Assembly: GCA_021835845.1 (NCBI GenBank)
Contig: JAKBJU010000011.1
Span: 3,528 to 67,527 of the forward strand
DNA length: 64,000 nucleotides
Source: Pseudomonadota bacterium
Lineage (GTDB): Bacteria > Pseudomonadota > Gammaproteobacteria > Burkholderiales > JABEVD01
Reading direction: 5' to 3'
The stretch's first letter is position 1, and every line of letters begins with the position of its first letter. A model generated the notes under the pieces. The model saw only the letters and a list, made by a program, of their open reading frames with translations. It ran no database searches and had not been told where the DNA came from. Of this stretch, positions 1-64,000 are shown piece by piece. Both the position numbers and the translations under genes were made by a program.

Positions 1-1
1 C

Positions 2-1099
2 ATCGTCAAGAACATCACCGACTACGGCGCATTCGTCGACCTGGGCGGGATCGACGGCCTGCTGCACATCACCGACCTGGCATGGCGCAGGGTCAAGCAC
101 CCCTCCGAAGTGCTGGCCGTCGGCGACGAAGTCGAAGCCAAGATCCTCAAGTTCGACAAGGAAAAGAACCGCGTCTCCCTCGGCCTCAAGCAGCTGGGCG
201 ACGATCCCTGGGTCGGCCTTTCCCGCCGCTACCCGACGGGAACCCGTCTTTTCGGCAAGGTCAGCAACCTCACCGACTACGGCGCGTTCGTGGAGATCGA
301 GCCCGGCATCGAGGGCCTGGTGCATGTTTCCGAAATGGACTGGACCAACAAGAACGTTCATCCTTCCAAGGTCGTCCAGCTGGGCGACGAAGTCGAGGTG
401 ATGATCCTCGAAATCGACGAAGAGCGCCGCAGGATTTCGCTCGGCATGAAGCAGTGCATGCCCAATCCCTGGGATGAATTCGAATCTTCCCACCAGAAGG
501 GCGACCGCGTGCGCGGCCAGATCAAGTCGATCACGGATTTCGGCGTGTTCATCGGCCTTCCCGGCGGGATAGACGGCCTCGTCCACCTCTCCGACCTTTC
601 CTGGACGTTGCCCGGAGAGGAAGCCGTGCGCAACTACAAGAAGGGCGACGAACTCGAAGCCATCGTGCTCTCCATCGACACCGAAAGGGAGCGCATTTCT
701 CTGGGCGTCAAGCAGGCCGAAGGCGACCCCTTCAATGCCTTCGTTGCAACCAACGACAAGAACAGCATCGTGACCGGCACGGTCAAGTCCATCGACCCCA
801 AGGGAGCGGTCATCGATCTCGGTGACGACATCACGGGTTACCTGCGCGCCTCCGAAGTCGCGCGCGACAAGGTCGACGACATCCGCAACCACCTCAAGGA
901 AGGGGACAGCGTCGAAGCGGTGATTCTCAATGTCGACCGCAAGAACCGCACCATCAACCTTTCGATCAAGGCCAAGGACCAGATCGAGGAATCTGCCGCA
1001 ATGCAGAAGATCTCGACCGAAAACACCGGGAATGCGGGCACGACCAGCCTCGGTGCGCTGCTCAAGGCCAAGCTCGATGTCAAGAAAAACGAACAATAA
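2..1099 (+). CDS. rpsA: 30S ribosomal protein S1 (5'-truncated by window edge)
   Basis: Frame open from position 2 ([22 protein letters not shown]...); repeated S1 motifs ([16 protein letters not shown]); followed by ihfB. Confidence 0.98.
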
Positions 1100-1108
1100 G
1101 GATTTGCC

Positions 1109-1393
1109 ATGACGAAGTCCGATCTGATCAACAGACTTGCCGAAAAACACAACCAGCTCCCGGTCAAGGATGCGGAAATGGCTGTCAAGATGGTGCTGGA
1201 CGAGATGGCTTCCAGCCTCGCACAAGGGCAAAGGATAGAGATCAGAGGCTTCGGCAGCTTCAGCCTGAACCACCGTCCCGCCAGGATGGGAAGGAACCCG
1301 AAGTCCGGGGAAAAAGTCATGGTTCCCGAAAAATACGTCCCTCATTTCAAGGCAGGAAAAGAGCTGAGGGAGCGGGTGGACGGCAAGAAATAG
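1109..1393 (+). CDS. ihfB: Integration host factor beta subunit
   Basis: MTKSDLI...[10 protein letters not shown]...GRNPKSGE...[13 protein letters not shown]; rpsA-ihfB synteny. Confidence 0.97.
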
Positions 1394-1424
1394 CCAGACA
1401 ATCCCCTGTATCGGTTAAAATGAT

Positions 1425-1457
1425 GGCGGCATGTCGAAAGATGGTGCCGCCTTTTTT
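1425..1457 (+). terminator. Intrinsic terminator-like hairpin after ihfB
   Basis: GGCGGCAT-GTC-GAAA-GAT-G-GTGCCGCC stem with GAAA loop followed by T6. Confidence 0.65.
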
Positions 1458-1472
1458 AATTTTGGGCTACCC

Positions 1473-1721
1473 ATGCGTTACCTTCTCTGGATTGCTAGAC
1501 TGTCGCTGTTCCTGCTTCTCTTCGGCTTCGCGCTGAAAAATGACGAGCCGGTCATGCTGCACTATTACCTGGGATATGCATGGCATGCCCCGCTCTCGCT
1601 GATCCTGCTCGCTTTCTTCGCCCTGGGCACCGGAATCGGCCTGGTGGCCGGGCTCGCCACGATATTCAGGCAGAGGCGGGAAATCGCACGGCTCAAGCAG
1701 CAGGGCGAAATCAAGGGTTAG
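1473..1721 (+). CDS. lapA: Lipopolysaccharide assembly protein A
   Basis: Two hydrophobic segments, FALKN...PLSLILL pattern; between ihfB and lapB; start chosen at ATG 1473. Confidence 0.85.
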   Translation: MRYLLWIARLSLFLLLFGFALKNDEPVMLHYYLGYAWHAPLSLILLAFFALGTGIGLVAGLATIFRQRREIARLKQQGEIKG

Positions 1722-1722
1722 C

Positions 1723-2892
1723 ATGGAAATCCAGTTATGGTGGCTTCTCGCCCTCCCCCTCTTTTTCAGTCTGGGATGGATGGCGGCCAGGATAGATCTC
1801 AAGCATCTCCTCTCGGAATCGCGCGCACTCCCCCAGTCCTATTTCAGGGGACTGAATTTTCTCATGAACGAGCAGCCCGACAAGGCGATCGAGGCTTTCG
1901 TCGATGTGATCAAGGTCGAGCCCCAGACGATAGAACTGCATTTCGCCCTGGGCAGTCTCTTCCGCAGGCGCGGCGAAGTCACCCGGGCGATCAGGATGCA
2001 CCAGTCGCTCCTGGAGCGCGAAGATCTCGATCAGGAAAGGAAGCTGTACACGCTCCACGAGATCGCCCAGGACTACCTCAAGGCGGGGCTGCTCGACCGC
2101 GCAGAAGAATCCTTCGTCAAGCTGGAGGGAACCGCCTATGCGGAATCCGCCCTCAAGTTCCTGCTCGAAATCTACGAGCAGGAAAAGGACTGGCTGAAGG
2201 CAGTCGACACGGCAAAGCAGCTCGCCAGGCTTTCCGGACAATCCTACCAGAAGGAAATCGCCAACTTTTATTGCGAACTCGCCTCCCACGAAATGATGAA
2301 TTCGAATATCGAGGAAGCGAGAATCCATCTTGAAGATGCATTGAGCGTCCACAGGCGCTGCGTCAGATCGAATGTGCTGCTCGGCGAACTGGAAGCCAAT
2401 CAGGGCCGCTTCATGGATGCGATCAATGCGTGGCAGCGCATCGAATCGCAAAGCCCCGACCACCTCTCCCTGGTTTCCGGAAAAATGCTGGATGCCTTTG
2501 CCAGGCTCGACAGATTCGATGAGGGATTGCATCTCCTGAAAGGCTATCTTTCCAGCTATCCTTCGGTGGAATTGCTGAATGTCGTTTTCGATGCCGAACT
2601 GAAGTCGAACGGGGTGGAGTCTGCCTATCATCTGGTGCGGGACGAACTGAGGAAGCACCCGACACTGATCGGGCTGGACAGGCTGCTGGAAGCCCAGCTC
2701 ATGGAAGCACCGATGGAGCGCAGGAAGGATCTCGAACTCGTCAAGAATCTGGTGCACCAGCATGCACAGAATCTCGCCCAGTACCGCTGCGACTCATGCG
2801 GGTTCAATGCCAGGCAATTCTACTGGCATTGCCCCGCCTGCGGCGGATGGGAAACCTTCCCGCCCAAGCAATCTGAAGAACGCGAAAAATGA
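1723..2892 (+). CDS. lapB: Lipopolysaccharide assembly protein B
   Basis: N-terminal [20 protein letters not shown] repeats, C-terminal rubredoxin-like CDSCG...CPACG. Confidence 0.96.
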
Positions 2893-3572
2893 ATTCACCC
2901 CTCATCATAGCCCTGGATTTCCCCGAAGCGGATCAGGCGATCCGCTTCTCCAACAAGCTCGACCCTGCCCTTTGCAGGGTGAAAGTCGGCAAGGAGCTTT
3001 TCACCCAGGCGGGCCCGGGGCTTGTCGAAACGTTGATGATCAAGGGTTTCGAGATATTCCTCGACCTGAAATTCCACGACATCCCGAACACCGTGGCAGC
3101 CGCCTGCAGGGCCGCGGCGAGCCTCGGCGTATGGATGGTCAATGTCCACGCCATGGGGGGATCCGCAATGATGAAGGCGGCACGGGAAGCCATGGATGGC
3201 TCATCGTGCAAGCTGATCGCAGTCACCCTGCTCACCAGCATGGGGCCGGAAGATCTCAGGGAAATCGGCCTCATGGGCGAACCGCTCGACGTCGTCGACC
3301 GGCTCGCAGCGCTCGCCAGATCCTGCCATCTGGACGGCGTGGTATGCTCCGCGATGGAAGCTGCGATGCTCAGAACAAAATTCGGCAAGGATTTCTGCCT
3401 CGTCACGCCCGGAATCAGGCCAGCCGGGGCCTCTCAGGGGGACCAGAAGCGGATCATGACGCCGAAGCAGGCCATCGCCAGCGGATCGGATTATCTCGTC
3501 ATAGGCAGACCGATCAGGGAAGCGCCAGATCCTTCCCGAGCGCTGCAGGCGATACTGGAGGAAATCGCATGA
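2889..3572 (+). CDS. pyrF: Orotidine-5'-phosphate decarboxylase
   Basis: [34 protein letters not shown] motifs. Confidence 0.97.
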
Positions 3573-4501
3573 AGGTCCCTTCCTTTTCTTCGGCCAGGGT
3601 GCTCATCGTCGGAGACGTCATGCTGGACCGTTACTGGTTCGGAGATGTCGAACGCATTTCCCCAGAAGCGCCCGTTCCCGTCATCAAGGTGGGGCGCATC
3701 GAAGACCGCACGGGAGGCGCGGCGAACGTTGCACGCAACGTCGCCTCTCTCGGCGCAAAGGCCACGCTGCTTTCCGTAGTCGGCGATGACGAAGCGGGAA
3801 GCAGCCTGGAAGCCCTGCTCAGAAATGAAGGCGTGAATGCCCTCCTGCACCGGGACAAGAGCATTTCGACCACGGTCAAGCTGCGCGCGATTGCAAGGCA
3901 TCAGCAGCTCCTGAGAATCGATTTCGAAACCCAGCCGAGCTTCGAAATCCTGGAGTCAGTTCTCGCCGACTTCATTTCCGAAATCCACCGGACGGATGTC
4001 GTCATCCTCTCCGATTACGGAAAGGGCGGACTCGGGCATATCGAAAAAATGATCAAAATCGCAAGGGAAGCGAAGAAACCCATCCTGGTCGACCCCAAGG
4101 GAGAGGATTATTCCAGGTACCGCGGGGCCACCCTGATCACGCCAAATCGCAGCGAATTCAGGCAGGTCGCAGGAAGCTGGAAAAGCGAGGAAGAACTCGA
4201 GAAAAAGGCCCAGAATCTCAGGAAGGAACTGGAACTGGATGCCCTGCTCGTGACAAGAAGCGAGGATGGAATGAGCCTTTACCGGGAGGAAGGGGTGCTG
4301 CACGAAGGCGTGAAGGCACGGGAAGTCTATGACGTCAGCGGCGCGGGAGATACCGTGATCGCGACATTCGGCGCCATGCTCGCGACAGGCAGCCCTTTCG
4401 AGGATTCGATGAGGATGGCGAACAGGGCGGCAGGCATCGTGGTGGGCAAGCTCGGCACGGCGGTTGCGACACCGCAGGAACTGGAAATTCAGGAGAAATA
4501 A
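3569..4501 (+). CDS. rfaE1: D-glycero-beta-D-manno-heptose-7-phosphate kinase (RfaE domain I / HldA)
   Basis: GDVMLDRY..G...[33 protein letters not shown]; start ATG 3569 overlaps pyrF stop. Confidence 0.95.
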
Positions 4502-5487
4502 TGGTCTATATCGTGACAGGCGCAGCAGGCTTTATCGGATCGAATATCGTGAAAGGGCTCAACGAGCGCGGCATCAGCGACATCATCGCCGTGGACAACC
4601 TGAAGAGTGCCGCGAAATTCAAGAATCTGACCGACTGCGAAATCTCGGACTATTTCGACAAGTCGGAATTCCTCGAAAGGCTCCCGAGTCTGGGAAAAAT
4701 AGCCGCCGTCCTGCATCAGGGCGCCTGCTCGGACACGATGGAATCCGACGGGCGCTACATGATGGAGAACAATTACCGCTATTCGCTCGCCCTGCTCGAA
4801 TATTGCCAGAGCCGGGCCACTCCCTTCATTTACGCCTCCTCCGCATCAGTCTACGGCGCCGGCAGCGTATTCAGGGAATCGAGGGAACATGAAGCGCCGC
4901 TCAACGTCTACGGCTACTCGAAATTTCTTTTCGATCAGGTGGTGCGCAGAAGGCTGCCCAAGAAAACCGCCCAGATCGCCGGCTTCCGCTATTTCAACGT
5001 GTACGGACAGCGGGAAACGCACAAGGGCAGGATGGCTTCTGTCGCATTCCATTTCTACAACCAGTTCCGGGCCAGCGGATGCGTCAAGCTTTTCGAAGGC
5101 TCGGCAGGATATGGCAACGGCGAACAGCGCCGCGATTTCGTTTCGGTCGAGGACGTGGTCAAGGTCAATCTGCATTTTCTCGGCCATCCCGAAACTTCAG
5201 GCATCTACAATGTGGGAACCGGGGCTTCCGAACCTTTCAACGCCGTTGCCGTGGCGACGGTCAATGCCTGCCTCGCGCACGAAGGAAAAAGCGCGCTGAG
5301 CCTCAACGAGATGAAGGCAAGGGGCATGATCCAGTACATTCCCTTTCCCGAAGGGCTGAAGGGCCAGTACCAGAGCTATACCGAGGCGAATATCGATGCA
5401 TTGCGCGGGACGGGCTATGACCAACCCTTTCTGACGGTCGAGCAGGGCGTCTCGCGCTACATCGACCATCTCGTCAGGGCTGGATGA
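4501..5487 (+). CDS. rfaD: ADP-L-glycero-D-manno-heptose 6-epimerase
   Basis: [52 protein letters not shown]. Confidence 0.97.
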
Positions 5488-6610
5488 CCACCCGCGCGAA
5501 CCCGCCGCCTTCCGTCCTGAAATTGGTCGTCTGCCCCTGGTAGAGCCTTGCCGCCAGGAGCTGGACCCGGCCCTCGTAGGCGAAATTGCGGTAATCGTAC
5601 TTCAGGACGCGCCCTTCGGTATCGAGTTCCATGGCCGGAACGTATTCCTGGCAGACGTAATCGCCTGCCAGGATCTCGCCCCATACCCTCCTGGTCAGCT
5701 TGTCCCCCCTGTAGACAGCCCTCGCCCCGTATCCCGCACCTGGCTTGAAAAAGAGACTGCGCCTTTTGGCCCAGAGTGCTTCCGGATCGGATTCCTTCAC
5801 GATCCTCGTTTTCGCGATGCCGCCCAGCAGCAATGCCGCGGTTTCTTCGTCGACGCCGATCGACTCCAGAGCGCTCCGATCGGTCAGAACGGAAAGATTG
5901 CGCTTGTCGGCGAAAAGCGCATGGGCTCTCGGGTGGGGCGTGAGAACAACGGCATCCGCAAGATAAGCCTGCCTCAGCGCCAAATGAGAATCCGCTTCAA
6001 GGGAAAAGTCGGTCAGCCTGTTGTAGACGAGATCGACCTGCCTGTCCCCATGGAAAAGACGGCCTCCCCTGAATTCCAGATCTCTGGCATCGACAATGGA
6101 CGCGGATATTCCATGGTTCCGGAACAGTTTCTTGAACAGGCAGAATTCCGGATAAAGGAACTGGGATGCGCAATCGTCGTCGACGATCGCGATATATCGC
6201 AGTTCGCTCCCTCCCCGCCTGAGCCGCCACTCCGCCATGAACATGTCATGGAAGGTCTTTTCGGCATCCGTGGATTCGCCCCATGCCTTCGCGAGCAGGA
6301 CATTGAGATAGGCCCCGCCCGCATTGGTGTTGATCTCTATCAGCCTGGGGCCGTCATCTCCGATATGGAAATCGTAGCCGAAGAAAACTCCCGGGGTGCC
6401 CGGGTCGAACCGGGCGATGGAGGGCGCCCATCCCAGGACTTTCTCCCGATAGGCATCGAGCATGACAGCGCGCTCGATGCCCCTGATAATTTCGGCCATG
6501 CGCACGGCATGCGCTTGCGACACCGCAACCCTGAAGGGGGAAAACATGTTGCCGGGAAAGGCGACGCCTTCGGATTCGCATTCGCCCCTGATTTTCCCGA
6601 AATCGGGCAT
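5474..6610 (-). CDS. Circularly permuted ATP-grasp-like (glutathionylspermidine synthase-like) protein
   Basis: GYDFH...[34 protein letters not shown]...[23 protein letters not shown]; ATG overlaps upstream TGA (TGATG). Confidence 0.7.
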
Positions 6611-6954
6611 CAAGCTGCCAGCCATTCCTCCGCCTGATGCAGATCGTGGAAGACCTTGATTTCGGCGTCCGCGAACATGTTGGAAAGCCAGGCCAGGGAG
6701 CCTATCCAACCGCTTCCGGTCAGGACCGCGATCTTTTTGAAGGCATAGGGATGCGCTCTGCCGAACTTGATTTCTTCCCAGACCATGTCGATGGTGTATT
6801 GGATCATTTCGGTGAGATCGAGGAGCAGATTGACCTGCCCCTTGAATTCGAGCCGATAATTGACCGCATCCTCGAATTCCCTGAAGTCGGCAAGCGTGAA
6901 TTCGCCGAATATGGTCGCGCAAAGGCGCTTCTCGTTGTGTTCCGTCGTGATCAT
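6610..6954 (-). CDS. SpoIIAA-like (STAS/SEC14) domain protein
   Basis: 114 aa, NLLLDL...WEEIKF...FKKIAVL...W...EIKVF....AEEWL pattern; overlaps rlmB stop. Confidence 0.8.
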   Translation of the reverse strand: MITTEHNEKRLCATIFGEFTLADFREFEDAVNYRLEFKGQVNLLLDLTEMIQYTIDMVWEEIKFGRAHPYAFKKIAVLTGSGWIGSLAWLSNMFADAEIKVFHDLHQAEEWLAA

Positions 6955-7691
6955 TTCTTTTCCTTCGCTAAACGCCGCTGACGGCAGGTTTCGAACATCA
7001 GTATGCCGCTCGTCACGGAAAGGTTGAGGCTCTCCACCATCCCTTCCATGGGTATCCTGACCAGCCTGTCGCAATTTTCCCGGGTAAGCCGCCTCATCCC
7101 GGTCCCTTCCGCGCCGAGCACCCAGGCAATCGGGCCATCGAGATGCGTCTCGAAAATGTCCGTTTCCCCGTCTTCGGCCGTTCCGATGATTTCCACCCCG
7201 GCTTCCTTCATCTGGCGCAAGGCCCTGGCCAGATTGGTCACGGTGACGAAAGGCACCGTTTCCGCTGCCCCGCTCGCCACCTTGGCCGCGGTTGCGTTGA
7301 GTCCGACTGCGCGATCCTTGGGCGCTATGATGGCATCCACGCCGAAAGCATCGGCAACCCTCAGACATGCGCCGAGATTGTGCGGATCCTGTATCCCGTC
7401 GAGGACGAGCAGCAAGGCGTCATTTTCCAGGGTGTCGAGCAGGTCGTCGAGCGCAAGATATTTTCTCGAGGCATCGACCTTAGCAACCACCCCCTGATGC
7501 CTGCCGCTGCCGATCATGCCGTCCAGCCTTGCGGAATCAAGGTAGTTCACTTTGATTTTATGCTGTTCCAGAAGCGATGCAAGCTGCCTGGCGCGGGGGT
7601 CCCGCCGGGTGGAATCGAGATAGACTTCGAGCACGCTTTGCGGATTCTGCCTGATCCTGGAGGACACCGCATGAAAACCGAACAAAAACAT
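6951..7691 (-). CDS. rlmB: 23S rRNA Gm2251 2'-O-methyltransferase
   Basis: GFHAV, HQGVVA, LDGIQDPHNLGA, GAEGTGMR, IPM.G.VESLNLSV SpoU motifs; follows rnr. Confidence 0.96.
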   Translation of the reverse strand: MFLFGFHAVSSRIRQNPQSVLEVYLDSTRRDPRARQLASLLEQHKIKVNYLDSARLDGMIGSGRHQGVVAKVDASRKYLALDDLLDTLENDALLLVLDGIQDPHNLGACLRVADAFGVDAIIAPKDRAVGLNATAAKVASGAAETVPFVTVTNLARALRQMKEAGVEIIGTAEDGETDIFETHLDGPIAWVLGAEGTGMRRLTRENCDRLVRIPMEGMVESLNLSVTSGILMFETCRQRRLAKEKK

Positions 7692-9880
7692 TATTTCTTC
7701 TTGCCGGCCTTCTTGATCTGGGCAGGCTCGCCGTCGATGACGAAATCGATCTTGCTGGTTTCAAGATCCACTCTGGCCACCCTGATCCCTATCCTGTCGC
7801 CGAGCCTGAAGCGCTTCGCGGTGCGCTCGCCCACGATCTGGTGCAGCGCCTGATCGAAGTGGAAATAGTCGCTGCCGAGTTCCGAAATGTGCACCAGCCC
7901 TTCGACATAAACGTCGTCCAGGGCGACGAACAGGCCGAATCCGGTGACCCCGCTGATCGTCCCCTCGAAGCTCTCGCCGACCTTGTCCACCATCCAGTAG
8001 CATTTCAGCCAGGACTCCACGTCCCGAGTCGCTTCGTCGGCGCGGCGCTCGGTTGCCGAACAATGCGCGCCGAGTTCCTGCCAGTTGCCCGGATTGTAAT
8101 TCTTGCCCTCCAGAACCGCCTTGATCGCCCGATGGATCAGAAGGTCGGGATAACGCCTGATGGGGGAAGTGAAATGCGTATAGGATTCGTATGCGAGACC
8201 GAAATGACCGGCATTCTCCGGGCTGTAGACGGCCTGCTGCAGGGAACGCAGCATCACTGTCTGCAGCAGCTGCGCATCCGGCCTGTCCTTGATTTTGGCG
8301 AGGAGCGCGGCATAATCCTTGGCATGAGGCTCGTCTCCCCCCTTGAGATCGAGCCCGAACTCCTTCAGGAAATTGCGCAGATTGATCAGCTTCTCCGGGG
8401 TCGGCCCCTCGTGGATGCGGTAAAGCGCAGCCTGCTGGTGCTTCTTCAGGAATTCCGAAGCACAAACGTTCGCTGCGAGCATGCATTCCTCGATGAGGCG
8501 ATGCGCATCGTTTCTCACCACGGGAACGATCTTGTCGATTTTCCCCTGATCGTTGAAAACCATCTGGGTTTCAATGGTCTCGAAATCGATCGCCCCGCGC
8601 TTCTGTCTCGCTTTCGCCAGCACACCGTATAGGGTATAAAGCAGCTGGATGTTCGGAAGCAGCCCGGCGTGCTCTCCCGCGGCTTCGGGATCTTCCAGCA
8701 TGGCCGCCACCTTGGTGTAGGTGAGCCGCGCATGGGAATGCATGACCGCCTGATAGAAACGGTAGGACTGGAATTCCCCGTGGGCATCGAGCTCCATTTC
8801 GCACACCATGCAGAGCCTGTCGACCCCCGGATTGATCGAGCAAAGCTCGTTGGAAAGCGCCTCCGGCAGCATCGGGATGACCCGTCTCGGGAAATAGACC
8901 GAATTGCCGCGCTTCAATGCCTCGACATCGAGCGCCCCCTTGGCCTTCACGTAATGGCTGACGTCGGCAATGGCGACATACAGCCTGAACCCCTTGTCGT
9001 TCTTCTCGCAATAAACCGCATCGTCGAAATCCCTTGCCGTTTCTCCGTCTATCGTCACGAGCGGCAGATGGCGGATGTCCACCCGGCCCTCCAGCTCGCC
9101 CTTTCCGACTTTCTTGGGAAACTTGTTGGCAGCCTTCTCGACCTCCACAGGAAAGACATGGGGCAGATCGTGCTTTCTCAACGCGATCTCGATTTCCATG
9201 CCTGGATCGGCATAATTGCCCAGTATCTCGACGACACGCCCTATCGGCTGCATGCGCTTGGAAGGCTGTTCGATGATCTCGATCATCACCACCTGCCCGG
9301 GCTGCGCTCCCATGTGCTCCCCGGGAGGGACGAGGATGTCCTGGTTGATGCGGCGATTCTCCGCCACCACGAAAAGCACGGAATGCTCGACGTAGAGGCG
9401 CCCGACGAGGCAGGTATTGGCGCGTTCCAGCACTTCCACGATGCTCGCCTCGCGGCGCCCTCGCCTGTCCATGCCGATCTCGCGCGCCATGACGCGGTCG
9501 CCGTGAAAAACCTTGTGCATTTCCTTGGGGCCGAGAAAAAGATCGCTGCTGCCATCGTCCGGCACCAGGAAGCCGAATCCGTCCGGATGCCCCTGAACCA
9601 CGCCCTTGACGAGGTCGAGCTTTTCGACGACGCAGATCGCCCCCTTCCTGTTCCTCATGATCTGCCCGTCGCGCTCCATCGCACGCAGCCTGTGGCTGAA
9701 AGAATCGGCCTCGTGCTCCTCGATGTCCAGCGCCTCGGAAAGCTTGTCTATCGAAACGGGAACGCCGAACCCGGCAAGCGTATCGAGTATGAATTCCCTG
9801 CTGGGAAGGGGATGGGGATATTTCTCCCTTTCCCGCTCGAGGAAAGGGTCGTTCAGTCTGACTGTGGTTTTCTTATTCAT
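7691..9880 (-). CDS. rnr: Ribonuclease R
   Basis: GHPDGFGF cold-shock domain, TIDGETARDFDDA, YTHFTSPIRRYPDL, C-terminal S1 domain; alternative TTG start at 9886. Confidence 0.98.
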   Translation of the reverse strand: MNKKTTVRLNDPFLEREREKYPHPLPSREFILDTLAGFGVPVSIDKLSEALDIEEHEADSFSHRLRAMERDGQIMRNRKGAICVVEKLDLVKGVVQGHPDGFGFLVPDDGSSDLFLGPKEMHKVFHGDRVMAREIGMDRRGRREASIVEVLERANTCLVGRLYVEHSVLFVVAENRRINQDILVPPGEHMGAQPGQVVMIEIIEQPSKRMQPIGRVVEILGNYADPGMEIEIALRKHDLPHVFPVEVEKAANKFPKKVGKGELEGRVDIRHLPLVTIDGETARDFDDAVYCEKNDKGFRLYVAIADVSHYVKAKGALDVEALKRGNSVYFPRRVIPMLPEALSNELCSINPGVDRLCMVCEMELDAHGEFQSYRFYQAVMHSHARLTYTKVAAMLEDPEAAGEHAGLLPNIQLLYTLYGVLAKARQKRGAIDFETIETQMVFNDQGKIDKIVPVVRNDAHRLIEECMLAANVCASEFLKKHQQAALYRIHEGPTPEKLINLRNFLKEFGLDLKGGDEPHAKDYAALLAKIKDRPDAQLLQTVMLRSLQQAVYSPENAGHFGLAYESYTHFTSPIRRYPDLLIHRAIKAVLEGKNYNPGNWQELGAHCSATERRADEATRDVESWLKCYWMVDKVGESFEGTISGVTGFGLFVALDDVYVEGLVHISELGSDYFHFDQALHQIVGERTAKRFRLGDRIGIRVARVDLETSKIDFVIDGEPAQIKKAGKKK

Positions 9881-9907
9881 TGACAAAAAATTAAAATCCT
9901 ATAAAAT
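9880..9907 (+). promoter_or_regulatory. sigma70 promoter for tRNA-Leu
   Basis: TTGACA (9880-9885), 16-nt spacer, TAAAAT (9902-9907), 26 nt upstream of the tRNA. Confidence 0.7.
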
Positions 9908-9933
9908 TCGGAACTTCCGTTGCGAACGGAAAT

Positions 9934-10018
9934 GCCCAGATGGCGGAATTGGTAGACGCGCACGGTTCAGGTCCGTGTGCCGCAAGGTGTGGAGGTTCGA
10001 GTCCTCTTCTGGGCACCA
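9934..10018 (+). tRNA. trnL: tRNA-Leu(CAG)
   Basis: GCCCAGA/TCTGGGC acceptor stem, D loop GGAATTGGTAGAC, anticodon arm CACGG-TTCAGGT-CCGTG, long variable arm, GTTCGAGTC T loop, encoded CCA; 85 nt. Confidence 0.97.
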
Positions 10019-10127
10019 CGAATACCGAAGCAACCCCATAAATAGCCGACAAATTACTGATTTGTTGGCTTTTTTATTTCCGCATTCTTCCTTGATATAC
10101 CCTGTAATTCCCCCATTTTGTGCTATG

Positions 10128-10159
10128 TTTACACCATATTTACACCAGGATTTACACCA
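10128..10159 (+). repeat. Three direct TTTACACCA repeats (integrase arm-type site candidates)
   Basis: TTTACACCA at 10128, 10139 and 10151, directly before the integrase ATG. Confidence 0.7.
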
Positions 10160-10566
10160 TGGGATCATTGGAGAAACGAAGCCTCGCCTGGTGGGCCGAT
10201 GCCGCCAAAAAGGGAATCCGGAAAACTGCAACGTTCGACTCAAAGCTGGAGGCTCTAACGTGGATCGAGAATGAGGAAAAACGAATTGTATCAGGTAAAT
10301 CGATCATTGCGGGAAAGACCTTCGGCGATCTGCTCGACAAGTACGCCGAAGAGGTATCCTCGACCAAACGCGGAAAGCGCTGGGAGGAAATCAGAATCGA
10401 ACTCGTCAAGCGCCACAAGATCGCCTCCATTCCGCTGGAATCGTTCGGCAGCACGGACGTCTCCCAGTGGCGCAACGTGCTGGAGCTTGCCAGGATGGTC
10501 GGCCATCAGGACCTCAGGCTCTACTACAACGAGACCGCAGAAGAGCTCGCCAGACGCCTGGATTGA
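10159..10566 (+). pseudogene. Tyrosine recombinase/integrase with large in-frame internal deletion
   Basis: Integrase-like N-terminus (ATFDSKLEA..W, TFGDLLDKYAEEVS..KRG..WE..RI) joined directly to box II-like C-terminus (LARMVGHQDLR.YYN); only 135 aa, RHR core missing. Confidence 0.8.
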
Positions 10567-10643
10567 ACGATGCGAAAACTGTTCACCGCTCCAATCCTTG
10601 CAATGCCCCGAATTCCGTATAGAAAGAAATTCAGGGAGGGCAA

Positions 10644-10856
10644 ATGGGGCTCGTCGATTGCGAAGAATGCGGAAGGCAGATCGCCTCGAATGCGAGGGTG
10701 TGCCCCTATTGCGGCCGGAAGCGCACCCATCCCTTCGTCATGGGCTGCGCGGTGTTCCTGGTCGGAATGCTGCTCCTCATTATTTATGCCGCTTCCGTCA
10801 GTCATGCCAAAGTCGCAATGGACGGGAACCGCATTCATCCAGGCATTGAAAAATAG
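10644..10856 (+). CDS. Small zinc-ribbon membrane protein
   Basis: CEECG...CPYCG followed by one TM helix; GGGAGGG RBS upstream. Confidence 0.65.
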   Translation: MGLVDCEECGRQIASNARVCPYCGRKRTHPFVMGCAVFLVGMLLLIIYAASVSHAKVAMDGNRIHPGIEK

Positions 10857-10928
10857 TACTCCGGTAGATTTGTTCCTCAAAATATCTCCGAAGTAGTACC
10901 GGAACGATCTGCCGATCGCACGCGCCCG

Positions 10929-11213
10929 CTAGGATTCCCTCGGCGGCCACTGTCTCGCGGCATGAAGCAGGCGCAAGATGCGCACCATTTCGATTGTGGT
11001 GTCGTAGATCAGGATGTAGTTCAGGTGCACCACCAGCTCGCGGGTGCCTTCGACCCGACCCGGGCGTCCAAGGGCTGGATAATCGATCAGATGGGCTGCC
11101 TTCTCAGAAAACAGTTCGTCGAGGGCAAGGGCGGCAGCCGGGTTGTCCCGTGCGACATATTCACGGATCGCCTTGCGGTCCCTTGCCGCCAGCCCTGTCC
11201 AGACCAGCCTCAC
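10929..11213 (-). CDS. RelE/ParE-family type II toxin
   Basis: RLVWT..A..DR.AI.EY.A.DNP.AA..LD...GRPGRV.GTRELV...YILIY...[10 protein letters not shown]; GTG overlaps antitoxin TGA. Confidence 0.9.
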
Positions 11214-11494
11214 GGATTGGTCATCTTGCGCCGAATCTCTTCGCGCCAGGCAGCAGCCTCGGCCTCGACTTCCTCCGCCGGAATCAGGTCGCCCGCGTTG
11301 GCGGAATCGATGCCGAGCTGCACCTCCCGCCTGAACCACTGGTCATGCACCTCGATTTCCTGCTGCTGCCTCACGAAATCGCGCATGAAATCCCGCAGCA
11401 GCTGGGCACCGGTGCGATCACGCCCCTTCGCGGCACGCGAAAACTGCTTTTTCAGATCAACGTCGACGCGGAAGGTGAAAGTCGCTTCACTCAT
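11210..11494 (-). CDS. Ribbon-helix-helix antitoxin (YacA/CopG-like)
   Basis: [14 protein letters not shown]...A...DR...QLLRDFMR...HD.WFRREV; directly upstream of toxin. Confidence 0.88.
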
Positions 11495-11834
11495 GGCCAT
11501 CCCAGATGTGTTACATGACAAGTGCATGATAGCACAATCAGGCGCAAGGAACACAGGCCGGACTGCTCAACCCAACCTGATTTCGGAAAGGTTATGCACA
11601 GTTTCTGTCGGTAATTCCGCCAATACCTGGAAAAACCCCGAAGAGATCAAGATGCTTTCGGGGATGGGCAAAAAACAGGCATGGAAAAACTTATATTCCA
11701 AGACCAGGCACGTTTCCCCTCCGGTAATCCCCATGGCAGATGCGATGCGCTTTCACGAAATCCCCCTCGGCGCGAATTGTGGCAGCCGATGCGCTATCAT
11801 AGAGAAATTTCCGCAATATCCAGCCACATTTGCC

Positions 11835-12833
11835 ATGACCGAAGAATACGATCTCATCAATTCCCCACTGGAGCAGACCTACACGGAAGGCGACGATACG
11901 GTCGAAGTCTTCATCTACAGGATGCCCGACACCCAATGGTCGCTCGAAGTGCAGGACGTTTTCGGCAATTCCACCGTCTGGGACGATCTGTTCGAGACGG
12001 ACCAGGCGGCCCTCGACGAATTCTTCAGGACGATACAGGAAGAAGGGATAGCATCCCTGATCGGCGAGCCTTCGAAGAGGCATCTTGAGGAAGCACTGGC
12101 ACAAGAGCCTATGCCGCTCAACGACGAACTCACCGGAGAAGAGCTGCTGGAGCTCGACCAGTTCCTGATGTCGGATGCAACGTCGGATGAGACCATGCTG
12201 CTGGATGCACTGGACGGTTACCTGACCGCCATCGTCATCGCCCCCGTCACCGTGCCGACCAGCCGCTGGTATGCGGGGATCTGGGGAAGCGGGAAGGACG
12301 CCAGCCCGGTTTTCGACTCGCCTGACGAGGCGATCAGGATCATGAATCTGATCATGCGTCTCTACAACAGCATCGTCGGGAGCTTTCAATACGACCCGGA
12401 CGCACACGAACCCCTGTTCGATTATCTCCAGATCGAGGGGGACGACCGGGAATACGTCGACGGAGAAATGTGGGCCTACGGATTCATGGAAGGTATCGCC
12501 CTCTGCAGCAGGGACTGGCAAGCCCTGTTCGAGGACCCTGAAGGACAGGAATGGATGAATCCGATCCGCCTGCTCGGCGACGACGACTTGTCGGACGAGG
12601 AGCTGTCATTGCTCGAATCGGCAGAGCAACGCGAGGCCCTGGCGCTGCAGATCCCGGATTCTCTCGCCAACATCTACCGCTTCTGGCTCCCCCATCGCAA
12701 GGAAGTTCACGAACTGATGCTGGCCAGCACCTACCAGAGGGAATCCCCAAAGGTCGGACGGAACGACCCCTGCCCGTGCGGCAGCGGCAAGAAATTCAAG
12801 AAATGCTGCGGCATGGCGCCGACAATTCACTGA
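11835..12833 (+). CDS. UPF0149/YecA-family protein with C-terminal SEC-C motif and extra acidic N-terminal domain
   Basis: [38 protein letters not shown]. Confidence 0.85.
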
Positions 12834-13056
12834 GCCTCATCTGGCGGGATCGTGCCAATTGCAGCCAGTCGTTACATGTTTAGGTGCAATCAACCGATTG
12901 GCTGCTTTGCTAATCAAACCAGCATATTTAGATACTTTCTTCACACCCGGATTCTTTAGCTATTAAATTGCACGCTGGTTGAATGTTCAGGCGATCCTGA
13001 TAAGAGTAGAATTTTTCAAATTCGTCCGTCGCATCCTGATCGAGTCGCCCAATAAA

Positions 13057-15486
13057 ATGGATATCGTTGGTTCCCTCTATGAAAGCATCCTGAATTTTGT
13101 ACCGGTTGGCGTGTACATCTGGCGTCACAATGCCGACGGTTCGATGGGTTTTGAATATGTCAGCCCGCGTTTTTGCGAATTGCTCGGACTCGAAGCCAAA
13201 GCTATCCTTGAAGATTACCGGTGTACCTTCGACATCGTTCACCCAGACGATATCGACTCCTTGAATCAGTACAACCAGAAAGCACGCGAGTCCCTGACGG
13301 TATTCAATTGGACAGGCCGATTCCTGGTTCAAGGCAAGGTGCGCTGGATGCACATCAAGGCTGATCCAACGCCTGAAGCAGATGGCGGCAGCTTGTGGAT
13401 CGGCGCCATCAGCGATGTCACTGACATGAAGACGGCGGAACTCGCGCTTCAGGAATCCGGCAAGACCTACGAGTCGCTGTTTACCAACATGCTCAACAGC
13501 TTCGCCCATTGCCGAATGATTTACGAAAACGACACCCCTGTTGATTATGAAATCCTCAGGGTCAATCCAGCTTACGAAAGAGTTACGGGACTCAAGGACG
13601 TCGAGGGCAAAAGGATCAGCGAAGTCATTCCGGGATATTGCGAGCAAAGCTCGGAATCGCTCGAGAAATTCGATCAGGTGGTCAAGTCGGGCATCCCGGC
13701 GAGATGGGAACATTACTTGAGCCTGCTCGACAGATGGTACTCGTTCATGATTTACCGCCCTGCAGCGGGTGAATTCGTACTCATCAGTGAGGACATCACT
13801 GAAAGAAAGCATGACGAGGAGTCGCTTCAACAGGCTGACATGGTCTTCAGAAGCACCGGAGAGGCCATTGTACTGACCGACGCGGATAACAACATCATTG
13901 CAGTCAATCCCGCCTTTACAGAAATTACGGGTTACAGCGAATCCGAAGTCATCGGAAAGAACCCCAAGATTCTCAGCTCCGGGCTTCAGGATGCTGCTTT
14001 CTATCAGGCGATGTGGCGCCAATTGCATGAACAGGACAAATGGCAGGGTGAAATTCTGAATCGTCGCAAGACAGGCGAAGTTTACGCCGAACAGCTGTCG
14101 ATCAACATCATCAGGAACGGTGGCGGAAAAGTCTATCGTCATGTTGCCCTGTTTTCGGACGTCACCGAGAAAAAGCGTACCGAGGAAATCATCTGGCGCC
14201 AGGCCAATTACGATGCCCTGACCAGCTTGCCCAACCGCAGGATGTTTCTGGATAGATTCGCCCACCAGTTGAAACAGGCGAATCGGTCCGGAGATAAACT
14301 TGCATTGCTGTTCGTTGATCTCGACCGATTCAAGGATATCAACGACACCCTCGGTCATCTGGTCGGAGACGAGATGCTCATGGAGGCAGCCAGCCGCCTC
14401 AAGGAATGCATCAGGGAAACGGACATGGTCTCTCGCCTTGGAGGAGACGAATTCACGGTCATCCTCAATCACCTTCAGTCGGTAGGGGATGTTGACCATG
14501 TTCTGCAATCCATCTTGTCCAGGCTTTCCAGGCCCTACATGATCGGCAGCGAGCGCATCTTTTCTTCGGCAAGCATCGGCATAGCTGTTTACCCGGACGA
14601 CTCGATCCAGCCTGAAGAACTGCTCAAATTTTCCGATCAGGCCATGTATGTGGCCAAACAGGAGGGTAGGAATCGCTACAGTTTCTATACCCCTGAATTG
14701 CAGGAAGCCGCTCGGGAGCGAATCCACATGCTGTCGGAATTGCAGGGTGCGCTTGCTTCGAATCAGTTCAGGGTGTATTTCCAGCCTATCGTGGAACTCG
14801 ATACAGGACAAGTTCACAAGGCGGAAGCCTTGTTGCGCTGGCTGCATCCGAACCGCGGACTGGTGAGCCCATCAACCTTCATTCCGCTGACGGAAGAGAC
14901 GGGGCAGATCATCGAGATCGGCGACTGGGTGTTCCGCGAATCGATGGACTGGGTGAAGCGATGGAATGATTTATCGAATCAAGGCTTCCAGATCAGCATC
15001 AACAAGTCCCCTGTACAGTTTCGGGCAAGCCATCATGCTGGTACATCCTGGCTTGCGTATCTCGAAGAACTGGGACTGTCAGGACACAACCTGGTGATTG
15101 AAATTACCGAAGGCATGCTGCTCAATCAAGACGACCAGACCTTGAACAAACTCATACAGTATCGCGACGCTGGAATCCAGGTGTCGATCGACGATTTCGG
15201 CACAGGTTACTCGGCGCTCTCCTATCTTCAGCGATTCGATATCGATTATCTCAAGATCGATCAGTCCTTCGTGCGCAACATGGCAGTCGACTCTTCCGAT
15301 CTGGCCTTGTGCGAAGCTATTATCGTCATGGCACACAAGCTGGGCCTAAAGGTTATCGCAGAAGGGATAGAAACCGTTGAACAGCGGGACCTGCTGGCAT
15401 CAATCGGATGCGATTACGGGCAAGGATTTTATTTTGCCAGACCCATGCCGGGAGAAGAGTTCGAGAAAATCTTGATCAAGCAGTGA
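13057..15486 (+). CDS. Multi-PAS diguanylate cyclase/phosphodiesterase (GGDEF-EAL)
   Basis: Three PAS-like segments, D.LT.LPNR, RLGGDEF, EALLRW, DDFGTGYS, IAEGIE; start uncertain (TTG 12979 possible). Confidence 0.93.
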   Translation: MDIVGSLYESILNFVPVGVYIWRHNADGSMGFEYVSPRFCELLGLEAKAILEDYRCTFDIVHPDDIDSLNQYNQKARESLTVFNWTGRFLVQGKVRWMHIKADPTPEADGGSLWIGAISDVTDMKTAELALQESGKTYESLFTNMLNSFAHCRMIYENDTPVDYEILRVNPAYERVTGLKDVEGKRISEVIPGYCEQSSESLEKFDQVVKSGIPARWEHYLSLLDRWYSFMIYRPAAGEFVLISEDITERKHDEESLQQADMVFRSTGEAIVLTDADNNIIAVNPAFTEITGYSESEVIGKNPKILSSGLQDAAFYQAMWRQLHEQDKWQGEILNRRKTGEVYAEQLSINIIRNGGGKVYRHVALFSDVTEKKRTEEIIWRQANYDALTSLPNRRMFLDRFAHQLKQANRSGDKLALLFVDLDRFKDINDTLGHLVGDEMLMEAASRLKECIRETDMVSRLGGDEFTVILNHLQSVGDVDHVLQSILSRLSRPYMIGSERIFSSASIGIAVYPDDSIQPEELLKFSDQAMYVAKQEGRNRYSFYTPELQEAARERIHMLSELQGALASNQFRVYFQPIVELDTGQVHKAEALLRWLHPNRGLVSPSTFIPLTEETGQIIEIGDWVFRESMDWVKRWNDLSNQGFQISINKSPVQFRASHHAGTSWLAYLEELGLSGHNLVIEITEGMLLNQDDQTLNKLIQYRDAGIQVSIDDFGTGYSALSYLQRFDIDYLKIDQSFVRNMAVDSSDLALCEAIIVMAHKLGLKVIAEGIETVEQRDLLASIGCDYGQGFYFARPMPGEEFEKILIKQ

Positions 15487-15682
15487 TGCCGACATTGCTC
15501 TCATTTCCACATCGTGATGCGTTGGTCAGGTTGAGCGGAATATCGTCCGCGAATATTTGTTCGAAGTGTCTGGATTAATCAAAATTGCTGACACCGTGCA
15601 TTCGATGGATCGATCGGCTGCATAGGGCACGGAAAAGACCTTGCTTCCGCCTTGATGATTGTTGTGCAATAATCAACATATC

Positions 15683-15970
15683 ATGTCAGAGAATACGAAA
15701 TCCAAGCACGGGGGACACAGGCCGGGGGCAGGAAGGAAGCCCGGAACCGGGGCATTCAAGGAGCCGACCAAGCCGATCAGGGTGCCGGAGAGCCAGGTCG
15801 CCACTGTGCTCGATTACCTTTCAGCTTACCGACAGAAGCGCGAAGCGCCCTCCTCCGCCATTCCCATATTAACCGACGCGCCCAGGCGAACGATACCTGT
15901 CATGTCCCACAGGGTGCCGGCGGGTTTCCCCAGCCCCGCGGACGACTACGTTCAGGACCGGGTGGTTTAG
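15683..15970 (+). pseudogene. umuD: Truncated UmuD/LexA-like protein with N-terminal DNA-binding extension
   Basis: HGGHRPGAGRKPG..TKPIRVP extension, then RVPAGFPSPADDY cleavage-site motif and a stop; S24 peptidase domain absent. Confidence 0.75.
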
Positions 15971-16093
15971 CATGCGTCGATCCATGGTTTTCTCCAAATC
16001 CATGGGTTACAGCAATGCCATTACTGTGAACACCCCCTAAGAATGGAATTCATTCTCCATTTGATTCTGCGAAAGCATCGACAGGCCATCACC

Positions 16094-17200
16094 GTGAAAA
16101 ATTCAATTTCCGCGCTGCTTCTTTTCTCTGCCTTGTGTTCATCCATTCAATTGCATGCCGCGGATCAACCCGACATGCCGATGTTGGACCATGTATTCCT
16201 GATCATGCTGGAAAATCATGATTACGATGAGCCGGGCAACAAGCCATCGATACTCAGGAACGAAGCCGATGCCCCTTATATCAACAAGATCGCAGGCGAG
16301 TATAACCTGGCAGCCAATTATCTTGCGGTCGGGCACCCCAGCCTCACGAATTATCTGGAAATAGTGGGCGGATCGAATTTCGGCACCAACAGGGATCTGT
16401 CTCCCAACTGGGGATCGGAGAAGAACGTGAACAACCGATATGGCATCATTCCTGCGCGCGGCACCGAAGTGGCAAGCCGTTCCTGCCTCGATTCGGGATA
16501 CTGCGCCAATGACAACCTGGGTTATGCGATAGCCGGCGGCGCATCCTATGTCGGGAAAACGATAGCCGACCAGCTGGAGCAGTCCGGGAAGACATGGCGG
16601 TCATACCAGGAATCGTTGCCGGTTCGGGGCGGATACGGGATAGATAACGCCGATGGCCGGAAAACGAATATCGGCGCCCTGCTTTATGTGGCCAAACACG
16701 ACCCCTTCGAATATTTCAAATCCACTCAAGGTTCGAGATACATCCTGGGCTATGCATCGGATCTGCGCAACAAATCGATAGATGGCGATCTGGCGAAGGA
16801 TCTTGCGACTGGAGCCGTGGCAAATTTCAATTTCATCGTCCCGAACCAGTGCCACGACATGCATGGCACGTCCCCCTGTTCCGATGCGCATGCATTGATC
16901 CGTGACGGCGACAGGGAAGTCGAAACCCTGGTCGCCGCAATCACCCATTCTGCCGTTTGGAAAAAGGGCAGGAACGCGATTATCGTGATGTGGGATGAAA
17001 ACGATTACAGCGTAACCGGCAACAATCAGGTTCCGGTGATCGTTGCGACAAACTATCAAACCAGGAACATACGCTCCCTGAAAGCCTACAATCACTTTTC
17101 CCTGCTCAAGACGCTGGAACAAGGATTCGGACTCAAGTACCTCAATCACGCTGGCGACCCGCAAATACAGGTCATGTCCGACATTTTTGCGCCTCGATGA
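16094..17200 (+). CDS. Secreted phosphoesterase (acid phosphatase/phospholipase C-like family)
   Basis: Signal peptide, HVFLIMLENH, HPSLTNY, KHDPF, PNQCHDMH, WDE, YNHFSLLKTLE; GTG start (ATG 16043 alternative). Confidence 0.88.
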   Translation: MKNSISALLLFSALCSSIQLHAADQPDMPMLDHVFLIMLENHDYDEPGNKPSILRNEADAPYINKIAGEYNLAANYLAVGHPSLTNYLEIVGGSNFGTNRDLSPNWGSEKNVNNRYGIIPARGTEVASRSCLDSGYCANDNLGYAIAGGASYVGKTIADQLEQSGKTWRSYQESLPVRGGYGIDNADGRKTNIGALLYVAKHDPFEYFKSTQGSRYILGYASDLRNKSIDGDLAKDLATGAVANFNFIVPNQCHDMHGTSPCSDAHALIRDGDREVETLVAAITHSAVWKKGRNAIIVMWDENDYSVTGNNQVPVIVATNYQTRNIRSLKAYNHFSLLKTLEQGFGLKYLNHAGDPQIQVMSDIFAPR

Positions 17201-17370
17201 TTGCCCTCATAGACCTGATGCAAGCTGCGCCTTACGAGTCTCCCTGCTCAGTCCTGTAGAAGCACGCCACTCCGGGGCTGCCTCGGCTTTCAGGCCGGCA
17301 AATTCACGTTGACTTTGGCCGGCTTCAAATTAGAATTGGGGAAGGAGGATTTCCTGATGCGGCCCGATCG

Positions 17371-17697
17371 ATGAGCATTTTGTCCACCAGCTCGAACAAC
17401 TCGACCATACCCGTGCTGGTTGCTCAACAGCGGGTGCAGGGGGACCGTTCGCAAGTGCAGCATGATCAGGCGCAGCTGAGGCAGGATCAGGCGCAGTTGA
17501 ACAGGGACGCAAGCCGCCTGAATGCCGCCCAGCAGCAGTCAGGCGGGCTGCAGAAAACCTTGGCGAGCCTTGCGCTGCAGCTGGGGCAGGGAAATCTGAC
17601 TCAGGCTGCGCAACCGGCACCGTCGCAACCTTCTCCGCAACCCACGGCCGGCACCAGCGGTCAGACAGTGGGAACCGTCATTGACGTCCACGCCTGA
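17371..17697 (+). CDS. Gln-rich coiled-coil small protein with FlxA/YjfB-like C-terminus
   Basis: Q.DQAQL heptad repeats; ends GTVIDVHA; sigma70-like TTGACT-16-TAGAAT at 17309-17336. Confidence 0.6.
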   Translation: MSILSTSSNNSTIPVLVAQQRVQGDRSQVQHDQAQLRQDQAQLNRDASRLNAAQQQSGGLQKTLASLALQLGQGNLTQAAQPAPSQPSPQPTAGTSGQTVGTVIDVHA

Positions 17698-17734
17698 AAC
17701 CGTCCGACATTCGGACGCGGCTAGCTGCAATACT

Positions 17735-18529
17735 TCAAGGGAAAAGCGTCAGTACGCTCTTCTGCGTGTCATTGTACATGTTGAGCGCATACATCGTCGC
17801 CTGTTGCCGGATATTGCTTCGCGCGAGGGAGGATGCCGAAGATGCGTAGTTGGTGTCGCCCAGTGTGCCATTCGCGGCAGACAGGTTGTTGTAGGCTGCG
17901 CCCTGCGTGGACTGCGAAACATTCAGTCCGGTTTGCGCGGCACCCAGGCTCGCGCCCGAGGCGCTGACCTGGTCGATGGCGCTGCTCACGGAAGACAGGG
18001 CCGAAACCTGACCCGCGGAGGTAGTGACATTGACTCCGGACACGCCAAGCGACGAAGCAGTCAGATTGGTCGACGGCACGCTTTGCGTATTGCCGACGTT
18101 CGGACCATTCTGAGCAGACAGGTTCTGCGTGCCGTTGAGCAGCGTCTTCCCGTTGAATTGCGTATTGTTGGCGGTCTGGTTGATGTCCTGCACGGACTGG
18201 TTGATCTGGGCCTGGATTGCCCGCTTGTCGGACGCATTCAGCGCGCCATCGCCCGCCTGAACCGACAGCGTGCTGATATTCTGCAGGTCGCTGCCAACCT
18301 GGGCAACGCCGCCCTGGGCGACATTCAGCATGGAGGAGGCATCCTGCGCATTGCTCATGGCCTGCGCCGTGCCGGACAACTGGACGGTATACGAAACGGA
18401 CTGCGCCATTCCTGCAGGATTGTCGGCGGCAGTATTGAGCTGCTTGCCTGAACTCATCGACTGCATCGACAGATACTGATTGAGGTTGATGCTGTTGAGC
18501 GAGCTCATCAAACCGGTTGACATTGACAT
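17735..18529 (-). CDS. Orphan minimal flagellin
   Basis: SSGKQLNTAADNPAG, NAQDASSML..AQGG, TQFNGKTLLNG, AIDQVS...ASLGAAQ, DTNYAS, SVLTLF; 264 aa; AGGGG RBS. Confidence 0.9.
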   Translation of the reverse strand: MSMSTGLMSSLNSINLNQYLSMQSMSSGKQLNTAADNPAGMAQSVSYTVQLSGTAQAMSNAQDASSMLNVAQGGVAQVGSDLQNISTLSVQAGDGALNASDKRAIQAQINQSVQDINQTANNTQFNGKTLLNGTQNLSAQNGPNVGNTQSVPSTNLTASSLGVSGVNVTTSAGQVSALSSVSSAIDQVSASGASLGAAQTGLNVSQSTQGAAYNNLSAANGTLGDTNYASSASSLARSNIRQQATMYALNMYNDTQKSVLTLFP

Positions 18530-18563
18530 GAATTGCCCCTGATTCCAGTCATTTTCAGATCCA

Positions 18564-18592
18564 AGCATAGTGCGAAATTCTGGAATAGGCAA
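18564..18592 (-). promoter_or_regulatory. sigma70-like promoter of flagellin gene
   Basis: TTGCCT-17-TATGCT on minus strand; no sigma28 GCCGATAA box seen. Confidence 0.45.
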
Positions 18593-18600
18593 GACAAATC

Positions 18601-18634
18601 AAAGGCAGCGGCGGGCATGCCTGACGCCCGCCGT
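18601..18634 (-). terminator. Terminator-like hairpin after peroxidase gene
   Basis: CGGCGGGC...GCCCGCCG stem followed on minus strand by a short T-rich tail. Confidence 0.5.
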
Positions 18635-18649
18635 GCAAACACCCGTTTG

Positions 18650-19657
18650 TCAGGGAAGCTTGGGTGGCGCGATCCTGTTGATTCGCTCGTCCGTGAGGGT
18701 ATTGAGAAATGCGATCAGATCCGATTTTTCCTTCTCGCTCAGATCAAGCTTGGATATCAAGACATCCTGGTTCGCATCCTTGGGATTGCCCCCCTGGTTA
18801 TAATGGTCGACCACTTCCCTGAGCGACGAAAAAGCGCCGTCGTGCATGAAAAAGGCGAAGGATGACGAATTGTACAGCGAAGGGGTCTTGAATTTCCCCT
18901 TGTCCGCAGGATCCTTGGTGACCTCGTACCGCCCCAGATCTTCCTTGAGAGGCCCCACCTGCGGCACGCCGATATTGTGGAAGCCGTTGTCCGTCATGAG
19001 AGGCGGCGTATGGCAAAAGTTGCATTTGCCCTTGCCCTGAAAGATCTTGAAGCCGCGTTTCGCAGCCGGCGAGATCGCCTTGGCATCCCCGTTGACGTAG
19101 CGCTGAAATGGTGAAGCCGTCGCATCCAGGGTTCTTTCGTAGGAAGCGATGGCCTTGGCGATATTCTGCGGCGTCACTTCTTCTCCGAAGGCCTTCTTGA
19201 ATTCCGCCTTGTATCCCGGGATCGCGTTGAGCCTGACCACGATCGCATCGACATCCCCGCCCATCTCGCCCGGCGCGCTGATCGGCCCCATGTGGCCGGG
19301 GAGCGCGCCGGTTTGCTCTTCGAGAGAAGCGGCCCTGCCGTCCCAGAACAGGGAAGTGTAATAGGCCGAATTCACCCAGGAGGGCGCCCACCTGCCAAGT
19401 TCCCCGCCGTGGCCGAAAGCCCTGGGCGTGGGACCCGCCCCTCCCGTTGCGGGAAGATGACAGCTCGCACAGTTCATGGAATCGTTCTTGGAAAGGCGGT
19501 TGTCGAAAAGAAGCTGATGCCCCAGTTCGACCTTGGCTGCGTTCTGGGGGTTGTCCTTGGGAACGGGAACGGCGGGAAGCTTCCAGGCTGAAAGATCGTC
19601 CGCCCGGGCTGCGGAAAAAAGCCCCATCAGGACAAGAAACATACCTGTTTTCTTCAT
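18650..19657 (-). CDS. Di-heme cytochrome c peroxidase/MauG-family protein
   Basis: Signal peptide, LFDNRLS, CASCH, FWDGRA, CNFCH, FKTPSL, FMHDG. Confidence 0.92.
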   Translation of the reverse strand: MKKTGMFLVLMGLFSAARADDLSAWKLPAVPVPKDNPQNAAKVELGHQLLFDNRLSKNDSMNCASCHLPATGGAGPTPRAFGHGGELGRWAPSWVNSAYYTSLFWDGRAASLEEQTGALPGHMGPISAPGEMGGDVDAIVVRLNAIPGYKAEFKKAFGEEVTPQNIAKAIASYERTLDATASPFQRYVNGDAKAISPAAKRGFKIFQGKGKCNFCHTPPLMTDNGFHNIGVPQVGPLKEDLGRYEVTKDPADKGKFKTPSLYNSSSFAFFMHDGAFSSLREVVDHYNQGGNPKDANQDVLISKLDLSEKEKSDLIAFLNTLTDERINRIAPPKLP

Positions 19658-19897
19658 GCTCATCTCCTTTTTGTTTGCGTTGAGAAACTATAGCCAAGAT
19701 GCCTGATTTTATCAAAATGTATTTCTCAATCGCTCCGATAGCGATTGTTGCACGAACGCAACAGCCCTCCGGAAAATTAACTTTATTTAATAAAACTGCA
19801 ATATTGCTTGTATTAAATACGGACTTGCGCGATCAGTGCAAACGCAAAAGAAGAGCGGCTTCTTCTTTTACATCATCTTCAAAATAGGGGTAATTTC

Positions 19898-21520
19898 ATG
19901 CGAAAGCAAAACATTTTCACGCGGACAAAGATCAGTCTGGTCGTCGCGTCCTGCCTGGCTGCTTCCAGCATGCCGGCGTTCGCTGCCGACTCGTCGCAGA
20001 TCGACGAAATGAAGCAGGAAATCAAGGCGCTCGAACAGAAGCTCGAATCCATGCAGGCTGACGTTCAGAAGACCAAGCAGGTTCAGCAGCAAACCGCAGC
20101 CAAGGTAGATGAAACCAAGAAGGCCCAGGAAGAAACCCAGGTCAAGGTGGAGAAGGTGGCATCCACCGTAACGAACATGTCCGAATCGATCAGGGGCATC
20201 CCGACAGGAAAAGGCATCCAGGTCGGAAAGGTCAACCTGCAGTTTGGCGGCTTCCTCGCTTCAGAAACGGCCTATCGTTCCAGGAGCCTGCAGTCTGACA
20301 TCGGCTCGCCCTACACCGCCATTCCTTTTGCTTCTTCGGTAGGCGACAATCGATACAACCAGTCCGAGTTCCGCGGAACTGAAAGGCAGTCGAGGGTATC
20401 CATGCTGGCCACCGCGAATGTCGATCCCGAAACAGTGGTGTCGGGCTATTACGAGCTGGACTTTTTGGCTGCACCGGGTACCGCCAATCCGAACCAGAGC
20501 AATTCGTTCAGCCCAAGAACCCGCCATGTTTATGCCAATATCGACTGGCTGGATTCTGGATTCCATATCCTGGCAGGACAGAACTGGTCTCTCGTGACCC
20601 TGAACACCCAGGGCATTACCCCGAGAAACGAATACATTCCTCTGACCATCGACGCACAGTACGTGGTGGGCTTCAACTGGGCCCGCCAATGGCAGTTCCG
20701 CATGGTCAAGGACTGGGACAAGAAATACTGGGCAGCGCTTTCCTTCGAAAATTCGCAGACTCACGGCGTGGGTGGCGTGTTGCCGACTGGCGTAACAGGC
20801 TACGGATACACCCTGCCCAATGTAGGTGGATCGCTGTTTAATAGCGCAAACACAATGTCCTATAACAAATATCCTGACATCGTCACCAAGTTTGCTGCTG
20901 AAACCGACTATGGCCATTATGAAATCTACGATCTGATGCGCAATTTCCAGAGTTCTTCGACCACGACCCCTGCAACCGCGAACACCTGGACCAATGCAGT
21001 CGGCGCCGGCGCGATCATTCCGATCGTACCCAAGGTTCTCGATTTCTCGATCAGCGGACTGGTCGGCAAGGGCGTCGGACGGTACGGCACCAGCCAGCTG
21101 AACGATGCAACCTACAATGCGCTCGGCGAACTCACCCCGCTCAATGGCAGTTCTTTCCTGGCTGGCCTGACCTGGAAAGCCGATCCGAAATGGGATGTCT
21201 ATGCCAACTACGGCGAGGAAAGAGTCAACTCCAGTACCTATGCTTGTGCCAACGGCACAACCGGCACCTGTGGATTTGGCGATGGAGTCGTTACGTCTGC
21301 AAACTTGGTTGCTACTACCGGCATGTCCCCTTACCTGAGAAATGTAGCGCAATCCACTGCAGGTGTATGGTGGAGCTTCTACAAGGGTGGTTACGGCGCA
21401 GCCAAGCTTGGTCTGCAATATTCGCATACCACACTCAACACCTTCGCAGCCGCTGGCGGCGGTTCCTTGAGTACCAGCGACAACATGTTCTTCACCAGCT
21501 TGCGCTACTACCCGTTCTGA
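19898..21520 (+). CDS. Outer-membrane porin with N-terminal coiled coil (DcaP-like)
   Basis: Signal peptide, Q/E/K coiled coil, RQSR, YYELDF, LAGQNWS, C-terminal aromatic RYYPF. Confidence 0.75.
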   Translation: MRKQNIFTRTKISLVVASCLAASSMPAFAADSSQIDEMKQEIKALEQKLESMQADVQKTKQVQQQTAAKVDETKKAQEETQVKVEKVASTVTNMSESIRGIPTGKGIQVGKVNLQFGGFLASETAYRSRSLQSDIGSPYTAIPFASSVGDNRYNQSEFRGTERQSRVSMLATANVDPETVVSGYYELDFLAAPGTANPNQSNSFSPRTRHVYANIDWLDSGFHILAGQNWSLVTLNTQGITPRNEYIPLTIDAQYVVGFNWARQWQFRMVKDWDKKYWAALSFENSQTHGVGGVLPTGVTGYGYTLPNVGGSLFNSANTMSYNKYPDIVTKFAAETDYGHYEIYDLMRNFQSSSTTTPATANTWTNAVGAGAIIPIVPKVLDFSISGLVGKGVGRYGTSQLNDATYNALGELTPLNGSSFLAGLTWKADPKWDVYANYGEERVNSSTYACANGTTGTCGFGDGVVTSANLVATTGMSPYLRNVAQSTAGVWWSFYKGGYGAAKLGLQYSHTTLNTFAAAGGGSLSTSDNMFFTSLRYYPF

Positions 21521-21547
21521 TCCTTCGGAAACAGGCAAGTCGTACTC

Positions 21548-21582
21548 AAAACCCGCCACCTTGCAAAAGGCGGCGGGTTTTT
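21548..21582. terminator. Bidirectional intrinsic terminator
   Basis: AAAACCCGCC...GGCGGGTTTTT between convergent genes. Confidence 0.85.
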
Positions 21583-21585
21583 CAT

Positions 21586-22227
21586 TCAGCGCTGCGGAAC
21601 CAGGAAGCCGTATGCGGAAAAGTTGACCGATTCCCAGTACTCTGCAGCATGCTTCGCGCGAACCGGACCGTTCGAGACGACCACGGCAAGGGCTGTGCCC
21701 CTGGTCACCCTCATGCCGCGCAACGCGAGATTCGGGTAATCATGGGCATTTTCCCCTTCCCCGATTCCGGCATATTTCCTGACCGGGAGGGGAATGCCGG
21801 TATACGCGGACTGATCCACGTGAAAATCGTCGCAGGAAAGCAGCCTGGCATCAACCGGCACCATGTCTCCCTCTCCGAGTTCGACCAGGTCTCCCGGAAC
21901 GAGCTCGCTTGCCGGGATTTCCCTTCCTTTGGGCTTCTGCACGGAAAATCGCACGCTGAAGACTGCCGCGATCTCCCGCGGCACGGCCGAACGCCTGTCG
22001 CGACGCAGCACCTTTGCCTTCATGTCATCGGTCTTGATGGGGGAGAGCAAGGCAAGGCGATCCTCGGCCTCCCTGTCCAGCAGCCCCTCTTCGGTGGTCT
22101 CCAGCCATCTCAAAAGGGCTTCGCGCTCCAGACGAGCGGCGGTGATCAGCGCTTCGTTCGAGGAATGCCCGTCCAGAAGGCGCCTGACGGATTTTGCAAG
22201 TACATGCAGTTTCAGTTTCAAGGTCAT
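21586..22227 (-). CDS. Membrane-less MgtA-like P-type ATPase fragment (N-terminal + actuator domain only)
   Basis: L.TTEEGL..REA..RL, AKVLRR, ELVPGDLVEL..GDMVPVDARLL, VDQSAYTGIPLPV.K, GTALAVVV; no TM helices and no DKTGT; strong GAAGGAG RBS; could be a pseudogene. Confidence 0.7.
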   Translation of the reverse strand: MTLKLKLHVLAKSVRRLLDGHSSNEALITAARLEREALLRWLETTEEGLLDREAEDRLALLSPIKTDDMKAKVLRRDRRSAVPREIAAVFSVRFSVQKPKGREIPASELVPGDLVELGEGDMVPVDARLLSCDDFHVDQSAYTGIPLPVRKYAGIGEGENAHDYPNLALRGMRVTRGTALAVVVSNGPVRAKHAAEYWESVNFSAYGFLVPQR

Positions 22228-22440
22228 CTCGGTCTCCTTCGATGCAGGCACGCGGACAGGACAGGCCGCGCGGCATCGTCGATACATGGAAGACTGGATG
22301 AAATCCGGATGGGTTTTCGCTCCGGCCTTCCCTCTAGTGTTTTGCCTAGGGGAAGCGCCTCGAAGCGTGAGTGAGGGGCGTCCTAGGCGTTCAGATTACT
22401 GCAACTGTCCAAGGCGAACGCCTCCAATGCTATGAGATAA
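22228..22440 (-). promoter_or_regulatory. Structured attenuator-like 5' leader of the MgtA-like gene
   Basis: GGAGG + TTG uORF and mutually exclusive stems 1:2, 2:3, 3:4 (see findings). Confidence 0.6.
22383..22412 (-). CDS. Putative leader peptide MDSCSNLNA
   Basis: GGAGG 8 nt upstream of TTG; TAG inside a stem. Confidence 0.45.
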   Translation of the reverse strand: MDSCSNLNA

Positions 22441-22444
22441 CGCA

Positions 22445-22473
22445 ATTCTACAACCGGGATGCCGAAGAATCAA
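22445..22473 (-). promoter_or_regulatory. sigma70 promoter
   Basis: TTGATT-17-TAGAAT on minus strand. Confidence 0.65.
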
Positions 22474-22481
22474 GCCCGATC

Positions 22482-23246
22482 TTAAAGATAGGCGTGCTGC
22501 GGAACATCGGGAAGGCACTCGAATCCAGGCTTTGCGAAATGATAGCCCTGGAACAGGCCGATGCCGGAATCCCTGAGCCAGCCGTATTCTTCGGCGGTTT
22601 CCACCCCCTCCGCGATGATCTTGATCGAAAGCTCTTCGCAAACCTGAACGATTCCTCTGACGATGGCCTGACGCGGACGATTGACGTCAATCCCCCTCAC
22701 CAGCTTCATGTCCAGCTTGATGTAGTCGGGCTGGAATTCGCTCAGCAAATTGAGCCCGGCATAGCCTGCTCCGAAATCGTCTATTGCCGTGCGGAAACCC
22801 AGCCTGCGGTATTCATGAATGATGCCGAGAAGATGGGCGTGATCGGTGATTTCCTCCCCTTCCGTCACCTCGAAGATGATGCGCTCCGTGGGAAATCCAT
22901 ACTTGGCCGCCGCAGCCAGAGTGGTGCGGATGCAAAGCTCGGGCTTGTAAACCGCGTTGGGATAGAAGTTGATATTCACGTTGACCGGCAGGTCGAGTTC
23001 AGCCGCCATCTTGACGATCTTGACGCGGCAGGCCTGATCAAAGCGGTAACGGGTCCTGTCCGTCAAGCGATCCAGTACGGTATGGGCAGGCTGGTTCTGC
23101 GGCCCCCTCACCAGGGCTTCATGCGAAAAAACGGCTCTCGCCGCAACATCGACGATGGGCTGAAAGGCAAACGAGAAATCGATGTCCAGCCCGGCACCCT
23201 CGATGCAATTCCCGCAGGACAACTCTACAAAATCTTTAGGATCCAT
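22482..23246 (-). CDS. Stand-alone EAL-domain protein
   Basis: AFQPIVD, HEALVRG, FEVTEGE, AIDDFGAGYAGL, IKLD, IAEGVET, QGYHFAKP. Confidence 0.93.
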   Translation of the reverse strand: MDPKDFVELSCGNCIEGAGLDIDFSFAFQPIVDVAARAVFSHEALVRGPQNQPAHTVLDRLTDRTRYRFDQACRVKIVKMAAELDLPVNVNINFYPNAVYKPELCIRTTLAAAAKYGFPTERIIFEVTEGEEITDHAHLLGIIHEYRRLGFRTAIDDFGAGYAGLNLLSEFQPDYIKLDMKLVRGIDVNRPRQAIVRGIVQVCEELSIKIIAEGVETAEEYGWLRDSGIGLFQGYHFAKPGFECLPDVPQHAYL

Positions 23247-23357
23247 GGTTTCCGAAAAAAGGCAGACAAGCCATATTTAACCTTTTTTGGGAGAACCATA
23301 CAAGTGGAGCTGCCAAAGCCAAAGCTCGCATCGGCTTGGTGCAAAAAGTAGAGCCGC

Positions 23358-23452
23358 TGCATCATGCAGGCGCATGACGCAAATAACGCCTCGGAATGAA
23401 TATTTCAACCAATTGATATTGCACAGAATAAACAACTGGCATTGAAATTGCT
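23358..23452 (+). promoter_or_regulatory. sigma54 promoter with IHF site and upstream inverted repeat
   Basis: TGGCAT-TGAAA-TTGCT (23437-23452; GG-N10-GC), IHF consensus TATCAATTGGTTG on minus strand (23406-23418), inverted repeat TGCATCATGC-N4-GCATGACGCA (23358-23381). Confidence 0.75.
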
Positions 23453-23462
23453 AGAGAAGAAG

Positions 23463-23526
23463 CGAGGGCAGTTTCTGCTCTCACCCCTCCTCCAATTTAC
23501 GGGCGCCTGGTGCGCCCGCTTTTTTT
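23463..23526 (+). ncRNA. Candidate sRNA with anti-Shine-Dalgarno seed (Betaproteobacteria toxic-sRNA-like)
   Basis: 5' hairpin GAGGGCAG/CTGCTCTC, single-stranded CCCCTCCTCC, terminator CGGGCGC/GCGCCCG + T tract; no ORF. Confidence 0.7.
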
Positions 23527-23629
23527 ATTTGCCTTTTCTCTTGAAATTGCCGTCGTCGCCCAGGAGAATGATCCCGGGAATGACGAAAGTCGTGCAAAAG
23601 AAAATGATGTACCAGTATTGAGCTTCCAT
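23525..23629 (-). CDS. 34-aa single-pass membrane protein
   Basis: MEAQYWYIIFFCTTFVIPGIILLGDDGNFKRKGK; GGGAGGA RBS. Confidence 0.6.
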   Translation of the reverse strand: MEAQYWYIIFFCTTFVIPGIILLGDDGNFKRKGK

Positions 23630-23822
23630 TTCAATCCTCCCTTGTATCAGGTTTGCTTTCATAAGCCGGAACGACGCTCGAGGCGCGATCCAGGTCGATG
23701 CCAATAACCATTTCATAAGTAAGCCCATTTAGGCAGAATTAGCCCGAATCCGAGCCGTGCCTTGCACAAAGGCCATACTTTAAATATGGTTAAGCCGAGT
23801 ATGCTCCAGGAGGAAATTTAAA

Positions 23823-24179
23823 TCAAGAGGCTGCCAGGGAATCCTGCAGCTTTTCCTTCAGAAATTCTTTCACCCAGTGTTCCGTCCTGGCGCTCGAGAA
23901 ACGCCCCAGCTCCTCACCGTCTCTGAAGAGGATCACGGTAGGGAAGCCGCGCAACCGGTAGCGCCCCGCAAGCTTCATGTTGTCCCCTTCATCCACCTCG
24001 ATCTTGGCAAGGCGAACCGCCCCCGAGAAGTCCGCTACCACGCGCTCCAGGATGGGAGTCAGCGCCTTGCAGGGCGGGCACCAGTCCGCCCAGAAATCGA
24101 CCATCACCGGGCAGGCACGGGACGCCTCCAGAACCTCCCGTTCGAAATCGTGAAGCATCGCGTCAAAAATGAGCTTCAT
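23823..24179 (-). CDS. Thioredoxin-family protein
   Basis: VDFWADWCPPC, RGFPTVILF; ATG overlaps dsrN stop. Confidence 0.9.
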   Translation of the reverse strand: MKLIFDAMLHDFEREVLEASRACPVMVDFWADWCPPCKALTPILERVVADFSGAVRLAKIEVDEGDNMKLAGRYRLRGFPTVILFRDGEELGRFSSARTEHWVKEFLKEKLQDSLAAS

Positions 24180-25600
24180 GCCTGAAACCGGACATCGGCA
24201 ACCGCCTCGGCATTGCGCCTGGTCCGCTCTATGAAGGAAACGAATCGCGCAGCCCAGTAGCACCCGCCTATGCTGCGCTGATGGGTGAATTGGGCGAGCA
24301 GATTGTTCACCACGATACCGTCGCAGGATCCGTTGATGCCATGCCCTCTCGCCACGCGATACGCATACCTTGCATCTTCCGGCAGGTTCTCGAGGCTGGA
24401 ATAATGGAATTCGTGCGCCTTCTGGCCGCAGGATCGCGCAACCGGGCATGGCCAGGGGTGGCTTTCATTTTCCACAAGATGAACAAATCCCCGTCCGACA
24501 GGCTTTTCGTGCATCACGACATCTCCCGGAATGGCCCCGACCATTTCGAAGGTTTCCCCATTGTGGGTGATCGTCCTGGCAAGGTACATGAGGCCGCCGC
24601 ACTCGGCATAGACAGGCATGCCGGATTCGATTCTGCTCCTGATCTCCTGGCGCAGCAACAGATTGGCCTCGAGCTCTTTTGCGAACATTTCCGGGAAACC
24701 GCCACCTATGAAAAGCGCATCGACTTCGGGGAGCCGCACATCCTTCAGCGTATCGAACACGGCAAGCTCGGCACCCGCAGCCTCCAGGGCCTCGATGTCG
24801 TCGACATAATAAAAGCCGAAAGCCTTGTCCCTCGCGATGCCGATCCTGACCTTTTCCCTGACAGGAAGCGGAGAAACATCGCGGGAATACGCGCCTACCA
24901 GTGCGGGCCTGTCGGCAAGACGCAGCAGGCGATCGAGATCGACCTGCTGCGCGATCGAATCGCCGATTTTCCGGATGCGCTCTCCGGACTCCCCGGATTC
25001 GTTGCTCGGCATCAGCCCGAGATGACGTTCGACGATTTCGAGCCGTTCGTCGTGATGCACCGCCCCGATCACCGGCACATCGGTATAGTGCTCGATCACG
25101 GCGCGAAGCTTGGATTCATGGCGCGCCCCGCCGAGATTGTTGAGTATCACCCCGGCGATCGAAATTTGCGGATCGAATGCCTGGTAGCCGAGAATCAGCG
25201 GGGCGATGCCGCGCGTCATGCCGCGCGCATCGATCACCAGCACGACAGGCAAGTCGAGAAGTTTGGCAAGCGCAGCATTGCTGTTGCTGCCGTCCAAAGC
25301 AAGGCCGTCGTATAGCCCCTTGTTTCCTTCGACGATGCCGATATCCGATCCTTCGCCATGGCGCTGGAAAGTCGAGACCACCTCGTCCGGATTCATCAGG
25401 TAAAGATCGAGATTGCGACAGGCACGCCCGCTCGCCTCCGAAAGCCACATCGGGTCGATGTAATCAGGCCCCTTCTTGAAAGGCTGGACAGCGAGCCCCT
25501 TCTGTCTCAATGCTGCGCAGAGGCCGATGCTGATCGTGGTCTTGCCTGAAGACTTGTGGGCGGCGGAAACCAGGATTCGTTTCATTTCAGTCCGAAGCAT
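24176..25600 (-). CDS. dsrN: Siroheme amidase DsrN (cobyrinate a,c-diamide synthase family)
   Basis: AAHKSSGKTT, FKKGPDYIDP, GGGFPE, YAECGG, HEFHYS; last dsr gene; start may be 25585. Confidence 0.9.
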   Translation of the reverse strand: MLRTEMKRILVSAAHKSSGKTTISIGLCAALRQKGLAVQPFKKGPDYIDPMWLSEASGRACRNLDLYLMNPDEVVSTFQRHGEGSDIGIVEGNKGLYDGLALDGSNSNAALAKLLDLPVVLVIDARGMTRGIAPLILGYQAFDPQISIAGVILNNLGGARHESKLRAVIEHYTDVPVIGAVHHDERLEIVERHLGLMPSNESGESGERIRKIGDSIAQQVDLDRLLRLADRPALVGAYSRDVSPLPVREKVRIGIARDKAFGFYYVDDIEALEAAGAELAVFDTLKDVRLPEVDALFIGGGFPEMFAKELEANLLLRQEIRSRIESGMPVYAECGGLMYLARTITHNGETFEMVGAIPGDVVMHEKPVGRGFVHLVENESHPWPCPVARSCGQKAHEFHYSSLENLPEDARYAYRVARGHGINGSCDGIVVNNLLAQFTHQRSIGGCYWAARFVSFIERTRRNAEAVADVRFQA

Positions 25601-26762
25601 CCCTGGGCAGGAAGTTGAGAGCTCTCACCCCTATCGTCGTGATCAGGAAAGCCACTCCGAGTCCGCCGCACCCCAGCAGAATTTCAGGCAGGCTGGGCGC
25701 ATACTGGCCGATCTGCCCATCCCCGAAGCTGCTTGTCACCTCGTACCCCGGAAAAATGGACAGCGGAAATACCTGCCCGCCGACAATGAAGACGTAAAGC
25801 AGGCTGAAGCTCCCCAGAATCACGAGAATCGATGCGGCAAGGACGTGCCGGCTCCCGCCCATTCCCGGGAAATAGATGAGGAACAGAGGCAGCAGGCTCC
25901 CCACGAACAGATATCCGCCCCAGAAAAGCATGGGATAAATCCCCCCGTCCACCAGGATGAAGTGCTCGAATGCAGACTGCCTGGCGAAATAGAGATTGGT
26001 CATGTGATAGGCCGCGACCAGATAAATCACGCTGATGACGAAAAGACCGAGCAGATTCTTCAGTCGCTTGAGGATTGCAGCATGAAGCTCCATTTCGTTC
26101 CAGCCGTACATCGCCGCCTGCACGATCAGAAATACCGCAAGTCCCCACGCAAAGGACATCACGATGAACATCGGCGGCAGCAGCGCAGTGCCGTAAGCCT
26201 GCCTCGCAACGAGGAACGCGAAGATCATGCCCGTTCCCGTGGTGAGAATGATGCGCCAGGCGAACACGACCAGCCCTGCTGGCTTGGACCAGGGATTCAT
26301 GCGCTTTTCCATCAGGGTCCAGAGATAGATGCCGACAAAGGCGAAGAGCCCGGAATAGAGAAAGACGTTCCAGGCAAACACCGACTTCAGATTGAAATGC
26401 GTGGCGGCGACGATGACCCGCTCGGGACGCCCCAAGTCCAGCATGAGCACAGTGAGGCCGCCTGCGAGCAGGGCAATCGAAAGGAGCCCCGCAAGCGGCG
26501 CGCGCACCTTGTAAGGCGCCTGACCGAAAACCGATCCGATCGAAGCGACATTGAGCACGCCGGAAGCCGAAACGATCATGAAAATGGCGAAGACATGCGG
26601 CATTCCCCACACGATCTGGTTGTTCATGCCCGTTACGATATGGCCGTATTCCTCCATGTAATGCGCCGCGGCCAGACCCGCAGCGACGACCAGCAGACCC
26701 AGGGCCACCAGCAGGTAGAAATTGCGACTATCGCGTCTGTTTTTCAGCAATGCATCCATCAC
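25587..26762 (-). CDS. dsrP: DsrP, NrfD/PsrC-family membrane subunit
   Basis: TGMNNQIVWG, DLGRPER, many TM helices; follows dsrO. Confidence 0.93.
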   Translation of the reverse strand: MMDALLKNRRDSRNFYLLVALGLLVVAAGLAAAHYMEEYGHIVTGMNNQIVWGMPHVFAIFMIVSASGVLNVASIGSVFGQAPYKVRAPLAGLLSIALLAGGLTVLMLDLGRPERVIVAATHFNLKSVFAWNVFLYSGLFAFVGIYLWTLMEKRMNPWSKPAGLVVFAWRIILTTGTGMIFAFLVARQAYGTALLPPMFIVMSFAWGLAVFLIVQAAMYGWNEMELHAAILKRLKNLLGLFVISVIYLVAAYHMTNLYFARQSAFEHFILVDGGIYPMLFWGGYLFVGSLLPLFLIYFPGMGGSRHVLAASILVILGSFSLLYVFIVGGQVFPLSIFPGYEVTSSFGDGQIGQYAPSLPEILLGCGGLGVAFLITTIGVRALNFLPRDASD

Positions 26763-27490
26763 AATCCCTCGTAGTGAAGGCCGGGATTGAGCCCCAGATC
26801 GGCCCTGATCTGTGTCGATGCGACAGTCCTGATACGCCTGGAAATCTCGCTGTCCGGATCGTTGAGATTGCCGAACAGGATCGCCTTGTGTCCCGCCTTG
26901 GAGCAGGCCTCAGCGCACGCAGTGTTGTTCTCGCCCCGGTCGATGCGCTGGACGCAAAGCGTGCAGCTCTCCACCGTGCCCTTGCCGCGCGGCACATCGG
27001 GCTTCTGGTCGTGGAGCGGTTCGTGCACGAAAGAGCGCGCCTTGTAGGGACAGGCCATCATGCAGTAGCGACATCCTATGCAAAGATGTCTGTCGACGAG
27101 AACGATGCCGTCCGCCCGCCGGAAGGAAGCACCCGTCGGACAGACATCGACGCAGGGCGGCTCCTCGCAATGCTGGCACATCATCGGGAGAGAGGTCGCC
27201 TTTCCGGTTCTCATGTCCTTCAGCTCGACCTTGCGCATCCACTGCTCGTCGGTCGGACGGGTGCCGCCCGGAAGGCCGTTCTCCTTGTTGCAGGCCTTGA
27301 CGCAGTCGTCACATCCGGATTCGCACTGGCTGGTGTCGATCAGCATGCCCCACCGCACTGCGCTCGATGCAGGCTCGTTGAGCGAACGGCCGTGCGCCAG
27401 ATCGTAAAGCAGCATGCCGGGAGCGATTGCGAGCCCTGCAAGCATCGCAGAACCCTTCAGAAACTGGCGCCTGTCCAACTCCTCGCTCAT
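26759..27490 (-). CDS. dsrO: DsrO, Tat-exported Fe-S subunit
   Basis: DRRQFLK Tat motif, CQHCEEPPCVDVCP, CIGCRYCMMACPY. Confidence 0.95.
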   Translation of the reverse strand: MSEELDRRQFLKGSAMLAGLAIAPGMLLYDLAHGRSLNEPASSAVRWGMLIDTSQCESGCDDCVKACNKENGLPGGTRPTDEQWMRKVELKDMRTGKATSLPMMCQHCEEPPCVDVCPTGASFRRADGIVLVDRHLCIGCRYCMMACPYKARSFVHEPLHDQKPDVPRGKGTVESCTLCVQRIDRGENNTACAEACSKAGHKAILFGNLNDPDSEISRRIRTVASTQIRADLGLNPGLHYEGL

Positions 27491-27864
27491 TTCGCAATCT
27501 CCGTAAGGGTTTCACTGACAGTTTCAGGCCGGCTGGAGTGGCATTCGAAACAGTCTATCTTGACCGCGGCATACGCATGGCATCCCTGGCAAAAATTCCT
27601 GTCGGTGCCGAGCACGCTGTTGTTCACCCGGCTCGCATGGCAATTCACGCATTTCTCGAGGCTGTATCTTCCCCTGACTCCCTGATGAACCGTGATGGTC
27701 CTCTGGTGCTTGAGCAGGTCGCCATGATTGAGCTTCATGAACTTGGGGTCGTTGACGCAATGCCCGCCCTTGCCGATATCCAGATGCGGCACTGTCACAT
27801 CCGCAAAAGCCGCGCCTGAAGCCAGCAGAACCAGGGCGAGGAGAGCCGCCTGAATCCGTTTCAT
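27487..27864 (-). CDS. dsrJ: DsrJ triheme cytochrome c
   Basis: Signal peptide, three CxxCH (CVNCH, CQGCH, CFECH), NHGDLLKHQR. Confidence 0.93.
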   Translation of the reverse strand: MKRIQAALLALVLLASGAAFADVTVPHLDIGKGGHCVNDPKFMKLNHGDLLKHQRTITVHQGVRGRYSLEKCVNCHASRVNNSVLGTDRNFCQGCHAYAAVKIDCFECHSSRPETVSETLTEIAK

Positions 27865-27865
27865 G

Positions 27866-29812
27866 CTACTCGCCCAGCCCCATCTGGATGTAGCCGGTTG
27901 GACACACGTCGGAGCAGATATGGCAGCCGATGCACTTGTTGTAGTCGGTGTCGACATAACGCCCCGTCGTGGACTGGTTCTTCTTCACCTTGAAAACGGC
28001 GGTCTGCGGGCAGTAGACGACGCAGTTGTCGCATTCGAAGCAAAGTCCGCAGCTCATGCAGCGCTTGGCTTCATTGACCGCCTGATCTTCCGCGAGCGCC
28101 TCGATGCGCTCCTCGAAGTTGCCGAGCGCGGACTCGCGGTCCAATGTGATGATCTTCCGCTTGTAGCGCGGGGTAAAGGTGAAATGCCCGAGGAACATGT
28201 CATCGTGCGGAATGACGTAGCGTCCCGAACGGTTGTCGTAATTGTGCACTGCGACAGGCATCGAATCCGTGCCGCGGATCGGCTCGTGCACTTCTTCCAC
28301 ATTCAGCCCCCTCTCGACCATCTTGCGCATCAGATCGAAAGTATGCACGTCGATCTTAGGACGCTTCTCAAGCTCTTCCCCTTGCAGGAACCGATCTATG
28401 CCTTCTGCAGCAATCGAGCCGTGACCGATGGCCGTGGTCAGGAGATGGGGACGGATCACGTCGCCTCCTGCGAATACGCCGGCCTTGCCCTGAACCTGAT
28501 AGTTGCGGTCAGTGGTGATCGCCCCTCTGCCGTTGTCGAATTCTTCCAGACCGTAAAAATCGACTGCCTGGCCGATGGCGGAGACGATGAGATCCGCTTC
28601 GATGTCGCGCTCTGAACCTTCGCGCTTGTTGATTTCGAGCTTGCCGCCAACCATTTTGGCTTCGCATTCGGCGACACGCAAGGCCGTGGCCCGGCCGCTC
28701 GCATCCTTGACCACCCCGATCGGGACGAGACCGCCCAGGATCGCGATGCCTTCGGCAAGCGCCTGCTCGATTTCATGCTTGTTGGCCTGCATCTTGTCGA
28801 TGGGAAAAATCGAGGTAAGCGTGACTTCCGCACCCTGCTTGGCGGAAATCCCCGCGACATCGTGCGCCATCTGCCCTGCGATCGCCCTTTCCAGATCGGT
28901 GGGCTGGGCATTCTCGATATGCCCCAGACGCCTTGCCACGGTCGCGACGTCGATGGAGGTGTCCCCGCCGCCCACGACCACCACGCGTTTTCCGACATAA
29001 CGCAATCTGCCATCGTTGAAGGCGGAGAGGAAAGCGGTTGCAGTCACCACATTCGGGGCCTCCGAATCCGGAGTGGGGAGCGCCCTGCCCGCCTGCGCCC
29101 CCATGCCGAGAAAAATCGCGTCGAATTCGCTGCGAAGCTGCTCCAGCGTGACATCCTTGCCGATCTTGCAGTTCATGCGCGTCTTGACGCCGAGATCGAG
29201 AATGCGCTGGATTTCGGCATCGAGCACATCGCGCGGGGTGCGAAAGCCAGGAATGCCATAGCGCATCATGCCGCCCAGAAGCTCATGGTCGTCGAACACG
29301 GTAACGTCGTGCCCCTTCAGGGCGAGCTGATAGGCGCAGGAAAGTCCACCCGGCCCGCCGCCGATGATGGCCACCTTCTTGCCAGTCGACATCTCGGGCT
29401 TCACATATTTGAGATTGTTGGCGATCGCATATTCGCCGAGAAAGTGCTCGACCGAATTGATCCCGACATGGTCCTCCACCTCGTTCCTGTTGCAGCCAGT
29501 CTCGCAGGGAGCCGGGCAGACCCTGCCCATTACCGAAGGGAAGGGATTGGCTTCGGTCAGCCTTCTCCACGCGTATTCCTGCCATTGCATGCCTGCCGGC
29601 GGCTTTTCCGTACCACGCACGATCTGCAGGTAGCTCCGGATGTCTTCGCCGGCCGGGCAGCTTCCCTGGCAGGGCGGCGTGGACTGGATGTAGGTCGGAC
29701 ACTTGTGCGAATAGCTCGCCTGGAATATCTGGTCACGCCAGGAGTGAACCTTGTAGTCACCGTCCTTGTAGCGTCGGAAAGTGAGCTTCGCATCTTCCAT
29801 GGTTTCTGACAT
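27866..29812 (-). CDS. dsrL: DsrL iron-sulfur flavoprotein
   Basis: HKCPTY, GRVCPAPCETGCNR, GGGPGG, GGGDTSIDVA, C-terminal ferredoxin CIGCHICSDVCP. Confidence 0.95.
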   Translation of the reverse strand: MSETMEDAKLTFRRYKDGDYKVHSWRDQIFQASYSHKCPTYIQSTPPCQGSCPAGEDIRSYLQIVRGTEKPPAGMQWQEYAWRRLTEANPFPSVMGRVCPAPCETGCNRNEVEDHVGINSVEHFLGEYAIANNLKYVKPEMSTGKKVAIIGGGPGGLSCAYQLALKGHDVTVFDDHELLGGMMRYGIPGFRTPRDVLDAEIQRILDLGVKTRMNCKIGKDVTLEQLRSEFDAIFLGMGAQAGRALPTPDSEAPNVVTATAFLSAFNDGRLRYVGKRVVVVGGGDTSIDVATVARRLGHIENAQPTDLERAIAGQMAHDVAGISAKQGAEVTLTSIFPIDKMQANKHEIEQALAEGIAILGGLVPIGVVKDASGRATALRVAECEAKMVGGKLEINKREGSERDIEADLIVSAIGQAVDFYGLEEFDNGRGAITTDRNYQVQGKAGVFAGGDVIRPHLLTTAIGHGSIAAEGIDRFLQGEELEKRPKIDVHTFDLMRKMVERGLNVEEVHEPIRGTDSMPVAVHNYDNRSGRYVIPHDDMFLGHFTFTPRYKRKIITLDRESALGNFEERIEALAEDQAVNEAKRCMSCGLCFECDNCVVYCPQTAVFKVKKNQSTTGRYVDTDYNKCIGCHICSDVCPTGYIQMGLGE

Positions 29813-29844
29813 TTCCTGCCTCCGATATATTTTAGGTAAGAGTT

Positions 29845-31374
29845 CTATTCTTTGTCGCCGAGCCTGATCGCGTTGCTCACGAGCTGGTGCACGCCGCCCA
29901 CCATGCGCATGTTGAACCCGTAATAGGGCAGCACCTTGCTGAATTGAGTCTTGCAGATGGCACAGATGGTCGCCATGAAATTGACGCCATCCCGGTCCGC
30001 CACTTCTTTCAGCGCCTCCATGCGCGGCAGCGCGCCTTTCACCCTGAGATCCATCAGATCATCAGTCAGCAGACCGCCCCCGCCTCCGCAGCAGAATGTC
30101 TTCTCGCGGGTGGTGGCATCGGACATGTCCACGAAATGGTTGGCTGCCGCCCTGATGATGCTGCGCGGGATCTCGAACTGGCCGCCGGCCATCTCACCCA
30201 TGCGCGAGCCCCTCGCCACGTTGCACGAATCGTGGAAGGTGACGACAAGATTGTCGTTGGCTTCCGGATCCAGCTTGATGGCCTGCTTCTCGATGAGATC
30301 CCAGGTCAGTTCGCAGATGTGGGTGGGCTGCCTGTACCGCTGGTCCAGCTGCTTCTGCAGCTGCAGCGCGAACCTGTCTTCCGCCCCGTCCCCTATCCCG
30401 GTGAGTGTGTTCCAGAAGCTGTATGCGACGCGCCAGGCATGACCGCATTCTCCGACCACGATGCGCTTGACGCCGAGTTCCAGAGCCGCCTGGCGGATGC
30501 GCAATGCGATCTTCCTCATCTGCTCGTAGTTGCCGATGAAAAGACCGAAGTTGCCCGCCTCGGACGACATCGAGGAAAGCGTCCAGGAAATGCCTGCCGC
30601 ATGAAAAACCTTGGCATAGCCTATCAGGCTGTCGATGTGGGGTTCTGCGAAAAAGTCGGCGGAAGGCGTGATGAGCAGCACTTCCGCGCCCTTGACGTCG
30701 AGCGGGAAGCGCACGTCTATTCCGGTATCTTCCTTGACGTCTTCTTCCAGCCCCTCCAAAGTATCTTCGAGAGCGGGGCCGGGAAGGCCGAGGTTGTTGC
30801 CTATGGTATTGACCTTGCCGATGATCTCGTTCGAATATTTCTGGCCATAGCCCACCGAATCGAGGATTTCGCGAGCGGCCATGGTAATCTCGGCAGTATC
30901 TATCCCGTAGGGGCAGAACACCGAGCAGCGGCGGCATTCCGAGCACTGGTGGTAATAGGAATACCACTCGTCCAGCACTTCCTTGGTCAATTCCCTGGCG
31001 CCGACCAGCTTGGGAAAGAGCTTTCCCGGGAGGGTGAAATAGCGCCTGTAGACGCTGCGCATCAGATCCTGTCGCGCGACAGGCATGTTCTTGGGATCCT
31101 GCGTGCCGATGAAGTAATGGCATTTGTCGGAACAGGCCCCGCAATGGACGCAGGCATCGAGATAAACCTTCAGCGAGCGGTACTTCTTGAGCAGCTCGCC
31201 CATCTTGGCGATCGCACGGTCCTTCCAGTCCTCGACGAGTTCTCCCGGAAAGCCGAGCGCTTCCTGGATCTTGTCATTCGCGACGAACGGCTTCAATCCT
31301 TCCATGGCCCCCGGCTTGATGGCCGGGATGATCGGGATGACCCGATAGGGCGGCGCCGTAATTTCAGTAGCCAT
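29845..31374 (-). CDS. dsrK: DsrK (HdrD-like) subunit
   Basis: CVHCGACSDKC, CSECRRCSVFCP, GECGHAWR, HDSCN, CCGGGGG. Confidence 0.96.
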   Translation of the reverse strand: MATEITAPPYRVIPIIPAIKPGAMEGLKPFVANDKIQEALGFPGELVEDWKDRAIAKMGELLKKYRSLKVYLDACVHCGACSDKCHYFIGTQDPKNMPVARQDLMRSVYRRYFTLPGKLFPKLVGARELTKEVLDEWYSYYHQCSECRRCSVFCPYGIDTAEITMAAREILDSVGYGQKYSNEIIGKVNTIGNNLGLPGPALEDTLEGLEEDVKEDTGIDVRFPLDVKGAEVLLITPSADFFAEPHIDSLIGYAKVFHAAGISWTLSSMSSEAGNFGLFIGNYEQMRKIALRIRQAALELGVKRIVVGECGHAWRVAYSFWNTLTGIGDGAEDRFALQLQKQLDQRYRQPTHICELTWDLIEKQAIKLDPEANDNLVVTFHDSCNVARGSRMGEMAGGQFEIPRSIIRAAANHFVDMSDATTREKTFCCGGGGGLLTDDLMDLRVKGALPRMEALKEVADRDGVNFMATICAICKTQFSKVLPYYGFNMRMVGGVHQLVSNAIRLGDKE

Positions 31375-32099
31375 TAGCTCTCCGACTCCAGTTTTGCGGC
31401 CCAGGGCGAGAGATGGCGATGCTCCCTGGGATTGTCAGGCTGATTCCTCGAAGGCGAGAAAAACACGCCCGGGGCATGCAGCAGTTTGCTGAAGGGGAAG
31501 ATGATCATCAGGCTGGCCACCAGCGAAAGGTGAAGGTACAGCAGCGGGCTTGCCGGCAGCGGCTGCGGATCGAAATGCTCAAGCCCGAGAAAGAACGCCT
31601 TGACCCCGACGATGTCGGTATGATCCAGAAACTTCATGGAAAGTCCGGATATTGCAATCATGAGCAGAAGCGCCAGCATGAGGTGATCCGAAGGCGTGGA
31701 AATGTAGCGTATCCGGTCGACCAGGAAGCGCCGCCCCCATAGCCCGGCAAGACCGATCGCCATCACGAATCCGGCGTAAATCCCGAAAGGCTGGACCAGA
31801 TCCACCCAGGACCAGACCGGCTGGGTAAAATAACGCAGATGGCGCATCAGCACGAGCGCGAGTCCGCCGTGGAAAAGGATGGCGAACCCCCAGGTCCACA
31901 GGCTGCCCTTGAAGAGGCTCTCGAAAAGCAGAACTTCCCGGGTCATGCGCAGCACCACTCCGCCGCCAGTAGTCGGCGCAGGCGTCGTCGGAATCTTGAG
32001 CGGCGCGGGAGTGCGCAGGTAATCGCTTATCCTGTAGGCAAGGCCGCCTGCCAGAATCAGGAAGGCGGCATAGAACAGCGCTGCGAAAATCATGCTCAC
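31374..32099 (-). CDS. dsrM: DsrM (NarI-like cytochrome b)
   Basis: PAPLKIPTTPAP, FH.G...RHLRY, PFSKLLH. Confidence 0.95.
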   Translation of the reverse strand: MSMIFAALFYAAFLILAGGLAYRISDYLRTPAPLKIPTTPAPTTGGGVVLRMTREVLLFESLFKGSLWTWGFAILFHGGLALVLMRHLRYFTQPVWSWVDLVQPFGIYAGFVMAIGLAGLWGRRFLVDRIRYISTPSDHLMLALLLMIAISGLSMKFLDHTDIVGVKAFFLGLEHFDPQPLPASPLLYLHLSLVASLMIIFPFSKLLHAPGVFFSPSRNQPDNPREHRHLSPWAAKLESES

Positions 32100-32103
32100 C
32101 GTC

Positions 32104-32439
32104 TCAGATGCAACCTGTCGGCTTGGGCAACCCAGCCACCTTGCAAGCCTGCTTGCCGGGGCCGTAGGGGAAAAGCTCGTAAAGATACTGACTATTGCCT
32201 TTCTCGGGGCCGAGCTTCTTGCCGATCGCCTTCGTCAGAACGCGAACTGCAGGTGCAATCTGGAATTCGTCGTAGTATTTGCGCAGAAAATCGATGACTT
32301 CCCAGTGCTGCTCGGTCATGTTCAGATTTTCGGTTTTCGCGATGTAATTGGCGACATCCATGTTCCAGTCGGCGAGATTGACGAGATAGCCTTCTTCGTC
32401 GGTTTCGTAGGTTTTGCCATTGACTTCGATTTGGGGCAT
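32104..32439 (-). CDS. dsrC: DsrC sulfur carrier (both C-terminal Cys present)
   Basis: DEEGYL, APAVRVL, LFPYGPGKQACKVAGLPKPTGCI. Confidence 0.97.
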   Translation of the reverse strand: MPQIEVNGKTYETDEEGYLVNLADWNMDVANYIAKTENLNMTEQHWEVIDFLRKYYDEFQIAPAVRVLTKAIGKKLGPEKGNSQYLYELFPYGPGKQACKVAGLPKPTGCI

Positions 32440-32464
32440 TTCTATCTCCTCTGTGGATGGTGGT

Positions 32465-32761
32465 TCAAAGCCAGGATTGGCAATTTCTGTTGGCGACGAC
32501 CAGGTCGACGAATCCGTCATAGCCGACTGTCGATACGCCTTCAATGACGCGATCGGCAAGGCCGCGCGCCTCGATATCGGGCTGAAGCGCATAAATCCTG
32601 AAGCGCCCCATGGCTTCCCGAATCTTTTTCTCGAATGCATTTCCGGTAGTTGCGGCGTAGACCGCATCTTCGATCAACAGGATCTCCCCGCCTGCTGCGA
32701 CATTGAGGCAGGAGTCCAGGGAGTTTCCCGAAAGCGGGGATTTGTTGATGATATTCAGCAT
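32465..32761 (-). CDS. dsrH: DsrH
   Basis: MLNIINKSP, LLIEDAVY, DIEARG, GFVDLV, QSWL. Confidence 0.95.
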   Translation of the reverse strand: MLNIINKSPLSGNSLDSCLNVAAGGEILLIEDAVYAATTGNAFEKKIREAMGRFRIYALQPDIEARGLADRVIEGVSTVGYDGFVDLVVANRNCQSWL

Positions 32762-32771
32762 GATTCCCTTC

Positions 32772-33143
32772 CTAGAAACTCAGCAGGACATCCTGCTCTT
32801 CCATGAGATTGCCCATTTCCGCCCTGGAAAGCACGGTCACGTCGACCAGCAGATCTTCCTCGGAGAGTCCGCGGGCTTCCAGGGACTCCTTCTCGACATA
32901 AAGCTTCTCGATGTCGTAGCCTTCGAGCGCGCGATAGGTCGGGGAAAAGTTCTTGGTTTCTATGCCCTTGGTCTGCTGTCCCTTTTTCAACTGATAGACG
33001 CCGTCGTCCAGGAACGCAAGGGAAACATCCTGATCGAACGCCGCCGTGATGAGCACCACTTCAAGCGCCTCGAGCGCATAGATCGTGCCATAGGGCGCCT
33101 TGCGGTTGACGAACATGAATTTCTTGATGCCTTCTTCGCTCAT
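32772..33143 (-). CDS. dsrF: DsrF
   Basis: NRKAPYGTIYALE, FLDDGVYQL, ESLEARGL. Confidence 0.95.
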   Translation of the reverse strand: MSEEGIKKFMFVNRKAPYGTIYALEALEVVLITAAFDQDVSLAFLDDGVYQLKKGQQTKGIETKNFSPTYRALEGYDIEKLYVEKESLEARGLSEEDLLVDVTVLSRAEMGNLMEEQDVLLSF

Positions 33144-33150
33144 TTTGTCC

Positions 33151-33510
33151 TCAATCGCCGAAAGTGACCAGGCGGTCCGCCTGAATTCCCGCCTCGACCA
33201 ATTGTCCGAGGCCGGAAATCCTGAAACCGCTGGCGAGGTTTTCATCGCGTATGCCGCGCCTCAAGGCAGCGGCCACGCAGACGACGAGATCCACGCCGTG
33301 CTCTTCCGCAAGCCTGCTCCAGCGATTCACGATGTTCCGGTCATCCTGGGGCGGCTCGGTCAGCTTGGTGGCATTGTTCACGCCGTCATGGTAGAAGAAC
33401 ACGCGCCAGACTTCATGCCCCTTTTCGATTGCCGCCTTGCAGAACAGGTAAGCCGAATCGCTCGCCTGGTGCTGATAGGGGCCTTCGTTCACTACGATGC
33501 CGAATTTCAT
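33151..33510 (-). CDS. dsrE: DsrE
   Basis: EGPYQHQA, FFYHDGV, VCVAAALRRG, ISGLGQL. Confidence 0.96.
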   Translation of the reverse strand: MKFGIVVNEGPYQHQASDSAYLFCKAAIEKGHEVWRVFFYHDGVNNATKLTEPPQDDRNIVNRWSRLAEEHGVDLVVCVAAALRRGIRDENLASGFRISGLGQLVEAGIQADRLVTFGD

Positions 33511-33519
33511 ATTCCCTCT

Positions 33520-34596
33520 TCAGAAGCGGATATGGGTCGAAGCATTGAGGTTTGCACGGGAGCCGCGCCAGTCGTCGACCAGATACTTGGTGAAAGGCAG
33601 CTCCGTCTTCTCGAAGAAACGCGGCCAGCCGATACGCTCGACCCAGTCCGAAAGCCTCTCCCATGGCCTTGCATCGGCCTTGTAGGTATAAAGTATCTTC
33701 TTCACGACTTCCCCGACCTCGGTCCAGCGCGGCGGATTGTTGGGAAGACCCGATGCCACCATCTTCATGAAAGTCGGCTTCGCCCGCGCATTCGAGTTCT
33801 TGCCTCCCACCCAGATCGCAATCTTGGAATACTCCGGATCGTTGATCTGCATCGGCGGACAGGGCGGATAGCACGCGCCGCAGCACACGCATTTCGCCTC
33901 GTCGACTTCAAGCGACGGCTTGCCGTTGACAAGCGCCGGCCTGATCGCAGCCACGGGGCAGCGCGCCACGACTGCAGGGCGCTCGCAAACGTTGGCAACC
34001 AGATCGTGGTTGATCTTGGGCGGCTTGGTATGCTGCACGATGATGGCGATATCCGCCTGCCCGCCACAGTTGATCTCGCAGCAGGAAGTGGACAGGTGAA
34101 CGCGATTGGGCATGTCCTCCTGCCTGAACTCATCTATCAGCTCGTCCATCAGGGATTTGACCACGCCGGATGCGTCCGTTCCCGGAATATCGCAATGCAG
34201 CCAGCCCTGGGTATGGGCGATCATCGAGACGGAGTTGCCCGTTCCGCCGACGGGAAAGCCGTTCGCTTCCAGTTCGGCGATCAGCGGGGCCACCTTGGTC
34301 TCGTCAGACACCATGAACTCGATATTGGAGCGTATGGTGAAGCGGACATGACCTTCAGCGAACCTGTCGGCGATGTCGCACAGCTTCCTGATGGTGTGGA
34401 TATCCATCTGGCGCTGCGTGCCTGCACGCACCGACCAGACTTCGTCTCCGCCGTGCGCGACATGGTGTAGCACGCCCGGACGGGGACGGTCATGGTATTT
34501 CCAGTTGCCGTAATTCTTCAGCAATGTCGGGTGCATGAACTGCTTGTTGTCGGGAACGCCGCTCTCTACCGGGCGGCGAAGTTGCGTTTGGGCCAT
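33520..34596 (-). CDS. dsrB: Reverse dissimilatory sulfite reductase beta subunit
   Basis: HTQGWLHCDIP, SCCEINCG, CVCCGACYPPC, NNPPRW, LNASTHIRF. Confidence 0.98.
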   Translation of the reverse strand: MAQTQLRRPVESGVPDNKQFMHPTLLKNYGNWKYHDRPRPGVLHHVAHGGDEVWSVRAGTQRQMDIHTIRKLCDIADRFAEGHVRFTIRSNIEFMVSDETKVAPLIAELEANGFPVGGTGNSVSMIAHTQGWLHCDIPGTDASGVVKSLMDELIDEFRQEDMPNRVHLSTSCCEINCGGQADIAIIVQHTKPPKINHDLVANVCERPAVVARCPVAAIRPALVNGKPSLEVDEAKCVCCGACYPPCPPMQINDPEYSKIAIWVGGKNSNARAKPTFMKMVASGLPNNPPRWTEVGEVVKKILYTYKADARPWERLSDWVERIGWPRFFEKTELPFTKYLVDDWRGSRANLNASTHIRF

Positions 34597-34608
34597 AGTC
34601 TATTCTCC

Positions 34609-35904
34609 TCAGGCAGCCTGTTGCTTGGCTTTGATTTTCGCGACTTCCTCGTCCCATCCGTCGGTCCTGACATAGGGATTCATTCTGGGACTCGCAACCA
34701 TGTTCGGATCGACATCGATGCCCATCGCATCCAGGAAATTCACCAAGCCGATGCGCTCGATCATTTCGCCGGTACGCTCATGCTCCAGCGCATTCTCGGC
34801 AAAGAAATCAATGATGCGCTGGCCGAGATCGACGAGCTGCTCCATGTCCTCGTCCGTTTCGAGCTTCATGAAGGGAACCACAACAGTGCCCATCAGATCG
34901 CCGATCTTCAGCGTACGCTTGCCCCCGACGAGAACCGTCGCTCCCTTGTCCTTGCCGGGAGAGAGCGCACCGGTCATGACATTGATGCAATGCATGCAGC
35001 GCACGCAGTCATGGTTGTCGATTTCCACGGCATGGGTGTCGCTGACGGCGACGCTGGAGACATGCTCGCCCTTCCTCACATCCTTGATTTCCTTCAACTG
35101 GAAAGCCTTGGTCGGGCAGCGCGCCACCACGTCGTTGACAAGCTCGTTCATGCCGTGCTTGGCGAACCACTTCTTCGCCAGCGCCTCATCCGTCCTGATG
35201 TTGTCGCGCCAAGTGCCGATGACGGCCATGTCGGCACGCTGAATCGAATTCATGCAGTCGTTGGGACAACCGGAAAACTTGAATTTGAACTTGTAGGGCA
35301 GCGAAGGACGATGAATATCGTCCACAAAGGTATTGAGCACCATGCGATGCGCCTTGGCTTCGTCGTAGCAGGATTGCTCGCAACGGGCAGCCCCCACGCA
35401 GGACATGGAAGTGCGCACGGCAGGCCCTGCACCGCCCAGATCGAAGCCGAGTTCGTTAATCTCGTCGAAAGCGCCCTGGACATTGTCGGTCGTCGCACCT
35501 TGGAACATGATGTCGCCGGACTGGCCATGGAAAGCGATCAGCCCCGAGCCGTGGCGCTCCCAGATGTCGGCCATCTTGCGCAGCACGTCCGTGTTGTAGT
35601 GCATTCCGGGCGGAGGCTGCACGCGCAGGGTATGGAATTCGGCAGCATCCTTGTAAATCGGCTCGCCTTTCTCATCCTTGAGTTCGGTAAAGCGCGGAAT
35701 GATGCCGCCGCCGTAGCCGAAAACCCCGACCGTGCCGCCCTTCCAGTAGCCTTTCTTGGTTTGGTACGAAGTTTCGAGCTGGCCGAGCAAATCGACCGCC
35801 ATGTCATTATCCTGAGCCAGGCGCTTCAGACCCGTAACGAAGCTGGGCCACGGGCCTTTCTCGAGCTCGTCGAGATTCGGCGTGTCGTGCATTTTCTTAG
35901 CCAT
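34609..35904 (-). CDS. dsrA: Reverse dissimilatory sulfite reductase alpha subunit
   Basis: TP.LDELE.GPWPSFV, SCVGAARCE, FKFSGCPNDC, CVRCMHC; AGGAGG RBS before ATG 35904. Confidence 0.98.
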   Translation of the reverse strand: MAKKMHDTPNLDELEKGPWPSFVTGLKRLAQDNDMAVDLLGQLETSYQTKKGYWKGGTVGVFGYGGGIIPRFTELKDEKGEPIYKDAAEFHTLRVQPPPGMHYNTDVLRKMADIWERHGSGLIAFHGQSGDIMFQGATTDNVQGAFDEINELGFDLGGAGPAVRTSMSCVGAARCEQSCYDEAKAHRMVLNTFVDDIHRPSLPYKFKFKFSGCPNDCMNSIQRADMAVIGTWRDNIRTDEALAKKWFAKHGMNELVNDVVARCPTKAFQLKEIKDVRKGEHVSSVAVSDTHAVEIDNHDCVRCMHCINVMTGALSPGKDKGATVLVGGKRTLKIGDLMGTVVVPFMKLETDEDMEQLVDLGQRIIDFFAENALEHERTGEMIERIGLVNFLDAMGIDVDPNMVASPRMNPYVRTDGWDEEVAKIKAKQQAA

Positions 35905-36025
35905 GAATCCTCCTACACATGAAATTATGGAAAGGTCCTCTCGAACCGCCGGCGATCTTGGTCGCCTGTATTCTAGACGCTCCGCCACCTGTGATATATT
36001 AGACAAGCCTGATAGTGCTGTGTAA

Positions 36026-36068
36026 ACTACCCTTCAGGGTTATACCCTCACCCCCCCTACTGGCTATA
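36026..36068 (-). promoter_or_regulatory. Tandem 19-bp box pair in the divergent dsrA promoter region
   Basis: Minus strand TATAGCCAGTAGGGGGGGT and TATAACCCTGAAGGGTAGT, starts 24 bp apart. Confidence 0.6.
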
Positions 36069-36155
36069 GACGCTTGAGCCTTGCGTCACGCTCAATATGG
36101 CTTAATATTGATATAGCAGATTTCCTTATTTTTATCACTTTGGCCCTGGAAAACG

Positions 36156-36371
36156 ATGACGCAAATCAGCGAACTGGAAAAATTCAGGATACCACTTGGC
36201 GGCCAGGAGATCGAGCTGCAGCAGGTCGATTACGCCGAAGGCGGGATGAGCCTGCTGCGGCTGCGCATCCGGGAAGGGAAGCGCTTCACCATATTCGACA
36301 TTGACCCCGTGACCGCGAAACAATGGGCCAATGCGATGCAGATCTGGGCAAATTCCGTCGATGGCAAATGA
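36156..36371 (+). CDS. Small hypothetical protein (first gene of the divergent operon)
   Basis: 71 aa, LLRLRIREGKRFTIFDID motif; overlaps next gene. Confidence 0.75.
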   Translation: MTQISELEKFRIPLGGQEIELQQVDYAEGGMSLLRLRIREGKRFTIFDIDPVTAKQWANAMQIWANSVDGK

Positions 36372-36954
36372 AATGACCGACGTCCGCTTCGATCTCGAGG
36401 GCAGATTCGTTCCGGAGGGCTATGCCTTTCCCCTGTGGGGCGAGGTGACGAGAATCCTGCCGGAGCTGGAAGATTTCGAGCTTGCAGGAATACTGCCGCT
36501 GAAGGGTGCGGCAAGCGGGGAAGGCATGCTGCTGCCCAGACGCGCCAAGCTCGCACTGCGCATTCCCACGAGTTTCGTTCGGAACGCACTTGAATTGTCG
36601 GGAAAAACCCTCGACATCGAAGGCAATCCGCTGCATGTCGGAACCGGAAACCCGAGGGAAATCGAAGCCCATCCCACGCTGCGCTCGCAGTTCGTGGCAA
36701 GCGAAAAGATCGAGACGGATTTCCTCAAGGAAGTCGAGACGCAGCTGGAAAAGCTCGAAGTATCCTGCAAATGGATCTGCGGCAGGAGACAAACCCTGAA
36801 AAACGGGGAAACAGTCCTTTCAGGCTACAGCCTGGCGGTACACGATCTCAAGCCGCCCGCCTCGATCAGGCTGCAGCAGGCGGGGCTCGGCAATTACCGT
36901 CGTTTCGGCTGCGGCCTGTTCGTCCCCCACAAGACGATAGCAGGCCTGGATTGA
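36361..36954 (+). CDS. cas6: Solo Cas6-like RAMP protein (Cas6/Cmx6, type I-MYXAN-like)
   Basis: C-terminal Gly-rich loop GLGNYRRFGCGLFVP, R..L.LRIP, L.GKTLDI.G..L.VG, S..LQ..G; about 197 aa; alternative start 36373. Confidence 0.8.
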   Translation: MANEMTDVRFDLEGRFVPEGYAFPLWGEVTRILPELEDFELAGILPLKGAASGEGMLLPRRAKLALRIPTSFVRNALELSGKTLDIEGNPLHVGTGNPREIEAHPTLRSQFVASEKIETDFLKEVETQLEKLEVSCKWICGRRQTLKNGETVLSGYSLAVHDLKPPASIRLQQAGLGNYRRFGCGLFVPHKTIAGLD

Positions 36955-36990
36955 CCGGAAGACTTTTAATTTCGTTTGGAGACAAGAAAA

Positions 36991-37320
36991 ATGGCATATC
37001 ATATCAATGGAGTTGACGTCGAAACCGATGACGACGGCTATCTGCTGGAAGCCGACTATAGCAACGAGGCAGTCGAAGTGATCGCTGCGGCAGAAGGCAT
37101 CGCGCTGAACCCGGATCACTGGAAAATCATCGACTATATGCGCGACCAATACCGCGAGCACGGCCACACGCCCAATTTCAGGAACATGCTGAAAGAAGTT
37201 CAGGAATTCTGGCCCGAGGCGGACAGCAAGGCGCTATACGACCTCTTTCCCATGGGGCCCGCAAAGCAGGGGGCAAAAGTGGCCGGCCTGCCCCAGCCCT
37301 ATGGGAAAGGCGGATACTGA
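36991..37320 (+). CDS. DsrC/TusE-family paralog lacking cysteines
   Basis: ETDDDGYL, A..EGI.L..DHW.II.YMR, LYDLFP.GPAKQGAKVAGLP.P; no Cys; ends GKGGY. Confidence 0.88.
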   Translation: MAYHINGVDVETDDDGYLLEADYSNEAVEVIAAAEGIALNPDHWKIIDYMRDQYREHGHTPNFRNMLKEVQEFWPEADSKALYDLFPMGPAKQGAKVAGLPQPYGKGGY

Positions 37321-37331
37321 AGGGACTCGAA

Positions 37332-37811
37332 ATGGAAAAAATCAATGCCAATGTCGTGCTGAATGTGAAGGGAACGACCTGCCCCGGCCCCCTTCTGGGT
37401 GCCAAAAGAATGGTGGACGAACTCGATGCCGGGCAGATCCTGCTTCTGATCTCCGACTGTCCCGGCACGCAGGATGACCTCTTCGCCTGGACGAGGCAGA
37501 CCGACAACCAGGTTGTGCATACCGAAAAGCTGCCGGACGGGGGAACGGGATATTACATCAGAAAGGGCAAGGGCCACGAATACCATGCCAACGTGCTGCT
37601 CGACATCCGCGGCGTCCTTTGCCCTGGCCCCATAGTCGAAGCCAAGAAACTGCTCAACGGCATGCAGTCCGGAGAAATCCTGAAGCTCACCAGCAACTGT
37701 CCCGGAATCCGCTCCGACATCGAGGGCTGGGCAAAAACAACCGGAATGAGCATCCTCGAAGCAGCCGAAATCGCTCCCGGCGAATACGATTTCTACATCC
37801 GGAAGGGATGA
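37332..37811 (+). CDS. Tandem two-domain TusA-family sulfurtransferase
   Basis: Two repeats each with L(N/D)..G..CPGP...AK and a second (D/N)CPG motif, each ending YIRKG. Confidence 0.88.
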   Translation: MEKINANVVLNVKGTTCPGPLLGAKRMVDELDAGQILLLISDCPGTQDDLFAWTRQTDNQVVHTEKLPDGGTGYYIRKGKGHEYHANVLLDIRGVLCPGPIVEAKKLLNGMQSGEILKLTSNCPGIRSDIEGWAKTTGMSILEAAEIAPGEYDFYIRKG

Positions 37812-38407
37812 TGCGGGTCAAGAGCCGCTGGTTCAAGGGCGATCGGGAAAAGTCCCCGCAGGAGATCGCGGGTGCGGCAGCCTTCATCCTGTGGAAAATC
37901 GCCCAGAATGCGCTGAAGAGCATGAGGAGCGCAGATTTCGGCATCGAAGCCGGTCCGCAGTACTTCGATTATCTTCAGGAATTCCTGATTTTCCTGGTGC
38001 AGATCGCGGACCGAATCGCCTTCGAAAAAATGGACAGCGATTCCAGGGTGGCCTTCACCACGGAACTTGCGCTCAGGGTCGCCGAAAACTTTGCGGAAAA
38101 CAGGAGCGCCCTGCTGGGACAGTCTTTGGGGACAAGCAAGAGCGAATTCATCACTCGCTACAACGAACGCTCGAACGTCTATTCGGAATGCAGCTTTGGT
38201 GCGGACGGCCCCGATTTTGCCTTCATCCGCTATCTCGGGCACTCTATACTGGAATTCTGCGAGGACAGGGACAAGAGCTGGGTAGTCGACCAGATCATGG
38301 CCATCGAAGCTCCGGAGGCCATCTCGACGGTGCAAAGAGCGATGAAGGGGCTGCTCGACACCGAGTCTGCCGGTCAGAGGCTGGGGTCGGGGATCGGCCC
38401 GGACTGA
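37808..38407 (+). CDS. Hypothetical protein in dsr-associated operon
   Basis: 199 aa, overlaps upstream stop codon; MRVKSRW..., EFLIFLVQIADR, WVVDQIM.IEAP. Confidence 0.75.
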   Translation: MMRVKSRWFKGDREKSPQEIAGAAAFILWKIAQNALKSMRSADFGIEAGPQYFDYLQEFLIFLVQIADRIAFEKMDSDSRVAFTTELALRVAENFAENRSALLGQSLGTSKSEFITRYNERSNVYSECSFGADGPDFAFIRYLGHSILEFCEDRDKSWVVDQIMAIEAPEAISTVQRAMKGLLDTESAGQRLGSGIGPD

Positions 38408-38408
38408 A

Positions 38409-39230
38409 ATGGACCGGAATGCCTATCTCGCCTGGCGCGACAGGAAGTTCGCAGAATCGCCTCCTTCGGCGGACGATCTCGTCGTCGAAGTCAATCATCC
38501 CGATGCATTGACCCCGTCAGAGCTGGCGGCGATCAGAGAGCGCATCCGACGAGCCAACATGGCGATCTACGCGAGCTCCGCCACCGACACCGACATGAAG
38601 CGTCTGGGCCGCCAGTTTGGTCTGGAAAGTCTCGATGCCAACTGGCTGGCAGGAGAGGACGGCATTTCCGAGATCAAGGTGTCAGAATCCGGCAAGGGCT
38701 ACATTCCCTACACGAACAAGCCGATCAAATGGCATACCGACGGCTATTACAATCCGATTGATCGGAAAATCCGCGCGATGCTGCTGCATTGCGTCCAGGA
38801 TGCCGAAACCGGCGGGGAAAACCGGCTGATGGATCACGAAATCCTGTATTGCCTGCTCAGGGATGAAAATCCCGAATACATCCTTGCGCTCTCGGAGCCC
38901 GACGCAATGACGATCCCCGAAAGAATGGGAGAAGACGGCGTCGCGCGGCCTGAAGAGGCCGGGGCGGTTTTCTCCTTCGACCCCGACGGGCATCTGCACA
39001 TGCGCTACACTGCGAGAACCCGGTCGATCCAGTGGAAGCAGGACGAAGCGACCTTTGCCGCAGTCTCCGCGATCGAGGACATCCTCTCGTCCGCTTCGCC
39101 CTACATGCACGCAATCAGACTGCAGCCGGGCATGGGGATCATCTGCAACAACGTGCTGCACGATAGATCGGGGTTTACGGGAAACTCTCGCCTGCTCTAC
39201 CGCGCCCGCTATCACGACCGCATCAAATGA
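38409..39230 (+). CDS. TauD/TfdA-like Fe(II)/2-oxoglutarate dioxygenase
   Basis: IPYT...I.WHTDGYY (HxD), LLHCV..A..GG.N, NNVLHDR..F, RLLYR. Confidence 0.88.
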   Translation: MDRNAYLAWRDRKFAESPPSADDLVVEVNHPDALTPSELAAIRERIRRANMAIYASSATDTDMKRLGRQFGLESLDANWLAGEDGISEIKVSESGKGYIPYTNKPIKWHTDGYYNPIDRKIRAMLLHCVQDAETGGENRLMDHEILYCLLRDENPEYILALSEPDAMTIPERMGEDGVARPEEAGAVFSFDPDGHLHMRYTARTRSIQWKQDEATFAAVSAIEDILSSASPYMHAIRLQPGMGIICNNVLHDRSGFTGNSRLLYRARYHDRIK

Positions 39231-39263
39231 AAACCCCTCGCCTTGAAAAAGGCGAGGGGTTTT
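39230..39263. terminator. Bidirectional intrinsic terminator
   Basis: AAAACCCCTCGCC-N8-GGCGAGGGGTTTT between convergent operons. Confidence 0.9.
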
Positions 39264-39274
39264 GCCAGCCGAAC

Positions 39275-40522
39275 TTACCAGCCGTAGGAAATGCCGAGAG
39301 AATCCTCAGAGAGGGAATTGCTGACATTGCCTCCGCCATATGCTGGGGGAATGTCGTTGATGCCGGACACGGTATTGCTGAAGGCATGCATGTAGAACAC
39401 CGATATTTCAGACTTGTCCGCAAGCTTCCAGGTGGCGCCCAGGGTCACATTGTCGGTGACCACCCCGGGGGCGAGGATGTTGAAGAAGGTTTCGGATGTC
39501 GCATAGGGCTCCTTGTTGTGGGCCCATCCGGCCCGCAAGGTCAGCGTGGAACTCCAGTCGTGGCTGACACCGATCTTGTAAACCGTCATATTCTGCCAGC
39601 CGAATCCCGCACCGTTCGGAGCGCCGAGATTGAAGGGAACGCCGCCGAGGGGGTTGCTGATCGATGCCACATCGCCGTACATGATCCGCTGGATGTCGAA
39701 GGCGACAGTGGTTACAGGCGCAGCCTTCACCGCGACGCCCACGCCATAGGTGGCAGGAATATCGAACTCACCCAGATTGGCAAACAGGCCGCTGTATTTG
39801 CTGAACTTGGTCATCGTTGTCTTGGTCTGGTAGGTCGCACCCAAAGTCACATCGGGAGTCACCTGTCCTATCCAGCCGAAATGGAGTCCATATCCCGTAG
39901 ACGTATCGGTACCATTATTCGAGGTTGAATTCGCCCCAACCCCCGGCGCCGTTGCGGCGGAAAATCCCTGAATGCCCTGCGCGGAAAAGGTCTGGTAGGC
40001 AATATTCAGGGAAACGCCGACCGAATTGTGCTCGTCCACCTTTTTCGACCAGGTCGGCGCAATGAAAAGCTGCTTTAGGTTGACCCCGCCCTCACCCTGC
40101 CCGCCGTAAGCTGCAAAGGGATTGTTCATGTAGCCGGTATTCATGCCGCCGTTGCCGTAGATGGATACGCCGAGCGAATAATCCGGCGCCATCATGTGGT
40201 TATAGCCGAAATTCGGGATCAGGAAATTGCTGATATTATTGCCGTCGAAAGAGCCATTTGCCCCGCCTGCCCCGGTGATCTGCGAATTCCTGTCGGGATG
40301 GAACAGCTCAAGGCCGAAATCGATCCTGTTGCCGACCATCACCATCCCTGCAGGATTAGTTGCGGCAGCCAGAGAATCCTGCGGAAAGGCGATACCCACT
40401 CCGCCCATACCTTCGGACTTGATGCCATAGCCGTTCGAAAAATAGCCATTGGTGGCATAAGCTGCCGGCGCGATCAGACCGCCAGCAATCATCATCGAAA
40501 CCAGTATTTTACGCTTCTTCAT
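39275..40522 (-). CDS. FadL/OmpP1-family outer-membrane transporter
   Basis: Signal peptide, ATNGY, GMGG...A...D......NPAG, YGNGGMNT. Confidence 0.88.
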   Translation of the reverse strand: MKKRKILVSMMIAGGLIAPAAYATNGYFSNGYGIKSEGMGGVGIAFPQDSLAAATNPAGMVMVGNRIDFGLELFHPDRNSQITGAGGANGSFDGNNISNFLIPNFGYNHMMAPDYSLGVSIYGNGGMNTGYMNNPFAAYGGQGEGGVNLKQLFIAPTWSKKVDEHNSVGVSLNIAYQTFSAQGIQGFSAATAPGVGANSTSNNGTDTSTGYGLHFGWIGQVTPDVTLGATYQTKTTMTKFSKYSGLFANLGEFDIPATYGVGVAVKAAPVTTVAFDIQRIMYGDVASISNPLGGVPFNLGAPNGAGFGWQNMTVYKIGVSHDWSSTLTLRAGWAHNKEPYATSETFFNILAPGVVTDNVTLGATWKLADKSEISVFYMHAFSNTVSGINDIPPAYGGGNVSNSLSEDSLGISYGW

Positions 40523-40561
40523 GTTGCCCCTCTCTCTAGTTGTATTGGAATCAAGAAAACT

Positions 40562-41029
40562 TCAAACGAACAGACAGATATCGGTTTCCCCCGCGAATTC
40601 CATGAAGGTTGCCGCGCCGCCATATTCGATCCCGTCGATGAAATCGCTCTTTTCGAACTCGAACAGATCGACCGTCATCTGGCAGGCGACGAACTTGACG
40701 TCCGCTTCCTGGCACAGGCTGCGCAATTCCTCAAGGGAAGCGACCCCCTTCTTCTTCAGCTTGTCCTTCATCATCATGGTCGCCATGGATTCCATTCCGG
40801 GCAGCATCTGCACGAAAACCGGCATCGGAACCGGCATCGGCATCGCAGGATTGGCGAGCGGGCTGATCTTGACATCGGAAAGATCCTTCTTCAGAAGCTG
40901 CAGCCCGTAGAAAGTGAAAAACACCTGGACGTCGTAACCCAGCGCAGCCGCGGTGGAAGCCAGAATGAATGGCGGATAGGCCATGTCAAGGGTGCCCTTG
41001 GTCGCGATGATCGCCATTTTCTTTGTCAT
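40562..41029 (-). CDS. dsrE2: DsrE2-type sulfur carrier (DsrE/DsrF/DrsH-like)
   Basis: KGTLDMAYPPFILASTAAA, FFTFYGL, ACQMTVD; next to tusA. Confidence 0.88.
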   Translation of the reverse strand: MTKKMAIIATKGTLDMAYPPFILASTAAALGYDVQVFFTFYGLQLLKKDLSDVKISPLANPAMPMPVPMPVFVQMLPGMESMATMMMKDKLKKKGVASLEELRSLCQEADVKFVACQMTVDLFEFEKSDFIDGIEYGGAATFMEFAGETDICLFV

Positions 41030-41061
41030 GAAATTTCCCCTTTATCGAACCTGACCAACCA

Positions 41062-41289
41062 TCACTTCTTCTTCATGAAAAAGACGTATTCTCCGCCTTG
41101 CTCGCTCTGCTCGAGCAACTCATTGCCGGTCTGCTTAGCGAAAGCCTGCATGTCCTTGACGGAGCCGCAGTCGGTCGAAACGACCCTGAGCACCTGCCCG
41201 GAATCCATGTCGGCAAGGGATTTTTTGGTCTTCAGGATGGGGAGCGGGCAATTGAGGCCGCGCGCGTCGAGTTCTTTCTGAAAATCCAT
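41062..41289 (-). CDS. tusA: TusA sulfurtransferase
   Basis: LDARGLNCPLPILKTKK. Confidence 0.93.
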   Translation of the reverse strand: MDFQKELDARGLNCPLPILKTKKSLADMDSGQVLRVVSTDCGSVKDMQAFAKQTGNELLEQSEQGGEYVFFMKKK

Positions 41290-41387
41290 AGCTGTCTCCG
41301 TAAGTTAAATTTATAAATCCATGTTTCATAGGAATGAAATATGTTCCCAATATAATGCTATTAGGCGGAATTTGCCATTCCATCGTC

Positions 41388-41430
41388 TATAGCCGAAATG
41401 GGTAATACCCATATAGCCCGCATGGGGGGT
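41388..41430 (+). promoter_or_regulatory. Tandem 19-bp box pair upstream of tusA
   Basis: TATAGCCGAAATGGGTAAT (41388) and TATAGCCCGCATGGGGGGT (41412), 24 bp apart. Confidence 0.6.
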
Positions 41431-41435
41431 GCACT

Positions 41436-42233
41436 TCACAAGCGCACTGCCAGAACCGGCTTTTCCGCTCGCTCCACCACTTTCTGCGTTGTCCCGCCGG
41501 AGCGGACATTCCCCATGCCCACCACGATCAAATCGACATCTGCAGGCGTCGCAAGAATCTCGTCGCAGGGCCTGCCAATGCGCACCATTTCGTGAACCTC
41601 GGCACCCAGCGCTCGCGCCAAATCCGCATTGACCGAAACATTGCGCTGCGCTCCCTTCCTTGACGCCTCGCTTGAAGCGACGCCCAGGACATGAAGCGGC
41701 AAGCCGCATTCCACGGCAATCGCGGCTGCCACGCTGGCAACGCTTGCAGAACCTTCCGATTCATCGACTGCAGCCAATATCCCGCGCGACCACATGCCGC
41801 AGGCGCGCGGCACCATCAAGACGGAACAGGGCGCGGAATCGATGATTCTGCTCACCATTTCCCCGACCAGAAGTTTGGCCAGGAAACCGCGCCGGCCGCG
41901 GCGCCTGATGACGATGAGATCTGATTTGCAATTCAATGCTTCCTGAACGATTTCGTCAGCAGGCGCATCCCCTCTTCTTGCATGGATATCGACCGACACG
42001 CCCATTTTATTCGCACTCATGCGCAAGTCGTCGACCCTCGCGGCGATATCCTGCTCGGTTCGGTCGGCAAGCCTGTGGGCCGCCATTTCGAACTCGGGGT
42101 TGCTCAAGACGGGCACGACAACGGAGAGCGGAAGATTGCATCGCCTCGCCATTTCGAGCGCGACGCGCTCCGCACCAGAATCGAATTCGGTGCGCTCAGT
42201 GGCAAGCAGAATATTTCTGAAGGGATGGTCCAT
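41436..42233 (-). CDS. Universal stress protein (two USP domains)
   Basis: FRNILLAT, DLIVI..RG...L..LLVG, APCSVL.VP, ILAAVDES, DLIVVG...G.TT.KVV..A.KPVL. Confidence 0.9.
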   Translation of the reverse strand: MDHPFRNILLATERTEFDSGAERVALEMARRCNLPLSVVVPVLSNPEFEMAAHRLADRTEQDIAARVDDLRMSANKMGVSVDIHARRGDAPADEIVQEALNCKSDLIVIRRRGRRGFLAKLLVGEMVSRIIDSAPCSVLMVPRACGMWSRGILAAVDESEGSASVASVAAAIAVECGLPLHVLGVASSEASRKGAQRNVSVNADLARALGAEVHEMVRIGRPCDEILATPADVDLIVVGMGNVRSGGTTQKVVERAEKPVLAVRL

Positions 42234-42234
42234 A

Positions 42235-42654
42235 TCAATGTCTCCCCGAAAGCAGGCCGGATGCAGCCGAAACCAGGATGACGATTTCCAGCGCACACAG
42301 GACAAGATAGATCCAGTCTCGCCGCTTCGCATAGACCGGCATGACCGCCAGGATGCAGAATATGGAACAGCCGGAAAGGATCGCAATGCCGAGAAAGCTC
42401 GCAAGATCGCCGCTGCCCAGCATCCCGATCCAGGCCCATCCCTTCGGCATGCCGGTCACTTCCAGGTATTTGTCTGCAGGCAGGTTCCAGACCTGCGGCA
42501 GGCGCTCAAGCGGAATTCTGGCCGGCAGGATGCCGAACACATAGGCGACGAAAGTGCCGATGAGGGTCAGAAATCCCAGGAGCGTGCTCCAGTGCAGCCA
42601 GGCAGCGTAGCGCAGTTGCTCCTTCTCGTACTGCCCTGCGTCCTTCAGGCCCAT
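42235..42654 (-). CDS. DUF1634-like membrane protein
   Basis: EQLRYA..L, three hydrophobic segments, GW.W...L..GD; directly after TauE gene. Confidence 0.7.
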   Translation of the reverse strand: MGLKDAGQYEKEQLRYAAWLHWSTLLGFLTLIGTFVAYVFGILPARIPLERLPQVWNLPADKYLEVTGMPKGWAWIGMLGSGDLASFLGIAILSGCSIFCILAVMPVYAKRRDWIYLVLCALEIVILVSAASGLLSGRH

Positions 42655-43562
42655 ATTCCGAGTCCTTTCAGCAAGGCGCCGACGCCGGACACGAACAGCA
42701 TGGCGATCACCATCCTGCGAATCACCGAGGCATTGAGCACCGACAAAAGATGCGCCCCTATCCTCGCCCCGATCATCATGCCGATGACAGAAGGCACAGC
42801 GATGACGGGCAATATCGCGCCGTTGTCGAGATAATACCAAGTCGCCGAAGAACTGGCCGTAGTCAGGATAAGACTGGAAGTGCCTGCAGCCACCTTGAGC
42901 GGAACCCCCATCAGGAGATTGAGAACCGGCACATTGGCCCATCCCGCCCCGACGCCGAAAAGCCCGCCCAGAAATCCGATCACCAGAAACAGCACCATGC
43001 CAAGCGGCGTGCGGTGAACCTGCCAGTTCACGTCTTCTCCGGAAATTGCATCTCGGAATATGCCATGGATGCCGAGCATTCCGGAAAGCGGATCGGAAGC
43101 AGGCACATGGGGATATTCGGACTTCCTTGCGACAGCCATCAATACGACGATGCCGAGGATGGTAAGCCCCAGGGCGACCTGAACCACATTGGCAGGCAGG
43201 GCAAGGCCCAGCATGGCTCCCCCTATGGCGCTGACGGATGCGCCGAATGCAAGCGGCATCGCAAGACGGAGATTGGCAAGCCCCGCCTTCAACAGGGAAG
43301 GCCCCGCCGCAAGGGAGCTCGCAAGCGCAACGAGCAGTCCCGCGCCGCGCACGAAATCGAGGTGAAAAGGAAAAAAGCTGCCCACGATGGGCACGAAAAG
43401 CACCCCCCCGCCGACTCCGGCCGGAACTGCCACGATCCCGAGGAAGAAGCAGACGACAAAAAGCGCAAGCGGCCACACCCACCAGGCGCCAGCGCCGGCT
43501 GCAGCGCCGGCTGCAAATGCAGGATGCGAGAAAAAGAGCAGGGGCAGCGGCAGGCAGCGCAT
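42645..43562 (-). CDS. TauE/SafE-family sulfite exporter-like permease
   Basis: AGVGGGVLFVP, GLFGVGAGWANVP, P.KVAAGTS; start uncertain (43613 possible). Confidence 0.88.
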   Translation of the reverse strand: MRCLPLPLLFFSHPAFAAGAAAGAGAWWVWPLALFVVCFFLGIVAVPAGVGGGVLFVPIVGSFFPFHLDFVRGAGLLVALASSLAAGPSLLKAGLANLRLAMPLAFGASVSAIGGAMLGLALPANVVQVALGLTILGIVVLMAVARKSEYPHVPASDPLSGMLGIHGIFRDAISGEDVNWQVHRTPLGMVLFLVIGFLGGLFGVGAGWANVPVLNLLMGVPLKVAAGTSSLILTTASSSATWYYLDNGAILPVIAVPSVIGMMIGARIGAHLLSVLNASVIRRMVIAMLFVSGVGALLKGLGIWA

Positions 43563-43702
43563 CACGAATGCGTCTGTTCCGGCGCCATTACGGCAAAAGG
43601 TCGAAAAGGACATATGGTTCTGCAATCGGTTAATACGCTAATATATCGCATTGTACTCAATATCAGCATGCAATTAGGCGCAATCCAGGGGGGGGGGGCG
43701 TC

Positions 43703-43745
43703 TATAACCGCAATGGGGGGGCATGCATAACCCACACGAGGGAAT
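43703..43745 (+). promoter_or_regulatory. Tandem box pair between TauE operon and two-component system
   Basis: TATAACCGCAATGGGGGGG (43703) and weaker CATAACCCACACGAGGGAA (43726). Confidence 0.5.
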
Positions 43746-43797
43746 GACTTTGCCGCTACAGTGTTGCAAGACATGACAAATGATTTATAATCGAAAA

Positions 43798-44922
43798 ATG
43801 AGCGCAGCAGCGAAGGAATCCGTTCCGGAATCCACGCTCTCGGTCAACGACGAGTGTTCGACGCTGATCGAGGGGTTTCTTGGAACAATCGCAAAGATGA
43901 CGGGCGCAATGGCTGGCGCAGTGCGCATTCATTCCCCCGACGGGAAGGAACTGCGCCTGGTTGGCTCTTTCGGCTTGCCGCCCGATGTCGTCGAATGCGA
44001 AGACGCCGTCAATCGTAATTGCGGTGCCTGCGGCATGGCGGCAGGCGGTTCGGGAAATGCCGCATCCGGGGTCGAGGCATGCATGCTCCGCAATGGCCGC
44101 GGCTTCTTCGGAAAAACCTGCAAGCGCATGATCGCGGTTCCGCTCGAGGTCCGGGGAAGAACGACTGGCATCTTCAACCTGTTTTTTGCCTCGGCTCAGT
44201 CTATTCCTGCGGAAACCGAGAAAAACCTGCGATCCTTCGGCGAACTTCTCGGCACTGCCCTGGAAAACTCGATACGCTCCCGCGAAACCAGGAGAATGGG
44301 GCTGATGACGGAGCGGCGGCTGATGGCCAACGAAATACATGACTCCCTTGCCCAGACCCTGGTTTACGCGAGAATGCGCATGAGTCTTTTGAGTGAGGCA
44401 ATCAAATCCGGAAACGAATCCCTTACCGGAAAATATGTGAACGACGTCAATGAAGCACTGGCTTCCGGCCAGCATGCCGTGCGCGAACTCATCACCCACT
44501 TCCGCTGCCCGATGGATCCACTCGGGCTGCAGCACGCGTTGCGCGAACTCGTCGACGAATTCAGGGAGCGCACCGGCATCGCCCTCGAATACACCAATCG
44601 CATTGCCGATTTCATGCTTCCCATCGAATACGAACTCCAGGCATTCCATATCGTTCGGGAGGTTCTTGCCAATGTCGCCATGCATTCCCGGGCGAGCCGC
44701 GCGAGCCTTGCCGTGAGCCGCCATGACGGTTATTACCTGTTCGCCATCGAAGACAATGGCTCCGGCATTCCCGACATCGTCCCGGACGAAGGACACTATG
44801 GCCTGACCATCATGCGCGAACGCGCCATGCGCCTGGGCGGAAGAATCGAAGTGGAAAGTGCAAAAGGGCTTGGCACCAAGGTGACGCTGAGCTTTCCGAT
44901 CACCCAGGAGGTCATGCTGTGA
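43798..44922 (+). CDS. Cytoplasmic NarX/NarQ-like histidine kinase (Cys-rich GAF + HisKA_3)
   Basis: ERRLMANEIHDSLAQ, RELITHFR, E.LANV..HS.A, IEDNG.G, HYGL.IMRERA; no TM segment. Confidence 0.9.
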   Translation: MSAAAKESVPESTLSVNDECSTLIEGFLGTIAKMTGAMAGAVRIHSPDGKELRLVGSFGLPPDVVECEDAVNRNCGACGMAAGGSGNAASGVEACMLRNGRGFFGKTCKRMIAVPLEVRGRTTGIFNLFFASAQSIPAETEKNLRSFGELLGTALENSIRSRETRRMGLMTERRLMANEIHDSLAQTLVYARMRMSLLSEAIKSGNESLTGKYVNDVNEALASGQHAVRELITHFRCPMDPLGLQHALRELVDEFRERTGIALEYTNRIADFMLPIEYELQAFHIVREVLANVAMHSRASRASLAVSRHDGYYLFAIEDNGSGIPDIVPDEGHYGLTIMRERAMRLGGRIEVESAKGLGTKVTLSFPITQEVML

Positions 44923-45599
44923 ACAAACCCATCCGCATCGTTCTGGTCGACGATCATTGCCTGTGCCGACGCGGGCTCACCGAACTCTTCGACCACTGCT
45001 ACGGCATCTCAGTGGTCGGCGGTACCGGCAACGCAGCCGAAGTGATCCCCATTCTGGAAGCGCAGCGGCCCGACCTTCTGATCATGGATCTGCGCATGGA
45101 GCCTGTCGATGGCCTGACTCTGCTCGATCAGATCAGAAAGTCGGGTTGCGATACGCCGGTGGCGATCCTGACGATGAGCGACTCGGAATCCGATCTTGCC
45201 AAGGCGATGCGCCTCGGCGCGAAAGGCTACCTTCTGAAGGACATGGATCCCGAAGATGTCGTCAGCGCGGTGCGGCGCATCGCCAGCGGCGAACTCGTCG
45301 TCGCTCCGGCCATGACCATGAAACTGATGAATTTCCTGCAACATGGGCAACAGGATCATCACGTGCGCAAAAACTCTCTCGAACTTCTGACCGAGCGCGA
45401 GCGGGAAATCTTGCAGCATCTGGCGCGCGGAGAAAGCAACAAGGTCATTGCAAGGACGCTCGACATCAGCTACGACACCGTCAAGCAGCATGTCCGCCAT
45501 ATCCTGTTCAAGCTCAAGCTGGCATCCCGCGTGGAGGCAGCCGTCTTTGCCGTCGAGCAGAGGGCAAGCGAAGGCCGGGTTTCCTCGCCAAGCCACTAA
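44919..45599 (+). CDS. NarL/LuxR-family response regulator
   Basis: LVDDH, MDLRM...DG, GAKGYLLKD, LTEREREIL...G.SNK.IA..L.IS..TVK.HV. Confidence 0.95.
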   Translation: MNKPIRIVLVDDHCLCRRGLTELFDHCYGISVVGGTGNAAEVIPILEAQRPDLLIMDLRMEPVDGLTLLDQIRKSGCDTPVAILTMSDSESDLAKAMRLGAKGYLLKDMDPEDVVSAVRRIASGELVVAPAMTMKLMNFLQHGQQDHHVRKNSLELLTEREREILQHLARGESNKVIARTLDISYDTVKQHVRHILFKLKLASRVEAAVFAVEQRASEGRVSSPSH

Positions 45600-45602
45600 A
45601 GT

Positions 45603-46139
45603 TCATGATTTTAGTCGGTCCGCAAATTTTGCTCGAAAATCCTGCAGCTTCGGCCTGACCACGAACTGACAATACGGCCGGGAGCTGTTGTTTGTGAAAT
45701 AATCCTGGTGATAATCTTCTGCCGGGAAGAATTTTTCGCAAGAAGCCACTTCCGTCACGATCGGCCCAGCCCATTTCCCTGCAACTTTCCTGATCATCGC
45801 TTCGGCGAGCGCCTTCTGCTGCTCGGAGTGGGTAAAAATGACCGATCGGTATTGCGTCCCGACATCGTTTCCCTGCCTGTTCAATGTGGTCGGATCGTGG
45901 ATGGCAAAAAAAACTTCCAGAATTTCTGCGTAGGAAACGGCCGCCGGATCGAATGTCACCTGGACAACTTCGGCATGCCCGGTTTTCCCGCCGCATACCT
46001 GCTCGTAGCTCGGGCTGTCGACCAGCCCTCCGCTGTAACCCGAGACGACTTCGATGACGCCCTCCAACTCGGAGAAAACCGCCTCCAGGCACCAGAAGCA
46101 GCCTCCTCCCAATATCGCTACTTCCCTGCTTTCAGTCAT
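45603..46139 (-). CDS. msrA: Peptide-methionine (S)-S-oxide reductase
   Basis: GGGCFWCLE, TGHAEVV, HDPTTLNRQGNDVGTQYRS, AEDYHQ. Confidence 0.97.
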   Translation of the reverse strand: MTESREVAILGGGCFWCLEAVFSELEGVIEVVSGYSGGLVDSPSYEQVCGGKTGHAEVVQVTFDPAAVSYAEILEVFFAIHDPTTLNRQGNDVGTQYRSVIFTHSEQQKALAEAMIRKVAGKWAGPIVTEVASCEKFFPAEDYHQDYFTNNSSRPYCQFVVRPKLQDFRAKFADRLKS

Positions 46140-46249
46140 GAAACTTCATCCAGATGCGCCGCTTGTCCGCCGAATCATACCACTTGTCGGAAACCATGTT
46201 GACAACATTACAGCCAAGGTTTTTGATAGGCAGCGTGAACTCCAAAAGT

Positions 46250-46314
46250 TCCTCGGCTCTCTGAGCCACACCCAATGCCTCCTCCTTCCGGCCGGATCGT
46301 TCCGGCCGTTTTTT
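46250..46314 (+). ncRNA. Second candidate anti-Shine-Dalgarno sRNA
   Basis: GGCTC/GAGCC hairpin, CCTCCTCC (46278-46285), terminator CGGCCGGA/TCCGGCCG + T6 on the strand opposite both flanking genes; 5' end uncertain. Confidence 0.55.
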
Positions 46315-46952
46315 CATTTCACCTGAAGACGAAAGCGCACGTCCTGAACCGAATCGACCGGCTTTCCATCCTTAACCGCCGGAAAAAATTTCCATGTGGA
46401 CAAGGTGTTCAGCACAGACTGGTTCAATTCCGGGATGGAGGTCGCGATGATCAATTCGACCTTCACGGTGCCGTCCGCAGCAACATGAAACCTTGCAACG
46501 ACCAGGACATCCAGCGCATCCTGCCGGTATTCATCAGGAATCTCTGGCTTCGGGCTGTAGATGGCGCGCGCGCCCATCTCGTCTCCGCCGGGCGAGCCAT
46601 TCTGGGGCTCGGCCTTCGGCTGCGCCGCTTTCTGGGGCTCCGCTTTGGGCTGCGCCGCAGCCTTCGGGGGCGGCTGGACCTTGGGCTGCTCGACTCTTTT
46701 CGGAGCCTCCTGCACCTTTGCCATGGGTTTGGGCAAATCGGCCTTCCGTTGCGGCTCAGCGCTGGACTTCACGACACTGGGGGACACGGGAATTTCGATC
46801 AGCTTCGCATCTATCGGCTTCTGATCGACATGCAGCTTTTCCGGGCGGGAAAGAAACTTCCCGAACAGCCAGAACAAAATCAGCCAGGCAAGGACGGCCA
46901 TGCCGAACGTCCATGGCAGACGCCGCCAGGGATTTTCGAATTCACTCCGCAT
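46314..46952 (-). CDS. tonB: Energy transducer TonB
   Basis: N-terminal TM, P/K/Q-rich linker, C-terminal WKFFPAVKDGKPV. Confidence 0.88.
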   Translation of the reverse strand: MRSEFENPWRRLPWTFGMAVLAWLILFWLFGKFLSRPEKLHVDQKPIDAKLIEIPVSPSVVKSSAEPQRKADLPKPMAKVQEAPKRVEQPKVQPPPKAAAQPKAEPQKAAQPKAEPQNGSPGGDEMGARAIYSPKPEIPDEYRQDALDVLVVARFHVAADGTVKVELIIATSIPELNQSVLNTLSTWKFFPAVKDGKPVDSVQDVRFRLQVK

Positions 46953-47346
46953 GCTTGACTGCAATCAGGAAATGCTCTGCCCCCGCCTGCCTTGCCCGCA
47001 GCATGGCCTGAACCACCAGCCCGTTCTGGGCATCCGTATCCCCGGAAATAATGATGCTGGAATCAGGCTTCTTCAGCATCGATGCCAGCACCTTCTGCAT
47101 CGAATCCAGCGTGACCGGGGTCTTGTCCAGAAAGATCTTCCCATCCTTCGTCACGGTGAGCGTCACCGGGGTCTTGGGCTGCATGGGAGCTGCCGATCCC
47201 TTGGGCAGATTGACGGGAAGGGAATGCAGGTTCTGCATCGAAAGGGAAGCCAGCATGAACGTGACCAGCAGAAAGAACATCACGTCGATCATGGGAATGA
47301 TCTCGATGCGTCCTCGCCTCACTGCGCGACTCTTACGCAGCTTCAC
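46942..47346 (-). CDS. exbD: ExbD/TolR
   Basis: IEIIPMIDVMFFLLVTFM, VNLP. Confidence 0.92.
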   Translation of the reverse strand: MKLRKSRAVRRGRIEIIPMIDVMFFLLVTFMLASLSMQNLHSLPVNLPKGSAAPMQPKTPVTLTVTKDGKIFLDKTPVTLDSMQKVLASMLKKPDSSIIISGDTDAQNGLVVQAMLRARQAGAEHFLIAVKHAE

Positions 47347-47980
47347 TGCCTGCTCCTTCCTGGTCCATCCTGATATGGTCGATCAACCGGGTTCCCAATC
47401 TTTCCATTTCATCCAGCGTCTGAGATTGCAGGCGCGAGAAGAAATTGAAGGCGAACAGGCTGATGAGCGCGATGAAAAGGCCGAGCGCGGTGGCGATCAG
47501 CGCCTGGGCCACCCCCGCGGTAACTCCGGTCGGATCGACCAGCCCCGCACCGCCGATCAGCTTGAAGGCATGCATCATGCCGGTGATGGTGCCGAGCAGT
47601 CCCAGGAGGGGCGCTGCGGTCACCACGGTTTCAAGCACCCACAACCCCCTGCTCATCGATTTTTCTATCTGCTGCGCCTCGTCGGCTGCACGGGATTCGA
47701 CCCACCATGCCGGTTTTGCGCGATTTTCCAGAATCGGCCTGAAAAAGCGTCCGAAATAATGGCGCTCTTCGAGCGACTTGACCTGCTTCTCAAGCTCGCC
47801 CCACGAAAAGCCATAGGTTTCGACAAGCTCAAGCAGCGGCGCCTGGATGCGCACATACCTCACGTAAACATAGGCCTTGTCGATCATGATGTAGAGCGCG
47901 ATCACGCCCAGAGCCAGGAGAGGATAGATCATCACCCCTCCGAAACGTATTGCCTCCCAAGCCTCGTTCAATCCCTGCAT
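47333..47980 (-). CDS. exbB: ExbB/MotA/TolQ-family proton channel
   Basis: APLLGLLGTITGM, GVAQALIATALGL. Confidence 0.92.
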   Translation of the reverse strand: MQGLNEAWEAIRFGGVMIYPLLALGVIALYIMIDKAYVYVRYVRIQAPLLELVETYGFSWGELEKQVKSLEERHYFGRFFRPILENRAKPAWWVESRAADEAQQIEKSMSRGLWVLETVVTAAPLLGLLGTITGMMHAFKLIGGAGLVDPTGVTAGVAQALIATALGLFIALISLFAFNFFSRLQSQTLDEMERLGTRLIDHIRMDQEGAGSEAA

Positions 47981-48000
47981 GTTCAACCTCCAAAAATTAA

Positions 48001-50313
48001 TCAAAAGCCCTTGCTCAATCCCACGTAGAACGCTCTCGTCGGACCGTACTGCGGCGCGCCGACTCCTATTCCCGATCCATCCCTGATCTCGTAAATCTGG
48101 TTGAGCAGATTGATCACGCTCACCCTTCCCTCCACCTGTCCGAGTTGGGGCAGATAGAGCTTTCTCGTCACTCCCAGATTCACCTGAACGTAGCCCGGCA
48201 TGCTGGCAGTGTTGGCGAACCCTCTGCGCAATCCGCTGCCGAGCAAGGCATCCATGCTGTAACTCGTGCCATGCCAAAGATAGGACCAGCCTGTCGATGC
48301 GGTATAAGTCTGATCGTGATCCAGATGCACCCAGTTGTTGGAGATATAGGCAAGTTCCTGCGCGGAAAAATTGTATTGCCCCGATACGATGTTCCTGCCC
48401 AGCGCCCTGGATGCGGCAAAATTCAGGTAGGAAGAGAAGTTGTCTTTCTTGTAGTTTCCGGTCACTTCCAGGCCGTAAATCTTGCCCTGCTGATAGTTGA
48501 ATGGCGAATAGATGAGCGACTGCCCGAACTGCCCTTCGTCCAGAAGATCCTGGACCAGTCGCAAATAGCTGTCGAGGCCGATGTTGAGCTCGGGAGTGAA
48601 CTGATGCGTCACGCCGGCATCGAAATAATGGCTGCGCTCGGGCAGCACATTGGTATTCACGTCGGTAGGCAAGGCATTGGTCGTGCCCTGGAATTTCGCT
48701 ATGCTGGTGGGAGCGATCAGTTCCGTCGCCGGAGGGGTGAAATAGCGCGCGTAGCCAGCGTGAAAAGCCGTGTCTCTGGTCGCCTGATAAACGAGCCCAA
48801 GCCGCGGACTCAGCTGGCTCGCATTCACATAGGCATTCATCACGTCGAACCGGGCACCGTAATTGACCGTCAGCTTCTTCATCGGATGCCATTCATCCTG
48901 CAGGTAAATGCCGTATAGCCAGGCGGCTTTCGTGTAATTGTCGACGATAGTGAAGGGAGTGCTGCTGGTCTGGTTGCCAAAAGCATCAGCCGGAAAAACG
49001 GCGGAAGTATTGTTGGATACCGCATATTCCTCGCTGGTGAACAACCCGGCATGCAAGGTATGCGCATCATTCAGGCGATAGCTCCCGTCCCCCTGCAAAC
49101 CATTTGCGAGATTGCTCCTCAGAATAGTGGAAGCAACGCCATTGTAGATCAGATCGCCGTAAGGATCGGGCGTATAGGCCACGCTCGAATAGCGCCTGAA
49201 AACCGAAAGCTGGTAGTCCGTCCTGGGGCCTCCTGTTCCCTTCAGTGCAAGAATGCCGTAGCGGTTGGTTTCTGTCTGGTTATCGTTGATATTGGCAGAA
49301 GGATAATCCGGCATTCCGGCAAGGGCATAATTCTGGGGCAGGTTCGGCGTATTGGGAATCTGGAACTGGCTTTGAGAGCTGCCCAGAATCAGGTTGACGC
49401 TCGTGGTCGGATTCATCAGATAGGAAAAATAGCCGAATCCTTTCAACTGCGTCGTCCTGTCATGAAGCGGATTCGCTCCAGGCGTGGGAGACTGGATGCC
49501 AAGGTTGTCCTGCAGGAAGGAGCCGCTCATGTAGTAATTGAACTTGCCTTCCGACCCGCCATACTGAATCGAGGGCTCGAAAGTGTTGTGGCTGCCGCCG
49601 TAAAAGTCCAGGGTCCCTCCCTTCTGGAATGCGCCGCTCTTGGTATGGATATCGACCACGCCCGCAGTCCGGTAGCCGTACTGCGAAGGCAGCACCCCGG
49701 TCAGGAGATCGAGCCTTTCGGCAAAGCGCGTATCCAGATTCTGCCCGAAGCCGCTGATGCCCTGCGGGAGCATGATGCCATTGATCCGGTACTGGAGATC
49801 GCCATGATCTCCCCTCACATGGATCTGGCCGAAAGAATCCTGGACCACCCCTGGCGCGCGCAGCAGCACTTCATTGAGCGGGGTGTTCTCGCCCTGGGGC
49901 ATCGCCTTGATTGCCGCCTGATCCAGGCGATAGACGCTGCTGCCATCTTGGGCAGCATTTTGCGGGCGGTGAATTCGCGCGGCGACCACGTTCATCTCCA
50001 GCGCATGGTGTGCAGCCAAAGTGATCGTTGCCGTCGCCGGTTTTCCGGCGCCCACCGTGACCACGGCCATCCCGACCGTGAAACCCGGCTTTTTCGCCAG
50101 GATCGCATATATCCCCGGAGGCACATTGGGAAAAACGAAATGCCCGTCCTTCGAGCTTTTGGCATGGGAAATCGTTTTGCCCTGCGCATTCTGCAAATCG
50201 AGCTTCGCAGCAGGAACGGCCCTGCCCAATGCATCCTTCACTTTGCCCTGAACTTCGATCGCCTGGGCGGCAATCGGGACCATCAGTCCAGCCAGCAAGA
50301 AAACCCTTTTCAT
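48001..50313 (-). CDS. TonB-dependent outer-membrane receptor with N-terminal carboxypeptidase-regulatory-like domain
   Basis: Signal peptide, G.VKD..G, PGVVQDS.GQIHVRGDH plug, SPRLG, C-terminal F. Confidence 0.92.
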   Translation of the reverse strand: MKRVFLLAGLMVPIAAQAIEVQGKVKDALGRAVPAAKLDLQNAQGKTISHAKSSKDGHFVFPNVPPGIYAILAKKPGFTVGMAVVTVGAGKPATATITLAAHHALEMNVVAARIHRPQNAAQDGSSVYRLDQAAIKAMPQGENTPLNEVLLRAPGVVQDSFGQIHVRGDHGDLQYRINGIMLPQGISGFGQNLDTRFAERLDLLTGVLPSQYGYRTAGVVDIHTKSGAFQKGGTLDFYGGSHNTFEPSIQYGGSEGKFNYYMSGSFLQDNLGIQSPTPGANPLHDRTTQLKGFGYFSYLMNPTTSVNLILGSSQSQFQIPNTPNLPQNYALAGMPDYPSANINDNQTETNRYGILALKGTGGPRTDYQLSVFRRYSSVAYTPDPYGDLIYNGVASTILRSNLANGLQGDGSYRLNDAHTLHAGLFTSEEYAVSNNTSAVFPADAFGNQTSSTPFTIVDNYTKAAWLYGIYLQDEWHPMKKLTVNYGARFDVMNAYVNASQLSPRLGLVYQATRDTAFHAGYARYFTPPATELIAPTSIAKFQGTTNALPTDVNTNVLPERSHYFDAGVTHQFTPELNIGLDSYLRLVQDLLDEGQFGQSLIYSPFNYQQGKIYGLEVTGNYKKDNFSSYLNFAASRALGRNIVSGQYNFSAQELAYISNNWVHLDHDQTYTASTGWSYLWHGTSYSMDALLGSGLRRGFANTASMPGYVQVNLGVTRKLYLPQLGQVEGRVSVINLLNQIYEIRDGSGIGVGAPQYGPTRAFYVGLSKGF

Positions 50314-50401
50314 TGCTTTCTCTCCCGGAAATTCCAACACCGCCCGTGTCAAGTCTTGCAACGGGCTTACCGTTCCCTCACGGGAAGCGGAAATGGATCA
50401 G

Positions 50402-50674
50402 TCAGGAGAATGCGGGGGGAGAACGCGAGCGCGGACGAAGCGCGCCGCGATCGAACAGACAGGATACTCCGGCCAGGGAAACCAGAAAAAGCAGCGCCGG
50501 AGAGAATGCCGGAGCGCGCAAAGGCTGAACCGACGCATGCGCGGCAGAATGCGCTGCGACATGGCATACCGCGCAGGCCATTTCGTCGGCATCCTTGACA
50601 TGATGATGCGCAATCTCGATGCTGTACAAGCCCAGGAAGCACAACAATGCCGAGAACAGAAATAGCCTTTTCAT
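50402..50674 (-). CDS. DUF2946/CruR-like metal-sensing leader protein
   Basis: N-terminal hydrophobic helix, HHH, CAVC, C-terminal PRSRSPP; first gene ahead of the TonB receptor. Confidence 0.75.
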   Translation of the reverse strand: MKRLFLFSALLCFLGLYSIEIAHHHVKDADEMACAVCHVAAHSAAHASVQPLRAPAFSPALLFLVSLAGVSCLFDRGALRPRSRSPPAFS

Positions 50675-50720
50675 TTTTCCATTCTGCTGTGGATTCCCGT
50701 CCCGGTCAAGAGACAGGCCC

Positions 50721-51308
50721 TCACCGGGCCTCCAGGATGCGCTCGACATATCTCGCCAGCATGTCGGCTTCGAGATTCACCCGGCTTCCCGGAACAAGAT
50801 GCTTGAGATTCGTCATCGACAGGGTATGCGGTATCAGGTTGATGTGGAAGATGTCGCCTTCGACGGCATTGACGGTGAGGCTCACGCCGTTCACCGTGAC
50901 CGATCCCTTGGTCGCGATGAATTTCGAAACCGGTTTCGGAGAGCGTATGGCAAGATGCATGCACTCGCCTGCCTGATCGAAGGAAACCACTTCTCCGACA
51001 CCGTCCACATGGCCGCTGACGAGGTGCCCGCCCAGCCTGTCGGACAGCCGCAGCGCCTTCTCCAGATTCACTTCGCTTCCCGCATCCAGCGCGCAGGTGC
51101 AGTCCAGGGTTTCCCTGGACACGTCGACATGGAAAACATTGCCGTCAATCGCCACCACCGTGAGACAGACGCCGCTGACCGCTATGCTGTCTCCGAGCAG
51201 GACATCCGAAAGGCCGAGGCTTCCCGCCTCGATCGCAAGGCGCAATCCCTCGTCCGCCGGTTCTGCCCTGACGACTTTCCCGACAGATGCCACAATACCG
51301 CTAAACAT
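50721..51308 (-). CDS. ribE: Riboflavin synthase (alpha chain)
   Basis: MFSGIV, GDSIAVSGVCLT, VNLEKAL, GGHLVSGHVD. Confidence 0.96.
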   Translation of the reverse strand: MFSGIVASVGKVVRAEPADEGLRLAIEAGSLGLSDVLLGDSIAVSGVCLTVVAIDGNVFHVDVSRETLDCTCALDAGSEVNLEKALRLSDRLGGHLVSGHVDGVGEVVSFDQAGECMHLAIRSPKPVSKFIATKGSVTVNGVSLTVNAVEGDIFHINLIPHTLSMTNLKHLVPGSRVNLEADMLARYVERILEAR

Positions 51309-52389
51309 CAATCCTCCCGATGATCCGCAAATCCTTCCCCACCATTCTGACATCCCTGATTTTCAGTTCGAACCTGTCTGCCATTTTTTCGAGTTCGGGG
51401 AAGTCGAACATGCCTCTCGCGCGATTTCCGATGAGATGCGGTGCAAGATAGAAGACGACCTCGTCGACAAGCCCCGCTTCCAGCATGGCTCCGTTGACTC
51501 CTTCTCCCGCTTCCACCAGCAGTTCGTTGATTCCCCGCTTCCCCAGTTCGGCCAGCAGCCCCGCGATATCGACGCGCCCCTTGCCGTCGGGAAGATGAGC
51601 CACCTCGACGCCCATCGCCTCCAGCCGTCGGATTTCTTGCGCATCTTCGCTGGCTGTCGCAACGAGCACCTTGCCGCCCAGCAATTTCGCATGGGACGGG
51701 AGCCTGAGTTCGCTGTCCAGAACGACGATCATCGGCTGCCTGGAAGTTTCGACAGCCCTCACAGTCAATTTCGGGTCGTCCGCAAGAACGGTGCCGATTC
51801 CAGTGAGCAGGGCGCAGGAACGCGCCCGCAGCCTGTGACCGTCGCGCCTTGCAGCTTCCCCCGTAATCCACTGGCTGGTCCCGTTTCGAAGCGCCGTTTT
51901 TCCGTCCAGGCTGGCCGCGATCTTGAGCCTCACCCAGGGTCTTCCGCGCGTCATTCTGGAGACGAATCCGGGGTTGAGTTCCACGGCTTCGGCCTCCAGA
52001 AGGCCGCATTCGACCTGGATGCCCGCCTTTTCCAGGCGCTCTATCCCGCGTCCCGCGACGAGCGGATTGGGATCCTTCATCCCGATCGCGACCCGGGAAA
52101 TGCCCGCATCGACAATCGCGTCCGCGCAAGGGGGCGTCCTGCCGAAGTGGCTGCAGGGTTCGAGCGTCACATAAAGGGTCGAACCTCTCGCCGACTCGCC
52201 TGCGCCAGCCAGCGCATTGATCTCGGCATGCGCCATCCCCGCCTTTTCATGCCAGCCCTCCCCGACTATTCTTCCATCCTTCACGAGCACCGAACCCACC
52301 CTGGGGTTGGGAGTCGCGGTATACAGCCCCCGTTCGGCAAGACGCAGCGCCTTAGCCATATACAGGCGATCCTGGGAGGAGAACATCAA
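51301..52389 (-). CDS. ribD: Riboflavin biosynthesis deaminase/reductase
   Basis: [35 protein letters not shown]. Confidence 0.97.
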
Positions 52390-52859
52390 TCGCTCTTGCG
52401 CAGGGTTTTGGGCTTCTCGACTTCCCGGATCGCCGCCCTGAAATCCTCGACATCCTCGAAGCTTCGGTAAACCGATGCGAAGCGGATATAAGCCACCTTG
52501 TCCAGCTTGTAAAGTTCCGCCATCACCATCTCCCCCACCTGGCGCGAGGAAATTTCGCGCTCCCCAAGGCTCAACACTTTCTGCACGATGCGGTCTATCG
52601 CCTCGTCCACCAGCGGAGTCGGCACGGGCCGCTTGTGCAGCGCCCGGGCGAATCCGGTGCGCAATCTTTCCCTGTCGAATTCGGCACGATTCCCGTTCTG
52701 CTTGACCACCTGCGGCATCATCAGATCCGCGGTCTCGTAAGTGGTGAAACGCTTCTGGCAGACCTGGCAGCGGCGCCTGCGACGAATGCTGTTGCCTTCC
52801 TCGCTGACGCGCGAATCCATCACACTCGTGTCATTGGCGCCGCAAAACGGGCATTTCAT
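52386..52859 (-). CDS. nrdR: Transcriptional repressor NrdR
   Basis: [30 protein letters not shown]. Confidence 0.98.
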
Positions 52860-52862
52860 GGC

Positions 52863-54110
52863 TTATCCGTAAACCGGAAAGCGTTGGCAAAGGGCCTCGA
52901 CTGCGGCAGCAACCCGCCCGATCACGGCGTCGTCCCCCGGCGCATCGAGAACGTCGGCGATCAGGTTGCCGAGCTGATCTGCCTCGATCTCCCTGAAGCC
53001 GCGCGTGGTGATGGCGGGAGATCCGATGCGGATTCCGCTCGTCACGAAAGGCTTCTGCGGATCGTTCGGGATCGCATTCTTGTTGACCGTGATATGGGCG
53101 CGCCCGAGCGCAGCTTCCGCATCCTTGCCGGTGATGTGCTTGGCCTGGAGGTCGACCAGGAAAAGATGGCTGTCGGTGCGCCCGGAAACGATCCTGAGGC
53201 CCCGCTCCTGCAGCACCTTGGCCATGACGCGCGCATTGTCGATCACGAGTTCCTGGTATTCCCTGAACTCGCGCGTGCCGGCTTCCTTCAGCGCCACGGC
53301 CTTGCCCGCGATCACATGCATCAGGGGACCGCCCTGGATGCCGGGAAAGATGCTGGAATTGATCGCCTTCTCATGTTCCGCCTTCGCCAGAATCAATCCT
53401 CCTCTGGGTCCCCGCAAGGTCTTGTGGGTGGTGGTGGTCACGAAATCCGCGATGCCTACGGGACTCGGGTAGAGCCCGGCAGCGATCAGCCCTGCATAAT
53501 GGGCCATGTCCACGAAAAGCCATGCGCCCACGCTGTCGGCGATATGCCGGAAACGCTTCCAGTCGATGACGAGAGAATAGGCGGATGCTCCGGCAACGAT
53601 CATTCTCGGCTTATGCTCATGGGCCAGCCGCTCCACTTCGTCGTAGTCGATTTCCTCGGTATCGGGATGGAGCCCATAGGTCACGGCATGATAAATCTTT
53701 CCGCTGAAGTTGACCGATGCGCCATGGGTCAGATGACCGCCGTGGGCGAGGGACATGCCGAGAACCGTATCCCCGGGCTTGAGCATCGCCATGTAAACGG
53801 CGGCATTCGCCTGGGAACCCGAATGCGGCTGGACATTGGCATATTCGGCATGGAACAGGGATTTCGCGCGATCGATCGCGAGCTGCTCGACGATATCCAC
53901 ATATTCGCAACCGCCGTAATAGCGCTTGCCGGGATAGCCTTCGGCATATTTGTTGGTCAGCACCGACCCTTGCGCTTCCAGCACGCGCGGGCTGGTATAG
54001 TTTTCGGAAGCGATGAGCTCGATGTGGTCTTCCTGGCGCCTCGATTCCGACTCCATGGCCGTCCACAATTCCGGATCGAACCCCGCGATGGTTTGGTTTG
54101 CTGAGAACAT
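52863..54110 (-). CDS. glyA: Serine hydroxymethyltransferase
   Basis: [45 protein letters not shown]. Confidence 0.98.
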
Positions 54111-54201
54111 GGCTTTCCCGATCAAAAAAACGCAATTTTATCACGATTGACGGGGGAGTATCGTGGCGAAACGCCCCGCTTCCCGATGCGAATCGCAGCC
54201 T

Positions 54202-55857
54202 TCAGGACGCCGTCATCACGACCATCCTCGAAGCGCGATGCAGCCCGCTCAGAATCGCCCTGAAGGATGCAGTGACGATATTGGCATCGATCCCGATGCC
54301 GTGCAGCGTGTCCCCCTTCCCGACGCGCATTTCGATGTAGGCGACGGCCCTGGCGTTCGCCCCGCTCCCGATGGCATGCTCATGATAATCGAGCACCCTG
54401 ATGTCTTCGTCGAGCGCCCTGACGAATGCATCTATCGGCCCGTTCCCGACACCCCTTATCCGCCTGACATTGCCGGCCTCCTCGATTTCAGCGTGAATTT
54501 CAACGCCCCCTTCGTTTTCGATCAGGTGGTGCTCGACGTGGCGGCAGCCTGCGAGGTATTCCGTCTCGAGTATGGCGTAAAGCGCCTGCGCATCCATCTC
54601 GCATCCCTTCTCGTCCATCTCCTTTTGCACCACCTGGGAGAACTCGATCTGCAGCCTTCTCGGCATCGCAAGGCCGTATTCCTGCTCGAGCAGATAGGCG
54701 ATCCCGCCCTTGCCGGACTGGCTGTTGACCCGGATGATGGCGCCGTAATTTCTCCCGAGATCGGCGGGGTCGATCGGCAAATAGGGAATTTCCCAGAACC
54801 CTTCCGGCTTTCTCGCAGCGAAACCCTTCCTGATGGCATCCTGATGGGAGCCGGAAAATGCGGTGAACACGAGATCCCCTGCGTAGGGATGGCGCGGATG
54901 CACGGGAAGCTGGTTGCAGTATTCGGCGCACTGCCTGACGAGATCGATGTCCGAGAAATCGAGTCCCGGAGCGATGCCCTGAGTATAGAGATTGAGGGCA
55001 AGGGTAACGAGATCGACGTTTCCGGTGCGCTCGCCGTTTCCGAACAGGCAGCCCTCCACCCTCTCGGCCCCCGCCATCAGCGCAAGTTCGGCGGCTGCGA
55101 CAGCGCATCCCCTGTCGTTGTGCGGATGCACGGAGAGAACGATCGCATCCCGCCTGTCCAGATTGCGATGCATCCATTCGACCTGGTCCGCGTAGACATT
55201 GGGGGTGCTCATCTCGACGGTTGCCGGCAGATTCACGATCATCTTCGATTCCCTCGTCGGCTGCCATACATCCGCCACGGCATCGCAGATTGCCTTGGAA
55301 AAATCGAGCTCGGTGGCGCTGAAAGTCTCGGGGGAATACTGGAAAGTCCATTGCGTCTGCGGCATCTCCTCCGCCAGGGACCTGATCGCCGCCGCCCCGC
55401 GCACGGCAAGCCCGATCGTCCCGGCGCGGTCCAGATTGAATACGGTTCTCCTGAATGCCGGAGAAGTGGGGTTGTACAGGTGAACGATCGCACGACGCGC
55501 TCCTCGCAGGGATTCCATGGTGCGGCGGATCAATTCCTCCCTGGAAGGCGTCAGCACTTCGATGGTGACGTCATCCGGAATCCTGTCCTCCTCGATCAAC
55601 TTTCTCACGAAGTCGAAATCGGTTCTGGAAGCGGAGGGAAAGGCCACCTCGATTTGCTTGAAACCTATCCGGATCAGGGTTTCGAACATTCTGAGCTTCT
55701 TTTCCACGCCCATAGGCTCTATCAGCGCCTGATTGCCGTCCCTCAAATCGGAACTCATCCATATCGGTGCGGATGCAATCACCCTGTCAGGCCATGACCT
55801 GTCCTTCAATCCCACCGGCTGAAAAGTCCGGTATTTCTGCGACGGGTTCGTCAACAT
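54202..55857 (-). CDS. leuA: 2-isopropylmalate synthase (yeast-type LeuA)
   Basis: [44 protein letters not shown] regulatory domain. Confidence 0.96.
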
Positions 55858-55942
55858 GCTTCACTCCCAAGTCTGAAAATGGACAACCCGGCCGACTATC
55901 GCGGCCGAAGAAAAACTGCATGGATTGGAGAAGGTTGGGAAT

Positions 55943-56017
55943 TTAGCGCGCGAGGCGCAGCAGCCCTGCCAGAAGCAGGGAGAAGGACAGAAGATATGCG
56001 GCTAAGAAATGGACCAT
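55943..56017 (-). CDS. leuA leader peptide MVHFLAAYLLSFSLLLAGLLRLAR
   Basis: 24-codon uORF with 9 Leu codons ending 85 nt upstream of leuA. Confidence 0.75.
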   Translation of the reverse strand: MVHFLAAYLLSFSLLLAGLLRLAR

Positions 56018-56047
56018 GAAGTAATCTTATAGCCTTTAAGCAAAAAG

Positions 56048-56767
56048 TCAACCCAGCCTGGATACGGTACCGTATTGCGCGGCGAGGCGCGTCCGATTCA
56101 GCGCCACCTGCGGAGGCAACTGGCCCTCTGCCTGCTGAGCCTGAGCATCGGCAGGCGGCGAGGCCGCCTGCCGGACGCTCCCCCGGAGTTCGCTTGTCGG
56201 CTGTTGCGCATTCGCTTTGACCCGGGAAGCGACCTCAGAAAAAACCCGGGCGACCTCCCCCGGATTCGAGGTCAGCGCATTTTGCAGGGCTTGAGCATCG
56301 AGCGACAAGGTGCCGTTGGACCGTCTGGCGATGCCGGTTGCGGCCAGGCCAGCGGCATTGAGCGCAGAGGCAAGCAGGCCGCTGCCTGCGCCATTCGCAT
56401 TGTAGGCGTCGACGAAAGACCGGGCGGCATGCATGACCTGGTCAATTGCAGCTGCAGCGACCGAACCGCCCGCATGAAAAGGATTGTTTCCCTGCGAGCC
56501 GTTTCCGGCACGGGATCCGCCAGTCGCATCCCCGGAATGGGCCGACCGGTCCATGCCCTGAACTGTGGAATGCAGGTAGGCCAGTGCGTTCTGAGCCTGC
56601 CCGTAAGCGGAGATCGTCGGCTGAGAATTCGCCTCGGAAAGTGCTGCGCTGGCCTGCTGATCAGCCATCCTGGGCGGAATCGCCGCTTTCGCCTGCTGGC
56701 TCGCCGGCGACGGAATCGCCTCGTCCAGATTGTTCGCAGAATATAGGCCAAGACCTGAAATGCTCAT
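56048..56767 (-). CDS. Miniature FliD (flagellar cap)-like protein
   Basis: ISAYGQ...AL, FVDAYN, GI....NGTLSLD...LQNAL..NP..V..VF; only 239 aa. Confidence 0.6.
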   Translation of the reverse strand: MSISGLGLYSANNLDEAIPSPASQQAKAAIPPRMADQQASAALSEANSQPTISAYGQAQNALAYLHSTVQGMDRSAHSGDATGGSRAGNGSQGNNPFHAGGSVAAAAIDQVMHAARSFVDAYNANGAGSGLLASALNAAGLAATGIARRSNGTLSLDAQALQNALTSNPGEVARVFSEVASRVKANAQQPTSELRGSVRQAASPPADAQAQQAEGQLPPQVALNRTRLAAQYGTVSRLG

Positions 56768-56874
56768 GATGCTCCCTGGAAATCCCGCCATCAGAAGCGG
56801 TGACTTTGCGCCCTGCCAGCCCTTTCGGAATGTCTTTTTCTACCACAATTCCCTGGAAATGTCCACCAGAACGC

Positions 56875-56901
56875 AGAATGCCCGGACAAGCCGGGCATTC
56901 T
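56875..56901 (-). terminator. Hairpin after sodB
   Basis: AGAATGCCCGG-N5-CCGGGCATTCT perfect 11-bp stem. Confidence 0.7.
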
Positions 56902-56922
56902 TGCTGCTGCGAACCGCTCGAC

Positions 56923-57507
56923 TCAGGCGAAGTTCTTCGCCACGAAATCCCAGTTGACGAGGTTGTTCAGGAAGGTTTCGACGAACTTGGGGCGAAGGTT
57001 GCGGTAATCGATATAGTAGGCATGCTCCCACACGTCGACGCAAAGCAGCGCTTTGTCGCCTGTCGTAAGCGGGGTTCCGGCAGCGCCCATGTTGACGATA
57101 TCCACTGTGCCGTCGGCCTTTTTCACGAGCCATGTCCAGCCCGAGCCGAAATTGCCCACGGCGGAAGTCTGGAAGGCCTTCTTGAATTCGTCGAAAGAAC
57201 CCCACTTTGCCTTGATTGCCGCAGCCAGAGCACCCGAAGGCTCGCCCCCGCCGTTCGGCTTCATGCAGTTCCAGAAGAAGGTGTGATTCCAGACTTGCGC
57301 CGAATTGTTGTATATGCCGCCCGCAGGCGCTTTCTTGATGATGGCCTCAAGATCGAGGTTCTCGTAATCCGTGCCCTTGATCAGGTTGTTGAGGTTCGTC
57401 ACATAAGCCTGATGATGCTTGGCGTAATGGTACTCGAAAGTCTCCTTGGACATATGGGGAGCCAGGGCATCCATTGCGTAAGGGAGCTGTGGCAAAGCGT
57501 GTTCCAT
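56923..57507 (-). CDS. sodB: Fe superoxide dismutase
   Basis: [34 protein letters not shown]. Confidence 0.96.
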
Positions 57508-57585
57508 TTGTTCTCCTAAATTTGTTATGGTGCCCCTATTTTAGTCAAAGTTGCGGCTTCAAACAATGTCGAGAGAAATGCTCGC

Positions 57586-58317
57586 CTATTCGCCCGCATC
57601 CAAGAACCTGATTTCATCCTTCTCGCAGGCAATGCAGAGGGCGCCATTGTCATGCCAGTCGCCCAGAACCCACCTTTCGCAGGCGCTGCCATCCAGGTCG
57701 AACACATGTTTCCCGGGCTTGTGGGTATGGCCATGGATCATGCGGGTGCAGCTGTTTTCAGTCAGCAGTCTGCTTGCCGCAGCGTGGTCGACGTCCATGA
57801 CGGCACCGGTTTTCTCCTGCTTCATTTGCTCGCTTTGCCGCCGCAACTGGGCAATGGCCTCCTTGCGTGCGGCCAGCGGCTGGGCAAGAAATGCAGACTG
57901 CCATGCTTCGGCGCGGACTGTCCGCCGGAAAGCCTGGTATTCGGTGTCGCTGGTGCAAAGCGCATCGCCATGGGTGAGCAGCATTTTGCCGCCGCAGGCA
58001 GATACCAGGCATGGATCGGACAGGTGCGCGGCCCCGGATGCTTCGAAAAACCGCCTTCCCATCAGGAAATCCCGGTTGCCGTGCATGATGTGGAGCGCAA
58101 CGCCCGAGTCGGCCAGTTTTCTCAGGCTGGAAACCACCTTGCCGTTGAAGGAGTCGTCGAGATCGTCGTCCCCCGCCCAGGCATCGAAGAGATCGCCCAG
58201 AATGTAAAGCGAAGAGGCACCAGCCGCCTGAGTTTCGAGAAATCTGAAAAACAGCCTGGAGACTCCCGCCTCATTCCCGGAAAGATGGACATCCGAAATG
58301 AAAAGCGCGCGGCCCAC
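57586..58317 (-). CDS. lpxH: UDP-2,3-diacylglucosamine hydrolase
   Basis: FISDVHL, LGDLFDAW.GDD, HGNRDF, HGD.LCT.D, HGHTH, LGDW; follows ppiB. Confidence 0.95.
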   Translation of the reverse strand: MGRALFISDVHLSGNEAGVSRLFFRFLETQAAGASSLYILGDLFDAWAGDDDLDDSFNGKVVSSLRKLADSGVALHIMHGNRDFLMGRRFFEASGAAHLSDPCLVSACGGKMLLTHGDALCTSDTEYQAFRRTVRAEAWQSAFLAQPLAARKEAIAQLRRQSEQMKQEKTGAVMDVDHAAASRLLTENSCTRMIHGHTHKPGKHVFDLDGSACERWVLGDWHDNGALCIACEKDEIRFLDAGE

Positions 58318-58325
58318 CTAGGCTT

Positions 58326-58817
58326 TCAGCACACTTCCGCTCGGGTTATGACGGCATCCTCCACCGGGACGTCCCTGTGGCCTGCCTGGCTTGTCGTTTT
58401 GACTTTTCCGATTTGCGAGACGATTTCGGCCCCTTCCACCACCTTCCCGAAAACGCAATAGCCGTAGCCCTGGGGAGTGGAAGCCGTATAATCGAGGAAG
58501 TCGTTGTCGACCAGATTGATGAAGAACTGGCTCGATGCGGAATGGGGATCCGGCGTTCTCGCCATGGCGATGGTATAGGCCTCGTTCTTCAGCCCGTTGT
58601 CCGCCTCGTTCTTGATCGGCGCAAGGGTTTTCTTCTGCTTCATGCCAGGTTCGAATCCGCCGCCCTGGATCATGAATCCGCCGATCACGCGATGGAATAT
58701 GGTGTTGTCGTAGAAGCCGCTTTCGACATAGGAGACGAAATTTTCGCAGGTCACGGGCGCTTTTTCGAAATCGAGCTCAAGCGAAATGACGCCGTGAGTG
58801 GTATGCAGTTTGATCAT
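58326..58817 (-). CDS. ppiB: Cyclophilin-type peptidyl-prolyl isomerase, cytoplasmic
   Basis: [37 protein letters not shown]. Confidence 0.95.
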
Positions 58818-58825
58818 GCTTTTCC

Positions 58826-59398
58826 TTATCTTGAAATGACTGTCATGCTCTGGATGACGACAGCGTTTTTGGGAACATCGGACGGAAAGGAGCCTCCCGG
58901 GCCTGTGGGAAGGGCTGCGATTTTGTTCACCACATCCATGCCTTTGACCACCCTGCCGAACACGCAATAGCCTATCCTCTCCGCCGAGGAATCGATGTAA
59001 TTGAGGCTCCTGTTGTCGTTCACGTTGATGAAGAACTGGGCAGTGGCCGAATTCGGATCCATGGTGCGCGCCATGGCGACCGTTCCGGGAATGTTATGCA
59101 GTCCGTTGGCTGCCTCGTTGGCTATCGGCGGACGGGTTGCCTTTTCCCTGAATCCCGTCGTGAATCCTCCGCCCTGGATCATGAACCCCTTGATCACGCG
59201 GTGGAATATGGTGCCGCTGTAGAATCCGTCCTTCACGTACTGCAGGAAATTCTCGACCGTTTTGGGCGCCTTGTCGGGATAGAGCTCGATCAGGACATCC
59301 CCCATGTTCGTCTTCACTTCCACCTCGGGGTTCGCAGCCATGGCAGAACCGCTCAGCAGCGCGAACAAGAGAACGAAATATTTCATGCTAGATTTCAT
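58826..59398 (-). CDS. ppiA: Cyclophilin-type peptidyl-prolyl isomerase, periplasmic
   Basis: Signal peptide plus [30 protein letters not shown]. Confidence 0.93.
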
Positions 59399-60582
59399 GC
59401 GTCACCCTCATAAATGATCTTCCAGGCATTCCCTTCCCTGATCCAGTACTGCCGCTTTCTCATCTTGTTGTGGAAGTTGTTGCTGGAATAATCCTGGTCG
59501 AAGCTTACCACGAAAAAACCGTCCTTGCCGGGATACAGGAAGGCGCTGACATTCGAGATTGTGATCTTCACCCAGGACTTCGCCGAATTGACCTTGGACT
59601 TGTATTTCGCCCATTCCGGAAACCCCATTGTGTCCGAAAAGAATTGTTTCGAATAGTTCCCGAGATAGGCGTCATTGTCCAGGCTTTCCCAGTCGCGCTT
59701 CCACTTTTCCAGGGCGTCGTCGACCGACTGGCGCACCGCCTCGGCCTCCTTCCGGCTTTCCCACCTGATCGAATCGGAAATGATCACGGGCGTCACGCCC
59801 AGTTGCAGGTAGTCGCCTATTTCGGTGAGATCATGGTTGGCCAGGACGACGCAGCCGCTGCTTGCCTTCGGAACCCTGCTGTAGGTGTCGGGAGGGGTGC
59901 CGTGAAGCCAGATGCCATGCCCGCTCCGCCCCTCGTGCCTGTCCCATTCGTTCGGATAGCTGATCGGGAAGGCCCCGGAGCCGTAAAAAGCCGGCAGCTT
60001 GCTTTCCGGCAGATGCCCTGTCACGCGGTAAACGCCGATCGGGGTTTTCTTGTCCCCTTCCGAGACCTTCTCGCCGGACTGCTTTCCGCTCGTGATGTAA
60101 TAATCGGCGACATATTGCGGTCCGCCATCGACGTTCCGGTATAGGTAAAGCGCTGACTTGTCGAGGTCGACGACTATCGCATACTTTTGTTCCGGACGCA
60201 TTTCCACCAGATAGCTCGGCACGGTATCCTCATCCGGCCGCTGTTCGTGGCGCATCACGCGGGCGAGCGCCTCTTCCCTCAACCCCTGGATGCGATCGGG
60301 AGGGGCGCCCGCCACATCGCCCAGCTTGCTGATCGGCCTGCTGCGGGCAAGCAGGATATCCCCCTTGACGAGCTGCGCCAGCCTGAAGTTGGGATTGGTC
60401 TTGAGCACACTGTCTATGCTTGAAAGCGCGGAATTCATCTGGCTGTGGCTGATATCGATCAGGCTCTGAACCAGCAGCGCATCGGGGGAAGCCGCGCAGG
60501 CCACCTTCGCAACAGCCAGCATGGCGATGCCCAGAAGGGAATGTAAAGCTATATTTTTCAATGCGTTACTTTTCAGTTTCAA
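59395..60582 (-). CDS. L,D-transpeptidase (YkuD) family protein with C-terminal NTF2-like domain
   Basis: [22 protein letters not shown]...S.GCV; start uncertain (TTG). Confidence 0.88.
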
Positions 60583-61570
60583 TCAGCCACTTGCCGCCGG
60601 AATTCGACAGCGTCATGACTTTTGACGTCGACTCTGCCATGGCAGAAGACTTGTACGATTGCGTAAAGCGGATTGTCGCATGTTTTTCGTCGGAAAAAAC
60701 CACTTCCGGATTCGATACCGTCACGGAAATGAACTTCGGCTTTTCTATCCTGGCCTTGCGAAGCTGCTTCCAGTGGTCCAGCCCTTTCCCGTCGGACGGC
60801 TGAAAGTCACCCGCATAGAATCCAAGATAGCCGGCGACATCCTGGTCCGACCAGGCCTTCGCCCAGGCCTGCAGCGTTGCGATCACCGCCTTCTCATCCC
60901 CGGAAGGCTCCTTCTTGGCCGGCCCGGCCTCCGCCTTCACGGAAGATTCCGCGCTGGCGGGTGGGGGCAGGGGCGCGACATCTTCCGCCTTGTTCGCGAC
61001 CTTCCCGTCGTCGGCATGCGCTGCGGCATGCTTGTGCGCGGCAGGCTGCCCCTCCCGAGAAAAGAGGGTCTTGATCAGTGCGAGCTTGGTCTGGGCGCTG
61101 ACGTTGGACTTGTCGAGCTGAAGCGCCTTGTCATAGGCCTGACTCGCCAGCTTGGCGTAAATGTCGCCCAGATTCTCGTGCGCCGTGGCATAGCTGGGAT
61201 GGGTCTGGATCGCCAGTTCCAGTTCGTCCTTGGCCTTCTCGTACTGCCCCTGGGCCGCATAAAGGACCGCCAGATTGTTGTATGGCTCCGGCAATTCAGG
61301 ATAATCCTCGGTCAATCCGGTAAATACCTTGATCGCCTCGCTGGATTTCTTCTCCTCGGTCAGAATCACCCCTTTCAAGAAGCGTCCCTGCGCATCCTTG
61401 GGGTTCTTGGCAAGCCAGACATCGACCTGCTTCATCGCGGCGTCATACTGCCCTCCCTTGAAAAGCTTGTTTGCCTCCTTGAGCGCATCGGCCCGGGCGG
61501 AGAAACTCGACAGCATGAAGCAGCACAGCAGGGATGCGCCGGCAAGCCGGGCGAAGGATGACCTTTTCAT
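60566..61570 (-). CDS. Exported TPR protein with C-terminal NTF2-like domain
   Basis: Signal peptide, PELPEPYNNLAVLYA, AHENLGDIY, WAKAWS...YLGFY. Confidence 0.88.
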   Translation of the reverse strand: MKRSSFARLAGASLLCCFMLSSFSARADALKEANKLFKGGQYDAAMKQVDVWLAKNPKDAQGRFLKGVILTEEKKSSEAIKVFTGLTEDYPELPEPYNNLAVLYAAQGQYEKAKDELELAIQTHPSYATAHENLGDIYAKLASQAYDKALQLDKSNVSAQTKLALIKTLFSREGQPAAHKHAAAHADDGKVANKAEDVAPLPPPASAESSVKAEAGPAKKEPSGDEKAVIATLQAWAKAWSDQDVAGYLGFYAGDFQPSDGKGLDHWKQLRKARIEKPKFISVTVSNPEVVFSDEKHATIRFTQSYKSSAMAESTSKVMTLSNSGGKWLIETEK

Positions 61571-61651
61571 TGTGATATACTTGACCTGGTTAAGTGTGTT
61601 CAGAATTTTATAACAAAACACAGCAATTCTATCAAAATTGAGCTGCGCATC

Positions 61652-63070
61652 ATGACTTTTCCCCTGAAATCCAGGTTCGCCCCGAGTCCGACCGGCCTGA
61701 TCCACTTCGGCAACGTGCGCACGGCGCTCTTCAATGCGCTGCTTTCCCGCAAGGCCGGCGGCACTTTCCTGCTCCGCATAGAGGACACCGATGCCGCCAG
61801 AAGCCGCGAGGAATACATTCTCGCACTTCAGGAAGACCTCAACTGGCTTGGCCTCGCCTGGCAGGAAGGCGACGGCACGGGAGGCCATTTCGGCCCTTAC
61901 CGTCAATCCGGGAGAAGCGCGATTTACGAACAGCACCTCAGGATACTCGAAGGGGAGAACAGGGTCTATCCCTGCTTCTGCAGCGCCGTCGAGCTCGAAG
62001 TGTCGAGAAAAATCCAGGCATCATCGGGGAAGCCTCCGAGGTACGGCGGCAAGTGCGCCCACCTGAAACCCGACGAAATTGCGAGCAAGAAGCAGCAGGG
62101 ACTGCCCTACACCTTGCGATTCAGGATGCCGAGGGGCGAATCCATCCGGTTCGACGACCTGGTAAGAGGCTCGCAGCATTTCCCGACGGACGAGATCGGC
62201 GACTTCATCATCCGCCGTTCGGACGGTACTTTCGCATTCTTCTACGTGAATGCCCTGGACGATGCCCTGATGCAGGTCACCCATGTGTTGCGAGGCGAGG
62301 ATCACCTGACCAACACGCCGAGGCAAATCGCGATTCTGGACGCCCTTTCGATGCCCGTGCCGCAATACGGCCACATCTCGCTCATCGTGGACGGCGCAGG
62401 CGCGCCGCTTTCCAAGAGAAGCGGCAGCCTTTCCGTGCAGGAACTCAGGGAAATCGGCTATTTTGCCATTGCAGTCAACAATTACCTGGCTCGCCTCGGC
62501 CACAATTACCAGGACAACCGCCTCTTGAGTCTCGACGAACTGGCTGCGGCCTTCGCCATCGAGAATCTGGGAAGAGCCCCGGCAAGGTATGACAGGACCC
62601 AGCTCGACTACTGGCAGGCCCAGGCGCTGCAGCAGACTGACTCGGCAGCGCTCGCGGCCTGGCTCGGGCAGGCCGCTTCGCAATGGGTGCCCGAAAAGGA
62701 TCTCGAAAATTTCGCCGATGCGGTCAGGGACAACGTGCTGTTTCCCCACGATGCCGCGATCTGGGCGGAGGCGATCTATTCCGACAGGCTCCCCATGTCG
62801 GACGAGGCCCTTGCAATTCTCGAGGAAACGCCCGCGGAATTCTTCAGGGCGGCAGCCGACCTGCTTGCGCGAGACCTCGATTTCAGGGCCTTTGCGCAAG
62901 GCGTCAAGGAAAAGACCGGCTGCTCGGGAAAGAAACTCTTCCTGCCGCTCAGGGCCGCGCTCACCGGACAGACTCACGGGCCGGAAATGCCCAGGATACT
63001 CCCGCTCATCGGCTTCGACCGGGCCAGGCACAGGCTGATGCAGCATGTACTCAACAATGACATAGACTGA
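61652..63070 (+). CDS. gltX: Glutamate--tRNA ligase (possibly GluRS2-type paralog)
   Basis: [33 protein letters not shown], anticodon domain [12 protein letters not shown]. Confidence 0.92.
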
Positions 63071-64000
63071 TGCTCAAGATCTACAATACCCTGGCAAGGG
63101 AGAAGCAGGACTTCCACCCGATCCATCCGGAAAAAATCGGAATTTACGTCTGCGGCATGACCGTTTACGACTATTGCCATCTGGGCCACGCCAGGGTGAT
63201 GGTGGTCTTCGACATGGTGGCGAAGTGGCTCAGGGCTTCCGGGTATGAAGTGAACTACGTGCGCAATGTCACCGATATCGACGACAAGATCATCCGGCGC
63301 GCGATCGAAAACGGGGAATCCATCTCCGACCTGACCTCCCGGTTCATCGCGGCCATGCACGAGGATGCCGAAAGGCTCGGGGTGGGTGCGCCGGACCACG
63401 AGCCCCGCGCGACGCAATACGTGGCGCAGATGATCGCCATGATCGCAACGCTGGTCGAGAAGAAGCTCGCCTATGCGCCAGGAAACGGGGACGTCTATTA
63501 TTCGGTGCGCGATTTTGCAGGCTACGGCAAGCTCTCCGGAAAGTCCCTGGAAGACCTGCGCGCGGGAGAACGGGTGGAAGTCGACCCGTTCAAGCGCGAC
63601 CCGCTCGATTTCGTGCTGTGGAAAGCGGCGAAGGCGGGAGAGCCCTCCTGGGATTCCCCATGGGGACCGGGGCGCCCCGGCTGGCACATCGAATGCTCGG
63701 CCATGAGCGAGGAGCTGCTCGGGGAACACTTCGACATCCACGGCGGCGGGCAAGACCTGCAATTCCCCCACCACGAGAACGAGATCGCCCAGTCCGAAGG
63801 CGCGCACGGCCACACCTTCGTCAATTACTGGATGCACAACGGCTTCGTCAGGGTGGACGACGAAAAGATGTCCAAATCCCTGGGCAATTTCTTCACGGTG
63901 CGCGAGGTGCTCGAAAAATTCGACGCGGAAGTGGTGCGCTTCTTCATCCTGCGGGCGCACTACAGAAGCCCCCTCAACTATTCGGATGCCCACCTCCAGG
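63070..64000 (+). CDS. cysS: Cysteine--tRNA ligase (3'-truncated by window edge)
   Basis: Not in the ORF track; MLKIYNTL...[59 protein letters not shown]. Confidence 0.97.

Follow-up and report, generated by a model that had tools for sequence, protein, structure and literature searches.

The six palindromic boxes beside the sulfur-oxidation genes of the window (the whole 64,000-nucleotide stretch of DNA analysed here) are, on sequence grounds, likely operators of the NarL-family regulator encoded next to them, which would act as a switch for sulfur-oxidation operons when phosphorylated by a soluble GAF kinase. We also lean, with only slight preference, towards a broader reading, in which this system, a NarXL derivative that has lost the nitrate sensor, is a widespread and dedicated activator of reverse Dsr among Gammaproteobacteria, with Burkholderiales included. 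Two lineages of it would exist, with joint changes in recognition helix and operator; its cysteine-bearing GAF domain would sense sulfur or redox state in the cytoplasm; and it may be Alvin_1057/1058, the unexplained narXL pair of Allochromatium vinosum, a species without nitrate reductase. Stored sulfur is oxidised mainly by reverse Dsr in purple sulfur bacteria, in chemolithotrophs and in many symbionts. To our knowledge no dedicated transcription factor has been established for this pathway; the sulfur regulators described in the sources available govern sox, shdr or sqr. Our literature search found no earlier description of this control system, the key papers on dsr regulation in Allochromatium being outside its reach.

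Paired boxes and promoter modules

Six copies of a 19-bp box had been predicted in three promoter regions of the window. All six were present at those coordinates, with spacings of 24, 24 and 23 bp within the pairs; their form was revised from a direct 19-mer to a degenerate 16-bp palindrome. The boxes, modules and genes are as follows.

34609..35904, minus strand: dsrA, first gene of dsrABEFHCMKLJOPN; likely target
35996..36026, minus strand: putative dsrA promoter, TTTACA abutting the box and a presumed TAATAT starting 25 bp past the box end
36027..36042, no strand: 16-bp palindromic box, dsrA-proximal, the strongest single site of the genome
36051..36066, no strand: 16-bp box near the DUF6967-cas6 promoter module, 24 bp from the 36027..36042 box
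36067..36096, plus strand: TAGACG-N17-GCTCAAT, putative -35/-10 module toward DUF6967-cas6-dsrC-tusA-tauD
36156..39230, plus strand: DUF6967, cas6-like gene, second dsrC, double tusA, ORF of unknown function, tauD-like gene; likely target operon
39275..41289, minus strand: tusA, dsrE2, fadL-like outer-membrane channel; likely target operon
41360..41389, minus strand: TAGACG-N17-GCCTAAT module toward tusA-dsrE2-fadL
41390..41405, no strand: 16-bp box nearest the tusA promoter module
41414..41429, no strand: 16-bp box, distal partner of the 41390..41405 box (24 bp)
41436..43625, minus strand: tauE sulfite exporter and usp; likely target operon
43673..43704, minus strand: TAGACG-N19-GCCTAAT module toward tauE-usp
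43705..43720, no strand: 16-bp box nearest the tauE promoter module
43728..43743, no strand: 16-bp box, weak distal partner of the 43705..43720 box (23 bp); stronger in relatives

The core of the box was ACCC-N4-GGGT, a NarL-family geometry, arranged in pairs 23-24 bp apart. The core pattern had 11 matches in the window, including five of the six boxes (the weak copy at 43726 was left out), versus 2.2 +/- 1.6 in shuffled sequence, and none of 100 shuffles reached 11. Palindromes of 16 bp were recovered de novo in both Burkholderiales and other Gammaproteobacteria, each an inverted half-site pair as in the NarL 7-2-7 operator. The half-site consensus of NarL is TACYYMT; the suggestion of NarL-type half-sites held in that the boxes carry a variant of this heptamer, with 1-3 mismatches in each of the 12 half-sites.

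ATATTG hexamers were located where the original prediction had them, 37, 35 and 40 bp away from the pairs. They were not conserved partners of the boxes across relatives, which do not keep them at the kinase-side promoter. The fixed element across relatives was TAGACR abutting the box, followed by 17 bp and GCYYAAT. Elements of this type occurred three times in the genome, all at the three window pairs; the tauE-usp module has a 17-bp spacer in close relatives and one of 19 bp here, which includes a long stretch of G. By its orientation, the pair at 43703 would serve tauE and not the kinase. Autoregulation was rejected as the meaning of this pair, in that a box was found upstream in only 14 of 40 kinase loci (four full-length NarX included) and the module, where present, pointed to the divergent gene.

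Of 356 flanks (duplicate loci counted in), 58 had TAGAC directly against the box, versus 1-12 at other offsets, and -10-like TAnnnT hexamers peaked 23-25 bp past the proximal box toward dsrA in both the beta and the gamma group. The spacing of the putative operator to the putative -35 is compatible with a class II activated sigma-70 promoter. Sigma-70 promoters are expected to have A at -11, and GCYYAAT, which has no A there, is atypical as a -10. An alternative sigma factor was considered for this element and rejected: seven sigma-70-family genes were found, yet the element was confined to the three pairs, so that no wider regulon backs such a factor.

These promoter features also bear on whether the same regulator might mainly repress, or activate one side of the divergent dsrA/DUF6967 promoter and repress the other. 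A sigma-70-like match on the plus strand (TAGACA-17-TAAACT, 36000-36028; chance 0.6) overlaps the putative dsrA promoter and ends inside the dsrA-proximal box, which would put the box at a start site and would mean repression. GCYYAAT as a poor -10 speaks in the same direction, and E. coli NarL can act as activator and as repressor, according to the accessible part of a review (PMC8199190). However, the TAGAC abutment and the hexamer peak toward dsrA suit activation, and at tusA there is a single gene to be served, toward which the module is directed. We therefore regard predominant or one-sided repression as unlikely, and activation as the preferred reading.

Genome-wide distribution and conservation of the sites

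In the 2.2-Mb genome, a matrix built from the six boxes detected one further tandem pair only, before sat-aprBA on another contig (score 36, next 14.9), in line with the enrichment predicted at apr. Neither soxY nor a close soeA-like gene was found in this genome, whose completeness is 95.6%; relatives had a pair in front of a Phs/Psr-family molybdoenzyme, likely SoeA. When one region at a time was left out, every held-out pair was recovered among the top loci. A held-out matrix, trained de novo on the regions upstream of dsrA in other families (65 regions; log-likelihood 526 versus 60-78 for shuffled sequence), ranked the pairs at dsrA, tusA, sat and tauE/kinase 1-4. Single sites were unspecific, 207 scoring above 9 bits; the top-ranking pairs were confined genome-wide to sulfur-gene promoters. 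Background frequency had been named as an outcome that would refute the prediction, and the tandem pairs were far above it, with no pair at any of 30 recA promoters.

The motif was likewise conserved in genomes with the regulator, its loss there being the other such outcome. In Burkholderiales, 61 of 64 dsrA loci had the site upstream of the gene; among other Gammaproteobacteria it was present in 62 of 70, in the form TATCCC-N4-GGGATA, a palindrome of the same geometry found de novo. It was thus conserved across two large lineages while the flanking DNA diverged. This conservation, the pair before sat on another contig and the recA result leave almost no probability to the view that the boxes are G-rich sequences alike by chance, or stem from local duplication of a promoter, with no regulator involved, even though G runs inflate some scores and common ancestry of the three window modules is conceivable.

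Beyond dsrA the regulon was patchy, with pairs at sat in 7 of 23 genomes and at tusA-dsrE2 in 9 of 29, and many kinase-positive families had the site at dsrA only. Of the order's 401 genomes, 13 matched the strict tandem pattern, and the kinase was present in 12 of these; the reversed pattern used as a control gave 2 matches. The strict pattern was rejected as a general model, since it is lineage-specific and misses most families, which the palindromic model finds. A related-locus search with the window returned two close genomes only, and a phylum-wide sample (5 of 351) was uninformative.

The kinase-regulator pair and its match to the sites

The proteins encoded beside the third pair of boxes are as follows.

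43780..44922, plus strand: soluble NarX-related kinase with GAF (C81/C84/C101(/C114)), HisKA_3 (H187) and HATPase domains, without a membrane helix
44919..45599, plus strand: NarL-family response regulator with receiver D57 and recognition helix YDTVKQHVRH

The regulator contained PF00072 and PF00196 with D57 in the sequence, which places it in the NarL/FixJ family; its closest solved relative was E. coli NarL (1a04, E 4e-47). The label NarXL-like was apt for this regulator and for the NarX-type GAF/HisKA_3/HATPase arrangement, but the kinase is not NarX, as it has neither the periplasmic sensor nor a membrane helix. No periplasmic nitrate sensor was found in the window kinase, and none of ten gamma-type kinases, whose helices are about 30 residues apart, matched a sensor family. 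In a quick tree the kinases formed a clade apart from full-length NarX (SH-aLRT 99). The window's genome had no canonical NarXL, its only other full-length relative being 28% identical. The regulator scored 214 bits against a NarL orthologue cut-off of 250 (NCBIfam PRK10651), and gamma-type regulators scored 227-231.

It could be argued that these are ordinary NarL/NarP boxes read by a canonical nitrate-responsive NarXL that couples sulfur oxidation to denitrification, given the same 16-bp geometry and the names NarX and NarL in databases. The absence of canonical NarXL (unless encoded in the missing 4% of the genome), the half-site mismatches, the sub-threshold regulator score and the separate, sensorless kinase clade make this very improbable.

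The kinase orthologue was present in 81 and dsrA in 84 of the 401 genomes of the order, both in 78; two of the three kinase-only genomes had dsrA fragments at contig ends. Among other Gammaproteobacteria, a related kinase occurred in 37 of 40 dsrA genomes, 12.7-17.2 kb from dsrA in 23, and in 0 of 10 without dsrA. The kinase was often found at the end of the dsr operon (in other Gammaproteobacteria, for example, dsrN-dsrR-kinase-regulator). Two gamma genomes kept regulator and site with a kinase lacking the GAF.

Judged from the sequences compared, the site type follows the recognition helix of the regulator. A TATC half-site was found in 0 of 61 sites in genomes with helix xDTVK[LQ]HVRH, in all three Burkholderiales dsrA loci of gamma type (helix DGTVKLHVKA) and in 60 of 62 gamma sites; within Burkholderiales, the Q/L helix residue and the site sequence gave no clean pattern by eye. 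Two genomes (G285 and G183) contained both kinase-regulator pairs, each site type near its own pair: dsrA itself lies in a gamma-type locus in both, and boxes of beta type are still present close to the beta-type pair, at tusA-dsrE2, the molybdoenzyme or sat.

The genomes that show this co-occurrence and covariation are related, and both patterns mostly reflect two lineages inherited together; some of the same signal would be expected for any DNA-binding protein linked to dsr. The boxes might instead bind another protein travelling with dsr (DsrC, DsrR, DUF6967 or the Cas6-like protein), the two-component pair being a mere fellow traveller. Grimm and colleagues are said to have reported in 2010 that DsrC and DsrR bind the A. 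vinosum dsrA promoter region, the candidate genes are by definition found together with dsrA, and in most Burkholderiales the site has DUF6967-cas6 next to it. On the other hand, gamma loci mostly have tauD rather than DUF6967 there, DUF6967 was not found in the fetched ~60 kb (G285) and 28 kb (G183) with beta-type boxes near a beta-type pair, and the 16-bp two-fold geometry and position against the -35 suit a NarL-family dimer. Binding by such another protein is accordingly improbable in our judgement, and the adjacent regulator is retained as the probable reader of the boxes.

Proposed mechanism and comparison with known systems

The GAF kinase would phosphorylate the regulator, which would then activate dsrAB, the DUF6967-cas6 operon, tusA-dsrE2-fadL, tauE and sat-aprBA. 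One regulator dimer would occupy each palindrome, giving two dimers per promoter, and the proximal dimer, presumably centred near -44, would touch the -35 hexamer in a class II arrangement. E. coli NarL acts from a proximal site near -44 by class II activation at yeaR and ogt.

The signal may be a cytoplasmic redox or reactive-sulfur cue, perceived through a cysteine-bound cofactor or cysteine persulfidation. This guess was made because the soluble kinase has no input domain other than the cysteine-bearing GAF; it is our best guess and the weakest step of the model, and could go either way. Among 48 kinases, C81/82 and C84 were present in all, C101 in 47 and C114 in 28; three of these cysteines are also found in canonical NarX. 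In Fe-S or thiol redox-sensing kinases of the NreB/AirS kind, a cofactor on conserved cysteines controls kinase activity. No Fe-S GAF was among the GAF fold-search matches, and searches with the whole kinase returned generic kinases by fold and generic GAF kinases in the Atlas. The cysteines shared with NarX and the two gamma genomes whose kinase lacks the GAF speak against a signal read by this domain, and so does the accessible part of a review, which finds no evidence that the NarX-type GAF has a sensing role of its own (PMC8199190).

If the model is true, a widespread annotation would need correction, as hundreds to thousands of proteins labelled NarX or NarL (545 and 2776 matches, dsr linkage checked for part) would be sulfur rather than nitrate regulators. 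With a candidate regulator named, a 16-bp operator proposed and its putative targets listed, the question can be put to experiment.

The system resembles E. coli NarX-NarL and NarQ-NarP in its HisKA_3 kinase with a NarX-type GAF, its 16-bp inverted sites and a proximal site near -44. It differs in the helix (TVKQHVRH versus TVKVHVKH in NarL), in the half-site (WACCC-type versus TACYYMT), in its putative targets, which are sulfur-oxidation operons, and in a kinase devoid of HAMP, membrane helix and periplasmic nitrate sensor. The sensor is the defining feature of NarX in the review text available (PMC8199190).

Two-component control of sulfur genes is described elsewhere, in sources available in part. 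Bacillus licheniformis NreBC activates sqr and pdo on sulfide, phosphorylated NreC binding better; unlike the window system, it has a PAS sensor proposed to carry heme and serves a Firmicutes detoxification cluster, not dsr (PMC9918477). Sulfurimonas SulRS and A. caldus TspSR likewise control lithotrophic sulfur genes, but are of OmpR family (SulR, direct repeats) or sigma-54 type, sense periplasmic thiosulfate and, in the text available, control sox and not dsr (PMC12936845). Hyphomicrobium sHdrR/SoxR similarly coordinates sulfur import, relay (tusA, dsrE) and cytoplasmic oxidation, whereas these are one-component ArsR-type repressors of the sHdr pathway, as far as the accessible text goes (bioRxiv 10.1101/2025.02.17.638619).

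The best sequence and fold matches of the kinase GAF were the GAF-A domains of Mycobacterium DosS and DosT, at 14-16% identity, with heme in those GAFs and a cysteine cluster in the window kinase. Their partner DosR is, like the regulator described here, a NarL-family protein, and tandem palindromes are a feature of both systems.

Tandem boxes in the window and in the rest of the genome

A sequence check of the window confirmed the six boxes of the original prediction, which formed three pairs spaced 24, 24, and 23 bp. Aligned with relatives, the element proved to be a degenerate palindrome of 16 bp around an ACCC-N4-GGGT core. The core pattern matched 11 times in the window versus 2.2 ± 1.6 times in shuffles, and 11 was reached in 0/100 shuffles. 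The box pairs and the genes around them, the latter identified by profile search, were as follows.

36027-36066, box pair between dsrA and the cas6-like gene
minus strand, dsrABEFHCMKLJOPN
plus strand, DUF6967, cas6-like gene, second dsrC, double tusA, tauD-like gene
41390-41429, box pair before tusA-dsrE2-fadL
43705-43743, box pair between tauE-usp and the kinase
43780..44922 and 44919..45599, plus strand, GAF-HisKA_3-HATPase kinase and NarL-family regulator
G000:C21:73703-73767 (L017:9704-9768), outside the window on another contig of the same genome (G000), fourth pair, before sat, an unnamed 278-aa ORF, aprB, and aprA

The fourth pair was the only further tandem pair found when the six-box matrix was run on the whole G000 assembly (2.2 Mb, 95.6% complete). 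It lay ~50 bp upstream of sat, was absent from the training set, and bore out the predicted enrichment at apr. A weak third copy followed 22 bp further on, and the 278-aa ORF was aprM-like by position. De novo motif search in 65 dsrA-upstream regions, with the window genome's own family left out, returned aTAaCCC.tatGGGTaG (log-likelihood 526; shuffles 60-78). With the independent matrix from this search, the dsrA (28.5), tusA (26.9), sat (24.9), and tauE/kinase (19.2) pairs ranked 1-4 in G000, versus 16.8 for the best unrelated pair. Lone boxes were unspecific (207 single sites above 9 bits). Between the tusA boxes, at 41403-41420, two NarL-like heptamers stood tail to tail as a short, perfect inverted repeat, which was preserved in the two closest relatives only.

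Conservation of the sites and the adjoining putative promoter module

Among 401 Burkholderiales genomes, the kinase was present in 81, dsrA in 84, and both in 78. Two of the three kinase-only genomes had dsrA pieces at contig ends, and the third was a borderline match with a long frame. A search for the regulator in four of the six dsrA-only genomes gave a close match in one, near the end of a contig, weaker matches in two, and none in the fourth. A site above 12 bits preceded 68/70 dsrA loci, 65 of them the training set and the five held-out loci scoring at least 19.7, versus 0/70 upstream control stretches. The two loci without such a site were second dsrA copies without DUF6967-cas6 (L109 in G164, L140 in G334); lacking the site, they may be regulated differently. 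Pairs above 15 bits in 30 chosen genomes were found at sat in 7/23 scored, at tusA-dsrE2 in 9/29, and at recA promoters in 0/30. The core target is thus the dsrA divergent promoter, with the wider target set of the window limited to some families.

Most of the Burkholderiales dsr loci examined had the DUF6967 gene and a lone cas6-like gene (36156-36954 in the window) in divergent orientation to dsrA. Since no other cas gene was found among the ORFs scanned, a non-CRISPR role in the dsr system is possible. The tauD-like dioxygenase gene (38409-39230 in the window; loci L293-L362 in other Gammaproteobacteria, here gamma) was associated with the dsr clusters of both lineages, and in most gamma loci it was the gene divergent from dsrA.

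ATATTG hexamers were present at the distances given in the original prediction, but the conserved partner was instead TAGAC-N17-GCYYAAT, a putative -35/-10 module ordered as proximal box, TAGAC, 17 bp, and GCYYAAT. TAGAC directly adjoined the proximal box in 58/356 flanks (duplicates included) versus 1-12 at other offsets. The three modules in G000 belonged to the three window pairs, directed at DUF6967-cas6, tusA, and tauE; the sat pair had none. The kinase-side module fronted a Phs/Psr-family molybdoenzyme, likely SoeA, in two close relatives as well as in five further genomes. The G000 assembly (95.6% complete) held no close match to this gene, so its kinase-side module now runs straight into tauE. 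On the dsrA side, TAnnnT hexamers were most frequent 23-25 bp past the end of the proximal box, which would put the box centre near -44. The regulator probably acts by activation. A long G run at 43686-43699 gave a promoter spacer of 19 bp versus 17 in close relatives, through an assembly slip or else through slipped-strand mutation; the latter would weaken the tauE promoter. In several genomes (L010, L054, L055, and L007, beside the kinase), a calcineurin-like metallophosphoesterase gene stood behind the module, an unexplained regulon member.

In the wider Gammaproteobacteria, dsrA was present in 78/251 genomes. A related kinase was found in 37 of 40 tested dsrA genomes versus 0 of 10 tested from the 173 without dsrA. 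Its distance from the dsrA start was 12.7-17.2 kb in 23 gamma genomes, and in one case it lay directly downstream of dsrN and dsrR. A separate motif search of 70 gamma dsrA promoters gave TATCCC-N4-GGGATA (538 versus 53-87 shuffled); a further site followed 31-34 bp downstream. The regulator was present in two of the three gamma dsrA genomes without a kinase match: in one it was intact, accompanied by a GAF-less kinase and a strong site, and in the other it was frameshifted and the site was weak; the third (1.1 Mb) had no site. The GAF domain was deleted, with regulator and dsrA site kept, in two 1.8-Mb gamma genomes (L405:8027-9578, G940; L407:3121-4607, G775). In G843 (L406:3273-4761), kinase and regulator were both apparently frameshifted and the dsrA site was weak, reflecting either decay or sequencing error.

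The probable reader of the sites

The regulators split into two types by recognition helix, beta and gamma. With sites picked by a combined matrix (4/99 control stretches passed), a TATC half-site occurred in 0/61 first-type sites, 3/3 gamma-type Burkholderiales loci, and 60/62 gamma sites; the sites come from kin, effectively two lineages, so this count cannot serve as a statistical test. Two genomes carrying both types of kinase-regulator pair (G285 and G183) said more about the identity of the binder. They had a TATC site at the gamma-type dsrA, and near the beta-type pair they kept beta-type sites, at tusA-dsrE2, the molybdoenzyme, or sat. No canonical NarXL was found in G000 (95.6% complete), and NrdR was the only other regulator among the window ORFs scanned. 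The closest solved structure to the regulator was E. coli NarL, whose base-contacting residues are changed here, V189 being replaced by Q or L and K192 by R. The comparative sequence evidence supports well the original prediction that the adjacent NarL-like regulator reads the boxes, and the boxes are likely bound by it. Its receiver (44919-45000) had extra cysteines C14, C16, and C27, possibly a second redox input; C16 was kept in the box-rich families f1 and f30 and some of f44/f49, not in f19, f26, and f42.

The kinase and comparison with known systems

Neither a membrane helix nor a periplasmic sensor, the defining feature of NarX/NarQ according to PMC8199190, was found in the window kinase. 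Gamma-type kinases had two close helices and a HAMP domain, with a sensor family match in 0/10 tested. In a quick tree, 65 kinase orthologues formed a clade separate from full-length NarX. Three GAF cysteines were nearly invariant in 48 sequences, three canonical NarX among them, and the predicted GAF fold was confident (pLDDT 88). We guess that the signal is redox or reactive sulfur in the cytoplasm. Two points speak against a GAF-borne signal: the review PMC8199190 reports no sensing by NarX GAFs on their own, and the GAF is missing from two gamma kinases.

A full-text literature search, covering parts of works including PMC3368242, PMC9918477, PMC8199190, PMC12936845, PMC3397948, PMC11267869, PMC2702494, PMC4136832, PMC8359478, and bioRxiv 2025.02.17.638619, found no description of the kinase/regulator pair or the palindrome as a dsr regulator. 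According to PMC3368242, A. vinosum carries narX/narL (Alvin_1057/1058) but lacks genes for nitrate reduction; the two are candidate orthologues. The window kinase GAF resembled DosS/DosT GAF-A at 14-16% identity. Judged by sequence, the system is probably a regulon of the NarL family that has its own operator and whose kinase has lost the nitrate sensor.

Follow-up and report, generated by a model that had tools for sequence, protein, structure and literature searches.

A single Cas6-family gene without a CRISPR system, divergent from dsrA, with a predicted role in sulfur oxidation

Closest described systems and layout of the locus

A large share of microbial sulfur oxidation runs through the rDsr pathway, several accessory genes of which lack a mechanism. 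Post-transcriptional control of dsr has been reported with no mechanism given, and DsrS regulates dsr at that level. The Cas6 fold is one directed to RNA. The closest described Cas6 is the Cas6/Cmx6 of type I-MYXAN and I-B systems, whose solved example is the Cas6 of a type I-B CAST Cascade (PDB 8FCJ/8FCU, chain B). Cas proteins reused beyond adaptive immunity are already described: passages of a review of exapted CRISPR derivatives (PMC8730458) present CAST, STAND-linked I-E and HRAMP as keeping several Cas subunits in a defence or mobility role, whereas the locus studied here holds a single Cas6 associated with energy metabolism. The word sulfur is absent from that review. Concerning the sulfur genes, a TauD-like gene upstream of dsr and in the opposite orientation to the dsr cluster has already been named dsrQ in passages of PMC7596348, reporting Lenk et al. 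2012. By keyword, CRISPR is absent from that paper and Cas6 is unnamed in 12 of its 13 matching passages, whereas here Cas6 lies in the same operon. No published account of the module was found in the literature covered, which excluded key Dahl-group papers. The Cas6 protein family itself is already known, and the function proposed for it here is predicted.

The window, meaning the whole 64,000-nucleotide stretch of DNA that was analysed, contains six genes on the + strand that are transcribed away from dsrA (34609..35904, − strand; TIGR02064, 517 bits, above cut-off), the first gene of the dsrABEFHCMK... operon. This six-gene operon, with the coordinates given in the original prediction, was confirmed. 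It opens with a DUF6967 gene (36156..36371, 71 aa; PF22295, E 5e-32), followed by the Cas6/Cmx6-family gene (36373..36954, 193 aa), for which databases place the start at 36361, giving 197 aa. The third gene (36991..37320) encodes an acidic DsrC paralog (net charge −10) with an invariant KGGY C-terminus in place of the active C-terminal cysteine(s) of DsrC/TusE and no Cys at all. Such paralogs, which keep the DsrC fold without the catalytic cysteines, are reportedly called RspA (said to come from Venceslau et al. 2014). Next come a tandem TusA sulfurtransferase with two intact CPGP motifs (37332..37811) and a conserved 198-aa protein without a Pfam or NCBIfam family (37811..38407). The latter is possibly DsrS, which we assume it to resemble; its homolog in genome G540 is located about 5 kb beyond dsrR, with unrelated genes between, and not directly after it. 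The last gene (38409..39230) encodes a DsrQ/TauD-like dioxygenase (PF02668, E 4e-21) that carries the HxD...H metal motif and shares with the published dsrQ the orientation divergent from dsr.

The operon was also predicted to be closed by a terminator, and a terminator-like 15-bp hairpin is indeed present at 39230..39263, where dsrQ and a fadL-like gene converge (−28 kcal/mol, z −6.5; none of 200 shuffles equally stable). It is probably a bidirectional terminator, and it is absent from the list of the consensus scan. An Rfam search of the window returned one tRNA and no match at the operon.

Co-occurrence with dsrA and independence from CRISPR

In three draws of genomes, Cas6 and dsrA were both present in 41/44, 104/115 and 47/50 of the genomes having either. 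Among dsrA-bearing genomes alone, Cas6 was found in 41 of 43, 104 of 108 and 47 of 48, a constancy close to that of a core gene. All 120 nearby Cas6-dsrA pairs are divergent, and the co-occurrence persists where Cas6 no longer lies next to dsrA, as well as in genomes of 1.0 Mb. Nearly all carriers, these small genomes among them, have a single copy free of internal stops. The module is not essential everywhere, as it was found in none of four dsrA genomes of another class; a phylum-wide draw gave 5 Cas6 carriers in 351, counted without a parallel dsrA search. In Allochromatium vinosum, the gene three loci ahead of dsrA (Alvin_1251) is Alvin_1248, annotated as 'Cas6-related protein', and its presumed orthology is based on position and annotation. 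A Cas6 neighbour of dsr was therefore already visible in annotations, as the original prediction had suspected.

The original prediction noted no CRISPR array and no other cas gene in the 64 kb, and the searches were extended to the whole assembly. A simple repeat-period script, which did detect the arrays of control loci, found no array; no cas1 was found, and nine type I-MYXAN reference proteins gave no match in the source genome, where none of the cas3, cas8, cas7 and cas5 genes of type I-MYXAN/I-B loci was found. Completeness of the assembly is 95.6%, and arrays can escape assembly. The same nine proteins detected no I-MYXAN cas genes in any of 80 metagenome loci, while they did detect them in the dsrA-negative gammaproteobacterium G608, which holds a true cas6-cas3-cas8b-cas7-cas5-cas4/1 operon that matches the same Pfam family. 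Moreover, cas1 is unrelated to the presence of this Cas6 (20/42 vs 67/159), 22 of the 42 carriers being without it, and in the phylogenetic tree the dsr-linked proteins form a branch separate from CRISPR-linked Cmx6. Viral contigs gave one weak Cas6 match with no reference genes around it, and an ESM Atlas search with the Cas6 query returned Cas6 clusters only. Regarding these data, Cas6 tracks dsrA and not CRISPR.

The Cas6 protein, DUF6967 and possible RNA-level control

The protein belongs to the Cas6/Cmx6 family according to both curated profiles, scoring 177.6 bits against a cut-off of 26.7 for PF09559 and 127.9 against 98.85 for TIGR02807. Its AlphaFold2 model (pLDDT 96.7) presents the double ferredoxin (RAMP) fold that had been proposed, with a C-terminal G-rich loop, and superposes on chain B of 8FCU/8FCJ with a TM of 0.88 and an rmsd of 2.1 A. 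The loop is intact (GLGNYRRFGCG, residues 171-181) and matches the described GLG-x5-GCG pattern. Profile matches, fold, loop and, in most relatives, the P.DH motif are shared with the I-MYXAN/I-B proteins. Differences from them are an identity of 24-29%, the lack of an array or cas operon, the orientation divergent from dsrA, and separate invariant residues, R57, E114 and G137; R57, R63, R176 and K187 are conserved in the dsr-linked group. R139, invariant in seven CRISPR-linked proteins, is retained in only 19 of 78 dsr-linked ones, and the core is less basic, with a median net charge of 0 in 69 beta- and gammaproteobacterial dsr-linked proteins vs +5 in seven CRISPR-linked Cmx6.

The suspected loss of the P.DH histidine, which we infer to be catalytic in Cmx6 where it follows the first strand, holds for the source protein, which reads VPEGYA at residues 13-18 with Tyr17 at this position, and not for the group, as the His is retained in 64 of 78 dsr-linked and all seven CRISPR-linked proteins. 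The source protein also has Leu in place of the clade's His41. Chain B of 8FCJ carries Asn at the P.DH position, and Cas6 proteins without catalysis or without His are described in passages of PMC3902920. Judging from these residues, the His-retaining majority may cut RNA, and the Cas6 of the source lineage probably binds it without cutting.

The DUF6967 model has four strands and a helix and resembles the PUR/PC4 single-stranded nucleic-acid binders. In a structural search with VIA-align the top six rows were all PUR/PC4 (Z 6.4-8.0, a range of middling matches), the first being 8CHW (Z 8.0, rmsd 2.7 A, 65 of 71 residues aligned). With Foldseek nothing reached E <= 0.001, and the best match, at E 0.34, was an ssDNA-bound PC4-like protein. 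The likeness to PUR-alpha, PC4 and YdbC is one of predicted fold, with an identity of 5-13% and no sequence-level match; a PDB sequence search found no credible match, and ESM Atlas leads were under 0.9. Invariant residues are R35, E40, R43, F44, T45, D50, A54, W57 and W64, with the arginines on the sheet. Two genomes (G168 and G023) carry DUF6967 as a fusion with Cas6, a further difference from I-MYXAN/I-B Cas6. DUF6967 was found in only one of 40 gammaproteobacterial loci, persists in two genomes where Cas6 was lost (G140 and G186), and gave no match in five small genomes, where the control was silent too.

Searches by hairpin pattern and by synonymous conservation found no RNA target for Cas6. 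The GGCGATC/GGTCGCC hairpin proposed for the dsrA leader exists at 35951..35966, but as a general target it was rejected: the pattern is mostly confined to close relatives (8 of 104 dsrA leaders), and its stability is at chance level within its own leader (z 0.09). No hairpin like the MYXAN repeat was found at a conserved non-coding site, the pattern clustering only inside coding frames, where it is codon-driven. The synonymous-conservation scan of 13 genes gave only two windows, in dsrA and dsrF, marginally above threshold. In one metatranscriptome a tenth of the sequence words were present and the contigs came from mixed relatives only, so that it gives no information on expression or processing.

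Published expression data are available for A. vinosum in the supplement of PMC11267869, whose main text does not mention Alvin_1248. On elemental sulfur vs sulfide this Cas6 gene rose 12.5-fold and dsrA-dsrP fell to 0.09-0.25, although for sulfur the P-values of most dsr genes were above 0.05. On pyrite, dsrA fell to 0.04 and the Cas6 gene was unmoved at 1.1, which indicates that the two are not simply anti-correlated.

The best explanation, for which the case is evenly balanced, is that an exapted Cas6 regulates sulfur-oxidation transcripts by binding RNA, in the source lineage probably without cleaving it. The co-inheritance with dsrA, the independence from cas1, the intact double-RRM fold and G-loop, the PUR/PC4 likeness of DUF6967 and its fusion, and the induction of Alvin_1248 suggest this reading. 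Against it stand the lack of an RNA target, the neutral charge, the loss of R139, the middling PUR match, the rarity of DUF6967 in gammaproteobacteria and its outlasting of Cas6, and the pyrite data. A Cas6 of the I-MYXAN/I-B kind would have left its CRISPR system, with a single origin of the dsr-linked group that we infer, and settled in Gamma- and Betaproteobacteria as a fixed accessory to the oxidative Dsr pathway. It would most likely bind a structured site on transcripts of sulfur metabolism, altering their processing, stability or translation; in Betaproteobacteria, DUF6967 could help by binding or opening single-stranded RNA, and, more speculatively, the sulfur status could be signalled to Cas6 by the sulfur carriers (TusA or rhodanese) together with the Cys-less DsrC. 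The fuller proposal, of a CRISPR-derived riboregulator in which a lone Cas6, a helper of PUR/PC4 fold and a cysteine-free DsrC as sulfur-status input recognise, process or shield sulfur-oxidation mRNAs, is plausible at somewhat less than even strength.

Alternative readings and significance

The alternative that survives best, although rather unlikely, is that Cas6 retained its fold to serve as a protein adaptor rather than to bind RNA, acting with the KGGY paralog and the sulfur carriers, for instance in sorting, protecting or maturing DsrC or DsrAB. This paralog is the most constant neighbour of Cas6 (78 of 80 metagenome loci, and the next gene in most gammaproteobacterial loci); tests of seven Cas6-negative genomes found it in none, tests of four small Cas6-positive ones found it in all, and the remodelled, charge-neutral Cas6 surface also points this way. 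However, four chosen Cas6-positive genomes (G011, G171, G665 and G602) wholly lack it, and a PUR/PC4-fold partner fused to Cas6 indicates nucleic acid. A complex prediction of Cas6 with KGGY-DsrC scored 0.00, gave no answer and counts neither for nor against.

Transcription control at the DNA level is improbable. Here the module, with DUF6967 and the Cys-less DsrC, would act at a palindromic box, TACCC-N4-GGGT(T/A), which leader comparison revealed at 36028..36041 in the shared control region. The box occurs in 38 of 76 dereplicated leaders vs a mean of 0.42 over 50 shuffles and is a probable repressor or activator site. DsrC is said to bind the dsrA promoter (reportedly Grimm et al. 2010), and PC4/PUR proteins bind single-stranded DNA according to titles of structure entries. 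Nevertheless, RNA is what Cas6 folds are directed to, the Cas6 gene is retained even far from dsrA, and the box presumably resembles CsoR/RcnR/CstR operators, as an ordinary repressor site would, though no CsoR-family gene (PF02583) was found in the source genome.

It is more doubtful still that Cas6 hands over tRNA or other RNA so that the sulfur carriers and the dioxygenase can modify it with sulfur or oxygen, a second idea of the original prediction. TusA or rhodanese, a TusE-like fold and Fe/2OG-type oxygenases do cluster with Cas6, but the DsrC paralog has no Cys for sulfur carriage, and Cas6 is distributed in line with dsrA, not with pathways of tRNA modification. Furthermore, the tandem TusA did not hold up as a fixed part, since many loci of other lineages have a two-domain rhodanese instead and some have neither.

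An ordinary CRISPR Cas6 serving an array elsewhere, or a hitch-hiking relic, is largely refuted already and very improbable, in spite of the TIGR02807 match and the family shared with the G608 operon, given the empty array and cas1 searches, the carriers without cas1, the separate branch and the intact single copy.

Returning to RNA-level regulation, a Cas6 without CRISPR, co-inherited with sulfite reductase genes and paired with a protein shaped like a single-strand binder, suggests that sulfur oxidation is under a control at the RNA level that has gone unrecognised. A near-core dsr-linked gene carries a CRISPR annotation, and PF09559 or TIGR02807 matches in sulfur oxidisers do not mean CRISPR immunity. 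A. vinosum, with Alvin_1248 and established genetics, offers a direct test system. If Cas6 binds RNA, a single Cas protein would have been domesticated into central metabolism, with a role for DUF6967 and KGGY-DsrC. If the proposal is true, the module would be a candidate mechanism behind the post-transcriptional regulation of dsr, and a Cas protein would have entered the core of an energy pathway in organisms from aquifer bacteria to reduced 1-Mb genomes.

A CRISPR-free Cas6 operon divergent from dsrA

As the original prediction described, six closely packed genes (36156-39230, + strand) are transcribed away from dsrA (34609..35904, - strand) and the operon ends with a strong hairpin. The products are a DUF6967 protein, a Cas6/Cmx6 protein, a Cys-less DsrC paralog with a KGGY C-terminus (KGGY-DsrC), a tandem TusA, a 198-aa protein without a family and a TauD-like dioxygenase (DsrQ). 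The second protein, first read as a Cas6-like RAMP, passed both curated cut-offs in the profile search (PF09559, TIGR02807), and its model (pLDDT 96.7) was superposed on the Cas6 of a type I-B CAST Cascade with a TM of 0.88. The lack of CRISPR partners was confirmed over the whole 95.6% complete assembly, which contains one PF09559 gene and in which no cas1, no match to nine I-MYXAN reference proteins and, using a repeat script, no CRISPR array were found. The named close relatives are Burkholderiales/Nitrosomonadales MAGs.

In Burkholderiales the usual order is DUF6967, Cas6, KGGY-DsrC, tandem TusA or rhodanese, the 198-aa protein and dsrQ; in the rest of the class it is dsrQ, a 63-aa protein, Cas6, RKGGY-DsrC and small proteins, with the 198-aa protein further on. 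In the gammaproteobacterial loci L196-L235, Cas6 is flanked by three conserved small proteins (about 63, 67 and 107 aa) with no Pfam family, and also by DUF6866 or 2OG-Fe oxygenases. Genes for a FadL-like outer-membrane protein, dsrE2, tusA, a universal stress protein and a TauE-like exporter (39275-43625, - strand) converge on the module, and fadL-dsrE2-tusA lies downstream of it in 11-14 of the best 80 of 584 metagenome loci. Three further DsrC/TusE-like genes are located elsewhere in the genome (contigs C32 and C11).

Co-inheritance with dsrA

Among 201 Burkholderiales genomes, the Cas6 family was present in 42 and dsrA in 43, with both in 41 and neither in 157; in 40 of the 41 the two genes are divergent neighbours (gaps of 443-2,086 bp). 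A class-wide draw of 351 genomes gave 111 with Cas6, 108 with dsrA, 104 with both and 236 with neither. All 80 pairs at most 6 kb apart are divergent, the remaining pairs being distant on one contig (4) or on separate contigs (20). These counts show that the linkage of Cas6 to dsr is conserved, with limits seen for example in G140 and G186, which have dsrA and lack Cas6. They carry no P-value because kin are not independent and 3 genomes are common to the class-wide and small-genome draws. Of the seven Cas6-only genomes of the class-wide draw, one (G608) carries a genuine CRISPR operon, four have a dsrQ-Cas6 context close to contig ends, G535 lacks reference sulfur genes in the vicinity and G871 enters the count only.

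In a small-genome family (1.0-2.8 Mb, 61 genomes), both genes were counted from the tables in 47 members and neither in 11, all of one genus. Here the Cas6 gene has been relocated off dsrA (L069, L084-L095) and in most cases faces away from the RNase III gene, in rnc-era-recO-pdxJ surroundings (named from sequences). In the best 80 of 584 confirmed metagenome loci, a set skewed to close relatives, DUF6967 is present in 79, the DsrC paralog in 78 and dsrA in 57. In another class of the phylum (161 genomes searched), Cas6 was found in none of the 4 genomes with dsrA; the built-in control of that search was silent, and the same model was positive in other draws. Second dsrA copies in three genomes (L072-L074; G016, G105, G163) lack both an adjacent dsrB and the Cas6 module.

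Phylogeny and conserved residues of the dsr-linked Cas6

The anticipated clade apart from CRISPR-linked Cas6 was recovered in a quick tree, where a branch with SH-aLRT 98 (similar in a repeat) split 78 dsr-linked from 7 CRISPR-linked Cmx6 proteins, a small outgroup of six cyanobacterial plasmids plus G608 under a midpoint root. A single origin of the dsr-linked proteins is likely. The suspected loss of the P.DH histidine, presumed catalytic, holds for the window's protein (Tyr17) but not for its group, since 64 of 78 dsr-linked proteins keep it, as do 7/7 CRISPR-linked ones. All dsr-linked proteins share R57, R63 and E114, most have lost R139, and their core is neutral versus +5 in CRISPR-linked Cmx6, which points to a putative binding surface that is remodelled rather than decayed.

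Two Burkholderiales genomes (G070 and G184; L047, L049) present the gammaproteobacterial arrangement dsrQ-Cas6-DsrC and a higher-scoring dsrA, and their Cas6 clusters with the gammaproteobacterial one on the tree; this combination suggests that the whole dsr region was acquired by transfer. On a Gloeobacter plasmid (NZ_CP063846.1, L102:2974-3765), a Cmx6 gene without annotated cas neighbours within 3 kb lies next to a cupin and a gene of the PAPS-reductase family; Cas6 may have been put to sulfur-linked use here a second time, independently.

Proposed function of the module and its alternatives

The DUF6967 model (pLDDT 92.9) presents four strands and a helix. Among 48,161 chains, its top six matches (Z 8.0 to 6.4) were to repeats of PUR-alpha and to a PC4 homolog; the top Foldseek rows were likewise PC4/PUR-like, but non-significant. 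DUF6967 and Cas6 are naturally fused in a single open frame in G168 and G023, both near-complete genomes that belong to one genus (L052:6522-7406, - strand, and L031). We infer, with about even confidence, that Cas6 and this PUR-fold helper could bind RNA and, once bound, would control sulfur-oxidation transcripts. No RNA target was found among dsr loci and dsrA leaders. The originally proposed hairpin (GGCGATC/GGTCGCC, 35951-35966) was discarded as a general target, its pattern occurring in just 8 of 104 dsrA leaders. I-MYXAN repeats form a TGCC-N4-GGCG hairpin, and its dsr-locus matches cluster only at codon-generated positions, so this candidate was rejected too. By eye, a GNRA-loop hairpin lies about 20-35 nt ahead of the dsrA start (35924-35937, - strand), with compatible variation across the genus (leaders of L002, L003, L050, L059, L060 and L065); the L060 leader has it and lacks the originally proposed hairpin.

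In Allochromatium, Table S2 of PMC11267869 gives 12.5-, 6.3- and 17.7-fold (P < 0.01; recomputed from Weissgerber 2013 data) for Alvin_1248 (Cas6-related), 1249 and 1250 on elemental sulfur versus sulfide, and 0.09-0.25, mostly P > 0.05, is reported there for dsrA-dsrP; on pyrite the values are 1.1 for the Cas6 gene and 0.04 for dsrA. In these data the probable ortholog is sulfur-source-responsive and not co-regulated with dsr, a pattern compatible with a regulator that does not prove one.

Cas6 could instead be a protein adaptor working with KGGY-DsrC, which we consider possible but doubtful. KGGY-DsrC was found in none of 7 Cas6-negative genomes tested and in 4 small-genome Cas6 carriers, and is absent from 4 carriers picked for a locus without it; the paralog appears to need Cas6 more than Cas6 needs the paralog. 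Regulation at the DNA level by the module is improbable. A palindrome, TACCC-N4-GGGT(A/T) (36028-36041), occurs in 38 of 76 leaders versus 0.42 in shuffles, often in tandem and followed by a GATGG box (32/76), and reads better as a putative DNA operator than as an RNA target; no CsoR/RcnR-family gene was found in the window's genome. RNA modification by the module is more improbable still. A CRISPR Cas6 acting in trans, or a relic, is scarcely credible; cas1 occurs in 20 of 42 Burkholderiales Cas6 carriers versus 67 of 159 non-carriers (G024 included), and I-MYXAN cas genes in 0 of the best 80 of 584 confirmed metagenome loci.

Full-text searches joining Cas6/CRISPR with dsr, sulfur or exaptation returned no paper on the module, although specialist Dsr papers and supplements may mention the gene; a term search of PMC10504309, PMC11406059 and PMC6397845 turned up neither cas6 nor CRISPR in the main text, and no cas6 in one supplement of the last. 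dsrQ is already known (PMC7596348) and the Cas6 annotation next to dsrA is public for Allochromatium (PMC11267869). The module itself is apparently undescribed. Its association with dsr is strong and, with the mechanism offered as a proposal, the CRISPR-free Cas6 module is a real, widespread accessory of oxidative Dsr.
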